From Bacteroidales bacterium (lineage in GTDB: Bacteria; Bacteroidota; Bacteroidia; Bacteroidales; WCHB1-69): a DNA stretch of 64,000 nucleotides. The position numbers and the translations under genes were made by a program. Each line of letters begins with the position of its first letter. The first letter of the stretch is position 1. The notes under the pieces were generated by a model. The model had not been told where the DNA came from. It saw nothing but the letters and a program-made list of their open reading frames with translations, and did no database searches. Positions 1 through 64,000 of the stretch are shown here, in pieces. The stretch covers positions 31,310-95,309 of the forward strand of contig JAKSMD010000001.1 of the NCBI GenBank assembly GCA_024400815.1. The letters run 5' to 3'.

Positions 1-1012
1 GCACGGCGGCAAAATCATCTGGGAGTTCTGATTCAAAGCGAATAAAATCACCCTTCATCGGATGCATAAATCCGATAGATTTAGCATGCAATGCCTGCCG
101 AGGCATCAGCGCAAAGCAATTGCGAATAAACTGCTGATACTTGGAGAAAGTAGTTCCCTTCAGGATGCGATTGCCGCCATAGGATTCATCGTTAAACAAA
201 GGATGTCCGATAGACTGCATGTGCACCCGAATCTGATGCGTTCGGCCCGTTTCCAATTGGCACTCCACCAGGGTAACATAGCCAAAGCGTTCGAGCACAC
301 GCCAATGGGTCACGGCATGCTTGCCCTGCTCGCTACCTTCTGGAAAGACCGTCATAATCATACGGTCTTTGGGGTGGCGGCCCACATTGCCAACAATCGT
401 GCCTTCGTCCTGTTCAAAGTCGCCCCACACGAGTGCCCAATATTTGCGTTCCAAATCATGATCGAAGAAAACCTTTGCCAAGCGCATTTGGGCGAGTTCA
501 TTTTTCGTCACCGCAATCAGTCCCGAAGTATTCTTATCAATACGATGAACCAGCAACGGCTTCATTGGAGAGCCATCGGGCAACTTTTGATCTTTCAAAT
601 AGAAGTACAAAGCATTGACCATCGTGCCTGTAAAATTGCCGAAAGCCGGATGAACTACCATGCCCGGTTCCTTATTGATGATGAGCAAGTCGTCATCTTC
701 GTATGCTATATTAAGCGGGATGTCTTCAGGCAGGATTTCCGTATCGCGCGGCGGGTTCGGCATCAGCACCGAAATCACATCATTCGGGTGAACTTTGTAG
801 TTCTGCTTCTCTGGCTTGCCGTTGACCAAGATGCAACCCGCCTTGGCAGCCTGTTGAACCTTGTTGCGAGACGTGTGCTTAATGAGGTTGAACAAATACT
901 TATCGATACGCAGCAGTTCCGTTCCCGGGTCCACTACAAACCTAAAATGTTCATATAATTCGTCCTTATTGGAGGATTCTTCAATCTCTTCCGTTGATAT
1001 AATTTCTTCCAT
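1..1012 (-). CDS. rluD: RluA/RluD-family pseudouridine synthase; C-terminal end cut by the window edge
   Basis: Absent from the ORF track because there is no stop in the window. My minus-strand translation from the ATG at 1012..1010 gives MEEIISTEEIEESS..., an S4-like LRIDKYL segment, HRIDKNTSGLI (catalytic Asp motif) and GRTHQIRVH. The 62..958 + ORF is its antisense shadow. Confidence 0.9.
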   Translation of the reverse strand, partial: MEEIISTEEIEESSNKDELYEHFRFVVDPGTELLRIDKYLFNLIKHTSRNKVQQAAKAGCILVNGKPEKQNYKVHPNDVISVLMPNPPRDTEILPEDIPLNIAYEDDDLLIINKEPGMVVHPAFGNFTGTMVNALYFYLKDQKLPDGSPMKPLLVHRIDKNTSGLIAVTKNELAQMRLAKVFFDHDLERKYWALVWGDFEQDEGTIVGNVGRHPKDRMIMTVFPEGSEQGKHAVTHWRVLERFGYVTLVECQLETGRTHQIRVHMQSIGHPLFNDESYGGNRILKGTTFSKYQQFIRNCFALMPRQALHAKSIGFMHPMKGDFIRFESELPDDFAAV

Positions 1013-1078
1013 ACTTTTCCCAATCGTCCTGATAAGCAGAGACGATGATCATTTTAAGATTAAAAGTTTCAAATTCGG

Positions 1079-3535
1079 TTATCGGTTGCAAGTTTTGCAA
1101 ACAATGGCCTTCACTTCTTCGTTTTCCAACACGCAATAGGGCAACTTGTCGAACAAGCCGCAAAGGCGGGCAGGATTCTTCTCAGCGGCGATCTTCACTG
1201 CTTTTGTAAACAACGAACTCAAGTAGGTTTCCTCGCGGTGTGCGCGCATAGAGACGTATGAGAAAATGAAATCTTCAGAAATGGTAGGATCATCCAAGAA
1301 AGGATCCATCAAAGAAAGTGCGTAAGCATAATCATATTTTTTCACAAAATAGGAAGCCAACTTATACGCATTCTGCCAGCTATCCATCTTAGGATTGCGG
1401 ATCTCCTTGATTTTAGCAAAAGTAGCCACTGAAAGCGCCGTTGTTTCCGTATTCACTTGAGCGGTATCCAAATAGTTGACCACTTTGAGTTGGTATTCCA
1501 TATTCAAGCTATTGACTTTCTCTTTCGGCATACCCGGAACAGTATAAAGTTTATCAATGCTGGCTTGCGTCTTCATAATGTCAGCCGTGCTCTTCAATTG
1601 AGCTTGGAAAACATCGCAAACCGCCGTATTGAACGTGAGCAGCACATTGGTCGGATTCAAATTGAAGACTTTATACATTTCCGTAGAAATCGGTTCGGAC
1701 ATTTTGGTGGCGACGTAATATTTCATATAAAGTCTGTTGTTCAACATAGCTTGATATTCCTTTTTCATCGGAATATTCATTTCATCAACTTGAGAAGCTG
1801 AATAGTTGCCCATTTCGACTTGTTGCATCATATAGTTTTCGATAGACATTGCGAGTCCTTTGTTTTTCTCCGCCAATGCCTGATTGAACTTCCAAACTGC
1901 GAAAGTCTCTTCCTTTGCTTTCGTTTCAATAGGATATGTTACATAGTATTTAATTTCATAATAACGGCAAGGTGCCAAGTATCCGCTATCCAAAGTTTTG
2001 ATAGCCCAGCTGTCGGCTTTCAGTTGGCGAGCAGCTTCGTCCAATGTCAAAAAACTGAGATCGTAATATTCGCCATTGTTGACGATATCCTTTTTGAATT
2101 TTTCCCAGCAATAGTCATAGGAGACGACCACTTCAACGCCAGGATAGTGTGCTATAACATCTTTTTTCAGAAAATCGGCACGTTTCAATTGGATTTTTTG
2201 ATAATTGGCATCTTTGTAATAATTGGGCGAATTATGGGCAATAATTTCAATTTTATTGACTGTATATTCGGGAACATCAACTGCTTTCACCAAAGAGTCA
2301 AATGCAGCCGTAGTATAGTCTGTTTTTTTCAATTGATACGGGAATGAGACGCTGAAATCGCCCGTTTCTTGAGCAGCGACCCATTCGCCCTTGCTCTTGA
2401 TAGAAGTTTCATCTTTCAAGAAATTGATTTTTTCGTCATAGGCGGCATTTTTAGTTTCTACTGCCTTCGGGATGATAGTGCGGCAAATCCTATTGCCTTC
2501 TTTCAAAACCAGAATATGGATATCGAGATCGCTGTTCAAATCAATTCCTTCTGGGAGGTCGGTCAGTTTGGCAATCAACTTGCCGGATTTGAGGTTGGCA
2601 TTTTCATTGAGCTCCATCATTTTTTCATACGTAATCGGTTTTGTCACAAAACCACGATGGCTCAAATCATAATCCACATTGCCATTTTCACAATCGTATT
2701 GGCTATGTTGAACAAAGTCGATGGCAATTGCGTCCCCTTCTTTACCAATAAGTTTCTTCAGTCCCTTATAATCATCGCAAGTGATATAAACGCTGCCGTC
2801 TTTTCTTATTGAGACATAATCGGAAAGAACTTCCAAAGCGGGTTCAGCAGCACATTTCTTACAAATTTTGTCATCATAGCTCTTAAAACCGGCTTGTGTT
2901 TTGGTGAAAGGGACATCCTTTTCGCCAATTGCGGGTTTATAATTATTAAAGGTACGGTCGTTGCCGAGAACAAAAGAGACGTACATGCTCTTCATCAAGA
3001 CATCGGTATTGTAGCCGAAGCCGAAATAAGTGAATTGTTTGTCGAGAAGCACATCGGCTGTTTTCACATTTTTGAGGACGGACTGGATTAAAGCCAAGCA
3101 GAGATCATAATAAGAATATTCTGTTTCACCGAGGTAAGCTTTGGCTTTTGCAATCAGTTCAGCGCCATTGCCTGCGCAGTCGTATTTTTTCAAACGATAA
3201 TAGAGCGTACGATACGGAGCGACATTATCTTCCGTCTTTTCATCTTTGGAAGCCTGGTAGTCCGCTTGGAATTGAGCAGTTGAATCTAGGCGGACATCGT
3301 GCTTCAAAGTTTCCAAAAATCTGTACTCTTGGCGGGCCATATTAACCATATCGGTCATACAATTGTACAAAATTTTCTCATCGTAGTTGTTTGGTGCGAA
3401 ATTACGCGTATACTTCGCATTTTCTTTAAGCGACGACGGATTGAATGACATATATGGATTCTCCGTTTGAGCGAACAACATATTGCTGAATATCAACAAT
3501 ATGAAAGCAATAAAAAATGTATTTTTTCTAATCAT
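1079..3535 (-). CDS. large secreted hypothetical protein (818 aa from the internal Met)
   Basis: Long ORF 1079..3730. Met at 3535 gives the signal peptide MIRKNTFFIAFILLIFSNMLFAQ. I recognise no domain. Confidence 0.7.
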   Translation of the reverse strand: MIRKNTFFIAFILLIFSNMLFAQTENPYMSFNPSSLKENAKYTRNFAPNNYDEKILYNCMTDMVNMARQEYRFLETLKHDVRLDSTAQFQADYQASKDEKTEDNVAPYRTLYYRLKKYDCAGNGAELIAKAKAYLGETEYSYYDLCLALIQSVLKNVKTADVLLDKQFTYFGFGYNTDVLMKSMYVSFVLGNDRTFNNYKPAIGEKDVPFTKTQAGFKSYDDKICKKCAAEPALEVLSDYVSIRKDGSVYITCDDYKGLKKLIGKEGDAIAIDFVQHSQYDCENGNVDYDLSHRGFVTKPITYEKMMELNENANLKSGKLIAKLTDLPEGIDLNSDLDIHILVLKEGNRICRTIIPKAVETKNAAYDEKINFLKDETSIKSKGEWVAAQETGDFSVSFPYQLKKTDYTTAAFDSLVKAVDVPEYTVNKIEIIAHNSPNYYKDANYQKIQLKRADFLKKDVIAHYPGVEVVVSYDYCWEKFKKDIVNNGEYYDLSFLTLDEAARQLKADSWAIKTLDSGYLAPCRYYEIKYYVTYPIETKAKEETFAVWKFNQALAEKNKGLAMSIENYMMQQVEMGNYSASQVDEMNIPMKKEYQAMLNNRLYMKYYVATKMSEPISTEMYKVFNLNPTNVLLTFNTAVCDVFQAQLKSTADIMKTQASIDKLYTVPGMPKEKVNSLNMEYQLKVVNYLDTAQVNTETTALSVATFAKIKEIRNPKMDSWQNAYKLASYFVKKYDYAYALSLMDPFLDDPTISEDFIFSYVSMRAHREETYLSSLFTKAVKIAAEKNPARLCGLFDKLPYCVLENEEVKAIVCKTCNR

Positions 3536-3670
3536 AGGTATAAATTTTTCATTGTTAAAAAGCGAAAGCAATAATAACAAAATTTTTGAGAAAACAGAGG
3601 CAAAAAGCAACATTTTGAAGGTGTTGATAATTTTTTTGTTGGGGACACTTGCGTATATTGAAAAAAAGTG

Positions 3671-3678
3671 TACTTTTG
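3671..3678 (+). promoter_or_regulatory. -7 box TAnnTTTG (tacttttg) for rpmH
   Basis: Perfect match to the Bacteroidota sigma-A -7 consensus; its G lies 40 nt upstream of the rpmH ATG. Confidence 0.6.
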
Positions 3679-3717
3679 CAGTCCTAAAATTTTTGGAAGA
3701 ATTAAACATTTTTAGAA

Positions 3718-3876
3718 ATGAAAAGAACATATCAACCTTCGAACGAAAGACGCAGAAACAAACACGGTTTCAGAGAAAGAATGTCTACTGCTAACGGTCG
3801 CCGCGTATTGGCCGCTCGTCGTGCAAAAGGCAGAAAAAAATTAACCGTTTCTGACGAAAGTCTGGGTAGAAAATAA
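3718..3876 (+). CDS. rpmH: 50S ribosomal protein L34
   Basis: 52-aa ORF below the track cutoff: [52 protein letters not shown], the classic L34 sequence. Confidence 0.95.
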
Positions 3877-3903
3877 TTATTCACCCATTGCGTTTTTAAC
3901 ATT

Positions 3904-3932
3904 AAAAAGAAGGCAGATGTCTTCTTTTTTTT
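3904..3932 (+). terminator. rho-independent terminator after rpmH
   Basis: Stem AAAGAAG / CTTCTTT with an 8-nt loop, followed by a T-run. Confidence 0.5.
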
Positions 3933-3966
3933 GTATTTTCGCCCCGCATTTTTAACAAGGACAATC

Positions 3967-5334
3967 ATGCACTCGAATGTTATTTTGAACAAGTTGGCGT
4001 TTTGCTTTCTGATTGTAGTCAGCGGGCTGTCTGCTTTAGCTCAAAACAAGGGCGTGCCCGTTGATGGCATCGTCGCCGTGGTGGGCAAAGAGATTATCAC
4101 GCAATCCGAATTAGAAAAACATTATCTCGACTACACGTCGCAATTCAACACCGTGGAAGACCCGGATGAAACCCGCTGCTACCTGCTGGAGACTTTGATG
4201 TTCAACAAGCTCATGGTTCACCAAGCAGACCTTGACAGCATTGAGGTTTCTGACGAAGAGGTGGAATACCGATTGAATTCCCGTATTTCCTATTTCTTAC
4301 AGCAAGTCGGCGGCAACTCGAAAATCATCGAAGACTACTACCACAAGCCGATGTCCGAAATCAAGAAGGAAATGCGCGAGATGATGAAAGAACAGGCTCT
4401 CATTGAGCAGGTACAATATAAGATTACAGGCGATGTGTCCGTAACCCCATCTGAAGTCAAGGCATTTGCGGCCCGCATGAACGCAGACAGCATGCCTATC
4501 GTGCCGACCTCCTATCAGTTTGGCGAAATCGTCAAGATTCCACCTGTGAGCGAAGAGGAAATCCAAAGTGTAAAAGACCGGTTGAACGAATATCGCGAGC
4601 GCGTGCTGCGCGGTGAAAAGTTCTCCGTGCTTGCTAGACTCTACTCCGACGATCCCGGTTCCGCATCCAAAGGCGGTGACTTGGGCTTTGTGGAACGCGG
4701 CACTCTGTATCCTGAATTTGAAGCCGCCGCCTTCAATCTTAAATCTGGCGAAATCTCCCAAATTGTCAAGACGCAAGCCGGATACCACATCATCCAAATG
4801 ATTGAAAGAAAAGGCGAATCCATTCGCGTGGCGCACATTTTGCTCCAACCCAAACCTTCAACTGATGAGCAAGTGAAGGCCATCACCTATTTGGACAGCA
4901 TCCGCGGAATTATCGTCAACGAGCATCTGGAAATTGCAGATGCCGCCAAACGATTCTCCGAAGGCCCCACCCGATTCAATGGCGGATTGGCCGTTAACCC
5001 GTACACCAATTCCAATTATTTTGACAAACAATCCCTGGACGACGCTACTTATATGACCATCAGCAAACTTATACCAGGGGAATATTCTGAATGCGTTCCG
5101 TTTGTAAACGAAGACGGTATTATGGCTTATCGACTCATCTACTTGAAAGAGAAAATCGCTGAACACAAAGCCAATATCGTGGAAGACTACGACATGATTA
5201 AGAACGCCGCTCTGGAAGAAAAGAAATACGACGCCATGCAGAAATGGGTGGTGGACAAAGTAAAAGTTACGAGTATAAAGTTAAACGAACAATATAGAGA
5301 CTGTGAATTCGTTACTAAATGGCAAATTCCTTAA
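3967..5334 (+). CDS. SurA-like periplasmic peptidyl-prolyl isomerase (parvulin/PpiC domain)
   Basis: Signal peptide MHSNVILNKLAFCFLIVVSGLSALAQ from the ATG at 3967. Parvulin block GGDLGFVERGTLYPEFEAAAFNLKSGEISQIVKTQAGYHIIQ. Confidence 0.85.
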   Translation: MHSNVILNKLAFCFLIVVSGLSALAQNKGVPVDGIVAVVGKEIITQSELEKHYLDYTSQFNTVEDPDETRCYLLETLMFNKLMVHQADLDSIEVSDEEVEYRLNSRISYFLQQVGGNSKIIEDYYHKPMSEIKKEMREMMKEQALIEQVQYKITGDVSVTPSEVKAFAARMNADSMPIVPTSYQFGEIVKIPPVSEEEIQSVKDRLNEYRERVLRGEKFSVLARLYSDDPGSASKGGDLGFVERGTLYPEFEAAAFNLKSGEISQIVKTQAGYHIIQMIERKGESIRVAHILLQPKPSTDEQVKAITYLDSIRGIIVNEHLEIADAAKRFSEGPTRFNGGLAVNPYTNSNYFDKQSLDDATYMTISKLIPGEYSECVPFVNEDGIMAYRLIYLKEKIAEHKANIVEDYDMIKNAALEEKKYDAMQKWVVDKVKVTSIKLNEQYRDCEFVTKWQIP

Positions 5335-5345
5335 ACCTATAAAAA

Positions 5346-6326
5346 ATGGATTTGAATACTAAAAACGATGTAGAAGCTATTGAAGCTTTTGTTGACAAAT
5401 ATAAAGAACTCAAACAAGAAATCGCAAAGGTCATCGTTGGCCAAGATGAAGTTGTGAAAAACATCTTGATGGCTATGTTCAGCCGCAGCCACGCTTTGCT
5501 GATTGGTGTTCCAGGTTTGGCTAAAACCCTTATGATTACGACGATTGCTAAAGCCGTCGATATGAGCTACAATCGTATTCAGTTCACCCCCGACTTGATG
5601 CCTTCCGACATTATGGGTGCTGAGATCTTGGATGACAGCCGAAACTTCAAATTTGTGAAGGGACCTATCTTCGCGAATATCGTCTTGGCCGATGAAATCA
5701 ACCGTACCCCGCCTAAGACGCAATCTGCTTTGCTAGAAGCTATGCAAGAACGCTCTGTCAGTATGAACGGCACCACCTACCAACTGCCGAATCCATTTTT
5801 TGTATTAGCTACCCAAAACCCTATTGAACAAGAAGGTACCTATCCGCTTCCTGAAGCTCAACAAGACCGTTTCATGTTCAATATCATGTTGGACTACCCA
5901 ACAAAAGAAGAAGAAGTTCAAATTGTGAAAAGCACCATCAATGGCGACATGCAAGAACCTAAGCGCGTTCTGACCGTTGAAGACATCATCTTCTACCAAA
6001 AATTGCTGCAAAAAATCCCAGTCCCAGAAAACGTATATCGCTATGCGGTCAACTTGGCAACCTTAACCCGTCCGGGCACCGCTGGCACACACCAATGGGC
6101 ACACGACTATCTATCCTGGGGCGCAGGTCCGCGTGCATCCCAATTCCTAATTATCGGTGCCAGAACGCACGCCGTTTTGAATGGCAAATTCTCCCCTGAC
6201 ATCGAAGACGTGAAGGCCGTATCCTACAACATCCTCCGCCACAGAATCATTAAGAATTACAAGGCAGAAGCTGAAGGCATTACGGTAGAACAAATTATCG
6301 ACAAGCTCCTCGCAGCTGCCGAATAA
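5346..6326 (+). CDS. MoxR-family AAA+ ATPase
   Basis: VIVGQDEVVKNIL, Walker A GVPGLAKT, LADEINRTPPKTQSALLEAMQE, FFVLATQNPIEQEGTYPLPEAQQDRF. Confidence 0.9.
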   Translation: MDLNTKNDVEAIEAFVDKYKELKQEIAKVIVGQDEVVKNILMAMFSRSHALLIGVPGLAKTLMITTIAKAVDMSYNRIQFTPDLMPSDIMGAEILDDSRNFKFVKGPIFANIVLADEINRTPPKTQSALLEAMQERSVSMNGTTYQLPNPFFVLATQNPIEQEGTYPLPEAQQDRFMFNIMLDYPTKEEEVQIVKSTINGDMQEPKRVLTVEDIIFYQKLLQKIPVPENVYRYAVNLATLTRPGTAGTHQWAHDYLSWGAGPRASQFLIIGARTHAVLNGKFSPDIEDVKAVSYNILRHRIIKNYKAEAEGITVEQIIDKLLAAAE

Positions 6327-6337
6327 TTTTCATTACG

Positions 6338-7840
6338 ATGAAACAAAGAATCTATAAGGCGCATTGGAAGTGGTTGCTTTTTGTTTCCGCTGCCATTGCG
6401 CTTGTTTTTATTGTCTATTATTCCAGCAAACTCATTAACAACATTGCGCAAGAAGAGCGCAAACGTATTGAGATCTGGGCCGGCGCCATTTCTTATAAGG
6501 CGCAATTCGTCAATGAGACCGAGCGTTTCTTCAACTCCATCAAGTTGGAAGAAGGAAACCATGCAACCATTTTGGCTAAGACCATCCGCAAAGTAGCAGA
6601 AGCCGACTTTGATGAAGATTTGACTTTTTACCAGGACATCATTTCCTCTAATTCCACTATCCCCACCATTATCACCAATGCAAAAGGCGAAATTGATGCC
6701 GCCGTGAATGTTCCCGACAGCATCAATGAAATGCACAACATAAGCGAGATGGGCGCTGCACTGGACGAGTACGAAAAGATTTTCTTGCACTACTATAAAA
6801 AAGACTATTTGGTGGTGTATTATAAAGAATCACAAATGTATAGCGACCTGCACGGCGTTATCGACAACTTGATTCAGTCCTTCTTCCAAGAGACGGTCAT
6901 CAATTCCGCTTCTGTTCCCGTCATCATCACCGACAGCACACAAAACAATGTCATCAACGCAGGCAACATCGACTCTGTAACCCTGAACACGCCTGCATTA
7001 TTGGCCGAGCGATTAAAGAGCATGAAAAGCGGCAAAACGCCCATCAAGCTCAACCTCTTAGATCAAGGAAACTGTTATGTCTATTACGAAGAATCCACGG
7101 TCTTAAAACAATTGCGCATATTCCCCTTCATCGAGCTGGCCATCGTCTTGGTATTCATCATTGTGGCCTACCTGCTGTTTAGCGTCGCCCGCCGTTCCGA
7201 ACAGAACCGCGTATGGGTAGGCATGTCGAAGGAAACTGCTCACCAACTGGGCACTCCGATATCTTCCCTTATGGCATGGACAGAACTCTTGAAAGATATG
7301 CCGGTGGACCAATCCATCCCGACAGAAATCGGCAAAGATGTCAAGCGATTGGAAACCATCGCCCAGCGATTCTCCAAAATTGGTTCCGCACCGGTATTGG
7401 AGCCAACGGACCTCGTTGTCGTTGTGGACGAATTCACCCAATATTTACAATCCAGAATATCCTCTATGGTATCTATCACCTTCAACAAACCGGAAAGCGA
7501 AAGCATTATACTGCCGCTCAACCGATACTTATTTGAATGGGTGATTGAAAATCTTTGTAAAAATGCCGTAGATGCTATGAACGGCAAAGGTTCCATCAAC
7601 ATAGACATTACGGAAGAAAAGAAGAAAGTTTTTATTGATGTCACCGACACAGGCAAAGGCATTCCCACCAAGATGCAGAAGCGCATTTTCTCCCCGGGAT
7701 ACACTTCCAAGAGTCGCGGTTGGGGCCTTGGACTAACCTTGGCGCGCCGTATCATCAATGAATATCATAACGGAAAACTATTCGTCAAATCTTCCGTCAT
7801 CGACCACGGCACCGTGATGCGTATTCAACTCAAGAAATAG
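6338..7840 (+). CDS. membrane sensor histidine kinase
   Basis: N-terminal TM segment, H-box ETAHQLGTPISSL, and HATPase_c motifs NLCKNAVDAM, DTGKGIP, GWGLGLTLARRII. Confidence 0.85.
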   Translation: MKQRIYKAHWKWLLFVSAAIALVFIVYYSSKLINNIAQEERKRIEIWAGAISYKAQFVNETERFFNSIKLEEGNHATILAKTIRKVAEADFDEDLTFYQDIISSNSTIPTIITNAKGEIDAAVNVPDSINEMHNISEMGAALDEYEKIFLHYYKKDYLVVYYKESQMYSDLHGVIDNLIQSFFQETVINSASVPVIITDSTQNNVINAGNIDSVTLNTPALLAERLKSMKSGKTPIKLNLLDQGNCYVYYEESTVLKQLRIFPFIELAIVLVFIIVAYLLFSVARRSEQNRVWVGMSKETAHQLGTPISSLMAWTELLKDMPVDQSIPTEIGKDVKRLETIAQRFSKIGSAPVLEPTDLVVVVDEFTQYLQSRISSMVSITFNKPESESIILPLNRYLFEWVIENLCKNAVDAMNGKGSINIDITEEKKKVFIDVTDTGKGIPTKMQKRIFSPGYTSKSRGWGLGLTLARRIINEYHNGKLFVKSSVIDHGTVMRIQLKK

Positions 7841-7841
7841 G

Positions 7842-8705
7842 TTATTTTGATACCCAGTTGAAAAGTACTGGTTCAACCGTATATCCTCTTTTTTTCAATA
7901 GGGCCAAAACGCCCTTTTCGCCGGCCAAATGGGCGGCACCAACAGCGGCAAACAGCGTTTGCTGCTGCGCGATACGTTCAAACTCATTGGCCATAGTGAT
8001 ATTGCGCTTATCCACCAGCACTTTTTGGAACTTTTTAGGATAATCCGTACCAGACATGAGGTCCAACATTTTATCAAAATCAAAAGTCAGATAGGCTTGC
8101 AACAGCGCGTCAAATTCTTCCGCATTCTGTCCCACGGTATCTCTCACATATTGCAGCAGCATATCGACTTGATCCTTCATTTTGAAAGCATCTATCGCCT
8201 TGATCTGGTCCATATATTCCTCCAAACCGAAACACGATTTCTCTTGCGAGCGAGCGGTTTTCAAGAAGAACAGATCCAACGCCTCGGTCTCGTCTTGCGG
8301 CATCTCCATTTGCTCTAACGCACTACTCAAAAAGAAGGGTTTCATAGTATTGAAAAAAATAGCACTTGCCCCCAACTTCGCCTTGCAAACACTATCCAGC
8401 AAGACAAAGTCTTCTTTAGACATCATGTTAGAAAGCACCTTGCCCTTGGGCATATACATGGCACCCTTCAGTTGGACAGGGTCCAGCTTGTCCATGAGTA
8501 TCTCCATAGCAAAAGCATCACAAGAAGCTATGGCCTTCAGCACCGTGCTGTCAAAAGCAAACACGCGCTGGTCTTGAATATGTATGGTGCCATAAAAATA
8601 GGAAGGTGACTTCAAATTCTTACCACTGATTTTCCACAAAAGAGATTGAGAAAATAGCAGATTTGTCAAACCCACTAATACGAGAACAAGCGCAATTTTT
8701 TTCAT
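7842..8705 (-). CDS. TraB/GumN family protein
   Basis: Signal peptide, then LLWKISGKNLKSPSYFYGTIHIQDQRVF and a C-terminal AVGAAHLAGEKGVLALLKKRGYTVEPV. Confidence 0.8.
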   Translation of the reverse strand: MKKIALVLVLVGLTNLLFSQSLLWKISGKNLKSPSYFYGTIHIQDQRVFAFDSTVLKAIASCDAFAMEILMDKLDPVQLKGAMYMPKGKVLSNMMSKEDFVLLDSVCKAKLGASAIFFNTMKPFFLSSALEQMEMPQDETEALDLFFLKTARSQEKSCFGLEEYMDQIKAIDAFKMKDQVDMLLQYVRDTVGQNAEEFDALLQAYLTFDFDKMLDLMSGTDYPKKFQKVLVDKRNITMANEFERIAQQQTLFAAVGAAHLAGEKGVLALLKKRGYTVEPVLFNWVSK

Positions 8706-8756
8706 AATATCATTCCGTTTTTGATAAATAAAAGTCCAAATCGTAATGGTTGAAAA

Positions 8757-11084
8757 TTACAATTTTGCAACCGTTTCAACAAATTCCAAAGCATCTTTGG
8801 TATAGTAGTCGGCTTTAATTTCTTTTGCCAATTGCTGTGTCAAGACAGCGCCACCGACGAAAATCGGACATTTCACACCCTGCTCCTTCAAGAAGGCAAT
8901 CGTCTCTTCCATAGAAAGCACCGTAGTCGTCATCAACGCGCTCAGACCGATAATCATAGGTTGGTATTGGTTATAGGCTTCGAGAATGGTTTCTTTAGCG
9001 GTATCTTTGCCCAAATCCACCACTTTATAACCGTAGGACTCGAAGATGACCTTCACAATGTTTTTGCCAATATCGTGGACATCGCCTTTGACGGTAGCAA
9101 GCACCACCAAACCTTTCTGGGATGCGCCGCCTTGCGCAAATTTCGACTTAATAATCGCAAATGCTTCTTTGCAAGCTTCAGAAGCAGAAATCAGCTGCGG
9201 CAGAAATATTTTCTGTTTCTCAAAATCACTGCCCACCTCATTCAAGGTAGGAATCAAGGTCTCGTTGATGAGACTCATCGGGTCTTGAGATTCCAATGCT
9301 TCCATAGTAAGAGCCACACTCTCCTCTTTCAAGCCGCGGCGAACAGCCTCGCCCAGAGTCATCTGCTTGCTGGCAGAGACCGTTGGCACATTCTCCTGCG
9401 CTACAGCATTGTTGACAAAAGCATCCAAGTCGGCACTAACGCCGCGAAGTGCATTATATGCCAAAATAGCGTTTGTCATAGCCGCATTGCACGGATTGAT
9501 AATCGGCATTGTCAAACCGTTTTCTAAAGCCATCATCAAGAAAGTGCTATTGATGAGTTCGCGATTAGGCATACCGAAACTAACATTGGAGACGCCTAAA
9601 GCGGTCGGCAGGCCCAATTGGTTTGTTACCATACGCAAAGCGCGCAAAGTCTCTTTTACCAAAGGCTGTTGGGCGCTGCATGTCAGCGTCAACGTATCCA
9701 TCATCATACGATGCCTGCCAATGCCATATTGTTGAGCGCCATTTAAGATGCGTTCGGCAATGGCAAAGCGCTCTTCCGCAGTTTGCGGAATGCCCTTGTC
9801 ATCCATAGTTAGACCCAGTACCACCGCACCGTATTTTTTAGCTATCGGGAAAATGGCAGCCATATTGTCCGCATTGCCATTAACAGAGTTAATCAAAGGC
9901 ACCCCGTTATAGTAACGGCAGCCGGCTTCAATAGCAGCTGGATTGGAAGAGTCGATCTGCAACGGCAGATTGGTGATTTCATTAAGGCGAACCACGACAT
10001 TCTTCATATTTGTCACATCATCGGTTTTAGGCACGCCCAAGTTCACATCCAAAAGCGCAGCGCCGGCTTCTTCTTGTTTGATAGCCTCCTTGAAAATATA
10101 GTCAAAATCGCCATTGATAATAGCTTCTTTCAGTTTCTTTTTACCCGTCGGATTGATACGTTCGCCGCAAATTTGCACCTTGTCGAAGGTGACGGCCTGC
10201 GTTGCAGAGGTAATCGTAACTTTCTTATCCATCGTGCGAACGGGCACTTGCTTGCCTTTATTCTTAGCAATGGCGGCAATAAATTCCGGATTGGTGCCAC
10301 AGCAGCCGCCTAATACAGCAACGCCGGCGTCGCAGAAAGTGCCCATGACGGAAGCAAAGTCTGCCGTTGTCAGACTATAAATAGCTCTGCCGCAACGGAG
10401 GGAAGGAATTCCGCGGTTGGGCTGAACCAGCACAGGTTTGTCTGAATATTGAAGCAATTCCTCTACAATCGGTTTCAAATCTTTGGGACCGAGGGAGCAA
10501 TTCACGCCAATGGCATCTGCGCCCATATTGGACATCAGCTCAGCCATAATGCGCGGAGAGGTGCCGGTCAGCGTATGCCCCGTCTGGTCAAAAGTCATCG
10601 TCGTAAAAACAGGCTTGTCGCTATTTTCCTTGACCGCCAGCAGGGCGCATTTCAATTCATAGAGGTCAGAGAAGGTTTCCAGAATGAAGCCATCCACCAG
10701 ATCACGCGCTGTAACCACCATCTCCTTGAATGCCTCGTAGGCATCGTCAAAGGAGAGTTCGCCCATCGGATAGAGCATCTTGCCCAAGGGGCCGATGTCC
10801 ATCATCACATATTGGGAAGTGCGATGTTGCTTGGCTAATGCAATAGCGCTCTCAATAACGAGCTTTCTGTCCTCATTGGGCATCTTTATACGATTAGCCC
10901 CAAAAGTATTGGTAGTGATAAAATCGCATCCGGCATCTATATAACTTTTGTGGATGTCAGCAATTTGTTCTTTATGCGTAATATTAAGCATTTCAGGCAT
11001 CTTAGACATGATGCCTCTCTTTTCGAGTTCGGTACCAAAAGCACCGTCGAAAATCATAACTTCTTTACCGAGTTTCTGTAACAT
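8757..11084 (-). CDS. metH: cobalamin-dependent methionine synthase, short form (Hcy-binding, pterin-binding and B12-binding modules; no activation domain)
   Basis: 775 aa. FDGAFGTELEKRG at the N-terminus, GGCCGT, a pterin-binding middle part, and the B12 motif GDVHDIGKNIV. Confidence 0.9.
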   Translation of the reverse strand: MLQKLGKEVMIFDGAFGTELEKRGIMSKMPEMLNITHKEQIADIHKSYIDAGCDFITTNTFGANRIKMPNEDRKLVIESAIALAKQHRTSQYVMMDIGPLGKMLYPMGELSFDDAYEAFKEMVVTARDLVDGFILETFSDLYELKCALLAVKENSDKPVFTTMTFDQTGHTLTGTSPRIMAELMSNMGADAIGVNCSLGPKDLKPIVEELLQYSDKPVLVQPNRGIPSLRCGRAIYSLTTADFASVMGTFCDAGVAVLGGCCGTNPEFIAAIAKNKGKQVPVRTMDKKVTITSATQAVTFDKVQICGERINPTGKKKLKEAIINGDFDYIFKEAIKQEEAGAALLDVNLGVPKTDDVTNMKNVVVRLNEITNLPLQIDSSNPAAIEAGCRYYNGVPLINSVNGNADNMAAIFPIAKKYGAVVLGLTMDDKGIPQTAEERFAIAERILNGAQQYGIGRHRMMMDTLTLTCSAQQPLVKETLRALRMVTNQLGLPTALGVSNVSFGMPNRELINSTFLMMALENGLTMPIINPCNAAMTNAILAYNALRGVSADLDAFVNNAVAQENVPTVSASKQMTLGEAVRRGLKEESVALTMEALESQDPMSLINETLIPTLNEVGSDFEKQKIFLPQLISASEACKEAFAIIKSKFAQGGASQKGLVVLATVKGDVHDIGKNIVKVIFESYGYKVVDLGKDTAKETILEAYNQYQPMIIGLSALMTTTVLSMEETIAFLKEQGVKCPIFVGGAVLTQQLAKEIKADYYTKDALEFVETVAKL

Positions 11085-11106
11085 AATCTAAAATTGAATG
11101 AGGGTG

Positions 11107-11114
11107 CAAAGGTA
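11107..11114 (-). promoter_or_regulatory. -7 box TAnnTTTG (tacctttg) for metH
   Basis: Perfect motif on the minus strand, 23 nt upstream of the metH ATG; followed by CACCCTCA. Confidence 0.6.
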
Positions 11115-11169
11115 CAAATAATAAAGATGATAAACAAACCTATCGTCCCATTCGTGGGGGGCATTTGCA

Positions 11170-11769
11170 CTACTTCCAGCAGGTAGTACCTTTTAGGCGA
11201 AATGCGCAGTTTGGGAAAGCCACGCAGTCGGCGCAGTTTTTACGACTCCCACCACCCAGGCGTACAATGCCCACCATGGATTTCAGAGGCACCATCAGTC
11301 CTGAATCCAAAAAAGTAATGCCTATTTTTTCGGCATGCAATATCGCTGCAATTTGGCGGCTGTCGGTCAATGCGGTACCGCCGTAGCCCGGACAGAATCG
11401 GAATCCTTTGTGTTTGAAAGGGATTTTCCTTTCAAACAGATCTGCCTGTTGTTCCAAATAGGCAGAGGCCACCGCATCAAAAATTACCGCATAGGTCATA
11501 TCGTTCATCTGATGCCGTTTCAGCAATCGATCCACCTGCACGCCCAAAGTGGTAGCGCAAAGGAGCAACCCATCGGCACCAGACAAATAGTGTTGGTATG
11601 CCGGAATATCTTTCATAAAATCCGGACACGCTTCATATTGAGCATAGATATATTGGAAATTTGAAGCTTGCGCAACTTCCTGGCAAGCTTTCTCTATTTG
11701 ATTCATCACCGCTGCATCGGGTACAGTGCCATCGGGATAGCCCAAATATTTTAGAACTTGATGAATCAT
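11170..11769 (-). CDS. stand-alone methionine synthase activation (AdoMet-binding) domain protein
   Basis: 199 aa, FRFCPGYGG...SMVGIV pattern, positioned between metF and metH. It resembles the separately encoded activation-domain proteins of split MetH systems. Confidence 0.7.
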   Translation of the reverse strand: MIHQVLKYLGYPDGTVPDAAVMNQIEKACQEVAQASNFQYIYAQYEACPDFMKDIPAYQHYLSGADGLLLCATTLGVQVDRLLKRHQMNDMTYAVIFDAVASAYLEQQADLFERKIPFKHKGFRFCPGYGGTALTDSRQIAAILHAEKIGITFLDSGLMVPLKSMVGIVRLGGGSRKNCADCVAFPNCAFRLKGTTCWK

Positions 11770-11801
11770 TTTTATGTTTTTTCTATGGCAAAAATGAGCA
11801 A

Positions 11802-12680
11802 TTAGCGCAGTTCGCGTTCAATCACATTGGTAATGCGGGAATAGATATCGCCCGTAACTTTGGCGCTATTCATCGTGTAGATGTGAATACCGTCGGCGTC
11901 GTTGGCAAGCAGTTCAAGAATTTGGTTGACGCTGTAGGCAATGCCGATTTCGTACATAGCTTTCTTATCATCGCGGAATCGGTCAAACAAGACGCGCATT
12001 TCAAACGGAATAGAGGCGCCAGCCATATTCATAATCTTATTAAACATCGTCGTACTCGTCAACGGCATAATGCCCGGAATAATGGGTATGGTGATGCCCA
12101 TATTGCGTGCTACGCGCACCAAGCGGTAATAGTAATTGTTATCGTAAAACAATTGTGTTATAAAGAAAGAAGCACCAGCATCTTGTTTCATCTTCAACTT
12201 CACCAAATCATCATACAAACTTTCGCTTTCGATGTGGCCTTCGGGGTAGCACGCAGCGCCCATGCAGAATTTGTGATTTTGCTGCAAATATTCCATCAAT
12301 TCTGAAGCATGTTTGAAGCATTTGAGGTATTCGCCCGCAAAATCCGCTGGCTTATCTCCACGCAAGGCCAGGACATTTTCCAACTTTTCTTGTTCCAAAA
12401 CAGCTGCCACGCGGTTCACATCTTCTTTATCCAAAGCGCCGCAAGTAAAATGTACCAAAGGTTCAGCTGAGGTGTGATTTTTAATGTAACTGGCCAAATC
12501 AATCGTATTTTGCGCAAAGTCGCCCGAAGATTTGAACGTCACACTGATGAAATCGGGATTATACTGATTGAGCGCATCTATCGTGCTGAAAATGTCGCTA
12601 ATAGAACTATTTTGAGGATTGGGTGGGAAAACCTCAAAGGAGAATGTCTTTTTATTTTTTAGGATATCGCTTATTCGCAT
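11802..12680 (-). CDS. metF: 5,10-methylenetetrahydrofolate reductase
   Basis: 292 aa. FSFEVFPP..., VTFKSSG, ALRGD, FFITQLFYD. Confidence 0.9.
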   Translation of the reverse strand: MRISDILKNKKTFSFEVFPPNPQNSSISDIFSTIDALNQYNPDFISVTFKSSGDFAQNTIDLASYIKNHTSAEPLVHFTCGALDKEDVNRVAAVLEQEKLENVLALRGDKPADFAGEYLKCFKHASELMEYLQQNHKFCMGAACYPEGHIESESLYDDLVKLKMKQDAGASFFITQLFYDNNYYYRLVRVARNMGITIPIIPGIMPLTSTTMFNKIMNMAGASIPFEMRVLFDRFRDDKKAMYEIGIAYSVNQILELLANDADGIHIYTMNSAKVTGDIYSRITNVIERELR

Positions 12681-12702
12681 AGTATTTTTTTCAAAAGGGC
12701 TG

Positions 12703-12710
12703 CAAAATTA
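12703..12710 (-). promoter_or_regulatory. -7 box TAnnTTTG (taattttg) for metF
   Basis: Perfect motif 23 nt upstream of the metF ATG, immediately after the pnp terminator. Confidence 0.6.
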
Positions 12711-12711
12711 C

Positions 12712-12740
12712 AAAAAAAGCAGGACCGAAGTCCTGCTTTT
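12712..12740 (-). terminator. rho-independent terminator after pnp
   Basis: Minus strand reads GCAGGAC-TTCG-GTCCTGC followed by TTTTTTT. Confidence 0.85.
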
Positions 12741-12762
12741 CTAACATATCTTATATAAAAGA

Positions 12763-15132
12763 TTAGTCAAGTTCTGGAAAGTCTGGGAGTTCCGGAGTTT
12801 CGGGAGCCTTAGGTTCTACCGGTTTTTCTGGATGCTCATGATTTTCATTATTGCGTGGGCGACGGTCATTGTTGCGAGGGCCACGATCATTGCGATGTTC
12901 GTGGCGTGGGCCACGATCGTTGCGGTCACCACCCTTGCGTTCGCCGTTATGTTCGCCATTACGCGGGCGACGATCATTGTTGCGTGGTTTTGCTTCAGGT
13001 TCTACATAACCTTCTGGTTTAGGAAGAAGCACTTTGTGGGAAAGTCTGAACTTGCCCGTCTTTTCATCGATTTCGATGAGTTTGACTTTGATTTTGTCAC
13101 CCACTTTCAACACATCTTCCACATTTTCAATGCGGCGGTAAGCGATTTCCGTCACATGAAGCAAGCCGTCTGTATTCGGCAGGAATTCAACAAAAGCGCC
13201 GAAAGCAGTGATGGTCTTAACCGTACCTTCATAGATTTCGCCAACTTCAGGTTTGGTTGTGATGAGTTTAATGCGGTTGATAGCAGCATTGATATCGTCA
13301 GCATTAGCCGCTGCAATGTCGATAACACCAAAATCGCCAACTTCTTCAATATTGATAGTGGTGTTGGTTTCGCGTTGCATTTCTTGAATAATTTTGCCTC
13401 CCGGTCCAATAACAGCGCCGATAAATTCGCGCGGGATTTGCATTTGGATGATACGAGGCACAAACGGTCTGTAATCTTCGCGAGGAGCCGGCATAGCTTC
13501 CTTGATTTTACCAAGAATGAACATACGGCCTCTCTTAGCTTGAGCCAATGCTTCTGCCATAACTTTAGCGGAAAGACCGTGAATCTTAATATCCATTTGG
13601 CAAGCAGTAATACCATCTTCCGTACCGCAGACTTTGAAGTCCATATCGCCGAGGTGGTCTTCATCGCCGAGAATATCGGAAAGGATAGCATACTTGTCAG
13701 AGTTTTCATCGGTAATCAAACCCATAGCGATACCGGAAACCGGTTTCTTCATCTTAACACCGCAGTCCAGCAAAGCGAGTGTGCCGGCGCAGACGGTTGC
13801 CATAGAGGAACTACCATTAGATTCGAGGATATCGGAAACGATACGAACCGTATAAGGGAAGGTAGGATCATCGAATGGGATCATCGGTTTGAGAGCGCGA
13901 TTAGCCAAATTGCCGTGGCCAATTTCGCGGCGGCCCGTGCTGCCTACGCGTTTCACTTCACCCACGCTGAATGGAGGGAAGTTGTAATGCAGCATGAATC
14001 TGTTGGTGCCTTCTACCACAGCGCCGTCGATGATTTGTTCATCCAATTTAGTGCCAAGGGTACAAGTTGCTAAAGATTGGGTTTCACCACGGGTGAAGAT
14101 AGCGGAGCCATGAGCAGATGGGAGGTAGCCCGTTTCAATCCAAATAGGACGAATCGTCTCGAGGTCACGGCCATCCAAGCGGATGCGTTCATCGAGAATC
14201 ATATTACGCATAGCGTGGTATTGAACATCGCTATAGTAGCGGCTAACCATGACAGCTTTTTCTTCGCGTTCTTCTTCCGGAATAGTTTCCATAAAATCAG
14301 CGAGGATTTGATCGAAAGCCTCGTTACGGGCTTGTTTGCCCATGAAGGATTTAGCGACAGCGTAAACCTTGTCATAAGTTTCCTTATTGAGGCGTTCACG
14401 GATTTCTTCGTCATTGGTTTCGTGGCAATATTCGCGTTTCGGGAATGCGGTGGGAACCTTAGCGGCCAAATCCATCTGAGCTTGGCATTGAACTTTGATA
14501 GCGTCTTTTGCGAAATTCAGCGCAGCGACCATATCATCTTCAGAGATTTCCTTCATTTCGCCTTCCACCATCATGATGTTGTCCATAGAAGCAGCAACAA
14601 TCATATCGATGTCGGAATTTTCCATTTCTTGAACGGTTGGGTTAACGACGAGTTTGCCGTCAACGCGGCCAACGCGGACTTCAGAAATAGGGCATTCGAA
14701 TGGGATATTGGAAACAGCGATTGCGGAAGAAGCTGCCAAGCATGCAAGGCAGTCAGGGAGCATATTTCTATCACCAGAAATGAGGGTCACGATGACTTGA
14801 GTTTCTGCGTGAAAGTCTTTCGGGAAGAGAGGTCTGATAGCGCGGTCAACGAGACGGGCAATCAGGATTTCATATTCAGAAGGACGAGCTTCACGTTTGA
14901 AGAAACCACCAGGGAAGCGGCCGACAGCGGCATATTTTTCCTGATATTCAACTTGAAGAGGCATGAAGTCTGTGCCTTCAACAGCATCTTTTTTGCAACA
15001 TACAGTTGCGAGGAGCATGGTATCGCCCATTCGGACCACAGCGGCGCCATCGGCTTGTTTTGCCAACTTGCCAGTTTCAATAGTCACAAGACGACCATCG
15101 CCTAAATCAAAGGTCGTATTTATTCCTAACAT
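12763..15132 (-). CDS. pnp: polyribonucleotide nucleotidyltransferase (PNPase) with a basic repetitive C-terminal tail
   Basis: 789 aa. [17 protein letters not shown], two RNase PH-like halves, KH and S1 regions ([20 protein letters not shown]), then an 86-aa tail. Confidence 0.95.
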
Positions 15133-15180
15133 AATTTTTTCAGATTTAAAATGGAGTACTAAATGGCACTTTCATAATTA

Positions 15181-15216
15181 AAAAAAAGGCAATTTTATAA
15201 AATTGCCCCTTTTTTA
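15181..15216 (-). terminator. hairpin terminator/attenuator between rpsO and pnp
   Basis: Minus strand reads GGGGCAATTTTA-TAAAATTGCC followed by a T-run. Confidence 0.75.
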
Positions 15217-15233
15217 TAAAACATTGCTTAGAA

Positions 15234-15503
15234 TTATTTTCTAAGACCTAACTTCTTGATAAGTGCTCTGTAACGTTCGATATCTTGTTTCTTGAGATAC
15301 TCAAGCATTTTCTTTCTTTTACCAACCAAGTTAATCAACGCACGTTTGGTAACCTTATCACCGCCATTGGCTTTAACATGTTCGGTGAGGTGTTTGATGC
15401 GGTGAGTGAACAGGGCTACTTGAGCTTCTGGGGAACCGGTATCGGTTGCGCTTTTACCATACTGTTCGAAAATTTCTTTCTTAACGTCGTTTGTCAAATA
15501 CAT
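15234..15503 (-). CDS. rpsO: 30S ribosomal protein S15
   Basis: 89 aa, GSPEAQVALFTHRIKHLTEHVK...LVGKRKKMLEYL. Confidence 0.95.
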   Translation of the reverse strand: MYLTNDVKKEIFEQYGKSATDTGSPEAQVALFTHRIKHLTEHVKANGGDKVTKRALINLVGKRKKMLEYLKKQDIERYRALIKKLGLRK

Positions 15504-15551
15504 AATTTAAATGTCTAATTTTAATATTTTTACCTTTCTAATTTCGGGCGG

Positions 15552-15559
15552 CAAAGATA
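15552..15559 (-). promoter_or_regulatory. -7 box TAnnTTTG (tatctttg) for rpsO
   Basis: Perfect motif 49 nt upstream of the rpsO ATG. Confidence 0.55.
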
Positions 15560-15599
15560 CATTTTTTTCTTATTCGTTTTTTGCATTAGAAAAAAAAAC

Positions 15600-15607
15600 T
15601 ATCTTTG
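15600..15607 (+). promoter_or_regulatory. -7 box TAnnTTTG (tatctttg) for the GT2 operon
   Basis: Perfect motif 25 nt upstream of the ATG at 15632; divergent from the rpsO promoter. Confidence 0.6.
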
Positions 15608-15631
15608 CGCTTTATTTGAAAATTTAACCCT

Positions 15632-16642
15632 ATGACAAAACTCGCTATAGTCATCCTCAATTGGAATGGTAAGAGATACTTAGAGCAGTTTCTACCAACG
15701 CTTATCCAGTACCTCCCGGATTATGCGGAAGTGGTCGTAGCGGACAATGCATCCACCGATGATTCCATCGCATTTTTGCAAGAAAAGTATCCAGGAATCC
15801 GATTATTGCGCAATAGCAGCAACGAAGGTTTTGCAAAAGGATACAACACGGCTCTGCAGCAAGTGGAGGCCAAGTACTATTGTTTGTTAAATTCCGATAT
15901 CGAAGTCACTGCACATTGGATTGAGCCCATTATAGAAATGATGGATGCCAACGAAACAATTGCAGCGGCACAGCCGAAGCTACTGTCCTACTACAAGCGC
16001 GATGAGTTTGAGTATGCGGGCGCGGCGGGCGGATTTGTGGACAAATACGGCTATCCCTTCTGTCGCGGGCGACTATTCAGCAATGTGGAAAAAGACCATG
16101 GACAATACGACTCCGTCATAGATGTGTTTTGGGCCACTGGCGCAGCACTCTTTGTGCGCAGCGATGTCTATCGCACCATGGGCGGTCTTGACCCCGACTT
16201 TTTCGCACACATGGAAGAAATCGATTTCTGCTGGCGCATTAAAAATGCAGGCTATAAAATCAAAATCAACCCTGCATCTGTTGTATATCACATCGGAGGC
16301 GGCACACTGCCGAAAAACAACTCGTACAAAACCTACCTCAACTTCCGCAACAACCTCTTCCTCTTACTTAAAAACTTGCCTGACGAACGACTTGCCCGCA
16401 CCTTCGTGGTCAAATTCTTCCTCGACCAAGTAGCCGCTTTCTTCTTCCTTTGCCAAGGACATTTCAAAGATTTCATAGCCGTTTACAAAGCCATGCACTC
16501 TTTTTACAATAATTATAAAATATGTAAAGCCAAACGGAACACTCTTCCGAAATTGGCATACGAAGACACCTATCCGAAATCTATCGTCTTCTTACATTAT
16601 ATAAAACATAAAAAGGTGTTTGACGGCCAATCATTTTTCTAA
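15632..16642 (+). CDS. family 2 glycosyltransferase
   Basis: IVILNWNG...VVVADNASTDDS...NEGFAKGYN...LLNSDIEV, a typical GT2 N-terminal half. Confidence 0.85.
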   Translation: MTKLAIVILNWNGKRYLEQFLPTLIQYLPDYAEVVVADNASTDDSIAFLQEKYPGIRLLRNSSNEGFAKGYNTALQQVEAKYYCLLNSDIEVTAHWIEPIIEMMDANETIAAAQPKLLSYYKRDEFEYAGAAGGFVDKYGYPFCRGRLFSNVEKDHGQYDSVIDVFWATGAALFVRSDVYRTMGGLDPDFFAHMEEIDFCWRIKNAGYKIKINPASVVYHIGGGTLPKNNSYKTYLNFRNNLFLLLKNLPDERLARTFVVKFFLDQVAAFFFLCQGHFKDFIAVYKAMHSFYNNYKICKAKRNTLPKLAYEDTYPKSIVFLHYIKHKKVFDGQSFF

Positions 16643-16654
16643 AACCAGACAATT

Positions 16655-17443
16655 ATGGAACTTTTCTCTCAAATATATGAGTATTTGCTGATCATCATGA
16701 CCGTGTTGGGGGTGGCAGTCTTCATCACCTTGCAATTCGTGACACCCGCATACGGCATGACCTTCAACAACCGTTGGGGCATCTCCGTCCGCAGCAACTT
16801 AGGATGGTTCATTATGGAATCTCCTGTGTTTTTCACTATGCTGCTGCTCTATTTCCTATCCATTTTAGGAAACATACGTCCCTTCAACATCGTCACCTTC
16901 GTGATGTTCTTCTTTTTTGAATTCCACTACTTCCAGCGATCGTTCATCTTCCCGCTACTTATGAAAGGGCAAAGCAAGATGCCGATTTCCATTATCATCA
17001 CGGGCTTTATTTTCAACACTTTTAACGCCATCATGCAAGGCGGTTGGCTCTTCTTCTTCAGCCCATTGGATGCCTACCCGATTTCTTGGTTCTGGTCTTG
17101 GCAATTCATACTCGGAAGCGCCATCTTCATCTTCGGCATGGTTATTAACATCTACGCCGACCGCGTAATCCGCGGACTGCGTTCCGACATTACCGACAAC
17201 AACTACTATCTGCCGCAAGGTTGGCCTTTCAGACGCATCAGCTCCGCCAACTACTTAGGCGAAATTATGGAATGGATGGGATTCGCCATCCTCACCTGGT
17301 CCATATCTGGCGCGGTATTCCTTCTTTGGACTTGCGCGAACATCATCCCCCGCTCCAAAGCCGTTTATGAAAGATACACCCAATTTTTCGGCAAAGAGTT
17401 TACCGATTTGAAACGATACAAAATATTCCCCGGCATTTACTAA
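16655..17443 (+). CDS. steroid 5-alpha-reductase / polyprenol reductase family (SRD5A, DUF1295-like) membrane protein
   Basis: Polytopic membrane protein with the C-terminal signature SSANYLGEIMEWMGFAILTWS. Confidence 0.75.
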   Translation: MELFSQIYEYLLIIMTVLGVAVFITLQFVTPAYGMTFNNRWGISVRSNLGWFIMESPVFFTMLLLYFLSILGNIRPFNIVTFVMFFFFEFHYFQRSFIFPLLMKGQSKMPISIIITGFIFNTFNAIMQGGWLFFFSPLDAYPISWFWSWQFILGSAIFIFGMVINIYADRVIRGLRSDITDNNYYLPQGWPFRRISSANYLGEIMEWMGFAILTWSISGAVFLLWTCANIIPRSKAVYERYTQFFGKEFTDLKRYKIFPGIY

Positions 17444-17451
17444 TCTTTGTT

Positions 17452-17868
17452 ATGAAAAAACTTGTCGTCTTTTTGTTTCTGCTCGTGCCTCTCTTTTTCG
17501 GGTGCGATATCTATAACAATCCCATACCTTATGTCAAGGTTGATTTCACCATCTACCCGAATGACGTCATGTACCACCAACTCATCAACTACGGCGGTTA
17601 TGTCTATCTGACTGGCGGGGTAAATGGCATCATCGTATATCGATTGGACGATTGGACTTTCTTCGCCTACGACCGTGCCTGTCCGCACGACTTTGAAAAT
17701 CCGGACTCTTGGTTATACGTTGCTCCTGACGGATTACGGTTAGTGGACTCGTTATGCGGTTCTACCTATAATATATTAGATGGTAGCGTGCTTTCAGGAC
17801 CGTCTCTGTATCCGGCACGCAAATACAACACCCGCTTTGATGGGGTGCGTTTAAGGATATACAGCTAA
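17452..17868 (+). CDS. lipoprotein with a degenerate Rieske-like domain
   Basis: Lipobox LFFGC. Contains CPH...(22 aa)...CGSTYNILDGSVLSGP, which resembles the Rieske pattern CxH...CxxH...G..GP but lacks the second His. Confidence 0.6.
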   Translation: MKKLVVFLFLLVPLFFGCDIYNNPIPYVKVDFTIYPNDVMYHQLINYGGYVYLTGGVNGIIVYRLDDWTFFAYDRACPHDFENPDSWLYVAPDGLRLVDSLCGSTYNILDGSVLSGPSLYPARKYNTRFDGVRLRIYS

Positions 17869-17877
17869 CATTCTGTT

Positions 17878-17897
17878 GGAAATGACTTTACATTTCC
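17878..17897. terminator. hairpin between the convergent lipoprotein and PNP genes
   Basis: GGAAATG-ACTTTA-CATTTCC; overlaps the stop codon of the minus-strand gene. Confidence 0.4.
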
Positions 17898-18712
17898 GGC
17901 AACATTTCGCAAATCAGTTTCACCATTTTAGGTTCAGCAGCATTGGCAGCCTCCAGGACTTCTTCATGAGAAGCCGGCACCACTTGTCCGACCACGCCCA
18001 AATCCGTGATAACGGAGAGTGCGAAAATTTCCATGCCGCGATAGTGGGAAATGATCGCTTCTGGAACGGTGGACATACCCACAGCGTCAGCACCCAAAAT
18101 AGAGTAAGCGCGATATTCTGCCGGAGTCTCAAAACAGGGACCCGTCACGCCCATATACACGCCCTCCTGCAAATGCAAGTTTAGTTGCTTTCCTTTTTCG
18201 TGGGCTAATTTAATCAGATGATGCGAATAGACTTCGCTCATATTCGGGAAACGGGGGCCCAACTCATCGTCATTCGGTCCCATCAACGGATTGGTGCCGA
18301 AAAAGTTGATATGGTCACGAATCACCATAATATCTCCAACTTGGAAAGTCGGGTTCATTCCGCCTGCCGCATTGGAAAGGATAATCGTTTTAATACCCAA
18401 ACCGGCAAACACCTGTTCTGGATAAGTAACCACATCCATAGAATATCCTTCGTAATAATGGAATCGGCCGTTCAAAATCACCACTTCCACGCCATTCAGC
18501 CTGCCAAAAATCAAAGTACCCTTATGGCCTTTCACAGTAGACACTGGGAAATTCGGTATCTCATGGTAATCAATTTCGTCCACCACATCCACGCGCGTGG
18601 CCAAACCGCCCAATCCAGAACCGAGCACAATAGCTATTTTGGGGTTTATCGTTTTTCTTTGGTTAAGATAAGCTACCGTTTCATTGATTTTCATTCTTCT
18701 TTCTTCTAACAT
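17888..18712 (-). CDS. purine nucleoside phosphorylase (trimeric PNP/PunA type)
   Basis: IAIVLGSGLGGLA and AVGMSTVPEAII motifs. The start is ambiguous: candidate Mets at 18754, 18712 and 18694. I chose 18712 by N-terminal length. Confidence 0.85.
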   Translation of the reverse strand: MLEERRMKINETVAYLNQRKTINPKIAIVLGSGLGGLATRVDVVDEIDYHEIPNFPVSTVKGHKGTLIFGRLNGVEVVILNGRFHYYEGYSMDVVTYPEQVFAGLGIKTIILSNAAGGMNPTFQVGDIMVIRDHINFFGTNPLMGPNDDELGPRFPNMSEVYSHHLIKLAHEKGKQLNLHLQEGVYMGVTGPCFETPAEYRAYSILGADAVGMSTVPEAIISHYRGMEIFALSVITDLGVVGQVVPASHEEVLEAANAAEPKMVKLICEMLPEM

Positions 18713-19769
18713 GGCTTTCGATGATTTTATTAAATGTTGAACGATCATTCTCAAATAAAAATTCCACTTGAATAGGAATTATAAAAATGGGGAGCAAAGA
18801 TACCTTTTTTTTCAAATCTTCACTTCGCAAGCGCATCCAGTCTTTTTCCGTAGTAAAAATGACTCGGCGGCCCGGATTTTTATCACAATAATCTTTTATA
18901 TAAGTGATTTCCATAGCGGAGTACTTAAAATGATCCGGGAAATTATAATGTCGTTGCACTTGGAATTGCTGACGCAAATGTTCGAGCATTGGCTTAGGAC
19001 GCGCGATTCCCGTCATTACGATGACTTCCGTATCCGCATTCAAAGCGAACTGCTTAGCAGCTTGGGTCACCGGTTCAGGAGCACCATAAGAGTAATAGGT
19101 AAAAAATAGCGGTTGGTCGGAACGGAGCTTCAACTGTTGGCGCCACCAATCAACATTCACTTCCGATTTGGGGGCGCTGACCTTCGTCACCAGCACAGCA
19201 TCTGCCACACCGACGGCGGAAGGGAACTCTCTCAAACGGCCTGCCGGCATAGGATAATCTTTGAAATAGGGATTTTCGTATTCGGTAAGCACCATGCGGA
19301 AAGTTGGTGTAAAAGAAAGATGCTGGTAGGCATCATCCATAACCACCACTTCAGTATCTGGAGCGTATGCTTGCAATTTGAGGACGCCTTCATGGCGATC
19401 GCCATCCACAGCCAAGGGCATATTGGGAAATCTTTGATGCAAAAGTAAAGGTTCATCGCCTATCAGTTCCGCTGACAACTTATCCTCTGCCGTAGTATTC
19501 GCCAGCACATATCCTTTGGATTTGCGGCCATAGCCTCGACTGAGCATAGCGACTTTAAAATTGGGGAATAGCAAATTCAAAATATAACCGGCATGGGGAG
19601 TTTTGCCCGTGCCGCCAATAGCGATATTACCCACGCAAATGACAGGAATATTCGGCTTGTACGATTTAATCCATCCTTTCTGATAGAGCCATCGGCGGAC
19701 ACGTGCCACATTTCCAAACAGCCAGCCTACAGGAATTAAGATATGTCGAATTTTAATCGGCGCACTCAT
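18681..19769 (-). CDS. lpxK: tetraacyldisaccharide 4'-kinase
   Basis: VICVGNIAIGGTGKTP P-loop and overall LpxK pattern, 362 aa. Confidence 0.9.
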   Translation of the reverse strand: MSAPIKIRHILIPVGWLFGNVARVRRWLYQKGWIKSYKPNIPVICVGNIAIGGTGKTPHAGYILNLLFPNFKVAMLSRGYGRKSKGYVLANTTAEDKLSAELIGDEPLLLHQRFPNMPLAVDGDRHEGVLKLQAYAPDTEVVVMDDAYQHLSFTPTFRMVLTEYENPYFKDYPMPAGRLREFPSAVGVADAVLVTKVSAPKSEVNVDWWRQQLKLRSDQPLFFTYYSYGAPEPVTQAAKQFALNADTEVIVMTGIARPKPMLEHLRQQFQVQRHYNFPDHFKYSAMEITYIKDYCDKNPGRRVIFTTEKDWMRLRSEDLKKKVSLLPIFIIPIQVEFLFENDRSTFNKIIESHVRRKKNENQ

Positions 19770-20781
19770 GCTCAGTGTTCTTTAGTTTTTGTTCGGCCAT
19801 TCGTTTCTCGCGGCGCGATTTTTCCAACTCGGCTTGTTCGTTTTCATAAGCCTCATAACTATTGATAATCTTGGTTACCAAATGATGACGCACCACATCT
19901 TTGGTATCCATATAGATAAAGTCGATGCCCGGAATCTTACTCAAGATACGATCTGCCTGCAGCAATCCAGATTGCTGATTTTTGGGCAAATCCACTTGCG
20001 TAATATCCCCCGTGATGAAGAACTTAGCATTTTTGCCCATTCGGGTAAGGAACATCTTAAGTTGCGAAGTTGTGGCATTTTGCGCTTCATCCAAAATAAC
20101 ATAGGCATTATCCAAAGTGCGACCGCGCATAAAGGCCAGCGGGGCAATCTCGATCACCTTATCTTCCATATAGGACATCAGTTTCTGCATCGGCATCATA
20201 TCCCACAGCGCATCATAAAGCGGTTGCAAATAGGGATCGAGCTTATCGCGCAAGTCGCCCGGCAAAAAACCGAGATTCTCCCCTGCCTCCACCGCCGGAC
20301 GCGTCAAGATGATTCGTTTAATCTGCTTGTTTTTCAGAGCTTTGACCGCTAACGCCACCGCGGTATAAGTTTTCCCAGTACCAGCAGGACCGATAACAAA
20401 GACCATATCGTTCTTAGCAGCGCTCTGCACCAATTTTTTCTGATTCGGGGTAATTGCTTTCACCACTTTGCCCTCGCGACCGTGTACAATAACATTGCTG
20501 TCGCTGCCATCCAGACGATAGAAGCTGTCATCTTCCATAGCCGTAATGTTCAGTATATCTGTTTCGGTCAATTTTCCAAACTCTTCCAAATGACGTTCCA
20601 AAAGGCGGATGCGTTCCTCAAACATTTCCACTTCACTATCTTCGCCCATAACCTTAATCATATTGCCACGAGCAATGATTTTAAGTTTTGAGAAAATCTG
20701 CGTCAACAAGTCAATGTTGGCATTCTGACTGCCATACAACCCGACCACAGAGGAGGGTTCTATCGTAATGATTTTTTCCAT
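19753..20781 (-). CDS. phoH: PhoH-family ATPase
   Basis: VIGPAGTGKTYTAVALAV, ILTRPAVEAGENLGFLPGDL, ILDEAQN. The ATG at 20781 lies 2 nt after the upstream stop; the track start at 20796 is a TTG. Confidence 0.9.
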   Translation of the reverse strand: MEKIITIEPSSVVGLYGSQNANIDLLTQIFSKLKIIARGNMIKVMGEDSEVEMFEERIRLLERHLEEFGKLTETDILNITAMEDDSFYRLDGSDSNVIVHGREGKVVKAITPNQKKLVQSAAKNDMVFVIGPAGTGKTYTAVALAVKALKNKQIKRIILTRPAVEAGENLGFLPGDLRDKLDPYLQPLYDALWDMMPMQKLMSYMEDKVIEIAPLAFMRGRTLDNAYVILDEAQNATTSQLKMFLTRMGKNAKFFITGDITQVDLPKNQQSGLLQADRILSKIPGIDFIYMDTKDVVRHHLVTKIINSYEAYENEQAELEKSRREKRMAEQKLKNTEHECAD

Positions 20782-20782
20782 T

Positions 20783-21697
20783 TTATTCAATAACAAGATA
20801 ATCTAACGGATTGATAGGAAATCCGTTGTACCACAATTCAAAGTGCAAATGAACCGTTTTGCCTTCTTTTGACCCCGTATTTCCGACCACAGCAATGGGG
20901 GTGCCGGCACTGACACGAGAACCGACTTTTTTCAACAATTTAGAATTTCTCTTATAGATGGAAATCATATTGCCTGGATGTTGAACAATAATCGAATATC
21001 CATCCGTCGCATCGTAGTTGGAGGCAATAACCACGCCATTGGCCACAGAAGTGACCACCGTGTTTTTGGCGCTGGAGATATCAATGCCGAAATGATTGCT
21101 TGGCAAATCAAAAAGTCGCACCACAGAACCCATTGCCGGCGGATAGAGAGAAATGCTGGTAATCTTCGCCTGTTCGATATTCGGGACATTGCTGCTGCTG
21201 GAGGAATTGTCATTCACACGAGCCAATATCATCTCAGACTCCTCCACCATATCTTCGGCTTCAGCCATACGTTTTTTATCGCGAATGGTCGTATGCACCA
21301 CAGGCATTGTCTCAGCATCTTGGTCCATTTCCTCGCTCGTTGGGACCTGTTCTGCCAACATGGTCGTAAAATTGTCGATGTACTTTTGATTGTACTCAAT
21401 GACCTTCTCCATAGAATCAATACGAGCGGCTGTTTGCTTATAGAGCTTGTAATCTTTTTGGGTAGTATAACCCGGAATATACATCCTCAAAGGCGTCAGT
21501 GCAATAATCACTGCGGTAAGCGCAATAATGACAAAAGCAGCCAGCACAGAAATGACGACCATTTTCTGAATTGTCAACTGTTTGACGACAAAACGCTGTT
21601 CATGAGTTTGTTCATTAGAGAAAACCAAACGATAATGGGTCTTCCATTCGCTTACTATGACATTCCAAATCTTCTTGATTTTCTGAAACTTACTCAT
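20783..21697 (-). CDS. M23-family metallopeptidase
   Basis: N-terminal TM segment; C-terminal HFGIDIS...VGNTGSKEGKTVHLHFELWYNGFPINP. Confidence 0.85.
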   Translation of the reverse strand: MSKFQKIKKIWNVIVSEWKTHYRLVFSNEQTHEQRFVVKQLTIQKMVVISVLAAFVIIALTAVIIALTPLRMYIPGYTTQKDYKLYKQTAARIDSMEKVIEYNQKYIDNFTTMLAEQVPTSEEMDQDAETMPVVHTTIRDKKRMAEAEDMVEESEMILARVNDNSSSSSNVPNIEQAKITSISLYPPAMGSVVRLFDLPSNHFGIDISSAKNTVVTSVANGVVIASNYDATDGYSIIVQHPGNMISIYKRNSKLLKKVGSRVSAGTPIAVVGNTGSKEGKTVHLHFELWYNGFPINPLDYLVIE

Positions 21698-21722
21698 TAT
21701 TATTCTTTTTTAATAGAGGGCG

Positions 21723-21730
21723 CAAAGTTA
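21723..21730 (-). promoter_or_regulatory. -7 box TAnnTTTG (taactttg) for the M23-phoH-lpxK-PNP gene string
   Basis: Perfect motif 26 nt upstream of the ATG at 21697. Confidence 0.55.
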
Positions 21731-21823
21731 CATAAAAAATCTAAGTTATTCTCCTTGAGGAGAAAAAACTTTGGCTATGGACTGCTGGCCGTTGTCAAAT
21801 TTCTAACCGAAGCGAAAAAAATG

Positions 21824-21831
21824 TACTTTTG
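21824..21831 (+). promoter_or_regulatory. -7 box TAnnTTTG (tacttttg) for dCMP deaminase
   Basis: Perfect motif 24 nt upstream of the ATG at 21855. Confidence 0.6.
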
Positions 21832-21854
21832 CGGGCTTTTATAAAAAAACGAAT

Positions 21855-22346
21855 ATGGAAGAAACAAAACATGTGCGTCCGTCATGGGACGAATATTTCA
21901 TGGAAATTGCGGATACGGTCAGTAAGCGAGCCACTTGCGATAGGGGTCGCAGCGGCTGTGTTATCGTGAGAGACCGTCAGATTTTAGTCACTGGGTATGT
22001 AGGGTCCCCAAAAGGGTTGCCGCACTGTGATGAGGTGGGGCACCAGCTCAAGCAGACCGTACATGAAGATGGTTCCGTAACTCAGCACTGTGTCCGCACC
22101 GTACACGCCGAGCAGAACGCCATCTGCCAAGCCGCCAAGTTAGGCATCGCCTTGGAGGGCGCAACCCTGTACTGCCGCATGACCCCTTGCCGTGTTTGTG
22201 CCATGCTGATTATCAACTGCGGCATCAAGCGCGTAGTCTGCGCCAACAAATACCATGCCGGCGCCGAATCTGAAGAGATGTTCAAAATGGCAGGCGTCCA
22301 ACTTGAATTTTTCTCCGAGGATGTTGTTCAATATAAAAATCAATAG
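21855..22346 (+). CDS. deoxycytidylate (dCMP) deaminase
   Basis: HAEQNAI and PCRVCAMLI zinc-binding motifs, 163 aa. Confidence 0.9.
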   Translation: MEETKHVRPSWDEYFMEIADTVSKRATCDRGRSGCVIVRDRQILVTGYVGSPKGLPHCDEVGHQLKQTVHEDGSVTQHCVRTVHAEQNAICQAAKLGIALEGATLYCRMTPCRVCAMLIINCGIKRVVCANKYHAGAESEEMFKMAGVQLEFFSEDVVQYKNQ

Positions 22347-22379
22347 TTGCCTATTTCGGTACATCAAAATCATAAAATC

Positions 22380-23156
22380 ATGCCTACATTTCTTTGGGAA
22401 TCCATCGCTTTTGGACCTATACACAGTCGTCGATTAGGCCAATCCTTGGGCGTCAACCTACTGCCCACCGATGTGAAAATTTGCTCTTTTGACTGTCTGT
22501 ATTGCGAATGCGGATGGACATTGGAAAAGCGTCTCACCGCTCGCGAATTTTATGAAGTGTCCACTGTACTCCAAGCCATTGAGCACAAACTGCAAGAATG
22601 CAAAAATGCGGGCACTCCAGTCGACAGCATTACCTTCTCCGGCAATGGAGAACCCACCTTGCATCCGTACTTCGACCAAATCATCGACGGACTGATTCCC
22701 TTGCGCGACAAATACTATCCCCATGCCGTCATCAGTTGTCTTTCCAATGCGACCCAGTTGATGCGTCCTGAAGTATGCAGCGCGCTGAAACGCATTGAAA
22801 ACCCCATCCTCAAATTGGATGCCGGCAATCAAGAGATGCTCAACCTCATCAACGGGCCTGTTGTGTCCGTGGACATCCAGCAAATAGTCAAGGAACTCTG
22901 CACCTTCAACGGCAATGTCATCATCCAAACCATGTTTTTGAGCGGGGAGAAAGACGGCGTCGCTTTTGACAACAGTCAAGAGCCTAACTTCGGACAATGG
23001 CTGGACTTCATCCAAAAAATACAACCTAAAAAGGTGATGATTTACTCATTGGACCGTGAAACCCCTGCCAGCCAACTGCACCAATTTGACAAAGCCCAAT
23101 TGGAAGTCATTGCAACCTCCGTGCGCGCTTTAGGCATCCCCACCGAGACTTACTAA
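22380..23156 (+). CDS. radical SAM protein (small, function unknown)
   Basis: CSFDCLYC CxxxCxxC cluster near the N-terminus. I prefer the ATG at 22380 over the TTG at 22347. Confidence 0.75.
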   Translation: MPTFLWESIAFGPIHSRRLGQSLGVNLLPTDVKICSFDCLYCECGWTLEKRLTAREFYEVSTVLQAIEHKLQECKNAGTPVDSITFSGNGEPTLHPYFDQIIDGLIPLRDKYYPHAVISCLSNATQLMRPEVCSALKRIENPILKLDAGNQEMLNLINGPVVSVDIQQIVKELCTFNGNVIIQTMFLSGEKDGVAFDNSQEPNFGQWLDFIQKIQPKKVMIYSLDRETPASQLHQFDKAQLEVIATSVRALGIPTETY

Positions 23157-23157
23157 C

Positions 23158-23805
23158 ATGCCTGCCTTTCCTCCTGCTATAGAACTTTTTGATCGTCAAT
23201 TGCTGTTCCTCATCAATGGAGGAAACACACCCTGGTTGGACCAACTGATGTGGACGATTACGCAGACCTCCACATGGATTCCTTTTTATATTCTCTGCAT
23301 TGTATTACTGCGTATATGCTATCAGAAAGAGTTTGTCAAACCGCTATTATTCCTCATCTTGGCAGTTCTTTTTGCCAATCTAGTTTCCGCAGACATTCTC
23401 AAGCCCCTGATACAGCGGCCGCGCCCCACACACACGCCTGAAATTCTTGGGCAACTTCATTTGCACCTCAAACGCAATGGCCACTACTACTATGGCGGTT
23501 TGTATGGCTTTGTCTCTTCCCATGCCGCCAATACATCGGTCGTAGCCATCCTCCTATATCAACTTCTCAAAACACATCTCCGACACCCAGCACGATGGGG
23601 CGTTTTTCTCTGCTTATTCACCATCCCAATCTGCTATTCCCGCATATACTTATGCGCCCACTACTTCACCGATGTCGTAGGCGGATTGTTGGTAGGCACT
23701 GCCGTCAGCATGCTCATCTTCTTTACTTTCAAAAAATATTGGGAATGGTCAACAAATAATTACTACTTTTGCCACTTTGAAAAAAATTACAATTCCTATG
23801 AATAA
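23158..23805 (+). CDS. PAP2-family phosphatase
   Basis: KPLIQRPRP, SSHAANT and SRIYLCAHYFTDVVGG motifs in a polytopic membrane protein. Confidence 0.85.
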   Translation: MPAFPPAIELFDRQLLFLINGGNTPWLDQLMWTITQTSTWIPFYILCIVLLRICYQKEFVKPLLFLILAVLFANLVSADILKPLIQRPRPTHTPEILGQLHLHLKRNGHYYYGGLYGFVSSHAANTSVVAILLYQLLKTHLRHPARWGVFLCLFTIPICYSRIYLCAHYFTDVVGGLLVGTAVSMLIFFTFKKYWEWSTNNYYFCHFEKNYNSYE

Positions 23806-25939
23806 ATTCTTATCCTTAGCATTATTTTTTGCACTCTTTTTCAGCATTACAACCCTAAATGCTCAAAAACAAGAAATCGACTTGAAAGGTTATTTTCAAG
23901 GCAAATACTTAGCTGAAAGAATCAATGGCCTCAGCTGGCAGCCAGGCACCGACAACTACGCCTATGTTGACGACGACCACAATGTCAAATTGGTAAATGC
24001 CAAAACGGGCAAAGAGACCACATTCATTGAAAGCAAATTATTGAAAGACAATAATATATTTGGACTTAGATCCTTTCAATGGGTAGATGCCAGCACCATC
24101 TTCATTGGTCGCAACCACGCCACTTTGAGTCTGGCCAACGGCAAAACAACCATCCATGAATTTGGAGATGTGGATTGGGACAATGTCATTGACCAGTCTA
24201 TTAAAAATCAAGTTTTTGTAATTAAAAATTCTGAGGGTGTTTTCGTCCAAAGCGCACAAAACAATTTCAAACCTATTTTGCTCTGTCCGGACACAGGCGC
24301 GCACATCGTTTTTGGCGAAAGCGTGCATCGCAGTGAATGGGGCATTGAAGAGGGACAATACATTTCGCCGAATGGCAACTTCATTGCTTTCTATAGAATG
24401 GATGAAAGCATGGTTGAAGATTATCCGTTGGTCAACACCGGCACGCCTATTGCCACAGTGGAATACATGAAATACCCGATGGCGGGCCGTACTTCTCATC
24501 AAGTCAAAGTCGGCATCTACGATGTTGCAAGATCAGCGCAAAGCGGCAAAGCGGTTTACCACTACATCAAAACAGACCTTGCAGACGGCGAATTTCTGAC
24601 CAATGTCACCTTTTCTCCAGATGAAAAACACCTCTACATCACCCATTTGAACCGTCAGCAAAACCACTCCAAACTCATTCGCTATGATGTAGCCACGGGC
24701 GAAAAAGTCAGCACCCTGATTGAAGAAACCGATGCCCGTTATGTAGAACCCAGTCGCCGTATTATTTTCATGAAAAATGGTCAGTTCTTGTACTTCAGCG
24801 ACCGTGATGGCTGGAAACACCTATACTTGTACGATTTCAACGGCAAATTAGTCAAGAAAGTTATCGATGGTCGTTTTGACATCATAGAAGTTTACGGTAT
24901 GGATGCCGCAGAACAGAACATTTTCTTCACCGCCTCTTTGGAAAAACCTGTCAACCAATGTGTTTGCAAAGCCAACATCAAGAGTGGCAAAATCACCTGT
25001 CTCGGTCATGAAGATGGTATGCACGAGCCTATTTTCAGCGATAGCAAGAACTATTTCGTAGACTATTTCACCAATGTTACCACGCCGCGCGTCATCAACT
25101 TGGTAAGCGGGCAAGGGAAAATCCAAAAGAACTTGCTGACCTCCAAAAATCCGTACGCAGACTGTGCTATGGGAGAGACAAAAATCTTCCCCATCACCAA
25201 CAAAGCAGGCGATTCCCTCTGGTGCCGTCTGATCACTCCACCGAACATGGATCCGAACAAACAATATCCGTGTTTGATTTATGTTTACGGTGGTCCGCAC
25301 TCCCAATTGGTTACCAACAGCTTTATTTCTGGCGGTGTGTTCTTGGAATACATGGCAGAACAAGGATATGTGGTTTTCACATTGGACAACCGCGGAACAC
25401 AGAACAGAGGTGCAGAATTCGAAAAATGCATTCATCGCAACTTGGGCGTCAAGGAAGTTGAAGACCAAATGTGCGGTGTTGAATATTTGAAAACACTTCC
25501 ATACGTTGACAGCACTCGCATCGGTTTGGACGGCTGGAGTTTTGGTGGTTTTATGACATTGTCCTTAATCACCGAACATCCGGAGGCCTTCCGTGCTGCC
25601 AGCTGCGGCGGTCCAGTGGTCAACTGGGAATGGTACGAAGTAATGTACGGCGAACGCTACATGGACACTCCGGAAGAGAACCCAGAAGGTTATGCCAACG
25701 CCAACATCATTCCGAAAATCAAGAATGTGCAATGTCCGTTGCTCGTCATGCACGGTTGCCAAGACCACACCGTAGTTTGGCAAAACACCCTTGAGCTCAT
25801 GCGCCAAGCCGTCACGGATGGCATAGAAATCGAATACTTCCCATACACCATCTACGACCACAACGTCATTGGACCAGAACGTGTTCATTTGTGGAACAAG
25901 CTGCTGCACTTCCACAACCAGAACCTGAAAGGCGAATAA
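23777..25939 (+). CDS. S9-family dipeptidyl-peptidase IV-like serine peptidase
   Basis: Signal peptide, beta-propeller N-terminal part, and C-terminal GLDGWSFGGFMT nucleophile elbow. An alternative start at 23798 is possible. Confidence 0.85.
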   Translation: MKKITIPMNKFLSLALFFALFFSITTLNAQKQEIDLKGYFQGKYLAERINGLSWQPGTDNYAYVDDDHNVKLVNAKTGKETTFIESKLLKDNNIFGLRSFQWVDASTIFIGRNHATLSLANGKTTIHEFGDVDWDNVIDQSIKNQVFVIKNSEGVFVQSAQNNFKPILLCPDTGAHIVFGESVHRSEWGIEEGQYISPNGNFIAFYRMDESMVEDYPLVNTGTPIATVEYMKYPMAGRTSHQVKVGIYDVARSAQSGKAVYHYIKTDLADGEFLTNVTFSPDEKHLYITHLNRQQNHSKLIRYDVATGEKVSTLIEETDARYVEPSRRIIFMKNGQFLYFSDRDGWKHLYLYDFNGKLVKKVIDGRFDIIEVYGMDAAEQNIFFTASLEKPVNQCVCKANIKSGKITCLGHEDGMHEPIFSDSKNYFVDYFTNVTTPRVINLVSGQGKIQKNLLTSKNPYADCAMGETKIFPITNKAGDSLWCRLITPPNMDPNKQYPCLIYVYGGPHSQLVTNSFISGGVFLEYMAEQGYVVFTLDNRGTQNRGAEFEKCIHRNLGVKEVEDQMCGVEYLKTLPYVDSTRIGLDGWSFGGFMTLSLITEHPEAFRAASCGGPVVNWEWYEVMYGERYMDTPEENPEGYANANIIPKIKNVQCPLLVMHGCQDHTVVWQNTLELMRQAVTDGIEIEYFPYTIYDHNVIGPERVHLWNKLLHFHNQNLKGE

Positions 25940-26505
25940 TGAGAAGACTTTTTATAGCCTGCAAAATCGACCTCTCTTCCACCACGCGAGCCCTTCAACA
26001 ACAACTTCACTACGAGTTGCAATTGAATGACATGGTTTGGGTTAAGGAAGATGTCACCCATATGACCCTGCGATTTTTAGGCAAGACCCCCGAATATGTG
26101 CTCGAGGACTTAAAATCCACATTAAAAGAGATTAGCGAGAGCCACGAGGCTTTTGAGATGTCGTTAGACAAAATCGGCGTCTTCGGCAGCAGGTACAAGC
26201 CCGAAGTCTTGTGGCTCGGATTCCATGAATTTTCGAAATTTCAAGCGATTTTCGAACAATTGGAGCCAGCCCTCATCCGGTTAGGATTTGAGCACTATCG
26301 CGGGAATTTCGTGCCGCACATCACACTTGCACGCATCAAAGGCGTCCTCGACAAGAAAAAATTCTGGCAGGCCATACAATCTTACCAAGTGGAGACGCCC
26401 CAACGCATTGCCATTCGCGAACTTATCCTCTACCAAAGTTTCCTGCACGCTGACGGACCCGAATACAAAGTGCTGGCGACTTTCCCTCTACGCCAACCTG
26501 AATAA
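25939..26505 (+). CDS. thpR: RNA 2',3'-cyclic phosphodiesterase (2H family)
   Basis: Two HxT/S motifs, HMTLRFLG and HITLARI. The ATG overlaps the upstream TAA (TAATG). Confidence 0.85.
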   Translation: MRRLFIACKIDLSSTTRALQQQLHYELQLNDMVWVKEDVTHMTLRFLGKTPEYVLEDLKSTLKEISESHEAFEMSLDKIGVFGSRYKPEVLWLGFHEFSKFQAIFEQLEPALIRLGFEHYRGNFVPHITLARIKGVLDKKKFWQAIQSYQVETPQRIAIRELILYQSFLHADGPEYKVLATFPLRQPE

Positions 26506-26567
26506 AGCCTATTTCAAGGCATTTCAAACAGATTTTCATTCACGAAAAAAAGCCACACTTTTTTTTG

Positions 26568-26575
26568 TATTTTTG
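26568..26575 (+). promoter_or_regulatory. -7 box TAnnTTTG (tatttttg) upstream of porW
   Basis: Perfect motif, but 161 nt upstream of the TTG start, implying a long leader. Confidence 0.45.
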
Positions 26576-26735
26576 CACGCTTTTTATTAAAGAAAAAAAT
26601 GTTTAATGGAATATGTTGTAATATGCTGATATTTGAATTATTACCACACACTCCATAGAACATAGGACGCATAGATGAACGATTATTTCATCCATACAGA
26701 AAAATAAAAACAAACAACCAGCGTTATTATAGTCA

Positions 26736-29471
26736 TTGTTTGACAAAAAAACGAAAATTTTGAAACAGAGCAACAACATATTCTACCCCATCCTCGTGTT
26801 CCTGTTAGGCATTGCCATTGCGGGACTTACGGGATGTTCTACTTCAAAGAACACCTTCCCGAACAGGGCATATCACAATGTGACGTGCAAATACAATGTC
26901 TATTGGAACGGCAATCAGGCCATGAAAGGTGCGGAAGCCGAATTCGCCAAAATTGCGAAAGACAACTACACCGCCACGCTGCCGGTTTACAACTACCCTG
27001 ACAAAAGCGATTTAGGTCCCTGTTTGCCGCATCTCGACCGCACCATCGAGAAATCTTCCAAAGCCATCTTCAAGCACTCCATGCTGATTCGCGGGAAAGA
27101 GTATGTCAAATCCATCGACGACGCCTACTTGATTATGGGCAAGGCCTATTTCTACAAACAAGACTACCCACAAGCGCAGCGTATTTTCAACTACATCCTC
27201 AACAACTACCCGAAATCGAACACCTACAATGAGGCCGCTGTTCTGTTGGCGCGTACCGCCATGCGCCAGGAATATTATGCCAGCGCAGACGAACAATTGG
27301 AGAACCTTCACTATTTAGCCACCAACAAGAAAAACAAGAAATTCAATGTGCTGTTCAATGCCGCCAAGGCAGAATACCACCTCACCGCCCCGGATGGCGA
27401 TGTGATGGAGGCCATCGACTTTCTTAACGGCGCCATTGCCTCGCACCCAGATCGCGAATTCAAGTCCCGCCTGGAATTGATTTTAGGCGAACTCTACGAA
27501 AAGATCGGGCAACAAGCAGATGCTCAAAAATGTTTCACTAATGTCATCAAGAAATCTTCCACCTATGAAATGGTGTTCTGCGCTCAGATGCACTTGGCCT
27601 CCAACTATGACGGCAGCGAATCTGCACACAACGCCATCATGAAGCAATTCAAAAAAATGCTGGCAGAAAAGAAAAACGAAGATTTCAAAGACCAAATCTA
27701 CTATGCCTGCTCTGAAATCGCTCGCATTGACGAAGATGACACCACACGTAAGAACTACTTGGCAAAATCTGTAGCAGCCTACACCAACAACAACTATCAA
27801 CGCACTTTTTCCAGCATCACGCTGGCAGACCTATACTTTGCAGAAAATGAGTACCGCAAAGCACAAGACTATTACGACACCGCTGCGCTTTCCATTCCAA
27901 AGAATTATCCAAACTACGATGAGATTATCAAGAAGGCCAATGTGCTCAAAGACCTAGTCACCAAATTGGATGAAATTGATTTGCAAGATAGCTTGCAGCG
28001 CATCGCCAAAATGCCTGAAGCCAAACGAAACGCTTGGGTAAAGAAAATGATAGCCGACTATACTGAAGCCGAACGTAAAGCCGCTGCCGAAGAAGCAGAA
28101 AGAATGTTGGCCATGCAAAACGCCTCATCTTACACCAACATCAACACGACCTCATCCAACGGCAAATGGTATTTCTACAACCAGTCTTTGGTAACTGCCG
28201 GACAACAGGACTTCTACAGACGATGGGGTAACCGTAAGTTGGAAGACAACTGGTTTATTTCCAACAAGCAGCAAATCTCCTTCGACGACATGGCTGTGCT
28301 CAACGACCCGAGCTTGGCCCAAGACACTGTTGAATACGACGAAGACGGCAATCCTATTCCTAAACGCGAGACAGACCCGAAAAAGGAGGCCTATTATCTC
28401 CAAGACCTCCCACTCACGCCGGGCGCTATTGACACCTCCAACAGCATTATCGCCCGTGACCTTTACGAAGCCGGCTTCATCTATCAAGACTTGCTTACAG
28501 ACATGCCGCGCGCCTGCGAATGTTTCGAATCCCTGCTCAAGCGATTCCCCGAATCCGAATATGCATTGCCGTGTACGTACCTGTTGTACTCTATCTACAA
28601 AAACGGTCTCGACCAAGGAAAAGCCGAACACTACAAAGACATCCTCCTAACCAAATATCCTGACACCGATTACGCCAAATTGATTCAAGACCCTCACTAC
28701 TATGAGCGATTGGCCGAACGCGCTAAACAATTGGAAAAGGATTACGAAAGGGCCTACACGGACTTCAACAACAAACAATGGCGTTCCGTGGTACAAAACG
28801 CCAATACGGCCATTCCACAATGTCCCAATCCAACTTTGAAATCCAAATTCTGCTACCTGAAAGCAGTGGCTTCCGGACAGGTCTATAACGAAGACTCTTT
28901 AATCGTAGGATTGCAGCAAGTCGTTGCCGACTTCCCAACGGAGCCGGTGGCTGAATTGGCTCGGATTTATCTGGCCGACTTAGGTCCTGCCAAGACAAAT
29001 CCGCAAAAAGACGAATCTAAAGATAATGACAAAGGCGGTAAAGACGGCAAAAACACAACCACACCCGCTACTAGCGCACCTGCTATCGCCAGTCCATTTA
29101 CCTATAAAGCCGATGAAATGCATTATATCATCCTGTTAGTAAAAACGGCAAACCTGCCTGTTCAAAATGTCAAATTGAACATCACCAATTTCAACAAGAC
29201 CTATTTCAGTTTGCAGCGTTTCAATGTTAGCAGTTTTTACATCAACAACACGCAACAGATGATAACCATTGCGAAATTTTCCAATGCGCAAGCAGCCCTT
29301 GACTACTACAACATCATTGTGAAAGACTCCCTGTTCGTGAATGACATCAACAACTTGAACATCGAAGTTTATCCTATGGGCGCAACAAACTACACCACCT
29401 ACTACAACAACAAGGACGGCCGCGTATTTTATGATGCCTTTTTCAAAGAAAATTACCTCAAGATAAAATAA
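26736..29471 (+). CDS. porW: TPR-containing lipoprotein, T9SS PorW/SprE-like
   Basis: Lipobox LTGC followed by STSKNTFPNRAYHNVTCKYNVYWNG, which I recall as the SprE/PorW N-terminal signature. TPR-like repeats, 911 aa, TTG start. Confidence 0.7.
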   Translation: MFDKKTKILKQSNNIFYPILVFLLGIAIAGLTGCSTSKNTFPNRAYHNVTCKYNVYWNGNQAMKGAEAEFAKIAKDNYTATLPVYNYPDKSDLGPCLPHLDRTIEKSSKAIFKHSMLIRGKEYVKSIDDAYLIMGKAYFYKQDYPQAQRIFNYILNNYPKSNTYNEAAVLLARTAMRQEYYASADEQLENLHYLATNKKNKKFNVLFNAAKAEYHLTAPDGDVMEAIDFLNGAIASHPDREFKSRLELILGELYEKIGQQADAQKCFTNVIKKSSTYEMVFCAQMHLASNYDGSESAHNAIMKQFKKMLAEKKNEDFKDQIYYACSEIARIDEDDTTRKNYLAKSVAAYTNNNYQRTFSSITLADLYFAENEYRKAQDYYDTAALSIPKNYPNYDEIIKKANVLKDLVTKLDEIDLQDSLQRIAKMPEAKRNAWVKKMIADYTEAERKAAAEEAERMLAMQNASSYTNINTTSSNGKWYFYNQSLVTAGQQDFYRRWGNRKLEDNWFISNKQQISFDDMAVLNDPSLAQDTVEYDEDGNPIPKRETDPKKEAYYLQDLPLTPGAIDTSNSIIARDLYEAGFIYQDLLTDMPRACECFESLLKRFPESEYALPCTYLLYSIYKNGLDQGKAEHYKDILLTKYPDTDYAKLIQDPHYYERLAERAKQLEKDYERAYTDFNNKQWRSVVQNANTAIPQCPNPTLKSKFCYLKAVASGQVYNEDSLIVGLQQVVADFPTEPVAELARIYLADLGPAKTNPQKDESKDNDKGGKDGKNTTTPATSAPAIASPFTYKADEMHYIILLVKTANLPVQNVKLNITNFNKTYFSLQRFNVSSFYINNTQQMITIAKFSNAQAALDYYNIIVKDSLFVNDINNLNIEVYPMGATNYTTYYNNKDGRVFYDAFFKENYLKIK

Positions 29472-29488
29472 CCTTAAAAATACAAGAC

Positions 29489-29878
29489 ATGAAAGAAGTT
29501 GATCAAAAAGAATTCGGGGCTGTAAATATTATCGCCAAAGGCACCCAATTGCAAGGCAATTTAATTACCAACGGCGATTGCCGCATCGATGGTATGATTA
29601 AAGGCAACGTATCATCCAAAGCCAAAATCATCATTGGACAAAGCGGTATCGTAGAGGGCAATATCGTTTGCGCCAACATCGAAATCGAAGGCAATGTGAA
29701 AGCGGAATCTTTGACCGTTCAAGAATTGATTTCATTGAAATCTACAGCCAACTTGGTAGGCAACATCACCGCCAACAAAATCGCCATTGAACCGGGTGCT
29801 GAATTTTCCGGCAATTGCAGAATGAACAATCAAAAGAACGCAGCGCCTGCCGCTCCAACAGCACCTGCTGAAAAATAA
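29489..29878 (+). CDS. bactofilin-family polymer-forming protein
   Basis: Repetitive beta-helix pattern: GNLITNGDCRIDGMIKGNV...IVEGNIVCANIEIEGNV... Confidence 0.85.
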   Translation: MKEVDQKEFGAVNIIAKGTQLQGNLITNGDCRIDGMIKGNVSSKAKIIIGQSGIVEGNIVCANIEIEGNVKAESLTVQELISLKSTANLVGNITANKIAIEPGAEFSGNCRMNNQKNAAPAAPTAPAEK

Positions 29879-29887
29879 GACGAGCTT

Positions 29888-30142
29888 ATGCCCGAGCCCA
29901 ATGCCAGCAAACGCAACCCATTAAACAGCTATGTGGTGTACTCCAACATGGCGATTGAAATGGGTGTCATTATTGCTATAGGCGTATTTGGCGGCATCAA
30001 GTTGGATAAGTGGCTGGACAAGTCGCCCCTCTTCACCTTGATATGCTCCTTGGCCGCGGTTGCCATTGCCATGTACACCATCATTAAAGAAGTCACTAAA
30101 ACGAATAAAAATTCCAATAATGAGTCAAAAGATACCCATTAA
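29888..30142 (+). CDS. AtpZ/AtpI-family small membrane protein
   Basis: 84 aa, two TM helices, YSNMAIEMGVIIAIGVFGGIKLDKWL pattern. Confidence 0.7.
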   Translation: MPEPNASKRNPLNSYVVYSNMAIEMGVIIAIGVFGGIKLDKWLDKSPLFTLICSLAAVAIAMYTIIKEVTKTNKNSNNESKDTH

Positions 30143-30515
30143 AAAATTCTCTTTCCGAATCTTGGTATTCTCCGTCATCATTGCCGGACTCTCACTTCTT
30201 TTCCAAATCATCTGCCCAAAAATCGCATCTCCCGCACTGCCCTTCATCGTGCTGTTCTTTATGATTATCACCCTTTTTACGATGTACATCGTGCTCCATG
30301 ACGACAAAGCCAAAGCCGAAAAGAGATTCGTATCCAACTATCTTCTTTCACGCATCATAAAACTCATCTCCTGCCTGCTCTTTGTCGTTTTATATGTCAT
30401 CCTCAACCGCAAAGACGCCTGGAACTTTGCCATTGCCTTCCTCGTCATCTACTTCCTGTATTCCATCTTCGAAGTCGTTGTGCTGAAAAAGGAGAATCAG
30501 GAACTTTCCAAGTAG
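30120..30515 (+). CDS. hypothetical 4-TM membrane protein
   Basis: From the internal Met, MSQKIPIKKFSFRILVFSVIIAGL; overlaps the upstream gene by 23 nt. Confidence 0.6.
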   Translation: MSQKIPIKKFSFRILVFSVIIAGLSLLFQIICPKIASPALPFIVLFFMIITLFTMYIVLHDDKAKAEKRFVSNYLLSRIIKLISCLLFVVLYVILNRKDAWNFAIAFLVIYFLYSIFEVVVLKKENQELSK

Positions 30516-30526
30516 GTTTCAAGAGT

Positions 30527-30580
30527 GTAGGGACGCAATTTATTGCGTCCGACAACCCAAAGTTTCAGGTTTCAAGTTTA
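30527..30580 (+). repeat. hairpin plus (GTTTCAR)x3 module, copy 1 (terminator-like)
   Basis: GGACGCAAT-TT-ATTGCGTCC is a 9-bp stem 11 nt after a stop codon, followed by GTTTCAG GTTTCAA GTTTAAT. Paralogous to 33456..33507. Confidence 0.8.
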
Positions 30581-30646
30581 ATATTACCGACTTAGTTTCT
30601 TAATTTCCCTTTCAGTTCACTGTTCACTAATCACAGCTCACTAAAT

Positions 30647-31834
30647 ATGAATACGTCAAGAAAACTCAAAGAAGACTTGTTTTACATTGGGGCCTCTGAC
30701 AGAAGATTGGCTCTTTTTGAAAATATGATGCCTATTCCAAGAGGCGTGTCTTATAATTCATACGTCTTGTTGGACGACAAAACTGTGCTTTTGGACACGG
30801 CCGACAACTCCGTTGCCGCACAATTTTTAGAAAACCTCCAATGCACCCTCAACGGCCGTGCGCTCGACTATATGGTCATTCACCACGTGGAGCCCGACCA
30901 CTTGGCATTGGTAGAAGAGGTTATCGTGCGCCATCCGAACGTGACTGTTGTTTGCAGCGCGCAGGCTGCCAAGTTCATCCAGCAGTTTTTCAACCTCAAC
31001 ATCACGAACCAGCTGCAGATTGTAAAAGAGGGCGACACGCTCTGCACGGGCCACCATACCTTCACCTTTGTGGCCGCCCCAATGGTTCATTGGCCGGAAG
31101 TTCTTGTCTCCTACGAATCCGAATACAAGATTTTGTTCTCCGCCGACGCCTTCGGCACTTTCGGCGCATTGTGTGGCAACTTGTACGCTGACGAGGTGAA
31201 CTTCGACCGCGACTGGCTGAAAGACGCCCGCCGCTATTATACTAATATTGTAGGCAAATACGGGGCGCAAGTACAGAACACGCTGAAGAAGGCCGCCACG
31301 TTGGACATCGCAATGATTTGTCCGCTGCACGGTCCCATCTGGCGCGAGAACATCGGCTACTTCATCGACAAATACGACAAGTGGAGCAAATACGAGCCCG
31401 AAAGCGAATCCATTATGATTGTCTATGGTTCTCTTTACGGCCACACTGAATCCGCCGCCACCTACGTAGCCAACCAGCTGGCAGAGAAGGGTCACAAGGA
31501 CATCCGTATGTACGATGTTTCCGGCACACACGTCTCCTATATGGTATCTGACGCGTTCCGCTGCAGCCACATAATATTAGTGGCCCCAACTTACAACGGA
31601 GGACTGTATCCGCCAATGGAAAACTTCCTGTTGGATTTGAAGGCACACAACTTGCAAAACCGCACCTTTGCCGTCATTGAAAACGGCACATGGGCACCGC
31701 AGGCCGCCAAGGAAATCCAAAAGATTTTAGACGAAATGAAAAACAACAAATTGATCGAACCCATCATCTCCATCAAATCTTCTATGAAAGAGGAACAGAT
31801 CTCAGAAGTGCAGCAATTGATTGAGAATTTGTAA
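30647..31834 (+). CDS. FprA-type flavodiiron protein (metallo-beta-lactamase-like plus flavodoxin-like domains)
   Basis: HHVEPDH di-iron motif and a C-terminal flavodoxin-like IVYGSLYGHTE, 395 aa. Confidence 0.9.
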   Translation: MNTSRKLKEDLFYIGASDRRLALFENMMPIPRGVSYNSYVLLDDKTVLLDTADNSVAAQFLENLQCTLNGRALDYMVIHHVEPDHLALVEEVIVRHPNVTVVCSAQAAKFIQQFFNLNITNQLQIVKEGDTLCTGHHTFTFVAAPMVHWPEVLVSYESEYKILFSADAFGTFGALCGNLYADEVNFDRDWLKDARRYYTNIVGKYGAQVQNTLKKAATLDIAMICPLHGPIWRENIGYFIDKYDKWSKYEPESESIMIVYGSLYGHTESAATYVANQLAEKGHKDIRMYDVSGTHVSYMVSDAFRCSHIILVAPTYNGGLYPPMENFLLDLKAHNLQNRTFAVIENGTWAPQAAKEIQKILDEMKNNKLIEPIISIKSSMKEEQISEVQQLIENL

Positions 31835-31899
31835 TTTGAGGATACCGGAGTAATCACTTTTTTGTATTTTCGCAGCCTGGATTCAAACGACATAAAACT

Positions 31900-33453
31900 A
31901 TGGGACAGAAACTACCAATCGGCATACAGAATTTTGAGGACCTGAGAAACAAAGGGTTCAAATATGTGGATAAGACAGCCCTTGTATATAAACTGGTGAC
32001 AGAAGGCAAATACTACTTTCTATCGCGTCCTCGTCGTTTCGGAAAGAGCCTACTACTCAGTACAATAGAAGCACATCTTCAAGGCAAGCGCGAATTGTTT
32101 GAAGGTCTCGCCTTAGCTGATTTGGAAAGCGATTGGATTGAATATCCAATTCTGCACCTGGATTTGAACACGGAAACGTACAATACTCCAACAACCCTTT
32201 TGGACAAATTGAGCACAACGCTCAGTTCATGGGAATCACAATATGGAAGTTGCGAATATGAAAAATCTTTGCCGACAAGATTTGAGGGCATCATCCGTCG
32301 GGCCTACGAGAAGACCGGCCGCCAGGTGGTGATTTTGGTTGATGAGTACGACAAACCGCTGCTACAGGCCATCGGCAACACGGAGCTGCAGGATGCCTAC
32401 CGCGCCACGCTCAAGGGCTTCTACGGTGCACTCAAATCTATGGACCGCTGCATCCGCTTCGCCTTCCTCACGGGCGTCACCAAGTTCGGCAAGGTCAGCG
32501 TATTCAGCGACCTTAACAACCTGCGGGACATCTCTATGCTTGCCCAATATCACGACATTTGTGGCATCACCGAAGAGGAACTTCGCACGAATTTCGAGGT
32601 GGAAATCTCGGAACTTGCAGAAGCCCAGAATATGACCATCGATGAGGCCTACGCCGCACTTCGCGAAAATTACGACGGATACCATTTCTGCAAAGAAAAC
32701 CTGCCCGGCATATACAATCCTTTCAGTCTGCTCAATGCCTTTGCAAGTCGGACTATGGACTATTACTGGTTCGAGACCGGCACACCGACCTACCTGATGG
32801 AACTGCTCAAAATACATCATTACAACCTCGCCCGTATTGAGAAAGAGGAAGTCGTCAGTGATGTGCTCAACAGCGTGGATATCGCCTCCACCAACCCGTT
32901 GCCCGTCATCTATCAGAGCGGCTACCTGACCATCAAAGGCTATGACAGCGACTTCGGTCTCTCTCGGCTCGGGTTCCCAAACAAGGAGGTCAAGCCGGGC
33001 TTTGTTCGTTTCCTCATTCCGAGTTACACCAACGTCGATGCCGTAGGCTCCGTCTTCGAGATCAGCCGCTTTGTGCGCTCGTTGCGCGAGGGCGACATTG
33101 AGGGCTTTATGGAGCGCCTGCAGTCGTTCCTCAGCGCCTGTCCCTATGAGCTGGAACCCGAACAGGAACGCCACTTCCAGAGCGTGATGTTCATACTCAC
33201 CGCCCTGTGCGGCTACCACGTGCAAATTGAGGAACACACCAACAAGGGCCGTATGGATATGACCGTGCAGACCAAGGACTATGTCTATATCTTCGAGTTC
33301 AAGTTCAACAAATCGGCGGAAGAAGCCCTCGCCCAAATTGACGAGAAGGGCTATGCCGAACGTTTCCAAAACGACGAACGGACCCTGATGAAAATCGGTG
33401 TGAATTACAGCACGGCGGAGAGGAACATCAATGAGTGGAAAATCAAACGGTGA
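31900..33453 (+). CDS. AAA-ATPase-like N-terminal domain plus PD-(D/E)XK nuclease-like C-terminal domain protein (DUF1703-type, common Bacteroidales paralog family)
   Basis: KLPIGIQNFEDLRNKGFKYVDKT...YFLSRPRRFGKSLLLST at the N-terminus; C-terminal GRMDMTVQTKDYVYIFEFKF. Confidence 0.85.
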   Translation: MGQKLPIGIQNFEDLRNKGFKYVDKTALVYKLVTEGKYYFLSRPRRFGKSLLLSTIEAHLQGKRELFEGLALADLESDWIEYPILHLDLNTETYNTPTTLLDKLSTTLSSWESQYGSCEYEKSLPTRFEGIIRRAYEKTGRQVVILVDEYDKPLLQAIGNTELQDAYRATLKGFYGALKSMDRCIRFAFLTGVTKFGKVSVFSDLNNLRDISMLAQYHDICGITEEELRTNFEVEISELAEAQNMTIDEAYAALRENYDGYHFCKENLPGIYNPFSLLNAFASRTMDYYWFETGTPTYLMELLKIHHYNLARIEKEEVVSDVLNSVDIASTNPLPVIYQSGYLTIKGYDSDFGLSRLGFPNKEVKPGFVRFLIPSYTNVDAVGSVFEISRFVRSLREGDIEGFMERLQSFLSACPYELEPEQERHFQSVMFILTALCGYHVQIEEHTNKGRMDMTVQTKDYVYIFEFKFNKSAEEALAQIDEKGYAERFQNDERTLMKIGVNYSTAERNINEWKIKR

Positions 33454-33455
33454 TC

Positions 33456-33507
33456 GTAGGGACGCGATTCATCGCGTCCGCCAATTGGTTTCAAGTTTCA
33501 AGTTTTA
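33456..33507 (+). repeat. hairpin plus (GTTTCAR)x3 module, copy 2 (terminator-like)
   Basis: GGACGCGAT-TC-ATCGCGTCC is a 9-bp stem 3 nt after a stop codon, followed by GTTTCAA GTTTCAA GTTTTAG. Confidence 0.8.
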
Positions 33508-33590
33508 GTTGAGCCTCCACAGATACTTTGAGCCGTGCTTGAGGGCAATATGTTTTAAATTTGAATTTGTCTTACACTAATGTTTAACTA

Positions 33591-34307
33591 ATGAAAACAA
33601 CACTTGAATTATTAGAATCATCCTCTCCCAACGATAACTCAAAAGGGTTTCATAAACTTCGTAAAAAACAATTTATACGAAATCCCGAATTGAAAATCAT
33701 TTTGCAAAATAAGAATCGTCAGTTGGTTGGAGATTTCCTATTAAATTACAAATACTTCACCTCAAATAATATATCCGCAATACATCAATTTATTCTTCAA
33801 AACTTATCAAATACGGATAAATTATTTGTTTCTGATCTAATAGATTTTGCAATTGATTATCAGTTGCCAATTCCTGTTCGCCAATGTTATAGCCTACTTG
33901 AATGCTTTGGTAATGACAACGATTACCCTCAAATATCGTTCTTGGATTACTTACTGGTAAACAGGCCTGCAGTTGACTGTAAAAAATTAGAACGTCTGCT
34001 AAATAACATAATTGACAACAAACGCTATAGCATATATGCTCAATTAAGAGCTTCTATCCTTCTATATGAACTCAATCAAAAGAAACGATACGTTTTCAAT
34101 GTGATAGCATACACACAAATTGACGATGCCTGTAAAATTCTTTTAGACAACATTTTATCTAGCATTCAAGAAACTAAAATCCATCGTGCGTACGGTTCTG
34201 TTTTAAATCAAATTTCAAAAGACAAACTAACCCTTATTTATCCTATTAGCAAATGTGGATTATGTCCAAAGCAGAGTTCATTAATATTAAATTCTTATGC
34301 AGACTGA
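33591..34307 (+). CDS. hypothetical protein (AT-rich island)
   Basis: 238-aa ORF, helical and Leu/Asn-rich, no recognisable motif. Confidence 0.55.
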   Translation: MKTTLELLESSSPNDNSKGFHKLRKKQFIRNPELKIILQNKNRQLVGDFLLNYKYFTSNNISAIHQFILQNLSNTDKLFVSDLIDFAIDYQLPIPVRQCYSLLECFGNDNDYPQISFLDYLLVNRPAVDCKKLERLLNNIIDNKRYSIYAQLRASILLYELNQKKRYVFNVIAYTQIDDACKILLDNILSSIQETKIHRAYGSVLNQISKDKLTLIYPISKCGLCPKQSSLILNSYAD

Positions 34308-34644
34308 TTTCTTGAAGAATGCCTTAACTTTCCGCCATATTGGGCGAACCCATTGTGGTGGTGCCGTAAATTATTCTTCAATTCTACGCATCGGAGATAC
34401 AAGATTTCTATAGCCGCACTTACAATGTGGGGAAGGATGATGAACTCTCTATCTCCGATAAGACTGATGTGCGGAGGCATTCCGTGACCGCTGACAAACA
34501 AATATGCTTTTCAGCACCTAAATCCATATAGAATTCATCACCTAGGACGATAATATATTTCTAGACGGTATCACCAACAGGAGTAATCACCACGGAAATA
34601 CGATGGATTTCCTCGGTACCGAATGAATATAATGCACATTTGGA
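34295..34644 (-). pseudogene. decayed gene remnant (in-frame TAG plus frameshift) abutting the IS element
   Basis: One frame reads ...EEIHRISVVITPVGDTV*KYIIVLGDEFYMDLGAEKHI. It continues after a 1-nt shift at the T-run near 34500 as LFVSGHGMPPHISLIGDREFIILPH... (the track ORF 34295..34501). Confidence 0.5.
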
Positions 34645-34676
34645 TCAGGCAATAACTTATTTAATAAGATTTTATA

Positions 34677-35712
34677 ACCCGTTGGCGGAATTAATCCAGT
34701 GCGTATTTAACTCTGCCAATCGGTTTGTTGTTGATATAATTGAAATATTGAGCAATGGTCTGCGCACTGATTTTGCCGATAATGCGGGCAAACAGGCCAT
34801 CGGTTTGTTTAGCGTAGTTTCTTATAACCATATATTGATCGGTTAATTGTGAGAAGTTTGTTTCAACTCTCTTTCTTGCTTTGGCAAAAGGCTGAAATGT
34901 AGGCTTCCAATCCTTTTGGTTCAAGCGGTATGGGCATTCGAGACGTATGTTCGCGGTCTCAAACAGGTCGAGCTGGATGTCCGCGCTGATGTAAGCCTTG
35001 TCCCCGAAAATGCTGCAATCATGATATGTGGACCTTATGTCTTTTAGATAATGGATGTCGTGGACACTGGCCTTGGACAGGTCATAGGAATGCACCACGC
35101 CGCTTAATTCACACAGTTCGTGCAGCTTATAGCCAAAATAATAGACATTTTGAGAGGCGCAAAAGCCGAAGTCTAGTGCTGTTGAGAACTCTTCCTTACC
35201 CATCTTGCATCTTTTCCCTCTTGAAGTCCGGCTTACGGGTATGGGCTTGGAATCCACACAGAAGTAGTCCTCTCCTCCATCTATTTCATAGGCAATCCTC
35301 TTGCGTATCTGCTCGCATAATCCGCTAGTGATTTTTCTGCGATCGTTATGTTGCCTCCGCGATATCAGATTTGGAAAGTCTGATTTGCAATGTTTTAGGA
35401 GTTCGAACAGGCGATTCTCACTGTCTATGCTTTCTGACTCTGCTGTCATGGGCATGGCGATGACTTCGAGATCGAAGAATTTTGGAACAACACCCCGGCG
35501 CGGTATATTGCCCAGGTCGTTCACCAGATCAGTTGAGAATTTTTTGCAGGTTTCAAGAATTTTTGCGAATTTTGCAGCGAAGTTGTACATGATTTGAACT
35601 AATATTTCAACTGTCTTTTCAACCGCTAAAATACTAAATTTCAATGAAATGTATAACTTTTATTCATATCTTTGTCTATTTTTTTCATGCAAAATCAATT
35701 CTGCCAACGGGT
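34677..35712 (-). mobile_element. IS982-family-like insertion sequence (1036 bp)
   Basis: Terminal inverted repeats: ACCCGTTGGCGGAATTAAT (34677..34695) against the reverse complement of 35694..35712, ACCCGTTGGCAGAATTGAT. That is 17/19 identical. They enclose a single DDE transposase gene. Confidence 0.8.
34691..35644 (-). CDS. DDE transposase, IS982-family-like
   Basis: 317 aa. DSKPIPV, YYFGYKLH, IFGDKAYIS and RKRVETNFSQL form a D-D-E pattern. The stop codon lies inside the left IR. Confidence 0.8.
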   Translation of the reverse strand: MKFSILAVEKTVEILVQIMYNFAAKFAKILETCKKFSTDLVNDLGNIPRRGVVPKFFDLEVIAMPMTAESESIDSENRLFELLKHCKSDFPNLISRRQHNDRRKITSGLCEQIRKRIAYEIDGGEDYFCVDSKPIPVSRTSRGKRCKMGKEEFSTALDFGFCASQNVYYFGYKLHELCELSGVVHSYDLSKASVHDIHYLKDIRSTYHDCSIFGDKAYISADIQLDLFETANIRLECPYRLNQKDWKPTFQPFAKARKRVETNFSQLTDQYMVIRNYAKQTDGLFARIIGKISAQTIAQYFNYINNKPIGRVKYALD

Positions 35713-35761
35713 AAGAGAATTATTTTCATAATTTTGCCGTTGAATAAAAGTACTAAATATT

Positions 35762-44015: not shown

Positions 44016-44069
44016 CATAAAAAACTATTTTTTCAAGTCTGTTGATCCTAAAAAAGGAAAAGAGCCCTA

Positions 44070-44678
44070 TCACTTTCCAAAATACGTCAGCAGCAGTACA
44101 TCCTGCTCATCACGGATGAGTTCGTCAATGCGGGCCATATCTTTGCGAGAGACCATCACGCACCCTTGGCTATGCACAATGCGAAACGGGAAAATCTGGA
44201 ACGAGGGCACCGTCTTATATGCGTGTAGCACGATGCAGCGTTTGCGCACATTGCTGTTGGTACTGTCTAAGCCATCCAAACGGTAGGCAAGTCCGTAGCT
44301 CCCGTAATAGCGTTCGGCAATACGGCAGCGTCCTAATGAGCTGAGATACGAACCGTTTTCGTTGCTAAACCGAACAGGGGCGAATTTGTCTTGAGCGCGT
44401 CCGCGACCATGAGCCACCAAACAGCTATACAGCAGCTTGTCATTTTGAAGATCCCACACGAACAAACGATTTGCTCCCGACGGAATGCTGTAATCCACCA
44501 TAATGGCCATGCGCTGGTTGTACTGGTTTGCAGTCGCATATTGCCTGAGTTCTTGGGCTCGCGTACGCAGCGCCTCCAAATCAGGACGAGGCCGAAACAA
44601 AAAGCACACCAATATAATAAGCGTGGCTATAATCATAATCATAATGATAAGCATAACAAACTTAAAACTGACGCGCAT
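44070..44678 (-). CDS. L,D-transpeptidase catalytic-domain family protein (YkuD_2-like)
   Basis: N-terminal TM anchor; IVLHAYKTV...RIVHSQGCVMV His/Cys active-site block. Confidence 0.8.
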   Translation of the reverse strand: MRVSFKFVMLIIMIMIIATLIILVCFLFRPRPDLEALRTRAQELRQYATANQYNQRMAIMVDYSIPSGANRLFVWDLQNDKLLYSCLVAHGRGRAQDKFAPVRFSNENGSYLSSLGRCRIAERYYGSYGLAYRLDGLDSTNSNVRKRCIVLHAYKTVPSFQIFPFRIVHSQGCVMVSRKDMARIDELIRDEQDVLLLTYFGK

Positions 44679-44726
44679 CGGAATTATTGCTTAAGAATTG
44701 TTAAAAGTAAAAATACCATAATTGTA

Positions 44727-45386
44727 CTAAATATCCAATACGTTCCACTTCAAACCTATTTTAAGTCCTAAAATGGGGCGTATAGTATAGGCGACCACCA
44801 TATACGGAGACCAGGTGGAAGCGAAAGGAATCTCTGAAAATAAAGCCACGCGCAAAGAAAGTTTGCAATGGAATTGCCAATTCATTCCTGTTTCGACTTG
44901 AAAGGCACCCCAATCTCGGTTTTTCAATTCTTCATCCACCTGTTGCTGAAAGGTCGTGTTCTCAGGTTTTGAGCAGATCTGGAGTTGGGCTGATGCAACC
45001 TTTAGATTCAATATCCCAGCATGGCCATAGATGGAGAGTCTGGACCCAATATCATACTGGTAGCCCAAATTGATGGGAATGCTCCAAAATAACGCATTCA
45101 TCTCATAGTACGGGTTTCGGTAATGATGGTTGCCTACCCGAATACCTGACGTAAGGGAAATATGCCCGTGTTCCGTGCGGAGGTCGCATCCCAATAAAAG
45201 CGCACTACCACCATTAAAGCAGAGAGATACGTCATTGTGATAGCGAGAAGGATAAAATGGCAAATAGCTTCCCGCAGAGATTTCCAAAGTCGGTGTTGCA
45301 AAATGTGTGGTGATGGAAGACTCAGACTGGCCGAAGCCAAGCATACATCCCAAAACCAAAAATAATGCTATTGTATAGTGTTTCAT
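44727..45386 (-). CDS. putative outer-membrane beta-barrel protein
   Basis: Signal peptide MKHYTIALFLVLGCMLGFGQ and alternating beta-strand-like pattern, 219 aa. Confidence 0.5.
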   Translation of the reverse strand: MKHYTIALFLVLGCMLGFGQSESSITTHFATPTLEISAGSYLPFYPSRYHNDVSLCFNGGSALLLGCDLRTEHGHISLTSGIRVGNHHYRNPYYEMNALFWSIPINLGYQYDIGSRLSIYGHAGILNLKVASAQLQICSKPENTTFQQQVDEELKNRDWGAFQVETGMNWQFHCKLSLRVALFSEIPFASTWSPYMVVAYTIRPILGLKIGLKWNVLDI

Positions 45387-45440
45387 TTTTATGGGTTAAG
45401 TTAACGAGAAATCAATAATTTGTATGTTTCAGAATCGTTT

Positions 45441-45543
45441 GTTTTGGCCCCGAAAAAACCGAGGTGCTTTTTGTTATTAATTGAGTCGCAAAATACAATA
45501 ATTTCAACAAGTTGCATATTCTTCAATATTTTTTTATTTTTGT
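45441..45543 (-). repeat. ~100-nt duplicated upstream (promoter/leader) module, copy A
   Basis: About 95% identical by eye to 47229..47333. Lies 5' of the minus-strand gene 44727..45386. Confidence 0.85.
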
Positions 45544-45697
45544 TGCCGAACACATCGTCCGCGGGTCTCGTTTTGTCCGGCAGATGTCATTATTTTAATG
45601 TGTGACGGCCTCAGAAAGAGAAACTTGCTGTGCTTCAGTTACTAAAAACGTCATAAACATTACTATTCCCAAAATTAGCATTTTAGTATTCATACAC

Positions 45698-46186
45698 TCA
45701 ATTTTTAATTTCCAATGCGTAGAAATAGGTTTTTGGGGTCGAGCATTCTCCATAAGGAGGAGAGTCGAGCCAAACATAATCAGAATAACCGAATGAGAGG
45801 GTCCCCTTTATGTAACACTTTTCATTGGTATCCACACTATCTAATGCAGCTTCGTTAAATCTAACATAAACAGGAATCGAGTTGGGATTGGACTCCAAAC
45901 TGTCTGTTATCATACAGATGTAATCCCGAGTCTCACCTATCGGATGGTGGGAATCTTTCAAATATCCACAAAGCATAACGACAGTTCCTGCCTCATTATA
46001 AAACGGATACTCTTCTATCCCATAAGGTACGAAATAGGCAAAATGCCAATATACATCCCAAACCGAATTGTATTCATTTTGGGACAAGATTGGACAGTAA
46101 TTTCGAATACCGCATTCTTTTTTTTTGTTGCAAGCCGCACAGATTGTTAATGCAATACAACACAAAGCGATCATTCTCTTCATCAC
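45698..46186 (-). CDS. hypothetical lipoprotein
   Basis: Lipobox ICAAC; 162 aa; 4-nt overlap with the upstream tail-fibre-like gene. Confidence 0.6.
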   Translation of the reverse strand: MMKRMIALCCIALTICAACNKKKECGIRNYCPILSQNEYNSVWDVYWHFAYFVPYGIEEYPFYNEAGTVVMLCGYLKDSHHPIGETRDYICMITDSLESNPNSIPVYVRFNEAALDSVDTNEKCYIKGTLSFGYSDYVWLDSPPYGECSTPKTYFYALEIKN

Positions 46187-47223
46187 TTCCCTCCTTTCGT
46201 TTTAAGTTCATCAATTTGTCTTTGCAGATCAATGATGTACAGTGTCATCTCTTCAATCTTTTGCAGCAGTAGGGCATTCATTTCGCCAAGGTCCAAGCCT
46301 GACTGCTGAACTTCTTGTGCGGAAGGAACGTTAGGGAGATGTTTGTTTGTATTAAGGAAGGTGTTTAACTCGTCCAAATTCATCAGATCATACCCTTTGT
46401 CAAACACATAATCCGGCCAGCAGGGGCTCCCTTCAAGTGAGACACGAACCTCCTTTGCACAAATGTTTCCATCTACACTTAGCTTAGCCTGAGGGCTATT
46501 TGTCCCGACACCCACATTGCCATCGTTAGATAAGAATAATGCATAATTGAACCCTTCCCCAGTACAATTCCATGTCTTCCAAAAATTCAGTCCATAACCA
46601 TCACTTTCACCATTCACATATTCTATGCCCCACACGCCATAAGGGCAGTTGTCGCTTGCTTCGTCTCCAAAAAGCATTGAGCCATTGGTGGAGCCGGAAG
46701 CCATTGTTGAGGTTCGAGTAATTAAAATGTTATTGTCCACGACATGAATTTTCTGTTTCGGATATTGAGTGTTGAAACCCACATAGCCATTCGTGTCTAT
46801 AACTAATCCATTCCCGTTATTCAGTATGCTCAAATTCGCTTTCTCTAATTGCATCAAAGATACATTCTTTTGTAATTGCATGATTTGAAAGCCGTCTGTT
46901 GAGAGCGCACCAGTGACGGTATTGGTCATCCTAAAAAAATTAGGGAGTGGACGTGATCCAGATTGTTCTTCTGTTGAGTGCACATGCAGATTGCTCACAG
47001 GTGCATCTGTCCCTATCCCAAGATAGGCCTTTGAAGAAAGAAGTCCCATTCGGACAGTATTGTTTGTCCTAAATAATAGCGGAACATTGTTGATTGTACC
47101 AATAAAATTGCTGTTGGTAGCATTGGAGTTGCCATTCAGCAGCCATGACGATGTTTGAGCCATTACGCAAAAGACAGACAACATCATCATACTGAAAATA
47201 ATAATAGTCTTTTTCATAATCAT
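46183..47223 (-). CDS. secreted tail-fibre-domain-like protein
   Basis: Signal peptide. The C-terminus reads CWPDYVFDKGYDLMNLDELNTFLNTNKHLPNVPSAQEV...LLLQKIEEMTLYIIDLQRQIDEL, which I recall as the conserved C-terminal module of Bacteroidota tail fiber domain-containing proteins. Confidence 0.65.
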   Translation of the reverse strand: MIMKKTIIIFSMMMLSVFCVMAQTSSWLLNGNSNATNSNFIGTINNVPLLFRTNNTVRMGLLSSKAYLGIGTDAPVSNLHVHSTEEQSGSRPLPNFFRMTNTVTGALSTDGFQIMQLQKNVSLMQLEKANLSILNNGNGLVIDTNGYVGFNTQYPKQKIHVVDNNILITRTSTMASGSTNGSMLFGDEASDNCPYGVWGIEYVNGESDGYGLNFWKTWNCTGEGFNYALFLSNDGNVGVGTNSPQAKLSVDGNICAKEVRVSLEGSPCWPDYVFDKGYDLMNLDELNTFLNTNKHLPNVPSAQEVQQSGLDLGEMNALLLQKIEEMTLYIIDLQRQIDELKTKGGK

Positions 47224-47228
47224 TTCAT

Positions 47229-47333
47229 GTTTTGGCCCCGAAAAAACCGAGGTGCTTTTTGTTATTAATTGAGTCGAAAAAATACAATAATTTCAACAAG
47301 TTGCATGTACTTCAATATTTTTATTTTTTGTAT
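47229..47333 (-). repeat. ~100-nt duplicated upstream (promoter/leader) module, copy B
   Basis: Starts 5 nt upstream of the ATG at 47223. Near-identical to 45441..45543. Confidence 0.85.
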
Positions 47334-47355
47334 TGGACAGCAAAAATAAAAATTA

Positions 47356-47363
47356 TATTTTTG
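47356..47363 (+). promoter_or_regulatory. -7 box TAnnTTTG (tatttttg) for the YD-like lipoprotein gene
   Basis: Perfect motif 96 nt upstream of the ATG at 47459. Confidence 0.45.
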
Positions 47364-47458
47364 CGAGTCTGTTTATGTCCAAATTTATGTAGCTAACTTA
47401 CACAGGTTGAAAGAATGAAGTAGATTCATCAACCACAACATTCACAAAACATAGCATT

Positions 47459-48331
47459 ATGAACAAATTCATCTCAAATTTTATAGTAGTCGCCATCCTA
47501 TTGTCGCTGGCTGCATGCACAGACCCCCTGGTTGACCCTGATCCCTCAACGGCCTTCCACCAGGAATGGCCCATGCCAATGAACCGCACGGGATATCTGG
47601 TAACGGGAATCTCTTACTACGCAAATGAGAACAACCATACCGAAGCCGTATTCAATTATGACGAAAGCAATCGATTGGTTAGTCGTGTCATTCATAATAC
47701 CTTTGAAGACTACTATGGGGTGGAACATAGCATAATGATTGACTCTTTTTACTATCAAGGTGAACGACTTTACAAAATAACCACTGAAACCGATCCAAGC
47801 ACTACAGCATGCCAGTATGACAAGTTGTTTTACTATGATAACGAAGGTCGTCTCATCAAAACCTCTTATAACAATAACGAGATCTGCTATGCCTACCACA
47901 ACGGAGTGATGGACAGCATCTATGTTCCAAATGCGCCCATGCGCTATACGATTTTATATTACGATGAACGAGGCAACATAATCAGAACTCGGTCTCCTGA
48001 ACCGATATCAGATGGCTGGGGCGAACCCACAGGAGAATATGAAATGAGAACAACCGAATATGGATACGATCATAATCCCCGGCCCAACTTCAATTTGGAC
48101 AATGCCTTTGTATTCGAGCCCATCTTTGGAATGGGAACCACCTATCCCATATGTGTCAGAAACCTTTCCAAAAACAATATGATATACCACACTGACTCCG
48201 GAACAGCGAGCGAAATTTGGGAATACGAATACAACCCATTAGGATTACCCGAGACAATGCGCTATCAATTTGGACATTTATCTTCGGGCAACGAGCCGGC
48301 TTACCACTTCACCTATCGCCGCGCAGAATAA
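47459..48331 (+). CDS. lipoprotein with YD-repeat-like motifs
   Basis: Lipobox LAAC. Repeated FNYDESNRLVSR, FYYDNEGRLIKT, LYYDERGNIIRT, YEYNPLGLPETM. Confidence 0.65.
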   Translation: MNKFISNFIVVAILLSLAACTDPLVDPDPSTAFHQEWPMPMNRTGYLVTGISYYANENNHTEAVFNYDESNRLVSRVIHNTFEDYYGVEHSIMIDSFYYQGERLYKITTETDPSTTACQYDKLFYYDNEGRLIKTSYNNNEICYAYHNGVMDSIYVPNAPMRYTILYYDERGNIIRTRSPEPISDGWGEPTGEYEMRTTEYGYDHNPRPNFNLDNAFVFEPIFGMGTTYPICVRNLSKNNMIYHTDSGTASEIWEYEYNPLGLPETMRYQFGHLSSGNEPAYHFTYRRAE

Positions 48332-48377
48332 AGGAATACAACACGTTTTCATATACAAAACGATAGCAAGAATTTTG

Positions 48378-48385
48378 TATCTTTG
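48378..48385 (+). promoter_or_regulatory. -7 box TAnnTTTG (tatctttg) for azlCD
   Basis: Perfect motif 31 nt upstream of the ATG at 48416; followed by CACCCTCA. Confidence 0.6.
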
Positions 48386-48415
48386 CACCCTCAAACGCAG
48401 AAAATTCAACTATTT

Positions 48416-49165
48416 ATGAATGAGTTTATTAGGGGTATAAAGAAGGGCTTCCCAATCTGCTTGGGATACATTCCTGTTTCCTTTACCTTCGGTTTGATCG
48501 CCGTGAAAATGGGGTTCAATCCGTTGCAGGCCACCCTTATCTCCCTGACCAACATGGCTTCCGCCGGCCAGTTTGCCGGCATTCGACTCATCGAAGGCGG
48601 CGCTCCCTACATCGAGCTCATCATCACCACTTTCGTCATCAACATCCGCTACATGCTGATGTCATTGTCTTTATCGCAGAAAGTCGCCTCTGACATTCCG
48701 TTCTACAAGCGCGCCATCATGGCCTTCTGCATAACGGATGAGGTCTTTGCCTTGGCCGCCTTGGAAAAGGGAGATGTGAAGTTCTCATTTTTCGGAGGTC
48801 TGATGGCCACGCCCATCATCGGTTGGACGTTAGGCACATTTTTAGGTGCGGTGGCCTCCAGCATGCTGTCGCCGGTACTCCAAGGTTGTTTTGGGGTGGC
48901 TTTGTACTGCATGTTCATCGCCATCATCATTCCGCCTGCCCGCACAGGGCGCAAAGTGGCTATTGCCATCATTGTCTCTGCTTTGTTTTCCTGCATTTTC
49001 AAATATGTGCCAGGCATCAACGTCATCTCTAAGAGTGGCGGCGGCGGTTGGGCCATCATCATCTCAGCTGTCATCGGAGCCGCCATCTGCGCATCCATCA
49101 AGGAAATCAAGAGAACGATCAAGAAGAGAAGGTTGGTTTTATTGAAAGGAGGTTCCCATGTGTAA
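48416..49165 (+). CDS. azlC: AzlC-family branched-chain amino acid exporter subunit
   Basis: GFPICLGYIPVSFTFGLIAV and a polytopic membrane profile. The start is chosen downstream of the promoter box. Confidence 0.85.
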   Translation: MNEFIRGIKKGFPICLGYIPVSFTFGLIAVKMGFNPLQATLISLTNMASAGQFAGIRLIEGGAPYIELIITTFVINIRYMLMSLSLSQKVASDIPFYKRAIMAFCITDEVFALAALEKGDVKFSFFGGLMATPIIGWTLGTFLGAVASSMLSPVLQGCFGVALYCMFIAIIIPPARTGRKVAIAIIVSALFSCIFKYVPGINVISKSGGGGWAIIISAVIGAAICASIKEIKRTIKKRRLVLLKGGSHV

Positions 49166-49502
49166 TATGCAGCATATTGCGATTGCCATGCTCATCATGG
49201 CGCTGACCACCTACCTCATCCGCGTGATTCCTATTGGCTTCGTACGTAAGAAGATGGAAAACGAATGGGTACAGGACTTCCTCTACTACATTCCGTTCTG
49301 CGTGCTTTCCGCCATGACCTTCCCCGATGTGCTCTACTCCACAACGCCCGCTGGTGCGACCTCCCCGCACTTTGCATCCGCTGCTATAGCCACCATGGTG
49401 GCTATCGTTTTGGCATGGAAAGACAAAGGCCTTGTGCGCGTGGCCCTTGTGTCTGTCGTCGCAGCTATTATCATTGAAATTATCTTACCTGTTATTTTTT
49501 AA
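49158..49502 (+). CDS. azlD: AzlD-family small membrane protein
   Basis: 114 aa, overlaps azlC by 8 nt, LTTYLIRVIPI pattern. Confidence 0.8.
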   Translation: MCNMQHIAIAMLIMALTTYLIRVIPIGFVRKKMENEWVQDFLYYIPFCVLSAMTFPDVLYSTTPAGATSPHFASAAIATMVAIVLAWKDKGLVRVALVSVVAAIIIEIILPVIF

Positions 49503-49600
49503 CCCCTATATGAATACCGTGACGCAACCCTAACCCTTCATTTTCACGAACGGCACGCACTGTTCACGACTCATATGACAAATTTTCTAAAACTCACAAC

Positions 49601-50545
49601 ATGTCTAGTAAAACACAACTTAAAGATCAAATCATCGCATACGCATTGCTGGTAGTAGGTAGTCTGTTGTTCGCTGTTGGCGATGTTATGTTTGTAAACC
49701 CTTATTTGATGGCACCTGGCGGCACCTACGGTCTTTCCAACGTGCTCAATACCGTATGGCCATGGAAGATCAGTTATTACGCCATCTGCATGGATATCCC
49801 ATTACTGCTCATCGGTACTTGGATTTTAGGACCTCGCTTCGGCGTCAAGACCGTCATTTCCACCATCCTCATCTTCGCTTTCACCTGGGTACTTGAAACC
49901 CTTTGGGGCTACAATCCCGTCATCCACGAAGGCATTGTCAGCGCTGCAGATGCCGCCAACAACTTCGTGCAAATTCCGCACAGCGACCTATATTTCATCC
50001 CTGACTACTTCCTGAACACCCTTGTAGGCGGCGCCATCTACGGCGTAGCCATAGGCCTTATCTTCAAATCTGGCGCCACCTCCGGCGGCAGCGATATCAT
50101 CTCTATGATTTTGCACAAATACACGAAGATTTCCCTCGGCACACTCGTGCTTATCGTCGATTCCTGCATCACCCTGACCACCCTCATCGCCTTCAAGCAA
50201 ATCAGACTGCCCATCTACTCTATCCTTCTCATTGCCATTGAAAGTAAAGTTATCGACCTCATCGTAGATGGTATCAAATCTTACAAAACAGCCTTTATTG
50301 TTACGGATAAAATCGAAGAAGTACGCGATTTCATCATCAACGAAATGAAGCGCGGCGGCACCACTTTTGCCGGCACCGGACTCTATCAAGGGGCTGAGCG
50401 CAAGATGATTTATGTCACCCTCGACCGTACCGATCTCGTCAAACTCAAAGCCAATCTCCGTCGCTTAGACCCACAGGCCTTCGTCAACGTAATCGAAAGC
50501 TCAGAAATTATGGGACTGGGGTTCAAATCACTTCCTGAAGAATAG
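49601..50545 (+). CDS. YitT-family membrane protein (with a DUF2179-like C-terminal domain)
   Basis: GGTYGLSNVL and SGATSGGSDII motifs; C-terminal soluble domain. Confidence 0.8.
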   Translation: MSSKTQLKDQIIAYALLVVGSLLFAVGDVMFVNPYLMAPGGTYGLSNVLNTVWPWKISYYAICMDIPLLLIGTWILGPRFGVKTVISTILIFAFTWVLETLWGYNPVIHEGIVSAADAANNFVQIPHSDLYFIPDYFLNTLVGGAIYGVAIGLIFKSGATSGGSDIISMILHKYTKISLGTLVLIVDSCITLTTLIAFKQIRLPIYSILLIAIESKVIDLIVDGIKSYKTAFIVTDKIEEVRDFIINEMKRGGTTFAGTGLYQGAERKMIYVTLDRTDLVKLKANLRRLDPQAFVNVIESSEIMGLGFKSLPEE

Positions 50546-50570
50546 TCGTCAGACTTGCTTCTTTTTTCAT

Positions 50571-50578
50571 TAAGTTTG
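50571..50578 (+). promoter_or_regulatory. -7 box TAnnTTTG (taagtttg) for gmk
   Basis: Perfect motif 22 nt upstream of the ATG at 50600; followed by CAACCTCA. Confidence 0.6.
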
Positions 50579-50599
50579 CAACCTCAAAAATAAACATCT

Positions 50600-51166
50600 A
50601 TGCAAGGCAAGGTCATTGTGGTTTCCGCCCCATCAGGCGCAGGTAAAACATCTATCGTTAGGCATCTTTTACAAGCCATTCCCGAACTGAAGTTCTCCAT
50701 TTCCGCAACTACGCGCAGCAAACGTGATTACGAAATTGACGGCAAGGACTACTATTTCATCGCTCCATATGAGTTCAAAGCCAAACTCGCCAACCACGAG
50801 TTTTTGGAATGGCAAGAGGTCTATACCGACCAATTCTATGGTTCCCTCAAAAGCGAAGTGGAACGCATCTGGCGCAACGGCGACACCGTCATCTTCGATG
50901 TGGATGTCCTGGGCGGTCTCAACATCAAGAAATTCTACGGCGAACAGGCCCTGGCCGTTTTCATCGAACCGCCAACTATTGAAGAATTGGAAAAACGATT
51001 GAAGAACCGCGGCACGGAAACCCCAGAAACCTTGAAGAAACGACTGGACAAAGCCGAATACGAGATTTCGTTTTCCAATCAGTTCGATAAAATCATCCTC
51101 AACGATGTGCTGGCCACAGCACAAACCGAGATGATCAACTTAGTTAAAAACTTTCTTGCCCGATAA
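50600..51166 (+). CDS. gmk: guanylate kinase
   Basis: VVSAPSGAGKTSIV P-loop, SATTRSKRDYEIDGKDYYF. Confidence 0.95.
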   Translation: MQGKVIVVSAPSGAGKTSIVRHLLQAIPELKFSISATTRSKRDYEIDGKDYYFIAPYEFKAKLANHEFLEWQEVYTDQFYGSLKSEVERIWRNGDTVIFDVDVLGGLNIKKFYGEQALAVFIEPPTIEELEKRLKNRGTETPETLKKRLDKAEYEISFSNQFDKIILNDVLATAQTEMINLVKNFLAR

Positions 51167-51969
51167 TGGAAAACACCCTCAACTACCAGCAGGTTTGCGA
51201 AGAGGTATGCCGTCTGGCGCAGCAAGTCGGCATTTGGCTCTGCAGCGAACGACAACACCTCTCCTCCGTCAATATGGAGGTCAAAGGCGTTCACGATTAT
51301 GTAACGCAGTTCGACAAGCAATCGGAAAAGACGATTGTCGGCCGTCTCAAGGAACTCGTTCCCGGCTGCGGCTTCATTGCCGAAGAAAAAACCGAAACCG
51401 TCCTGGCCGACCGCTTCAATTGGATTGTGGACCCTTTGGACGGAACAACCAATTTCATCCATGGCCTTCCCCCTACCGCTATCAGCATTGCGCTGCGCGA
51501 AAAGGAGGAAATCGTCATCGGCGTGGTGTACGAAATCTGGCGCAAGGAATGTTTCTACGCCTACAAGGGCGGTAAAGCATACATGAACGGCTACCCCATC
51601 CATGTCAGCGATTGTCCAAACTTGGATTCTTCCTTGTTAGCCACGGGATTTCCCTATTCCGATTTCTCCATTTTGAAACCCTTTATGCAATATCTGGAAT
51701 GGTCCATGCAGCACACACACGGTTTGCGCCGTTTGGGATCTGCCGCCACGGACTTAATCTACACGGCCTGCGGCCGCTGCGACGGCTACTTCGAATACGG
51801 CATGAAACCCTATGATGTGGCTGCCGGCGCCTTCATCGCCCAACAAGCAGGAGCCCAAGTCACCGACTTCTCTGGCGGTGACAACTGGCTTTTTGGCGGC
51901 GAGATTGTGGTCTCCGGACCCGCCCTCTTCCCTGAATTCCTTCAATCTTTGCAACAGTTTCTTAAATAA
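51166..51969 (+). CDS. inositol monophosphatase family protein
   Basis: WIVDPLDGTTNFIHG and ATGFPY motifs. The start overlaps the gmk stop. Confidence 0.85.
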   Translation: MENTLNYQQVCEEVCRLAQQVGIWLCSERQHLSSVNMEVKGVHDYVTQFDKQSEKTIVGRLKELVPGCGFIAEEKTETVLADRFNWIVDPLDGTTNFIHGLPPTAISIALREKEEIVIGVVYEIWRKECFYAYKGGKAYMNGYPIHVSDCPNLDSSLLATGFPYSDFSILKPFMQYLEWSMQHTHGLRRLGSAATDLIYTACGRCDGYFEYGMKPYDVAAGAFIAQQAGAQVTDFSGGDNWLFGGEIVVSGPALFPEFLQSLQQFLK

Positions 51970-51974
51970 CACCT

Positions 51975-53084
51975 ATGAGACACATTGCCATTATCGGGGC
52001 GGGCGCTTCAGGACTGTTTCTATCCAAGAAACTATCCGAACATGCCGACGTGCAAGTTTATGTTTTTGAAAAATGCAAGCATGTCGGCACCAAACTGCGC
52101 GCCTCCGGAGGTGGCAAAGCCAATATCTTCAACGAGCATCTTCGTCCCGACTGCTACAATCAGAGTCAGTGGATAGCACCTCTGCTGGAACAAGTAAGTG
52201 CCAGCCGGCTGCGCTCTGAATTTGATCGGATGGGACTCGCCCTCGTCACCGACGAGGAAGGACGAGTTTATCCCAGCACGCAATTTTCCCAAACGGTCGT
52301 CGATATTCTATCCACTGCCTATTGTCCTCAAGTGCATTTTGAAATGGAATACGAAGTGCGACAGTTGGTCCAGAAAAACGGGAAATGGCAAATCAACGAC
52401 TATCCTATACGTTTCGACCATGTCGTCATCGCAACCGGCACGCCCGCCAATATGATTGCCAAAAATCGGAAGGGGTACAATGGCTTTTTAACAGACTTTA
52501 ACTTAAAAACAAATCCCTTCCAACCCTCATTGGTAGGTTTCAAAATTGCATCCTATCCCAAGCAACTATCGGGGTGCCGAACCAAAGTCATTGCCAGCTT
52601 ATACCAAGGAAACCGGCTTATTCACGAAGAAGCTGGCGAGGTCACCTTCAAAGACGATGGTATCTCGGGCATCGTCATCTTGAATCTTTCGGCATACTAT
52701 CATCGTTTGGCATCCAAAGAGAACTGCTATCTGCAGTTAAACCTCATCTACCATCAGCCCGACTACAACATTGAGCAGCATCTCCAGCAATTTCACACGC
52801 TCAAAGGGTTATTGCATCCCAAGTTGAACGATTTGTACAACCAGCAACCCTTTGATGTTAAAAGATACAAATTAGCGATTTTGGACACTTACGAGATAGA
52901 ATACGCCCAAGTGTGTCACGGTGGTATTGATCTCTGCGAAATCGACACACAATTCGCATTAAAACGCTTTCCTGGATTGTTTGTGACGGGCGAATTGCTG
53001 GATGTGGACGGTCTCTGTGGCGGATACAATCTCTATTTTGCCTTCGCCTCTGCCCTGGTCGTAGCCGAGCACCTACAGCATTAG
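51975..53084 (+). CDS. HI0933/BaiN-like FAD-dependent oxidoreductase
   Basis: IAIIGAGASGLF dinucleotide motif; C-terminal GELLDVDGLCGGYNL. Confidence 0.75.
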   Translation: MRHIAIIGAGASGLFLSKKLSEHADVQVYVFEKCKHVGTKLRASGGGKANIFNEHLRPDCYNQSQWIAPLLEQVSASRLRSEFDRMGLALVTDEEGRVYPSTQFSQTVVDILSTAYCPQVHFEMEYEVRQLVQKNGKWQINDYPIRFDHVVIATGTPANMIAKNRKGYNGFLTDFNLKTNPFQPSLVGFKIASYPKQLSGCRTKVIASLYQGNRLIHEEAGEVTFKDDGISGIVILNLSAYYHRLASKENCYLQLNLIYHQPDYNIEQHLQQFHTLKGLLHPKLNDLYNQQPFDVKRYKLAILDTYEIEYAQVCHGGIDLCEIDTQFALKRFPGLFVTGELLDVDGLCGGYNLYFAFASALVVAEHLQH

Positions 53085-53749
53085 TTTTCCAATTCGTATT
53101 TCTTCTTCAATCTACCAATCAGTGCATAGGCCAACGGCGTAGAGCCAACGGCCTCAATAAGCAATTTCACCACAATCTGAATGCCAATCATCGTAAAAAT
53201 GTCGGCCATGGGGACCGTCCCGACAAAGGCAATACACACGAAGATCGTGGTATCCGCAATAAAGCCGAAAACAGAGGAGCCGATAGTGCGCACCCATAAG
53301 TGACGGCCTTGCGTTTTCTCCTTAATACGCGCCATCGTCCAAGCATTGATAAGTTCGCCGCACAAGAAAGCCAACAGCGAGGCAATCGTGATACGGGGCA
53401 CGAAATTGAATACTGCGCGATAGGCTTCTGCCGTTGCCGTCGTAGCGACGGGATAGGGAAACAAAACGCCCAACCATGCAAAAAGCGTAAAGACCACCTC
53501 ACACAAGAAAGTAAGCAGAATGACACGCTTGGCAGTTTGGAATCCCCAAATCTCTGTAAGCACGTCTCCCAGCATATAAGTGATGGGGAAAATAATCGTA
53601 CCCGCATCAAAGAGGGTTATTCCGCCAATATTTATCAGTTTGACAGACATCACATTGGCTGTCAAATAGCAAGTAATAAGCAAACCTACGATTACAACAA
53701 GAGGAGGTAATGTTCGGTTTTTTGAAGGGTTTTCCGAGACCTTATTCAT
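53081..53749 (-). CDS. queuosine-precursor transporter (YhhQ/VUT family)
   Basis: FDAGTIIFPITYMLGDVLTEIWGF pattern, 6-TM protein. Confidence 0.8.
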   Translation of the reverse strand: MNKVSENPSKNRTLPPLVVIVGLLITCYLTANVMSVKLINIGGITLFDAGTIIFPITYMLGDVLTEIWGFQTAKRVILLTFLCEVVFTLFAWLGVLFPYPVATTATAEAYRAVFNFVPRITIASLLAFLCGELINAWTMARIKEKTQGRHLWVRTIGSSVFGFIADTTIFVCIAFVGTVPMADIFTMIGIQIVVKLLIEAVGSTPLAYALIGRLKKKYELEN

Positions 53750-53800
53750 AGCATTAAATTTGAACGCGCAAAAATACCATTTTTAGCGATTGGGAAGTAT

Positions 53801-53831
53801 AAAAAAATCGGCCTCCGAAGAGACCGATTCT
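53801..53831 (-). terminator. rho-independent terminator after the purF-like gene
   Basis: Minus strand reads AATCGGTCTC-TTCG-GAGGCCGATT followed by TTTTTTT. Confidence 0.75.
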
Positions 53832-53858
53832 TATTCAATTATCTTAATAAAGGTTAAA

Positions 53859-55265
53859 TTATTCACCGTACGAAGAACCATCGAAACAATGCGTACAGAG
53901 GCGCTCTTTCGGCAAGCCAATAGCTTTGGCAATGGTTCCCAATTTGTTGAACTTCAATGTATCCACGCCAAGATGTTTGCGGATAACCTCCACCAAGTTG
54001 GCGTATTCTTTCGTAGTGTCGTCACTATATTTTTCCAAATTGCGAATTTCGCCGCCTTCCAATTCTGCAATGACACGGCGCGTAATCAATTCCATTTCCG
54101 TTTTGGAAGCAGAGAAATTCAGATAGTGGCAACCAAAATTCAGCGGCGGGCAGCTAATGCGGATGTGGACTTCCTTAGCACCGTAGCTGTAGAGCTTTTT
54201 CACATTATCGCGCAACTGCGTGCCCCGAACAATAGAGTCATCGCAGAAAACAATGCGCTGCCCCTTCATAATCTGCGTATTTGGCAGCAGCTTCATGCGG
54301 GCCACATGCTCACGCGTATCTTGGTCAACGGGCATAAAGCTACGAGACCATGTCGGCGTATATTTGATAATACCACGACGATACGGAATCTGTTTGCCCA
54401 TCGCATAACCCAATGCCATGCCGATACCAGAGTCAGGAATGGCGGAGACGAAATCGGCTTCAATATCATCCTCTCGACCCATTTCATAACCGTATGCATA
54501 GCGCGTATTTTCCACATTGACGCCTTCATAATCAGCGGTTGGATAACCGTAATAGATCCAAAGAAAAGAGCAAACCTGCAACTTTGGATTCGGTGCCAAC
54601 ATCTGCTCATAACCCTCGGCAGTAACCTTCAGGATTTCGCCCGGACCCACAAAATGCTCAACCGAATAATCAAGGTTTGCAAAGCTGTGGCAATCAAAGC
54701 ACAAAGCATGAGAGCCCTCTTTCTTGCCCACCACGATAGGCGTACGACCGTAATAATCGCGAGCCGCAATGATGCCATCATTCGTCAAGATGAGCATAGA
54801 GCAGGAACCCTTCACCTTACGAAAAACATTTTGAATGCCGTCCACAAAATCCTTGCCCTGCGTGATCATCAAAGCAATTAACTCCGTGGGGTTCGTTTTG
54901 CCCGAACTCAACTCGGTAAACTGCTGGTTCTTGGCCAAGCATTCAGCCTCCAACTCATCCAGATTGTTGATTTTGGCTACCGTCACGATGCCAAATCTTC
55001 CCAAGTGGGAATTCACCACGATAGGTTGCGCATCCGTATCACTGATAACACCAATGCCGACATTGCCTTTGAACTTCGACAGGTCGTCGCCAAATTTTGT
55101 TCTGAAATAAGAATTCTCTATGTTATGAATGGAACGGTGGAAAACATTGTTCTCTATGGTAACCATACCTGCACGCTTGGTTCCGAGATGGGAATGATAA
55201 TCTATGCCATAAAAAAGGTCGGGATTACAAGGACCATTAGAAGCAACTCCAAAAAAACCACCCAT
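53859..55265 (-). CDS. purF: amidophosphoribosyltransferase-like protein lacking the N-terminal Cys nucleophile
   Basis: 468 aa. PRTase block IVFCDDSIVRGTQ and Ntn-amidotransferase-like N-terminal half. The N-terminus is MGGFFGV where canonical PurF has MCG(I/V). Confidence 0.8.
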   Translation of the reverse strand: MGGFFGVASNGPCNPDLFYGIDYHSHLGTKRAGMVTIENNVFHRSIHNIENSYFRTKFGDDLSKFKGNVGIGVISDTDAQPIVVNSHLGRFGIVTVAKINNLDELEAECLAKNQQFTELSSGKTNPTELIALMITQGKDFVDGIQNVFRKVKGSCSMLILTNDGIIAARDYYGRTPIVVGKKEGSHALCFDCHSFANLDYSVEHFVGPGEILKVTAEGYEQMLAPNPKLQVCSFLWIYYGYPTADYEGVNVENTRYAYGYEMGREDDIEADFVSAIPDSGIGMALGYAMGKQIPYRRGIIKYTPTWSRSFMPVDQDTREHVARMKLLPNTQIMKGQRIVFCDDSIVRGTQLRDNVKKLYSYGAKEVHIRISCPPLNFGCHYLNFSASKTEMELITRRVIAELEGGEIRNLEKYSDDTTKEYANLVEVIRKHLGVDTLKFNKLGTIAKAIGLPKERLCTHCFDGSSYGE

Positions 55266-55321
55266 AATTTGTTAAAATTTGATTGTTTGTTGAATGTGAA
55301 ATTTGTTGTGAAATGAGGCGG

Positions 55322-55329
55322 CAAAAGTA
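55322..55329 (-). promoter_or_regulatory. -7 box TAnnTTTG (tacttttg) for the purF-like gene
   Basis: Perfect motif 57 nt upstream of the ATG at 55265. Confidence 0.5.
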
Positions 55330-55422
55330 AATTTTTTGATGTTTTTTTGAGCAATCTTTTCAAACAAGTTATCACCAATTTATCAACAATACGATGACCT
55401 AAATGCACCTGAAAAAAAATAT

Positions 55423-55430
55423 TATCTTTG
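55423..55430 (+). promoter_or_regulatory. -7 box TAnnTTTG (tatctttg) for the lipoprotein/rSAM pair
   Basis: Perfect motif 27 nt upstream of the ATG at 55457; followed by CATCCTCA. Confidence 0.6.
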
Positions 55431-55456
55431 CATCCTCAAAATAAAATCAAAATAAA

Positions 55457-55864
55457 ATGAACATGTTCCAGAAAATCAAAGAGAAAAAACAGCAGTTAAT
55501 CCGTTTCCTATTCGGTTCGTTCACGGCTACCGCGCTGATGTTCACCTTCCAGGCCTGCTATGGCATGCCGCCGCAAAATGATTTAGATGCGACCATTCAA
55601 GGCACCGTCAAGTCGGCCGAAACCGGCGAGCCCATCCAAGGCATCACCGTCTGTGGAACCCGCAATGACCTATTCGTACAAACGGGTGCCAATGGGAACT
55701 TTCAGCTGCCCGTTCATTTTGGAAGCGACCAATACCTCATTCATATTAAAGATGAAGACGGAACAGAAAACGGCTCCTATCAAGATTTGGACACCCTGTT
55801 AGATGCTTCTGTTTTGACGGATGGAGTCACCATCCTGTTAGAAAAACGCTATGACAATCAATAA
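55457..55864 (+). CDS. radical-SAM-associated putative lipoprotein (CarboxypepD_reg-like fold)
   Basis: Lipobox-like TFQAC; IQGTVKSAETGEPIQGITVCG...NGNFQL, typical of carboxypeptidase-regulatory-like domains. Overlaps the rSAM gene by 14 nt. Confidence 0.7.
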   Translation: MNMFQKIKEKKQQLIRFLFGSFTATALMFTFQACYGMPPQNDLDATIQGTVKSAETGEPIQGITVCGTRNDLFVQTGANGNFQLPVHFGSDQYLIHIKDEDGTENGSYQDLDTLLDASVLTDGVTILLEKRYDNQ

Positions 55865-56909
55865 GCAAAATCGATTCAAGCGATTTCTTTTCCGCATTTT
55901 CCGTAAAAACGAAACGGAAATTCACGAGCTCAACTACCTGTTTTGGGAGTGCACCTGGCGCTGCAATCTGTCGTGTCGTCATTGCGGCAGCGACTGCAAA
56001 TCGGAAGCCTGCGTACCCGACATGCCGTTTGCGGATTTCCTGAAAGCCATCGAGCCCTTAGAAACACGATACAAGAAGAACAACACCATCATTGCCATCA
56101 CGGGTGGGGAACCGCTTTTGCGCAGCGACCTCGCTGACTGTGGGCGGACATTGCGAGAACACGGCTTTCACTGGGGCATCGTCACCAACGGCATGCTCTA
56201 TGATGAGGCACGGCATCAGGAACTCGTGGCCGCCGGCATGAGCTCCGTCACCGTCAGTCTGGACGGCTTGGAAGAGACGCACAATTGGCTGCGCGGCCAT
56301 CCGCAAAGCTATCAGCGAGCACTGAAGGCCCTCCAACTCATCGCGCGCACCCCGACTTTGAACTACGACGTCGTGACCTGCGTGCACCAACGCAACATAG
56401 ATGAGCTTCCGCAACTGAAGGAGACACTCATCGCCAACGGCATCCGACACTGGCGGCTCTTCACCATCGCGCCTATCGGACGGGCAACCGACAACAAAGG
56501 ACTCCAACTCTCACGCCAGCAATTGGAGAAAATGTTCCAATTCATTGCCGAAACGCGCCACGAAGGACGCATCGACATTAAATTCAGCTGCGAAGCTTAC
56601 ACTGGAAAATACGAGGAAAGCATCCGCGACAGCTACTTCTTCTGCCGCGCCGGCATCAACATCGGCAGCGTGCTCATCAATGGCGACATCTGCGCCTGTC
56701 CCAATGTGGACCGATCCTTCGTGCAAGGCAACATCTACCAAGACAAGCTGATGGATGTCTGGGACAACAAGTTCTCCGTCATGCGCGACCGCCGTTGGAT
56801 GCGATGCGGACCATGTGCCAAATGCAAAGACTTCAAACAATGCATGGGCGGCGCCATGCATCTACGCCCTAAAATGAATGAAAATATACGACGCTGCTAC
56901 AAGTATTAA
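55851..56909 (+). CDS. radical SAM enzyme with a SPASM/Twitch-type C-terminal Cys cluster
   Basis: CNLSCRHC (CxxxCxxC) and GGEPLL; C-terminal CRAGINIGSVLINGDICACPNV and CGPCAKCKDFKQCMGG. Confidence 0.85.
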   Translation: MTINKQNRFKRFLFRIFRKNETEIHELNYLFWECTWRCNLSCRHCGSDCKSEACVPDMPFADFLKAIEPLETRYKKNNTIIAITGGEPLLRSDLADCGRTLREHGFHWGIVTNGMLYDEARHQELVAAGMSSVTVSLDGLEETHNWLRGHPQSYQRALKALQLIARTPTLNYDVVTCVHQRNIDELPQLKETLIANGIRHWRLFTIAPIGRATDNKGLQLSRQQLEKMFQFIAETRHEGRIDIKFSCEAYTGKYEESIRDSYFFCRAGINIGSVLINGDICACPNVDRSFVQGNIYQDKLMDVWDNKFSVMRDRRWMRCGPCAKCKDFKQCMGGAMHLRPKMNENIRRCYKY

Positions 56910-56927
56910 TTTTTTTGTATTTTTGCC

Positions 56928-56935
56928 GCGTTTTA
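56928..56935 (+). promoter_or_regulatory. -7 box TAnnTTTG (tatttttg) for the mini-lipoprotein gene
   Basis: Perfect motif 37 nt upstream of the ATG at 56972. Confidence 0.55.
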
Positions 56936-56971
56936 TTGACATTTATTACTAACCTTAAAATTTACAAAACA

Positions 56972-57181
56972 ATGAAAAAAGTATTATGTATCGCTGCAGC
57001 TACTTTGATGATTGCTGCTCTTTCCACTTCTTGCAACAAGAAATGCGAATGCAAAACTTATGCTGCTGGTGTTGTAGTAACAACAACCACTATGGAAATA
57101 GAAAAAGGTAAAAAATGTGATGATTACTCAACTTATTCTGAAGAATTAGAAACAGGTATTCAATGTAAACCGACTATGTAA
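56972..57181 (+). CDS. 69-aa Cys/Thr-rich small lipoprotein
   Basis: MKKVLCIAAATLMIAALSTSC lipobox, then NKKCECKTYAAGVVVTTTTMEIEKGKKCDDYSTYSEELETGIQCKPTM. Own promoter and own terminator. Confidence 0.65.
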   Translation: MKKVLCIAAATLMIAALSTSCNKKCECKTYAAGVVVTTTTMEIEKGKKCDDYSTYSEELETGIQCKPTM

Positions 57182-57205
57182 TCATACATTTTCCGAGATT
57201 TACAG

Positions 57206-57231
57206 AGCCCCTCATTGCAGGGGCTTTTTTT
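57206..57231 (+). terminator. rho-independent terminator after the mini-lipoprotein gene
   Basis: AGCCCCT-CATTGC-AGGGGCT followed by TTTTTTT. Confidence 0.85.
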
Positions 57232-57301
57232 ATGGGTTAAAATATCGTAATGCGGTGCAAAAGTCTCGTTGCAAAACGGTCCTTCTATCGCTAAAGTTTA
57301 T

Positions 57302-57309
57302 TATCTTTG
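57302..57309 (+). promoter_or_regulatory. -7 box TAnnTTTG (tatctttg) for rimO
   Basis: Perfect motif 23 nt upstream of the ATG at 57332; followed by CGCCCTCA. Confidence 0.6.
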
Positions 57310-57331
57310 CGCCCTCAAAAACAAAGACGCT

Positions 57332-58606
57332 ATGACCATCAACATCATCACTTTAGGATGCTCCAAAAACATCGTCGATTCGGAAGTTATCGCCGCCCAA
57401 CTCCAGAAAAAAGGGCACCGCATATTTTTCGAAGGCACGATGAACAGCGACATCGTCATCCTGAACACTTGCAGTTTCATTGGAGATGCCCGCGAAGAGT
57501 CCGTCAATGAAATTTTTGCTCAGATAGAGCGCAAGATGCGCCGTCAAGTCAAGAAGATCTATGTAGTGGGTTGCTTGGCCGAACGGTGCAAAGCCGATTT
57601 GGTGAACGAATTGCCTGAAGTGGATGGATTTTTCACCTTTGCGGAATTGTCGAAGTTGGTTGAAGACCCGAGCTTCAACCTGCTGGGGACCTCCGAGCGA
57701 TTGGTATCCACGCCAGCGCACTACGCCTACCTCAAGATTTCAGAGGGCTGCGACCACCAATGTTCCTACTGCGCCATCCCGCTCATCCGAGGCAAGCAGA
57801 TCTCCAAGCCCATCCCGCTCCTTGTTGAGGAGGCGAAAAAGCTGGCCGACCAAGGCACCAAGGAGGTGATGCTCATCGCGCAAGATCTCACCTACTATGG
57901 CATCGACCTAACCGGCAAGCACGAATTGGCCCAGCTGATGGAAGCCCTTGCCCAAGTGAAAGGGCTCGAATGGATACGCCTGCACTACGCCTACCCGCTC
58001 AACTTCCCCTACGAAATCCTGGATGTGATGAACGCATATCCGCAATATTGCCGGTACCTGGACATACCCATCCAGCACATCAGCGACGACATCCTCACGA
58101 GCATGCGTCGCGGCGGACGTTCCCAATACACCTACGACTTAGTGGACCGCATTCGCGAAACCGTCCCCGGCATCGCCCTACGCACAACTTTGATTTCCGG
58201 TTATCCAACGGAAACCCACGAGCAGCACAAAGAATTAGTGGCATTCGTGAAACATGCCCGCTTTGAGCGCCTCGGCGTCTTCGCCTACTCCCAAGAAGAC
58301 GACACCCCCGCCTACGACCTGGGCGACCCGATTCGCAAGAATGTGAAGACCAAGCGGGTGAACGAAATCATGCAACTGCAAGAGCAAATCTCTTTGGAAA
58401 ACAACGAATCCAAAGTGGGCACTACCATGAAAGTCATTATTGACGCAGAAGAGGCAGACTGCTATGTGGGCCGCACCGAGTTCGACTCCCCAGATGTCGA
58501 TAACAGCGTCCTCATCAGCAAAGAGAAAGCCTTGACTATCGGCGAATTTTACAACATCAAAATCACAGAGGCAGCCGAATACGACCTTTACGGTGAATTA
58601 GCATAA
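57332..58606 (+). CDS. rimO: ribosomal protein S12 methylthiotransferase
   Basis: INIITLGCSKNIVDSE, the radical SAM CDHQCSYC, and a C-terminal TRAM-like region. The start is set at the Met downstream of the promoter box. Confidence 0.85.
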   Translation: MTINIITLGCSKNIVDSEVIAAQLQKKGHRIFFEGTMNSDIVILNTCSFIGDAREESVNEIFAQIERKMRRQVKKIYVVGCLAERCKADLVNELPEVDGFFTFAELSKLVEDPSFNLLGTSERLVSTPAHYAYLKISEGCDHQCSYCAIPLIRGKQISKPIPLLVEEAKKLADQGTKEVMLIAQDLTYYGIDLTGKHELAQLMEALAQVKGLEWIRLHYAYPLNFPYEILDVMNAYPQYCRYLDIPIQHISDDILTSMRRGGRSQYTYDLVDRIRETVPGIALRTTLISGYPTETHEQHKELVAFVKHARFERLGVFAYSQEDDTPAYDLGDPIRKNVKTKRVNEIMQLQEQISLENNESKVGTTMKVIIDAEEADCYVGRTEFDSPDVDNSVLISKEKALTIGEFYNIKITEAAEYDLYGELA

Positions 58607-58622
58607 AAATCAAAATACAACA

Positions 58623-60425
58623 ATGAATCTAGTACAACTTTTCAAGAACATTCGTCCTTTTGTAAAGCCATACAAATGGTTAGTAATCATCACCTTGATT
58701 CTCACCTTGATAGGGTCCTTGATGGCACAAGTCAACGCCATCGTGCTAGATCGCACGGTGGATGCCATCAACGCGCTCATCCAAACGCCCCACTTCGCTT
58801 GGAGCAAGGCTGTCAAAATTCTGACGATTATCTCCATTGTCCTCTTAGGCAAAGAAATTCTATCCGCACTCATCACCTTCGCACAGAACTTTTTCGGAGA
58901 GCGCATGCGCATCTTCGTCTCTAAAGATCTGGCCCAGTCTGTGATTGAAAAAGTGCTGACCTTCAGAATGGCATTCTTCTCCCGCAGTGAGAATGACACC
59001 GGCAAATTGCAAACCCGTATCGACCAAGGTGTCAGCAGCTTGTCACGCACCGTACAAAACTTCTTCATCGACTTGCTGCCGCTATTTTCCAGTGCACTCC
59101 TTGCATTGATTTTGATGTTCATGGCCAATGTCTATGTTGGCTTGGTAGCCCTATTCATCGTGCCTGTCTATTTCTTCATCACCTACCGACAAGCGAAAAG
59201 ATTGAAGGGATGGCGCCGCGACATGCGAAACTACCGTGAAGTTAAAAGCCACGGCATCATGAACATCATCGAGTCCATCAACGTCATCAAATCCTTCAAC
59301 CGCGAACGCATTGAAGGCGACAAGCAGTTGGAGATTCAAAACCAAGTGACGGACAACCAGATGAAGACCCGCAAGGTCAGCTTCTACTACAATGGCGTAA
59401 AGAGTTTCGTCAAGCAAGTCGGCACCGTATTGGTCATCATCCTCACCGCCTACCTCGTGCTCATCGACTACCCTGGCATGTCCATCGGTAAAATCATGTA
59501 CCACGTCATGCTCTTCAGCAATGTGGTGGCGCCCATCACCCAGCTGCAACGCATCTTCGACGATATGAACGACGCCCTCATCTATGCCGAAGGTTTCTTC
59601 AGCATCCTCAACTCCGACAGCGAAGTTGAGCCCAGTGGCGAGTACAAATCCGACAAAGTCATCGGAAACTTCAAAATCTCCGGTGTGGATTTCACCTATC
59701 CTAATGGCAAAAAGGCATTGCACGACATCAACATGGACATCGAAAGCGGCAAGATTACCGCCTTCGTAGGTCTCTCTGGCGCGGGCAAGAGCACCATCGT
59801 CAACCTGTTGGATAAATTTTACGAACCCGACTGCGGCGACATCACGCTGGACGGCATCAGCCTAAAAGATTACGACACGCAGTTCCTCCGCGACAACATC
59901 GGCCTCGTATTGCAAAAGAACCACATCTTCGACGGTTCTATCGAAGAAAACATCCTCTACGGCAATCCTAAAGCCACGCACGAAGATGTAGTGGAAGCTG
60001 CTAAAAAAGCATACATCTACGACCAAATCATGGAACTGCCCAAGCAGTTTGAAAGCAAGGCAGACCAACTGTCCGGCGGTCAGCAACAGCGCATCGCCAT
60101 CGCCCGCATGTTCCTCAAGAACCCGCCCATCATCTTCTTGGACGAGCCTACTGCCAGCTTGGACGCCATCGCCACTGAGCAAATCAAGAACAGTATTGAC
60201 GCCATCAAGCAAAACCGTACTGTCATCATCATCTCCCACAGCATTTCTCAAATCATCGATGCGGATGTCATCTACGCGCTCAAAGACGGACATGTGGAAC
60301 AATCTGGCGACCCGGATGAAATCTACAAGAAGGGGGGCATCTACAAAGAAATCATTGACGCTTCGGCCCGCAGTTTGAACATTGAAAAAATCGCCCGCAC
60401 CATTGACGATGGCGACGACGACTAA
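58623..60425 (+). CDS. ABC exporter, fused permease/ATPase (MsbA-like)
   Basis: Six-TM N-terminal half; GLSGAGKST Walker A; LSGGQQQRIAIAR signature; IIFLDEPT Walker B. Confidence 0.9.
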   Translation: MNLVQLFKNIRPFVKPYKWLVIITLILTLIGSLMAQVNAIVLDRTVDAINALIQTPHFAWSKAVKILTIISIVLLGKEILSALITFAQNFFGERMRIFVSKDLAQSVIEKVLTFRMAFFSRSENDTGKLQTRIDQGVSSLSRTVQNFFIDLLPLFSSALLALILMFMANVYVGLVALFIVPVYFFITYRQAKRLKGWRRDMRNYREVKSHGIMNIIESINVIKSFNRERIEGDKQLEIQNQVTDNQMKTRKVSFYYNGVKSFVKQVGTVLVIILTAYLVLIDYPGMSIGKIMYHVMLFSNVVAPITQLQRIFDDMNDALIYAEGFFSILNSDSEVEPSGEYKSDKVIGNFKISGVDFTYPNGKKALHDINMDIESGKITAFVGLSGAGKSTIVNLLDKFYEPDCGDITLDGISLKDYDTQFLRDNIGLVLQKNHIFDGSIEENILYGNPKATHEDVVEAAKKAYIYDQIMELPKQFESKADQLSGGQQQRIAIARMFLKNPPIIFLDEPTASLDAIATEQIKNSIDAIKQNRTVIIISHSISQIIDADVIYALKDGHVEQSGDPDEIYKKGGIYKEIIDASARSLNIEKIARTIDDGDDD

Positions 60426-60434
60426 ATTATAGTT

Positions 60435-61613
60435 ATGAAAGGTAGAGAAGGCAAACCGCATATCGGCATTTTCGGACGACGCAACAACGGCAAAAGCTCC
60501 CTCATCAATGCCATCACTGGACAAGAAACCGCCATTGTGGATTCCTTGGCCGGCACCACTACCGATCCTGTAAAAAAATCCATTGAGATTTTCGGCATCG
60601 GACCCGCCGTCATCATCGACACTGCCGGCATTGACGATGAGGGTGCCATTGGACAAAAGAGAATCCAAAAGTCCTTAGACATCCTCAAAAGCATCGATTT
60701 CGCCCTGCTCGTCATCACCAACAATGAACAAGGCGAACCAGAGCAGATGCTCATAGACAAATTCCAAAAATTCGAAATTCCCTACCTTATCATCAATAAC
60801 AAAGCCGACTTAGTTCCGGCTTCTGCCACGCCGGCTCAATCGTCGGTTATCAATGTCAGCGCCAAGACAGGGGCAGGCATCTCGGACATGTTAGAGACAC
60901 TGGTGCGCAAGATGCCGCCTTCCTCCTACGTTTCACATTCGCTGCTTGGAGACATCATCGGCGAGGGCGACACTGTGGTGCTCGTCACACCCATCGACAA
61001 CGAAGCCCCTGAAGGAAGGCTCATCCTGCCGCAAGTGCAGATGATTCGCGACATATTGGACAATGACGCCATAGCTATTGTCCTGAAAGAAGATAAAGTG
61101 GCCGACTGGCTCCAACACAATCCGGTCCCAAGGCTTGTTGTCACCGACAGTCAAATGTTCGGTCGCGTCTCGAAAGATGTACCCGAAAACATCCCACTAA
61201 CAGGATTCAGCATCGTGCTAGCCCACCACAAAGGCGATTTTGATCATTACATAGAAGGCACCCCTTGCTTGGACAAACTGCAAGATGGCGACCGCATCCT
61301 CATGTTAGAGTCATGCACGCATCTCACCTCCTGCGAAGACATCGGACGGGGCAAGCTGCCGCGCTGGATTCAAAAGCACACGGGCAAGCAGCTCCATTTC
61401 GACTTTGTCAATGGCTTAGACGAACTGCCCGACATCGAGCAATACGCCATGGTTATCCAATGTGGCGGTTGTATGATTACGAGGAAACAAATTCTGAACA
61501 GATTGAAACCCGCCATAGACCACCATATTCCTGTTTCCAATTACGGAATGGTCATCGCCTATTTGAATGGGATTTTTGAAAGAGCCATCAAGCCCTTCCT
61601 CTCTAATCCCTAA
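60435..61613 (+). CDS. hydF: [FeFe]-hydrogenase H-cluster maturation GTPase
   Basis: IGIFGRRNNGKSSLINAITGQ and DTAGIDD GTPase motifs; C-terminal ESCTH...QCGGC cluster-binding motif. Confidence 0.8.
   Translation: MKGREGKPHIGIFGRRNNGKSSLINAITGQETAIVDSLAGTTTDPVKKSIEIFGIGPAVIIDTAGIDDEGAIGQKRIQKSLDILKSIDFALLVITNNEQGEPEQMLIDKFQKFEIPYLIINNKADLVPASATPAQSSVINVSAKTGAGISDMLETLVRKMPPSSYVSHSLLGDIIGEGDTVVLVTPIDNEAPEGRLILPQVQMIRDILDNDAIAIVLKEDKVADWLQHNPVPRLVVTDSQMFGRVSKDVPENIPLTGFSIVLAHHKGDFDHYIEGTPCLDKLQDGDRILMLESCTHLTSCEDIGRGKLPRWIQKHTGKQLHFDFVNGLDELPDIEQYAMVIQCGGCMITRKQILNRLKPAIDHHIPVSNYGMVIAYLNGIFERAIKPFLSNP

Positions 61614-64000: not shown

Follow-up and report, generated by a model that had tools for sequence, protein, structure and literature searches.

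Homologs of the two genes described here are named in databases as TIGR04133 (rSAM_w_lipo) and TIGR04134 (lipo_with_rSAM), called the 'rSAM/lipoprotein system' at JGI and classed as 'hypothetical equivalog', with no function assigned. An earlier note on this DNA had used the name 'radical SAM-associated putative lipoprotein', which matches these database names, and had stated that the pair has no assigned chemistry; we likewise found none for it in the searchable literature, where TIGR04133 is unmentioned and the single mention of TIGR04134 is a mislabelled T9SS C-terminal domain. The pair is thus a member of an already catalogued two-gene family and not a new system.

Several other SPASM systems offer points of comparison. 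The anSMEs, including those of Bacteroides, are SPASM enzymes that modify Sec-exported proteins in the cytoplasm; they act on a Cys or Ser of the full-length protein ahead of Sec export, and their auxiliary cluster I has four Cys ligands. The claim in the earlier note that a SPASM maturase acting on a lipoprotein precursor before export would be new was overstated.

Spliceases are radical SAM (rSAM)/SPASM enzymes that remove C8H9NO at an X-Y-G motif of an adjacent precursor; binary systems of enzyme and precursor without a Y/RRE protein exist, and in AlphaFold2 models the splicease is predicted to be bound by a leader helix, for RhaX/RhaA with the site reported to lie near the SAM cluster (PMC11414181, PMC10849128, PMC11626197, PMC11002830). 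The splice tag of PlpA, ..LYGLPI, also has a Y-G-x-P pattern (PMC10533398). A Sec/SPII-exported spliceotide precursor is not mentioned in these splicease papers, in which the leaders are of the Nif11/NHLP type (PMC11414181, PMC10849128, PMC11626197, PMC11002830, PMC10533398). In CteB, PapB and Tte1186, thioether-forming SPASM maturases of SCIFF/ranthipeptide systems, an auxiliary cluster I with three Cys ligands binds the Cys or selenocysteine of the substrate (PMC10177961, PMC10452713).

Organization of the locus

The window, that is, the whole stretch of 64,000 nucleotides of Bacteroidales DNA that was analyzed, carries at this locus three open reading frames on the + strand, and all three exist as previously described when checked by ORF and translation. 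The first, lipoA (55457..55864, 135 aa), encodes the partner lipoprotein of the radical SAM-associated putative lipoprotein type. The second (55851..56909, 352 aa) encodes the rSAM/SPASM enzyme of the TIGR04133 family and overlaps lipoA by 14 nt, stop codon included. The third (56972..57181, 69 aa) encodes a mini-lipoprotein, from a family of small lipoproteins in which four Cys past that of the lipobox are conserved.

A Bacteroidetes-type -7 promoter box, TATCTTTG, was located on the + strand at 55423..55430, 27 nt 5' of the lipoA start codon, and a second box of this type, TATTTTTG, at 56918..56925 on the + strand, 47 nt 5' of the start codon of the mini-lipoprotein gene. Both are consensus matches only (TAnnTTTG), and they are the only two matches to this pattern in 55251-57000, against a window mean of 0.5/kb on the + strand. 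The promoter that had been assigned to the mini-lipoprotein gene is therefore present as a box, at 56918-56925 and not at 56928-56935. The second box suggests a transcription unit of its own for the mini-lipoprotein gene. This unit ends in an intrinsic-terminator-like hairpin followed by a T run (57204..57237, + strand), in agreement with the terminator noticed before; the hairpin itself (57204-57227) has 9 pairs, 5 of them G-C, and is the sole terminator-like site in 55250-57400.

The radical SAM enzyme

Against the NCBIfam HMM TIGR04133 the enzyme scored 471.3 bits (E 1.6e-141, cutoff 425) and is a full member of this family; the match spans enzyme residues 12-350 and profile positions 8-345 of 350. 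The Pfam models PF04055 Radical_SAM (60.9 bits) and PF13186 SPASM (27.4 bits) were also matched above their cutoffs. The CX3CX2C motif of the radical SAM cluster lies at 55962..55985 (+ strand) and comprises C38, C42 and C45, the CNLSCRHC noted earlier being residues C38-C45. In the alignment, these three Cys and the flanking C34 and C49 were Cys in 81 of 81 sequences. The core domain has four extra invariant Cys (C34, C49, C97 and C177).

The SPASM region (56589..56897, + strand) contains the conserved residues C247, C265, C283, C322, C325, C331 and C349. The auxiliary Cys cluster had been described as having Ala for its last Cys, and the CX2CX5CX3 motif indeed ends in Ala335, which is at least 90% conserved across the family in the alignment. 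Of the seven Cys of a canonical SPASM domain the enzyme has six, with Ala335 at the place of the seventh. His337, two residues past Ala335, is invariant, and C319, the first Cys of 'CGPC', is not conserved (Cys in 28% of the sequences). Since pLDDT was <50 over the SPASM region, which makes the AF2 model unreliable there, ligation of the auxiliary cluster was read from the motif only.

No RRE or PqqD domain was matched in the enzyme with NCBIfam or Pfam models, and the 37 residues ahead of CX3CX2C would leave no space for an RRE. With a CX3CX2C motif and a SPASM region but no RRE, its architecture is minimal, like that of the protein-modifying anSMEs.

Full-length Foldseek matches of the enzyme include SuiB, SkfB, anSME (anSMEcpe) and PqqE; BlsE, GDGT-MAS and MoaA were also matched by Foldseek, and sequence matches in the PDB were BlsE (the best among solved structures), SkfB and PqqE. 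Placement of the enzyme by these two sets of matches was rejected, since they are generic for SPASM/twitch enzymes and do not separate peptide from small-molecule enzymes. Among the best non-self NCBIfam matches were NirJ2 (124 bits) and AhbD (117 bits). TIGR04103, which is presumably the family of PlpX (IPR026482), ranked fifth among the NCBIfam matches, its 116.5 bits falling short of the cutoff of 725. The PapB model gave 69 bits, and the anSME model was not among the 25 best matches. With 116.5 bits against 725, and with equally good scores for NirJ2, AhbD and TIGR04053, the sequence therefore fails to place the enzyme with the spliceases.

Linkage of the gene pair

We found 95 relatives of the enzyme, and the best 80 of the 95 loci were kept. 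A motif-bearing lipoA ORF was located directly upstream of the rSAM gene at 74 of the 77 testable genome loci, which cover 51-80% enzyme identity, confirming the tight coupling of enzyme and 135-aa lipoprotein that had been noticed in the window. No lipoA partner was seen nearby at two of the testable loci, L004 and L034. When a metagenome sample was approached from the motif, an rSAM gene was present within ~2 kb of 78 of the 83 testable leader+motif ORFs (65 adjacent, 9 separated by another gene and 4 divergent); the other 5 had no rSAM gene nearby, and one of them, L218, looks like a chance match. Starting from lipoA homologs, the rSAM gene was immediately downstream in all three places checked. 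With tblastn, lipoA relatives down to 27% identity were detected in all major clades sampled.

A further gene conserved with the pair, be it for a protease, a transporter or an RRE, was not found; the next most frequent cluster was present in 7 of 81 loci. Near the pair, a DUF4292 gene and small beta-barrel-like genes were lineage-specific. The family is large. At E <= 1, about 4,000 clusters (90% identity) of the lipoprotein were matched. The enzyme had more than 6,000 matches at E <= 1e-20, a figure to be taken as an upper bound because members of other rSAM families may be counted in it. The source Bacteroidota live in the gut, the rumen, termites and sediments, all of them anoxic habitats; Geofilum rhodophaeum HF401 (L067) is a cultivable carrier.

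The lipoprotein and its junction motif

The product of lipoA scored 36.3 bits (E 5.3e-09) against TIGR04134, a near miss to the cutoff of 39.8. It falls 3.5 bits under the cutoff and is therefore a divergent rumen-clade member; leader, ACYG motif, sandwich, adjacency to the enzyme gene and translational coupling are the same as in the family. The match to CarboxypepD_reg (E ~5e-6) was under the gathering score. The protein consists of a K-rich n-region, a hydrophobic helix, a lipobox FQAC, whose fit was judged by eye, and a transthyretin-like beta-sandwich. In the AF2 model (pLDDT 77) a helix (residues 3-20) is followed by a low-confidence linker (21-44) and the sandwich (45-128), and the best Foldseek matches were the transthyretin-like domain of carboxypeptidase D and SusC NTE domains, so that model and matches confirmed the CarboxypepD_reg-like fold that had been recognized from the sequence.

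The family motif F29-T-F-Q-A-C34-Y35-G36-M-P38 (55541..55570, + strand) is the proposed modification site. Within it, CYG (C34-Y35-G36; 55556-55564, + strand) forms an X-Y-G site that overlaps the lipobox FQAC. Among 22 diverse orthologs, A33, C34, Y35 and G36 were the only invariant columns, and F29, F31, Q32 and P38 were at least 90% conserved; the window lipoA carries every one of these invariant and near-invariant columns of F-x-F-Q-A-C-Y-G-x-P. C-Y-G was invariant in the 22 diverse orthologs, in 45 database homologs and in 63 genome-locus orthologs. Mean pairwise identity was 0.83 for the motif versus 0.35 for the sandwich, and 0.80 versus 0.27 between distant clades. The predicted cleavage point of signal peptidase II falls within the motif, which sits in the low-confidence linker past the predicted N-terminal helix, and Cys34 is usually the sole Cys of the precursor. 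Conservation that flanks the cleavage site on both sides is readable only on the uncleaved precursor.

Forms of 65-69 aa (L054, L131 and L196) are reduced to the leader, ACYG and an acidic tail, yet their genes remain next to that of the enzyme. Tandem or orphan lipoA paralogs (L046, L113, L158 and L104) occur, as they do with multi-precursor maturases.

Part of the invariance of the motif (A-C) is a requirement of any lipobox. Tat export of pre-modified lipoA was considered and dropped as a family feature, a twin-Arg n-region being present in only 8 of 63 orthologs. Cleavage by signal peptidase I (Q-rule) ahead of Gln32 was judged by eye to be unlikely because the residues at -1 and -3 are Phe.

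Proposed modification at the lipobox junction

We propose, with a probability of about 0.5, that the pair forms a cassette of the TIGR04133/TIGR04134 system, with one gene for a maturase and one for its substrate, and that the lipobox junction of the substrate is modified before export, tyramine excision being the likeliest chemistry. The two genes would be co-transcribed and translationally coupled via the 14-nt overlap. The cytoplasmic rSAM/SPASM enzyme would bind the precursor of the adjacent lipoprotein and modify F-x-F-Q-A-C-Y-G-x-P; since this motif extends over the predicted signal peptidase II cleavage point, the enzyme would act before Sec export and before lipidation. The modified product would then be exported, and lipidated if the Cys thiol survives. 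In the envelope, it would bear the transthyretin-like beta-sandwich or, in some lineages, an acidic tail only. That lipoA is the substrate of the enzyme we consider probable, and the CYG junction is slightly favored as the site of modification. For the chemistry, tyramine excision is a tentative lead.

Such an enzyme would excise tyramine at C-Y-G in the manner of the PlpX-type spliceases. As in PlpX/PlpA and RhaX/RhaA, an enzyme with rSAM and SPASM motifs is encoded beside its candidate precursor in a binary layout without an RRE or Y protein, and a leader helix is predicted upstream of the site. An X-Y-G motif is common to both, and the invariant C-Y-G of the window family is followed by x-P as in LYGLP. 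The enzyme nevertheless falls outside the presumed PlpX family by its TIGR04103 score, and lipoA encodes a Sec/SPII lipoprotein precursor whereas spliceotide precursors are Nif11/NHLP peptides. Unlike in spliceotides, the X of X-Y-G in lipoA is the lipid-acceptor Cys, and splicease chemistry is putative here.

The anSMEs share with the window enzyme the SPASM region, a similar size and the lack of an RRE, and anSMEcpe is a full-length structural match. Their substrate motif, C/S-x-P/A-x-R, differs from the A-C-Y-G-x-P of lipoA, their model lies outside the 25 best NCBIfam matches, and the window family has Ala335 at a position that matches an anSME auxiliary cluster I Cys; these differences set the pair apart from the anSMEs.

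Less likely alternatives: other chemistries or an untouched lipoprotein

Another small modification of lipoA at the same junction, for example epimerisation beside the lipid-bearing Cys, C-H hydroxylation or dehydrogenation, would draw on the same linkage and motif evidence, but we regard it as unlikely. In YydG and EpeE, which are rSAM epimerases, the H atom is donated by a core Cys. The four extra invariant Cys in the core domain of the window enzyme are compatible with a chemistry of this kind and EpeE is among its structural matches, although at rank 29 and weak compared with SuiB, SkfB and anSME. No feature singles out any one of these chemistries, however, and the X-Y-G coincidence would be left unexplained.

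A thioether of the sacti- or ranthipeptide type would require that the thiolate of lipoA Cys34 sits on an open auxiliary cluster and is cross-linked to a neighboring residue; lipidation would be blocked and the 'signal peptide' repurposed. With Ala335 in place of the fourth Cys of CX2CX5CX3C, auxiliary cluster I may have three Cys ligands only, so the window family appears one ligand short, as do CteB, PapB and Tte1186 with their substrate-binding clusters (PMC10177961, PMC10452713), and Cys34 offers an invariant and usually sole thiol. However, the missing ligand of these enzymes is at another position than Ala335: CteB keeps the CX3C Cys and lacks a different one (PMC10177961). They also have an N-terminal RRE and short Cys-rich peptide substrates, unlike the window enzyme, which gave only 69 bits with PapB. 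The invariant His337 could act as fourth ligand. On the side of lipoA, the invariant Tyr, Gly and Pro after the Cys would be left unexplained, no conserved acceptor with a constant spacing was found (the Asp at +6/+7 is conserved to only ~50%), and a cross-linked Cys is at odds with the lipobox, which in other respects follows the lipoprotein rule. We consider this chemistry distinctly unlikely.

It is very unlikely that the enzyme leaves lipoA untouched and instead makes or modifies a small molecule (a tetrapyrrole, for instance, as with NirJ and AhbD) that lipoA would bind or use as a functional partner in the envelope. The NirJ2 and AhbD models stand high in the list of non-self matches, the solved structure closest to the enzyme in sequence is that of BlsE, a small-molecule enzyme, and a small outer-membrane beta-barrel-like gene that follows lipoA in some lineages suggests an envelope module. 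Yet no biosynthetic or transport gene is conserved beside the pair. The strongest constraint on lipoA lies on a disordered 10-residue junction and not on a binding surface of the sandwich, and the short forms without the sandwich retain both motif and enzyme.

The downstream mini-lipoprotein

A synteny check across related genomes went against co-occurrence of the three genes, an outcome that the earlier note had named as refuting its proposal. The mini-lipoprotein gene was located 3' of the enzyme gene in 5 of 80 genomes, exactly those in which rimO is kept downstream, and thus tracks rimO and local synteny rather than the enzyme. Relatives of the mini-lipoprotein gene were detected in four other contexts without the enzyme: in one the mini-rimO order is retained although the rSAM pair is absent, and others adjoin GcvP/RF, RseC/DPP-IV or a TonB-dependent receptor. 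In L045 the mini-lipoprotein gene is a frameshifted pseudogene 3 kb off while the rSAM pair is intact. The GC3 of the mini-lipoprotein gene in the window is 0.21 versus 0.69 for its neighbors, and high expression is predicted for it.

The mini-lipoproteins form at least 61 clusters at 50% identity, with lengths of 62-76 aa and a common Cys pattern, C-x-C...C...C, whose conserved Cys probably form structural disulfides. There was no match to any NCBIfam or Pfam family, SCIFF included. The count of five Cys in the 49-aa mature part, given in the earlier note, is right but includes the lipid-acceptor Cys; the VVVTTTT run is present but not conserved among the relatives in the alignment. As for the features of SCIFF/ranthipeptide systems, a Cys-rich precursor conserved beside the maturase, an RRE and a match to a precursor model were all absent. 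The mini-lipoprotein is an independent neighbor and has no part in the rSAM system.

The earlier proposal of a three-gene system with the 69-aa Cys-rich mini-lipoprotein as a SCIFF/ranthipeptide-like substrate is extremely improbable: its position beside the enzyme gene in the window and 5 related genomes, its five Cys per 49 residues and an interval from the rSAM gene without a terminator stand against the 75 of 80 genomes that lack it 3' of the enzyme gene, its occurrence with rimO and in three further contexts without the pair, its decay in L045, its own promoter box, terminator and GC3, a Cys pattern kept over at least 61 clusters, and the lack of a SCIFF or other family match.

Implications for the Bacteroidota envelope

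The strongest constraint on lipoA falls exactly on the cleavage and lipidation site and reads X-Y-G, which narrows the question of what the enzyme does. A screen for -2 Da shifts on the mini-lipoprotein would probably miss the modification. In its most specific form, which is rather doubtful, our proposal would have a splicease-type enzyme cut tyramine from the lipobox-overlapping CYG, and the lipoproteins would start with a lipidated alpha-keto-beta-amino acid instead of Cys. If true, the backbone of a Sec-exported lipoprotein would be spliced, no other exported protein being known to us as substrate of a splicease-like enzyme, and this would give rise to a new lipoprotein N-terminus that is widespread in the envelope of Bacteroidota.

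Organization of the locus

All three open reading frames described in the earlier note were found on the plus strand, with the coordinates and sizes it gave. The gene for a 135-aa lipoprotein (lipoA, 55457-55864) overlaps by 14 nt the gene for a 352-aa radical SAM/SPASM protein (the rSAM enzyme, 55851-56909), and a gene for a 69-aa Cys-rich mini-lipoprotein follows at 56972-57181. Only two matches to the Bacteroidetes-type -7 box (TAnnTTTG) occur in the interval, one 5' of lipoA (55423-55430) and the other 5' of the mini-lipoprotein gene (56918-56925). The latter box lies 10 nt away from the position first assigned to the promoter of that gene, and the proposed terminator was recovered as a terminator-like hairpin at 57204-57227. 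Upstream, on the minus strand (53859-55265), lies a PurF-like 468-aa gene with a GATase_7 match and a weak PRTase-like match, which is syntenic with the rSAM pair (lipoA plus enzyme) in the closest genomes. Its score with the PurF model, 194 bits, falls short of the cutoff of 350, and we therefore regard it as a paralog of unclear function.

Family assignment of the rSAM pair

With NCBIfam TIGR04133 the enzyme reached 471.3 bits, above the cutoff of 425, and lipoA matched TIGR04134, 'radical SAM-associated putative lipoprotein', at 36.3 bits (E 5e-9), below the cutoff of 39.8. Pfam identified Radical_SAM and SPASM in the enzyme and gave weak CarboxypepD_reg matches in lipoA. Enzyme homologs are named 'TIGR04133 family radical SAM/SPASM protein' or 'radical SAM enzyme (rSAM/lipoprotein system)' in the databases, and the lipoprotein homologs 'putative lipoprotein (rSAM/lipoprotein system)', so the family name given in the earlier note was correct. 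That note knew of no assigned chemistry, and our literature search likewise found no paper assigning a function to the TIGR04133/TIGR04134 pair. The family is large, as a lipoprotein profile search returned 3,961 clusters (90% identity, E ≤ 1).

Linkage of lipoA and the enzyme

Genomes were scanned for enzyme relatives, and the best 80 of 95 loci (51-80% identity) were analyzed; they came from Bacteroidales, Marinilabiliales, Prolixibacteraceae, Paludibacter and a few termite-gut MAGs labelled Treponema. Of 77 testable loci, 74 had an ORF with the junction motif F-x-F-Q-A-C-Y-G-x-P (lipoA residues 29-38, across the predicted signal peptidase II site) immediately before the enzyme gene, confirming that enzyme and lipoprotein are a real pair. 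When neighbouring ORFs were clustered all against all, lipoA and the enzyme alone were conserved, the next cluster being found in 7 loci. Metagenomes were scanned with the back-translated junction motif, a query independent of the enzyme. Besides 24 chance matches this yielded 98 real leader-plus-motif ORFs, 83 of them testable; the enzyme was immediately downstream in 65, downstream beyond an intervening gene in 9, divergently oriented in 4 and not nearby in 5. Look-ups starting from lipoA homologs found the enzyme directly downstream in 3/3 places.

Several loci showed individual features. The rSAM gene is present without an upstream lipoA in L004 and L034; L004, where the flanking 401-aa gene is kept 133 nt from the rSAM gene, looks like a clean lipoA deletion. 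The pair in the Treponema-labelled MAGs (L044, L047, L048, L049) either moved there from Bacteroidota by horizontal transfer or was placed there by faulty binning. At L099, a gene with Lnb_N/5TMH_Lnb domains (2237-3409, minus strand) lies 1.6 kb upstream of lipoA, probably by coincidence because it is not conserved at other loci; Lnb is the Bacteroidota lipoprotein N-acyltransferase.

In two lineages, a termite-gut group and a clade with a divergently oriented rSAM gene, the gene directly after lipoA encodes a protein of 189-218 aa that has a signal peptide and terminates in G-[YW]-R-F, resembling the C-terminal signal of outer-membrane beta-barrel proteins (L124, 1410-1979(-); L172, 673-1266(+); L123, 1727-2889(-); L175, 4801-5394(-); L186, 533-1180(+); L141, 423-1076(-); L197, 371-1027(-)). 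Homologs were found in 21 loci and none in the window; only one of these proteins gave a weak OMP_b-brl match.

The mini-lipoprotein is a bystander

The earlier note proposed a three-gene system with the mini-lipoprotein as a SCIFF/ranthipeptide-like substrate. This did not hold when co-occurrence was checked across related genomes: a mini-lipoprotein homolog follows the enzyme in only 5/80, exactly those that also keep rimO downstream. One relative with 60% identity keeps the mini-lipoprotein-rimO arrangement and has no rSAM pair upstream, and others lie in a GcvP/release factor gap, in an RseC/DPP-IV peptidase gap or after a TonB-dependent receptor. In L045, where the rSAM pair is intact, the mini-lipoprotein gene carries a frameshift and is a pseudogene, 3 kb off on the opposite strand. 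Together these observations rule out the mini-lipoprotein as a third component; it is a bystander outside the rSAM system.

The GC3 of the mini-lipoprotein gene, which favours T-ending codons such as GCT, ACT and GGT, was 0.21 compared with 0.69 for the enzyme and rimO, and its homologs had a GC3 below that of a neighbouring gene in 8/8 other loci (L018, L022, L027, L028, L085, L087, L091, L094). The low GC3, own promoter box and strong terminator suggest very high expression. An exhaustive search gave at least 61 clusters (50% identity), nearly all of 62-76 aa, with the pattern SC-x(2,3)-C-x-C-x-Y..G...C-[ST]-[DE]...G-x-x-C, in which four Cys are conserved after the lipobox Cys; no Pfam or NCBIfam model matched the family. 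We read the protein as an independent small lipoprotein that is probably highly expressed and may contain two structural disulfides.

Conservation of lipoA is concentrated at the junction

Among 22 diverse lipoA orthologs the only invariant columns were A33, C34, Y35 and G36, with R16, F29, F31, Q32 and P38 at least 90% conserved. Mean pairwise identity was 0.83 in motif residues 29-38 (0.80 between distant clades), 0.35 in the beta-sandwich (0.27) and 0.36-0.39 in the n- and h-regions of the signal peptide (0.25-0.30). The AlphaFold2 model (pLDDT 77) has a helix at 3-20, a low-confidence linker containing the motif and a confident beta-sandwich at 45-128, whose best PDB matches were the carboxypeptidase D transthyretin-like domain and the periplasmic NTE domains of SusC transporters.

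At several loci shorter lipoA variants (65-69 aa) retain leader and ACYG(T/C)P, with an acidic low-complexity tail in place of the sandwich (L054, 5069-5266; L131, 399-596; L196, 195-401(-); L101, 601-801(-); L107, 834-1043; L171, motif at 1995-2017); those in L054, L131 and L196 lie beside the enzyme. Since invariance is confined to the junction and sandwich-less forms remain beside the enzyme, we place the functional core of lipoA in the junction rather than in the beta-sandwich. Conservation that spans the predicted signal peptidase II site can be read only on the precursor before cleavage, while it is still in the cytoplasm, where rSAM enzymes work. In L054 the short lipoA is separated from the rSAM gene by an inserted gene whose product, of 229 aa, is a multi-pass membrane protein with a weak Mpv17_PMP22 match. 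Tandem or orphan lipoA paralogs also occur: tandem duplicates, one truncated, in L046 (5372-5500 and 5592-6005), L113 (motifs at 1094 and 1524) and L158 (motifs at 2854 and 4728), and an orphan in L104 (6082-6537(-)), where the rSAM gene is absent within 6 kb.

Architecture of the enzyme

Fourteen Cys were at least 99% conserved in 81 enzyme sequences. They include the SAM cluster ligands of CX3CX2C (C38, C42, C45) and C247, C265, C283, C322, C325, C331 and C349 in the SPASM region; C34, C49, C97 and C177, outside both motifs, are invariant or nearly so and might bind a further metal, donate H atoms or act as redox Cys. As noticed earlier, the C-terminal Cys cluster ends in Ala: Ala335 occupies the fourth-Cys position of CX2CX5CX3C, so auxiliary cluster I may have three Cys ligands; His337 is invariant. 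In CteB, PapB and Tte1186 a three-Cys auxiliary cluster I binds the substrate Cys, but there the missing ligand is a different one (PMC10177961; PMC10452713). With only 37 residues before the SAM motif, the enzyme has no RRE. Matches by sequence (BlsE, SkfB, PqqE), fold (SuiB, SkfB, BlsE, GDGT-MAS, MoaA, anSME, PqqE) and HMM (TIGR04053, NirJ2, AhbD and TIGR04103, 116-126 bits) are generic SPASM/twitch matches that do not decide the chemistry, and the SPASM part of the AF2 model is unreliable.

Proposed mechanism

The evidence best fits a binary cassette of maturase and substrate, in which lipoA is the substrate of the enzyme (probability about 0.65). The enzyme would modify the lipoA precursor ahead of Sec export, with the CYG junction slightly favoured as the site. 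A cytoplasmic SPASM enzyme acting on a Sec-exported protein has a precedent in anSME.

The junction motif separates neatly into two parts, a lipobox (F-Q-A-C) and an X-Y-G site with x-P behind it (C-Y-G-x-P). Tyramine-excising 'spliceases' act on X-Y-G sites; binary enzyme-precursor systems of this kind without an RRE protein have been described, and AlphaFold2 models predict docking of a leader helix on the enzyme (PMC11414181; PMC10849128; PMC11626197; PMC11002830); the prototype splice tag is LYGLP (PMC10533398). The lipoA pair resembles these systems in its C-Y-G-x-P and its enzyme without an RRE. Tyramine excision at C-Y-G is accordingly named as the leading candidate chemistry, a lead from motif and architecture rather than a demonstrated relationship, with a probability well below one half. 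The enzyme scored 116.5 bits against TIGR04103 (cutoff 725), presumably the PlpX family, and is not a member. Alternatively, the enzyme may form a thioether through Cys34, one of the four invariant lipoA residues, or introduce another small modification such as an epimerisation. A further alternative is that it acts on a small molecule, with lipoA as an envelope partner.

The observation of the earlier note is thus confirmed and its interpretation partly supported, the pair being real and the third gene lying outside it. The rSAM pair belongs to a named and catalogued family, already known as a kind although uncharacterised. What may be new, unless curators have already noted it, is the restriction of invariance to the A-C-Y-G residues around the cleavage site, the lipoA forms without the sandwich, the paralogous lipoA precursors and the small outer-membrane beta-barrel-like gene after lipoA in two lineages.
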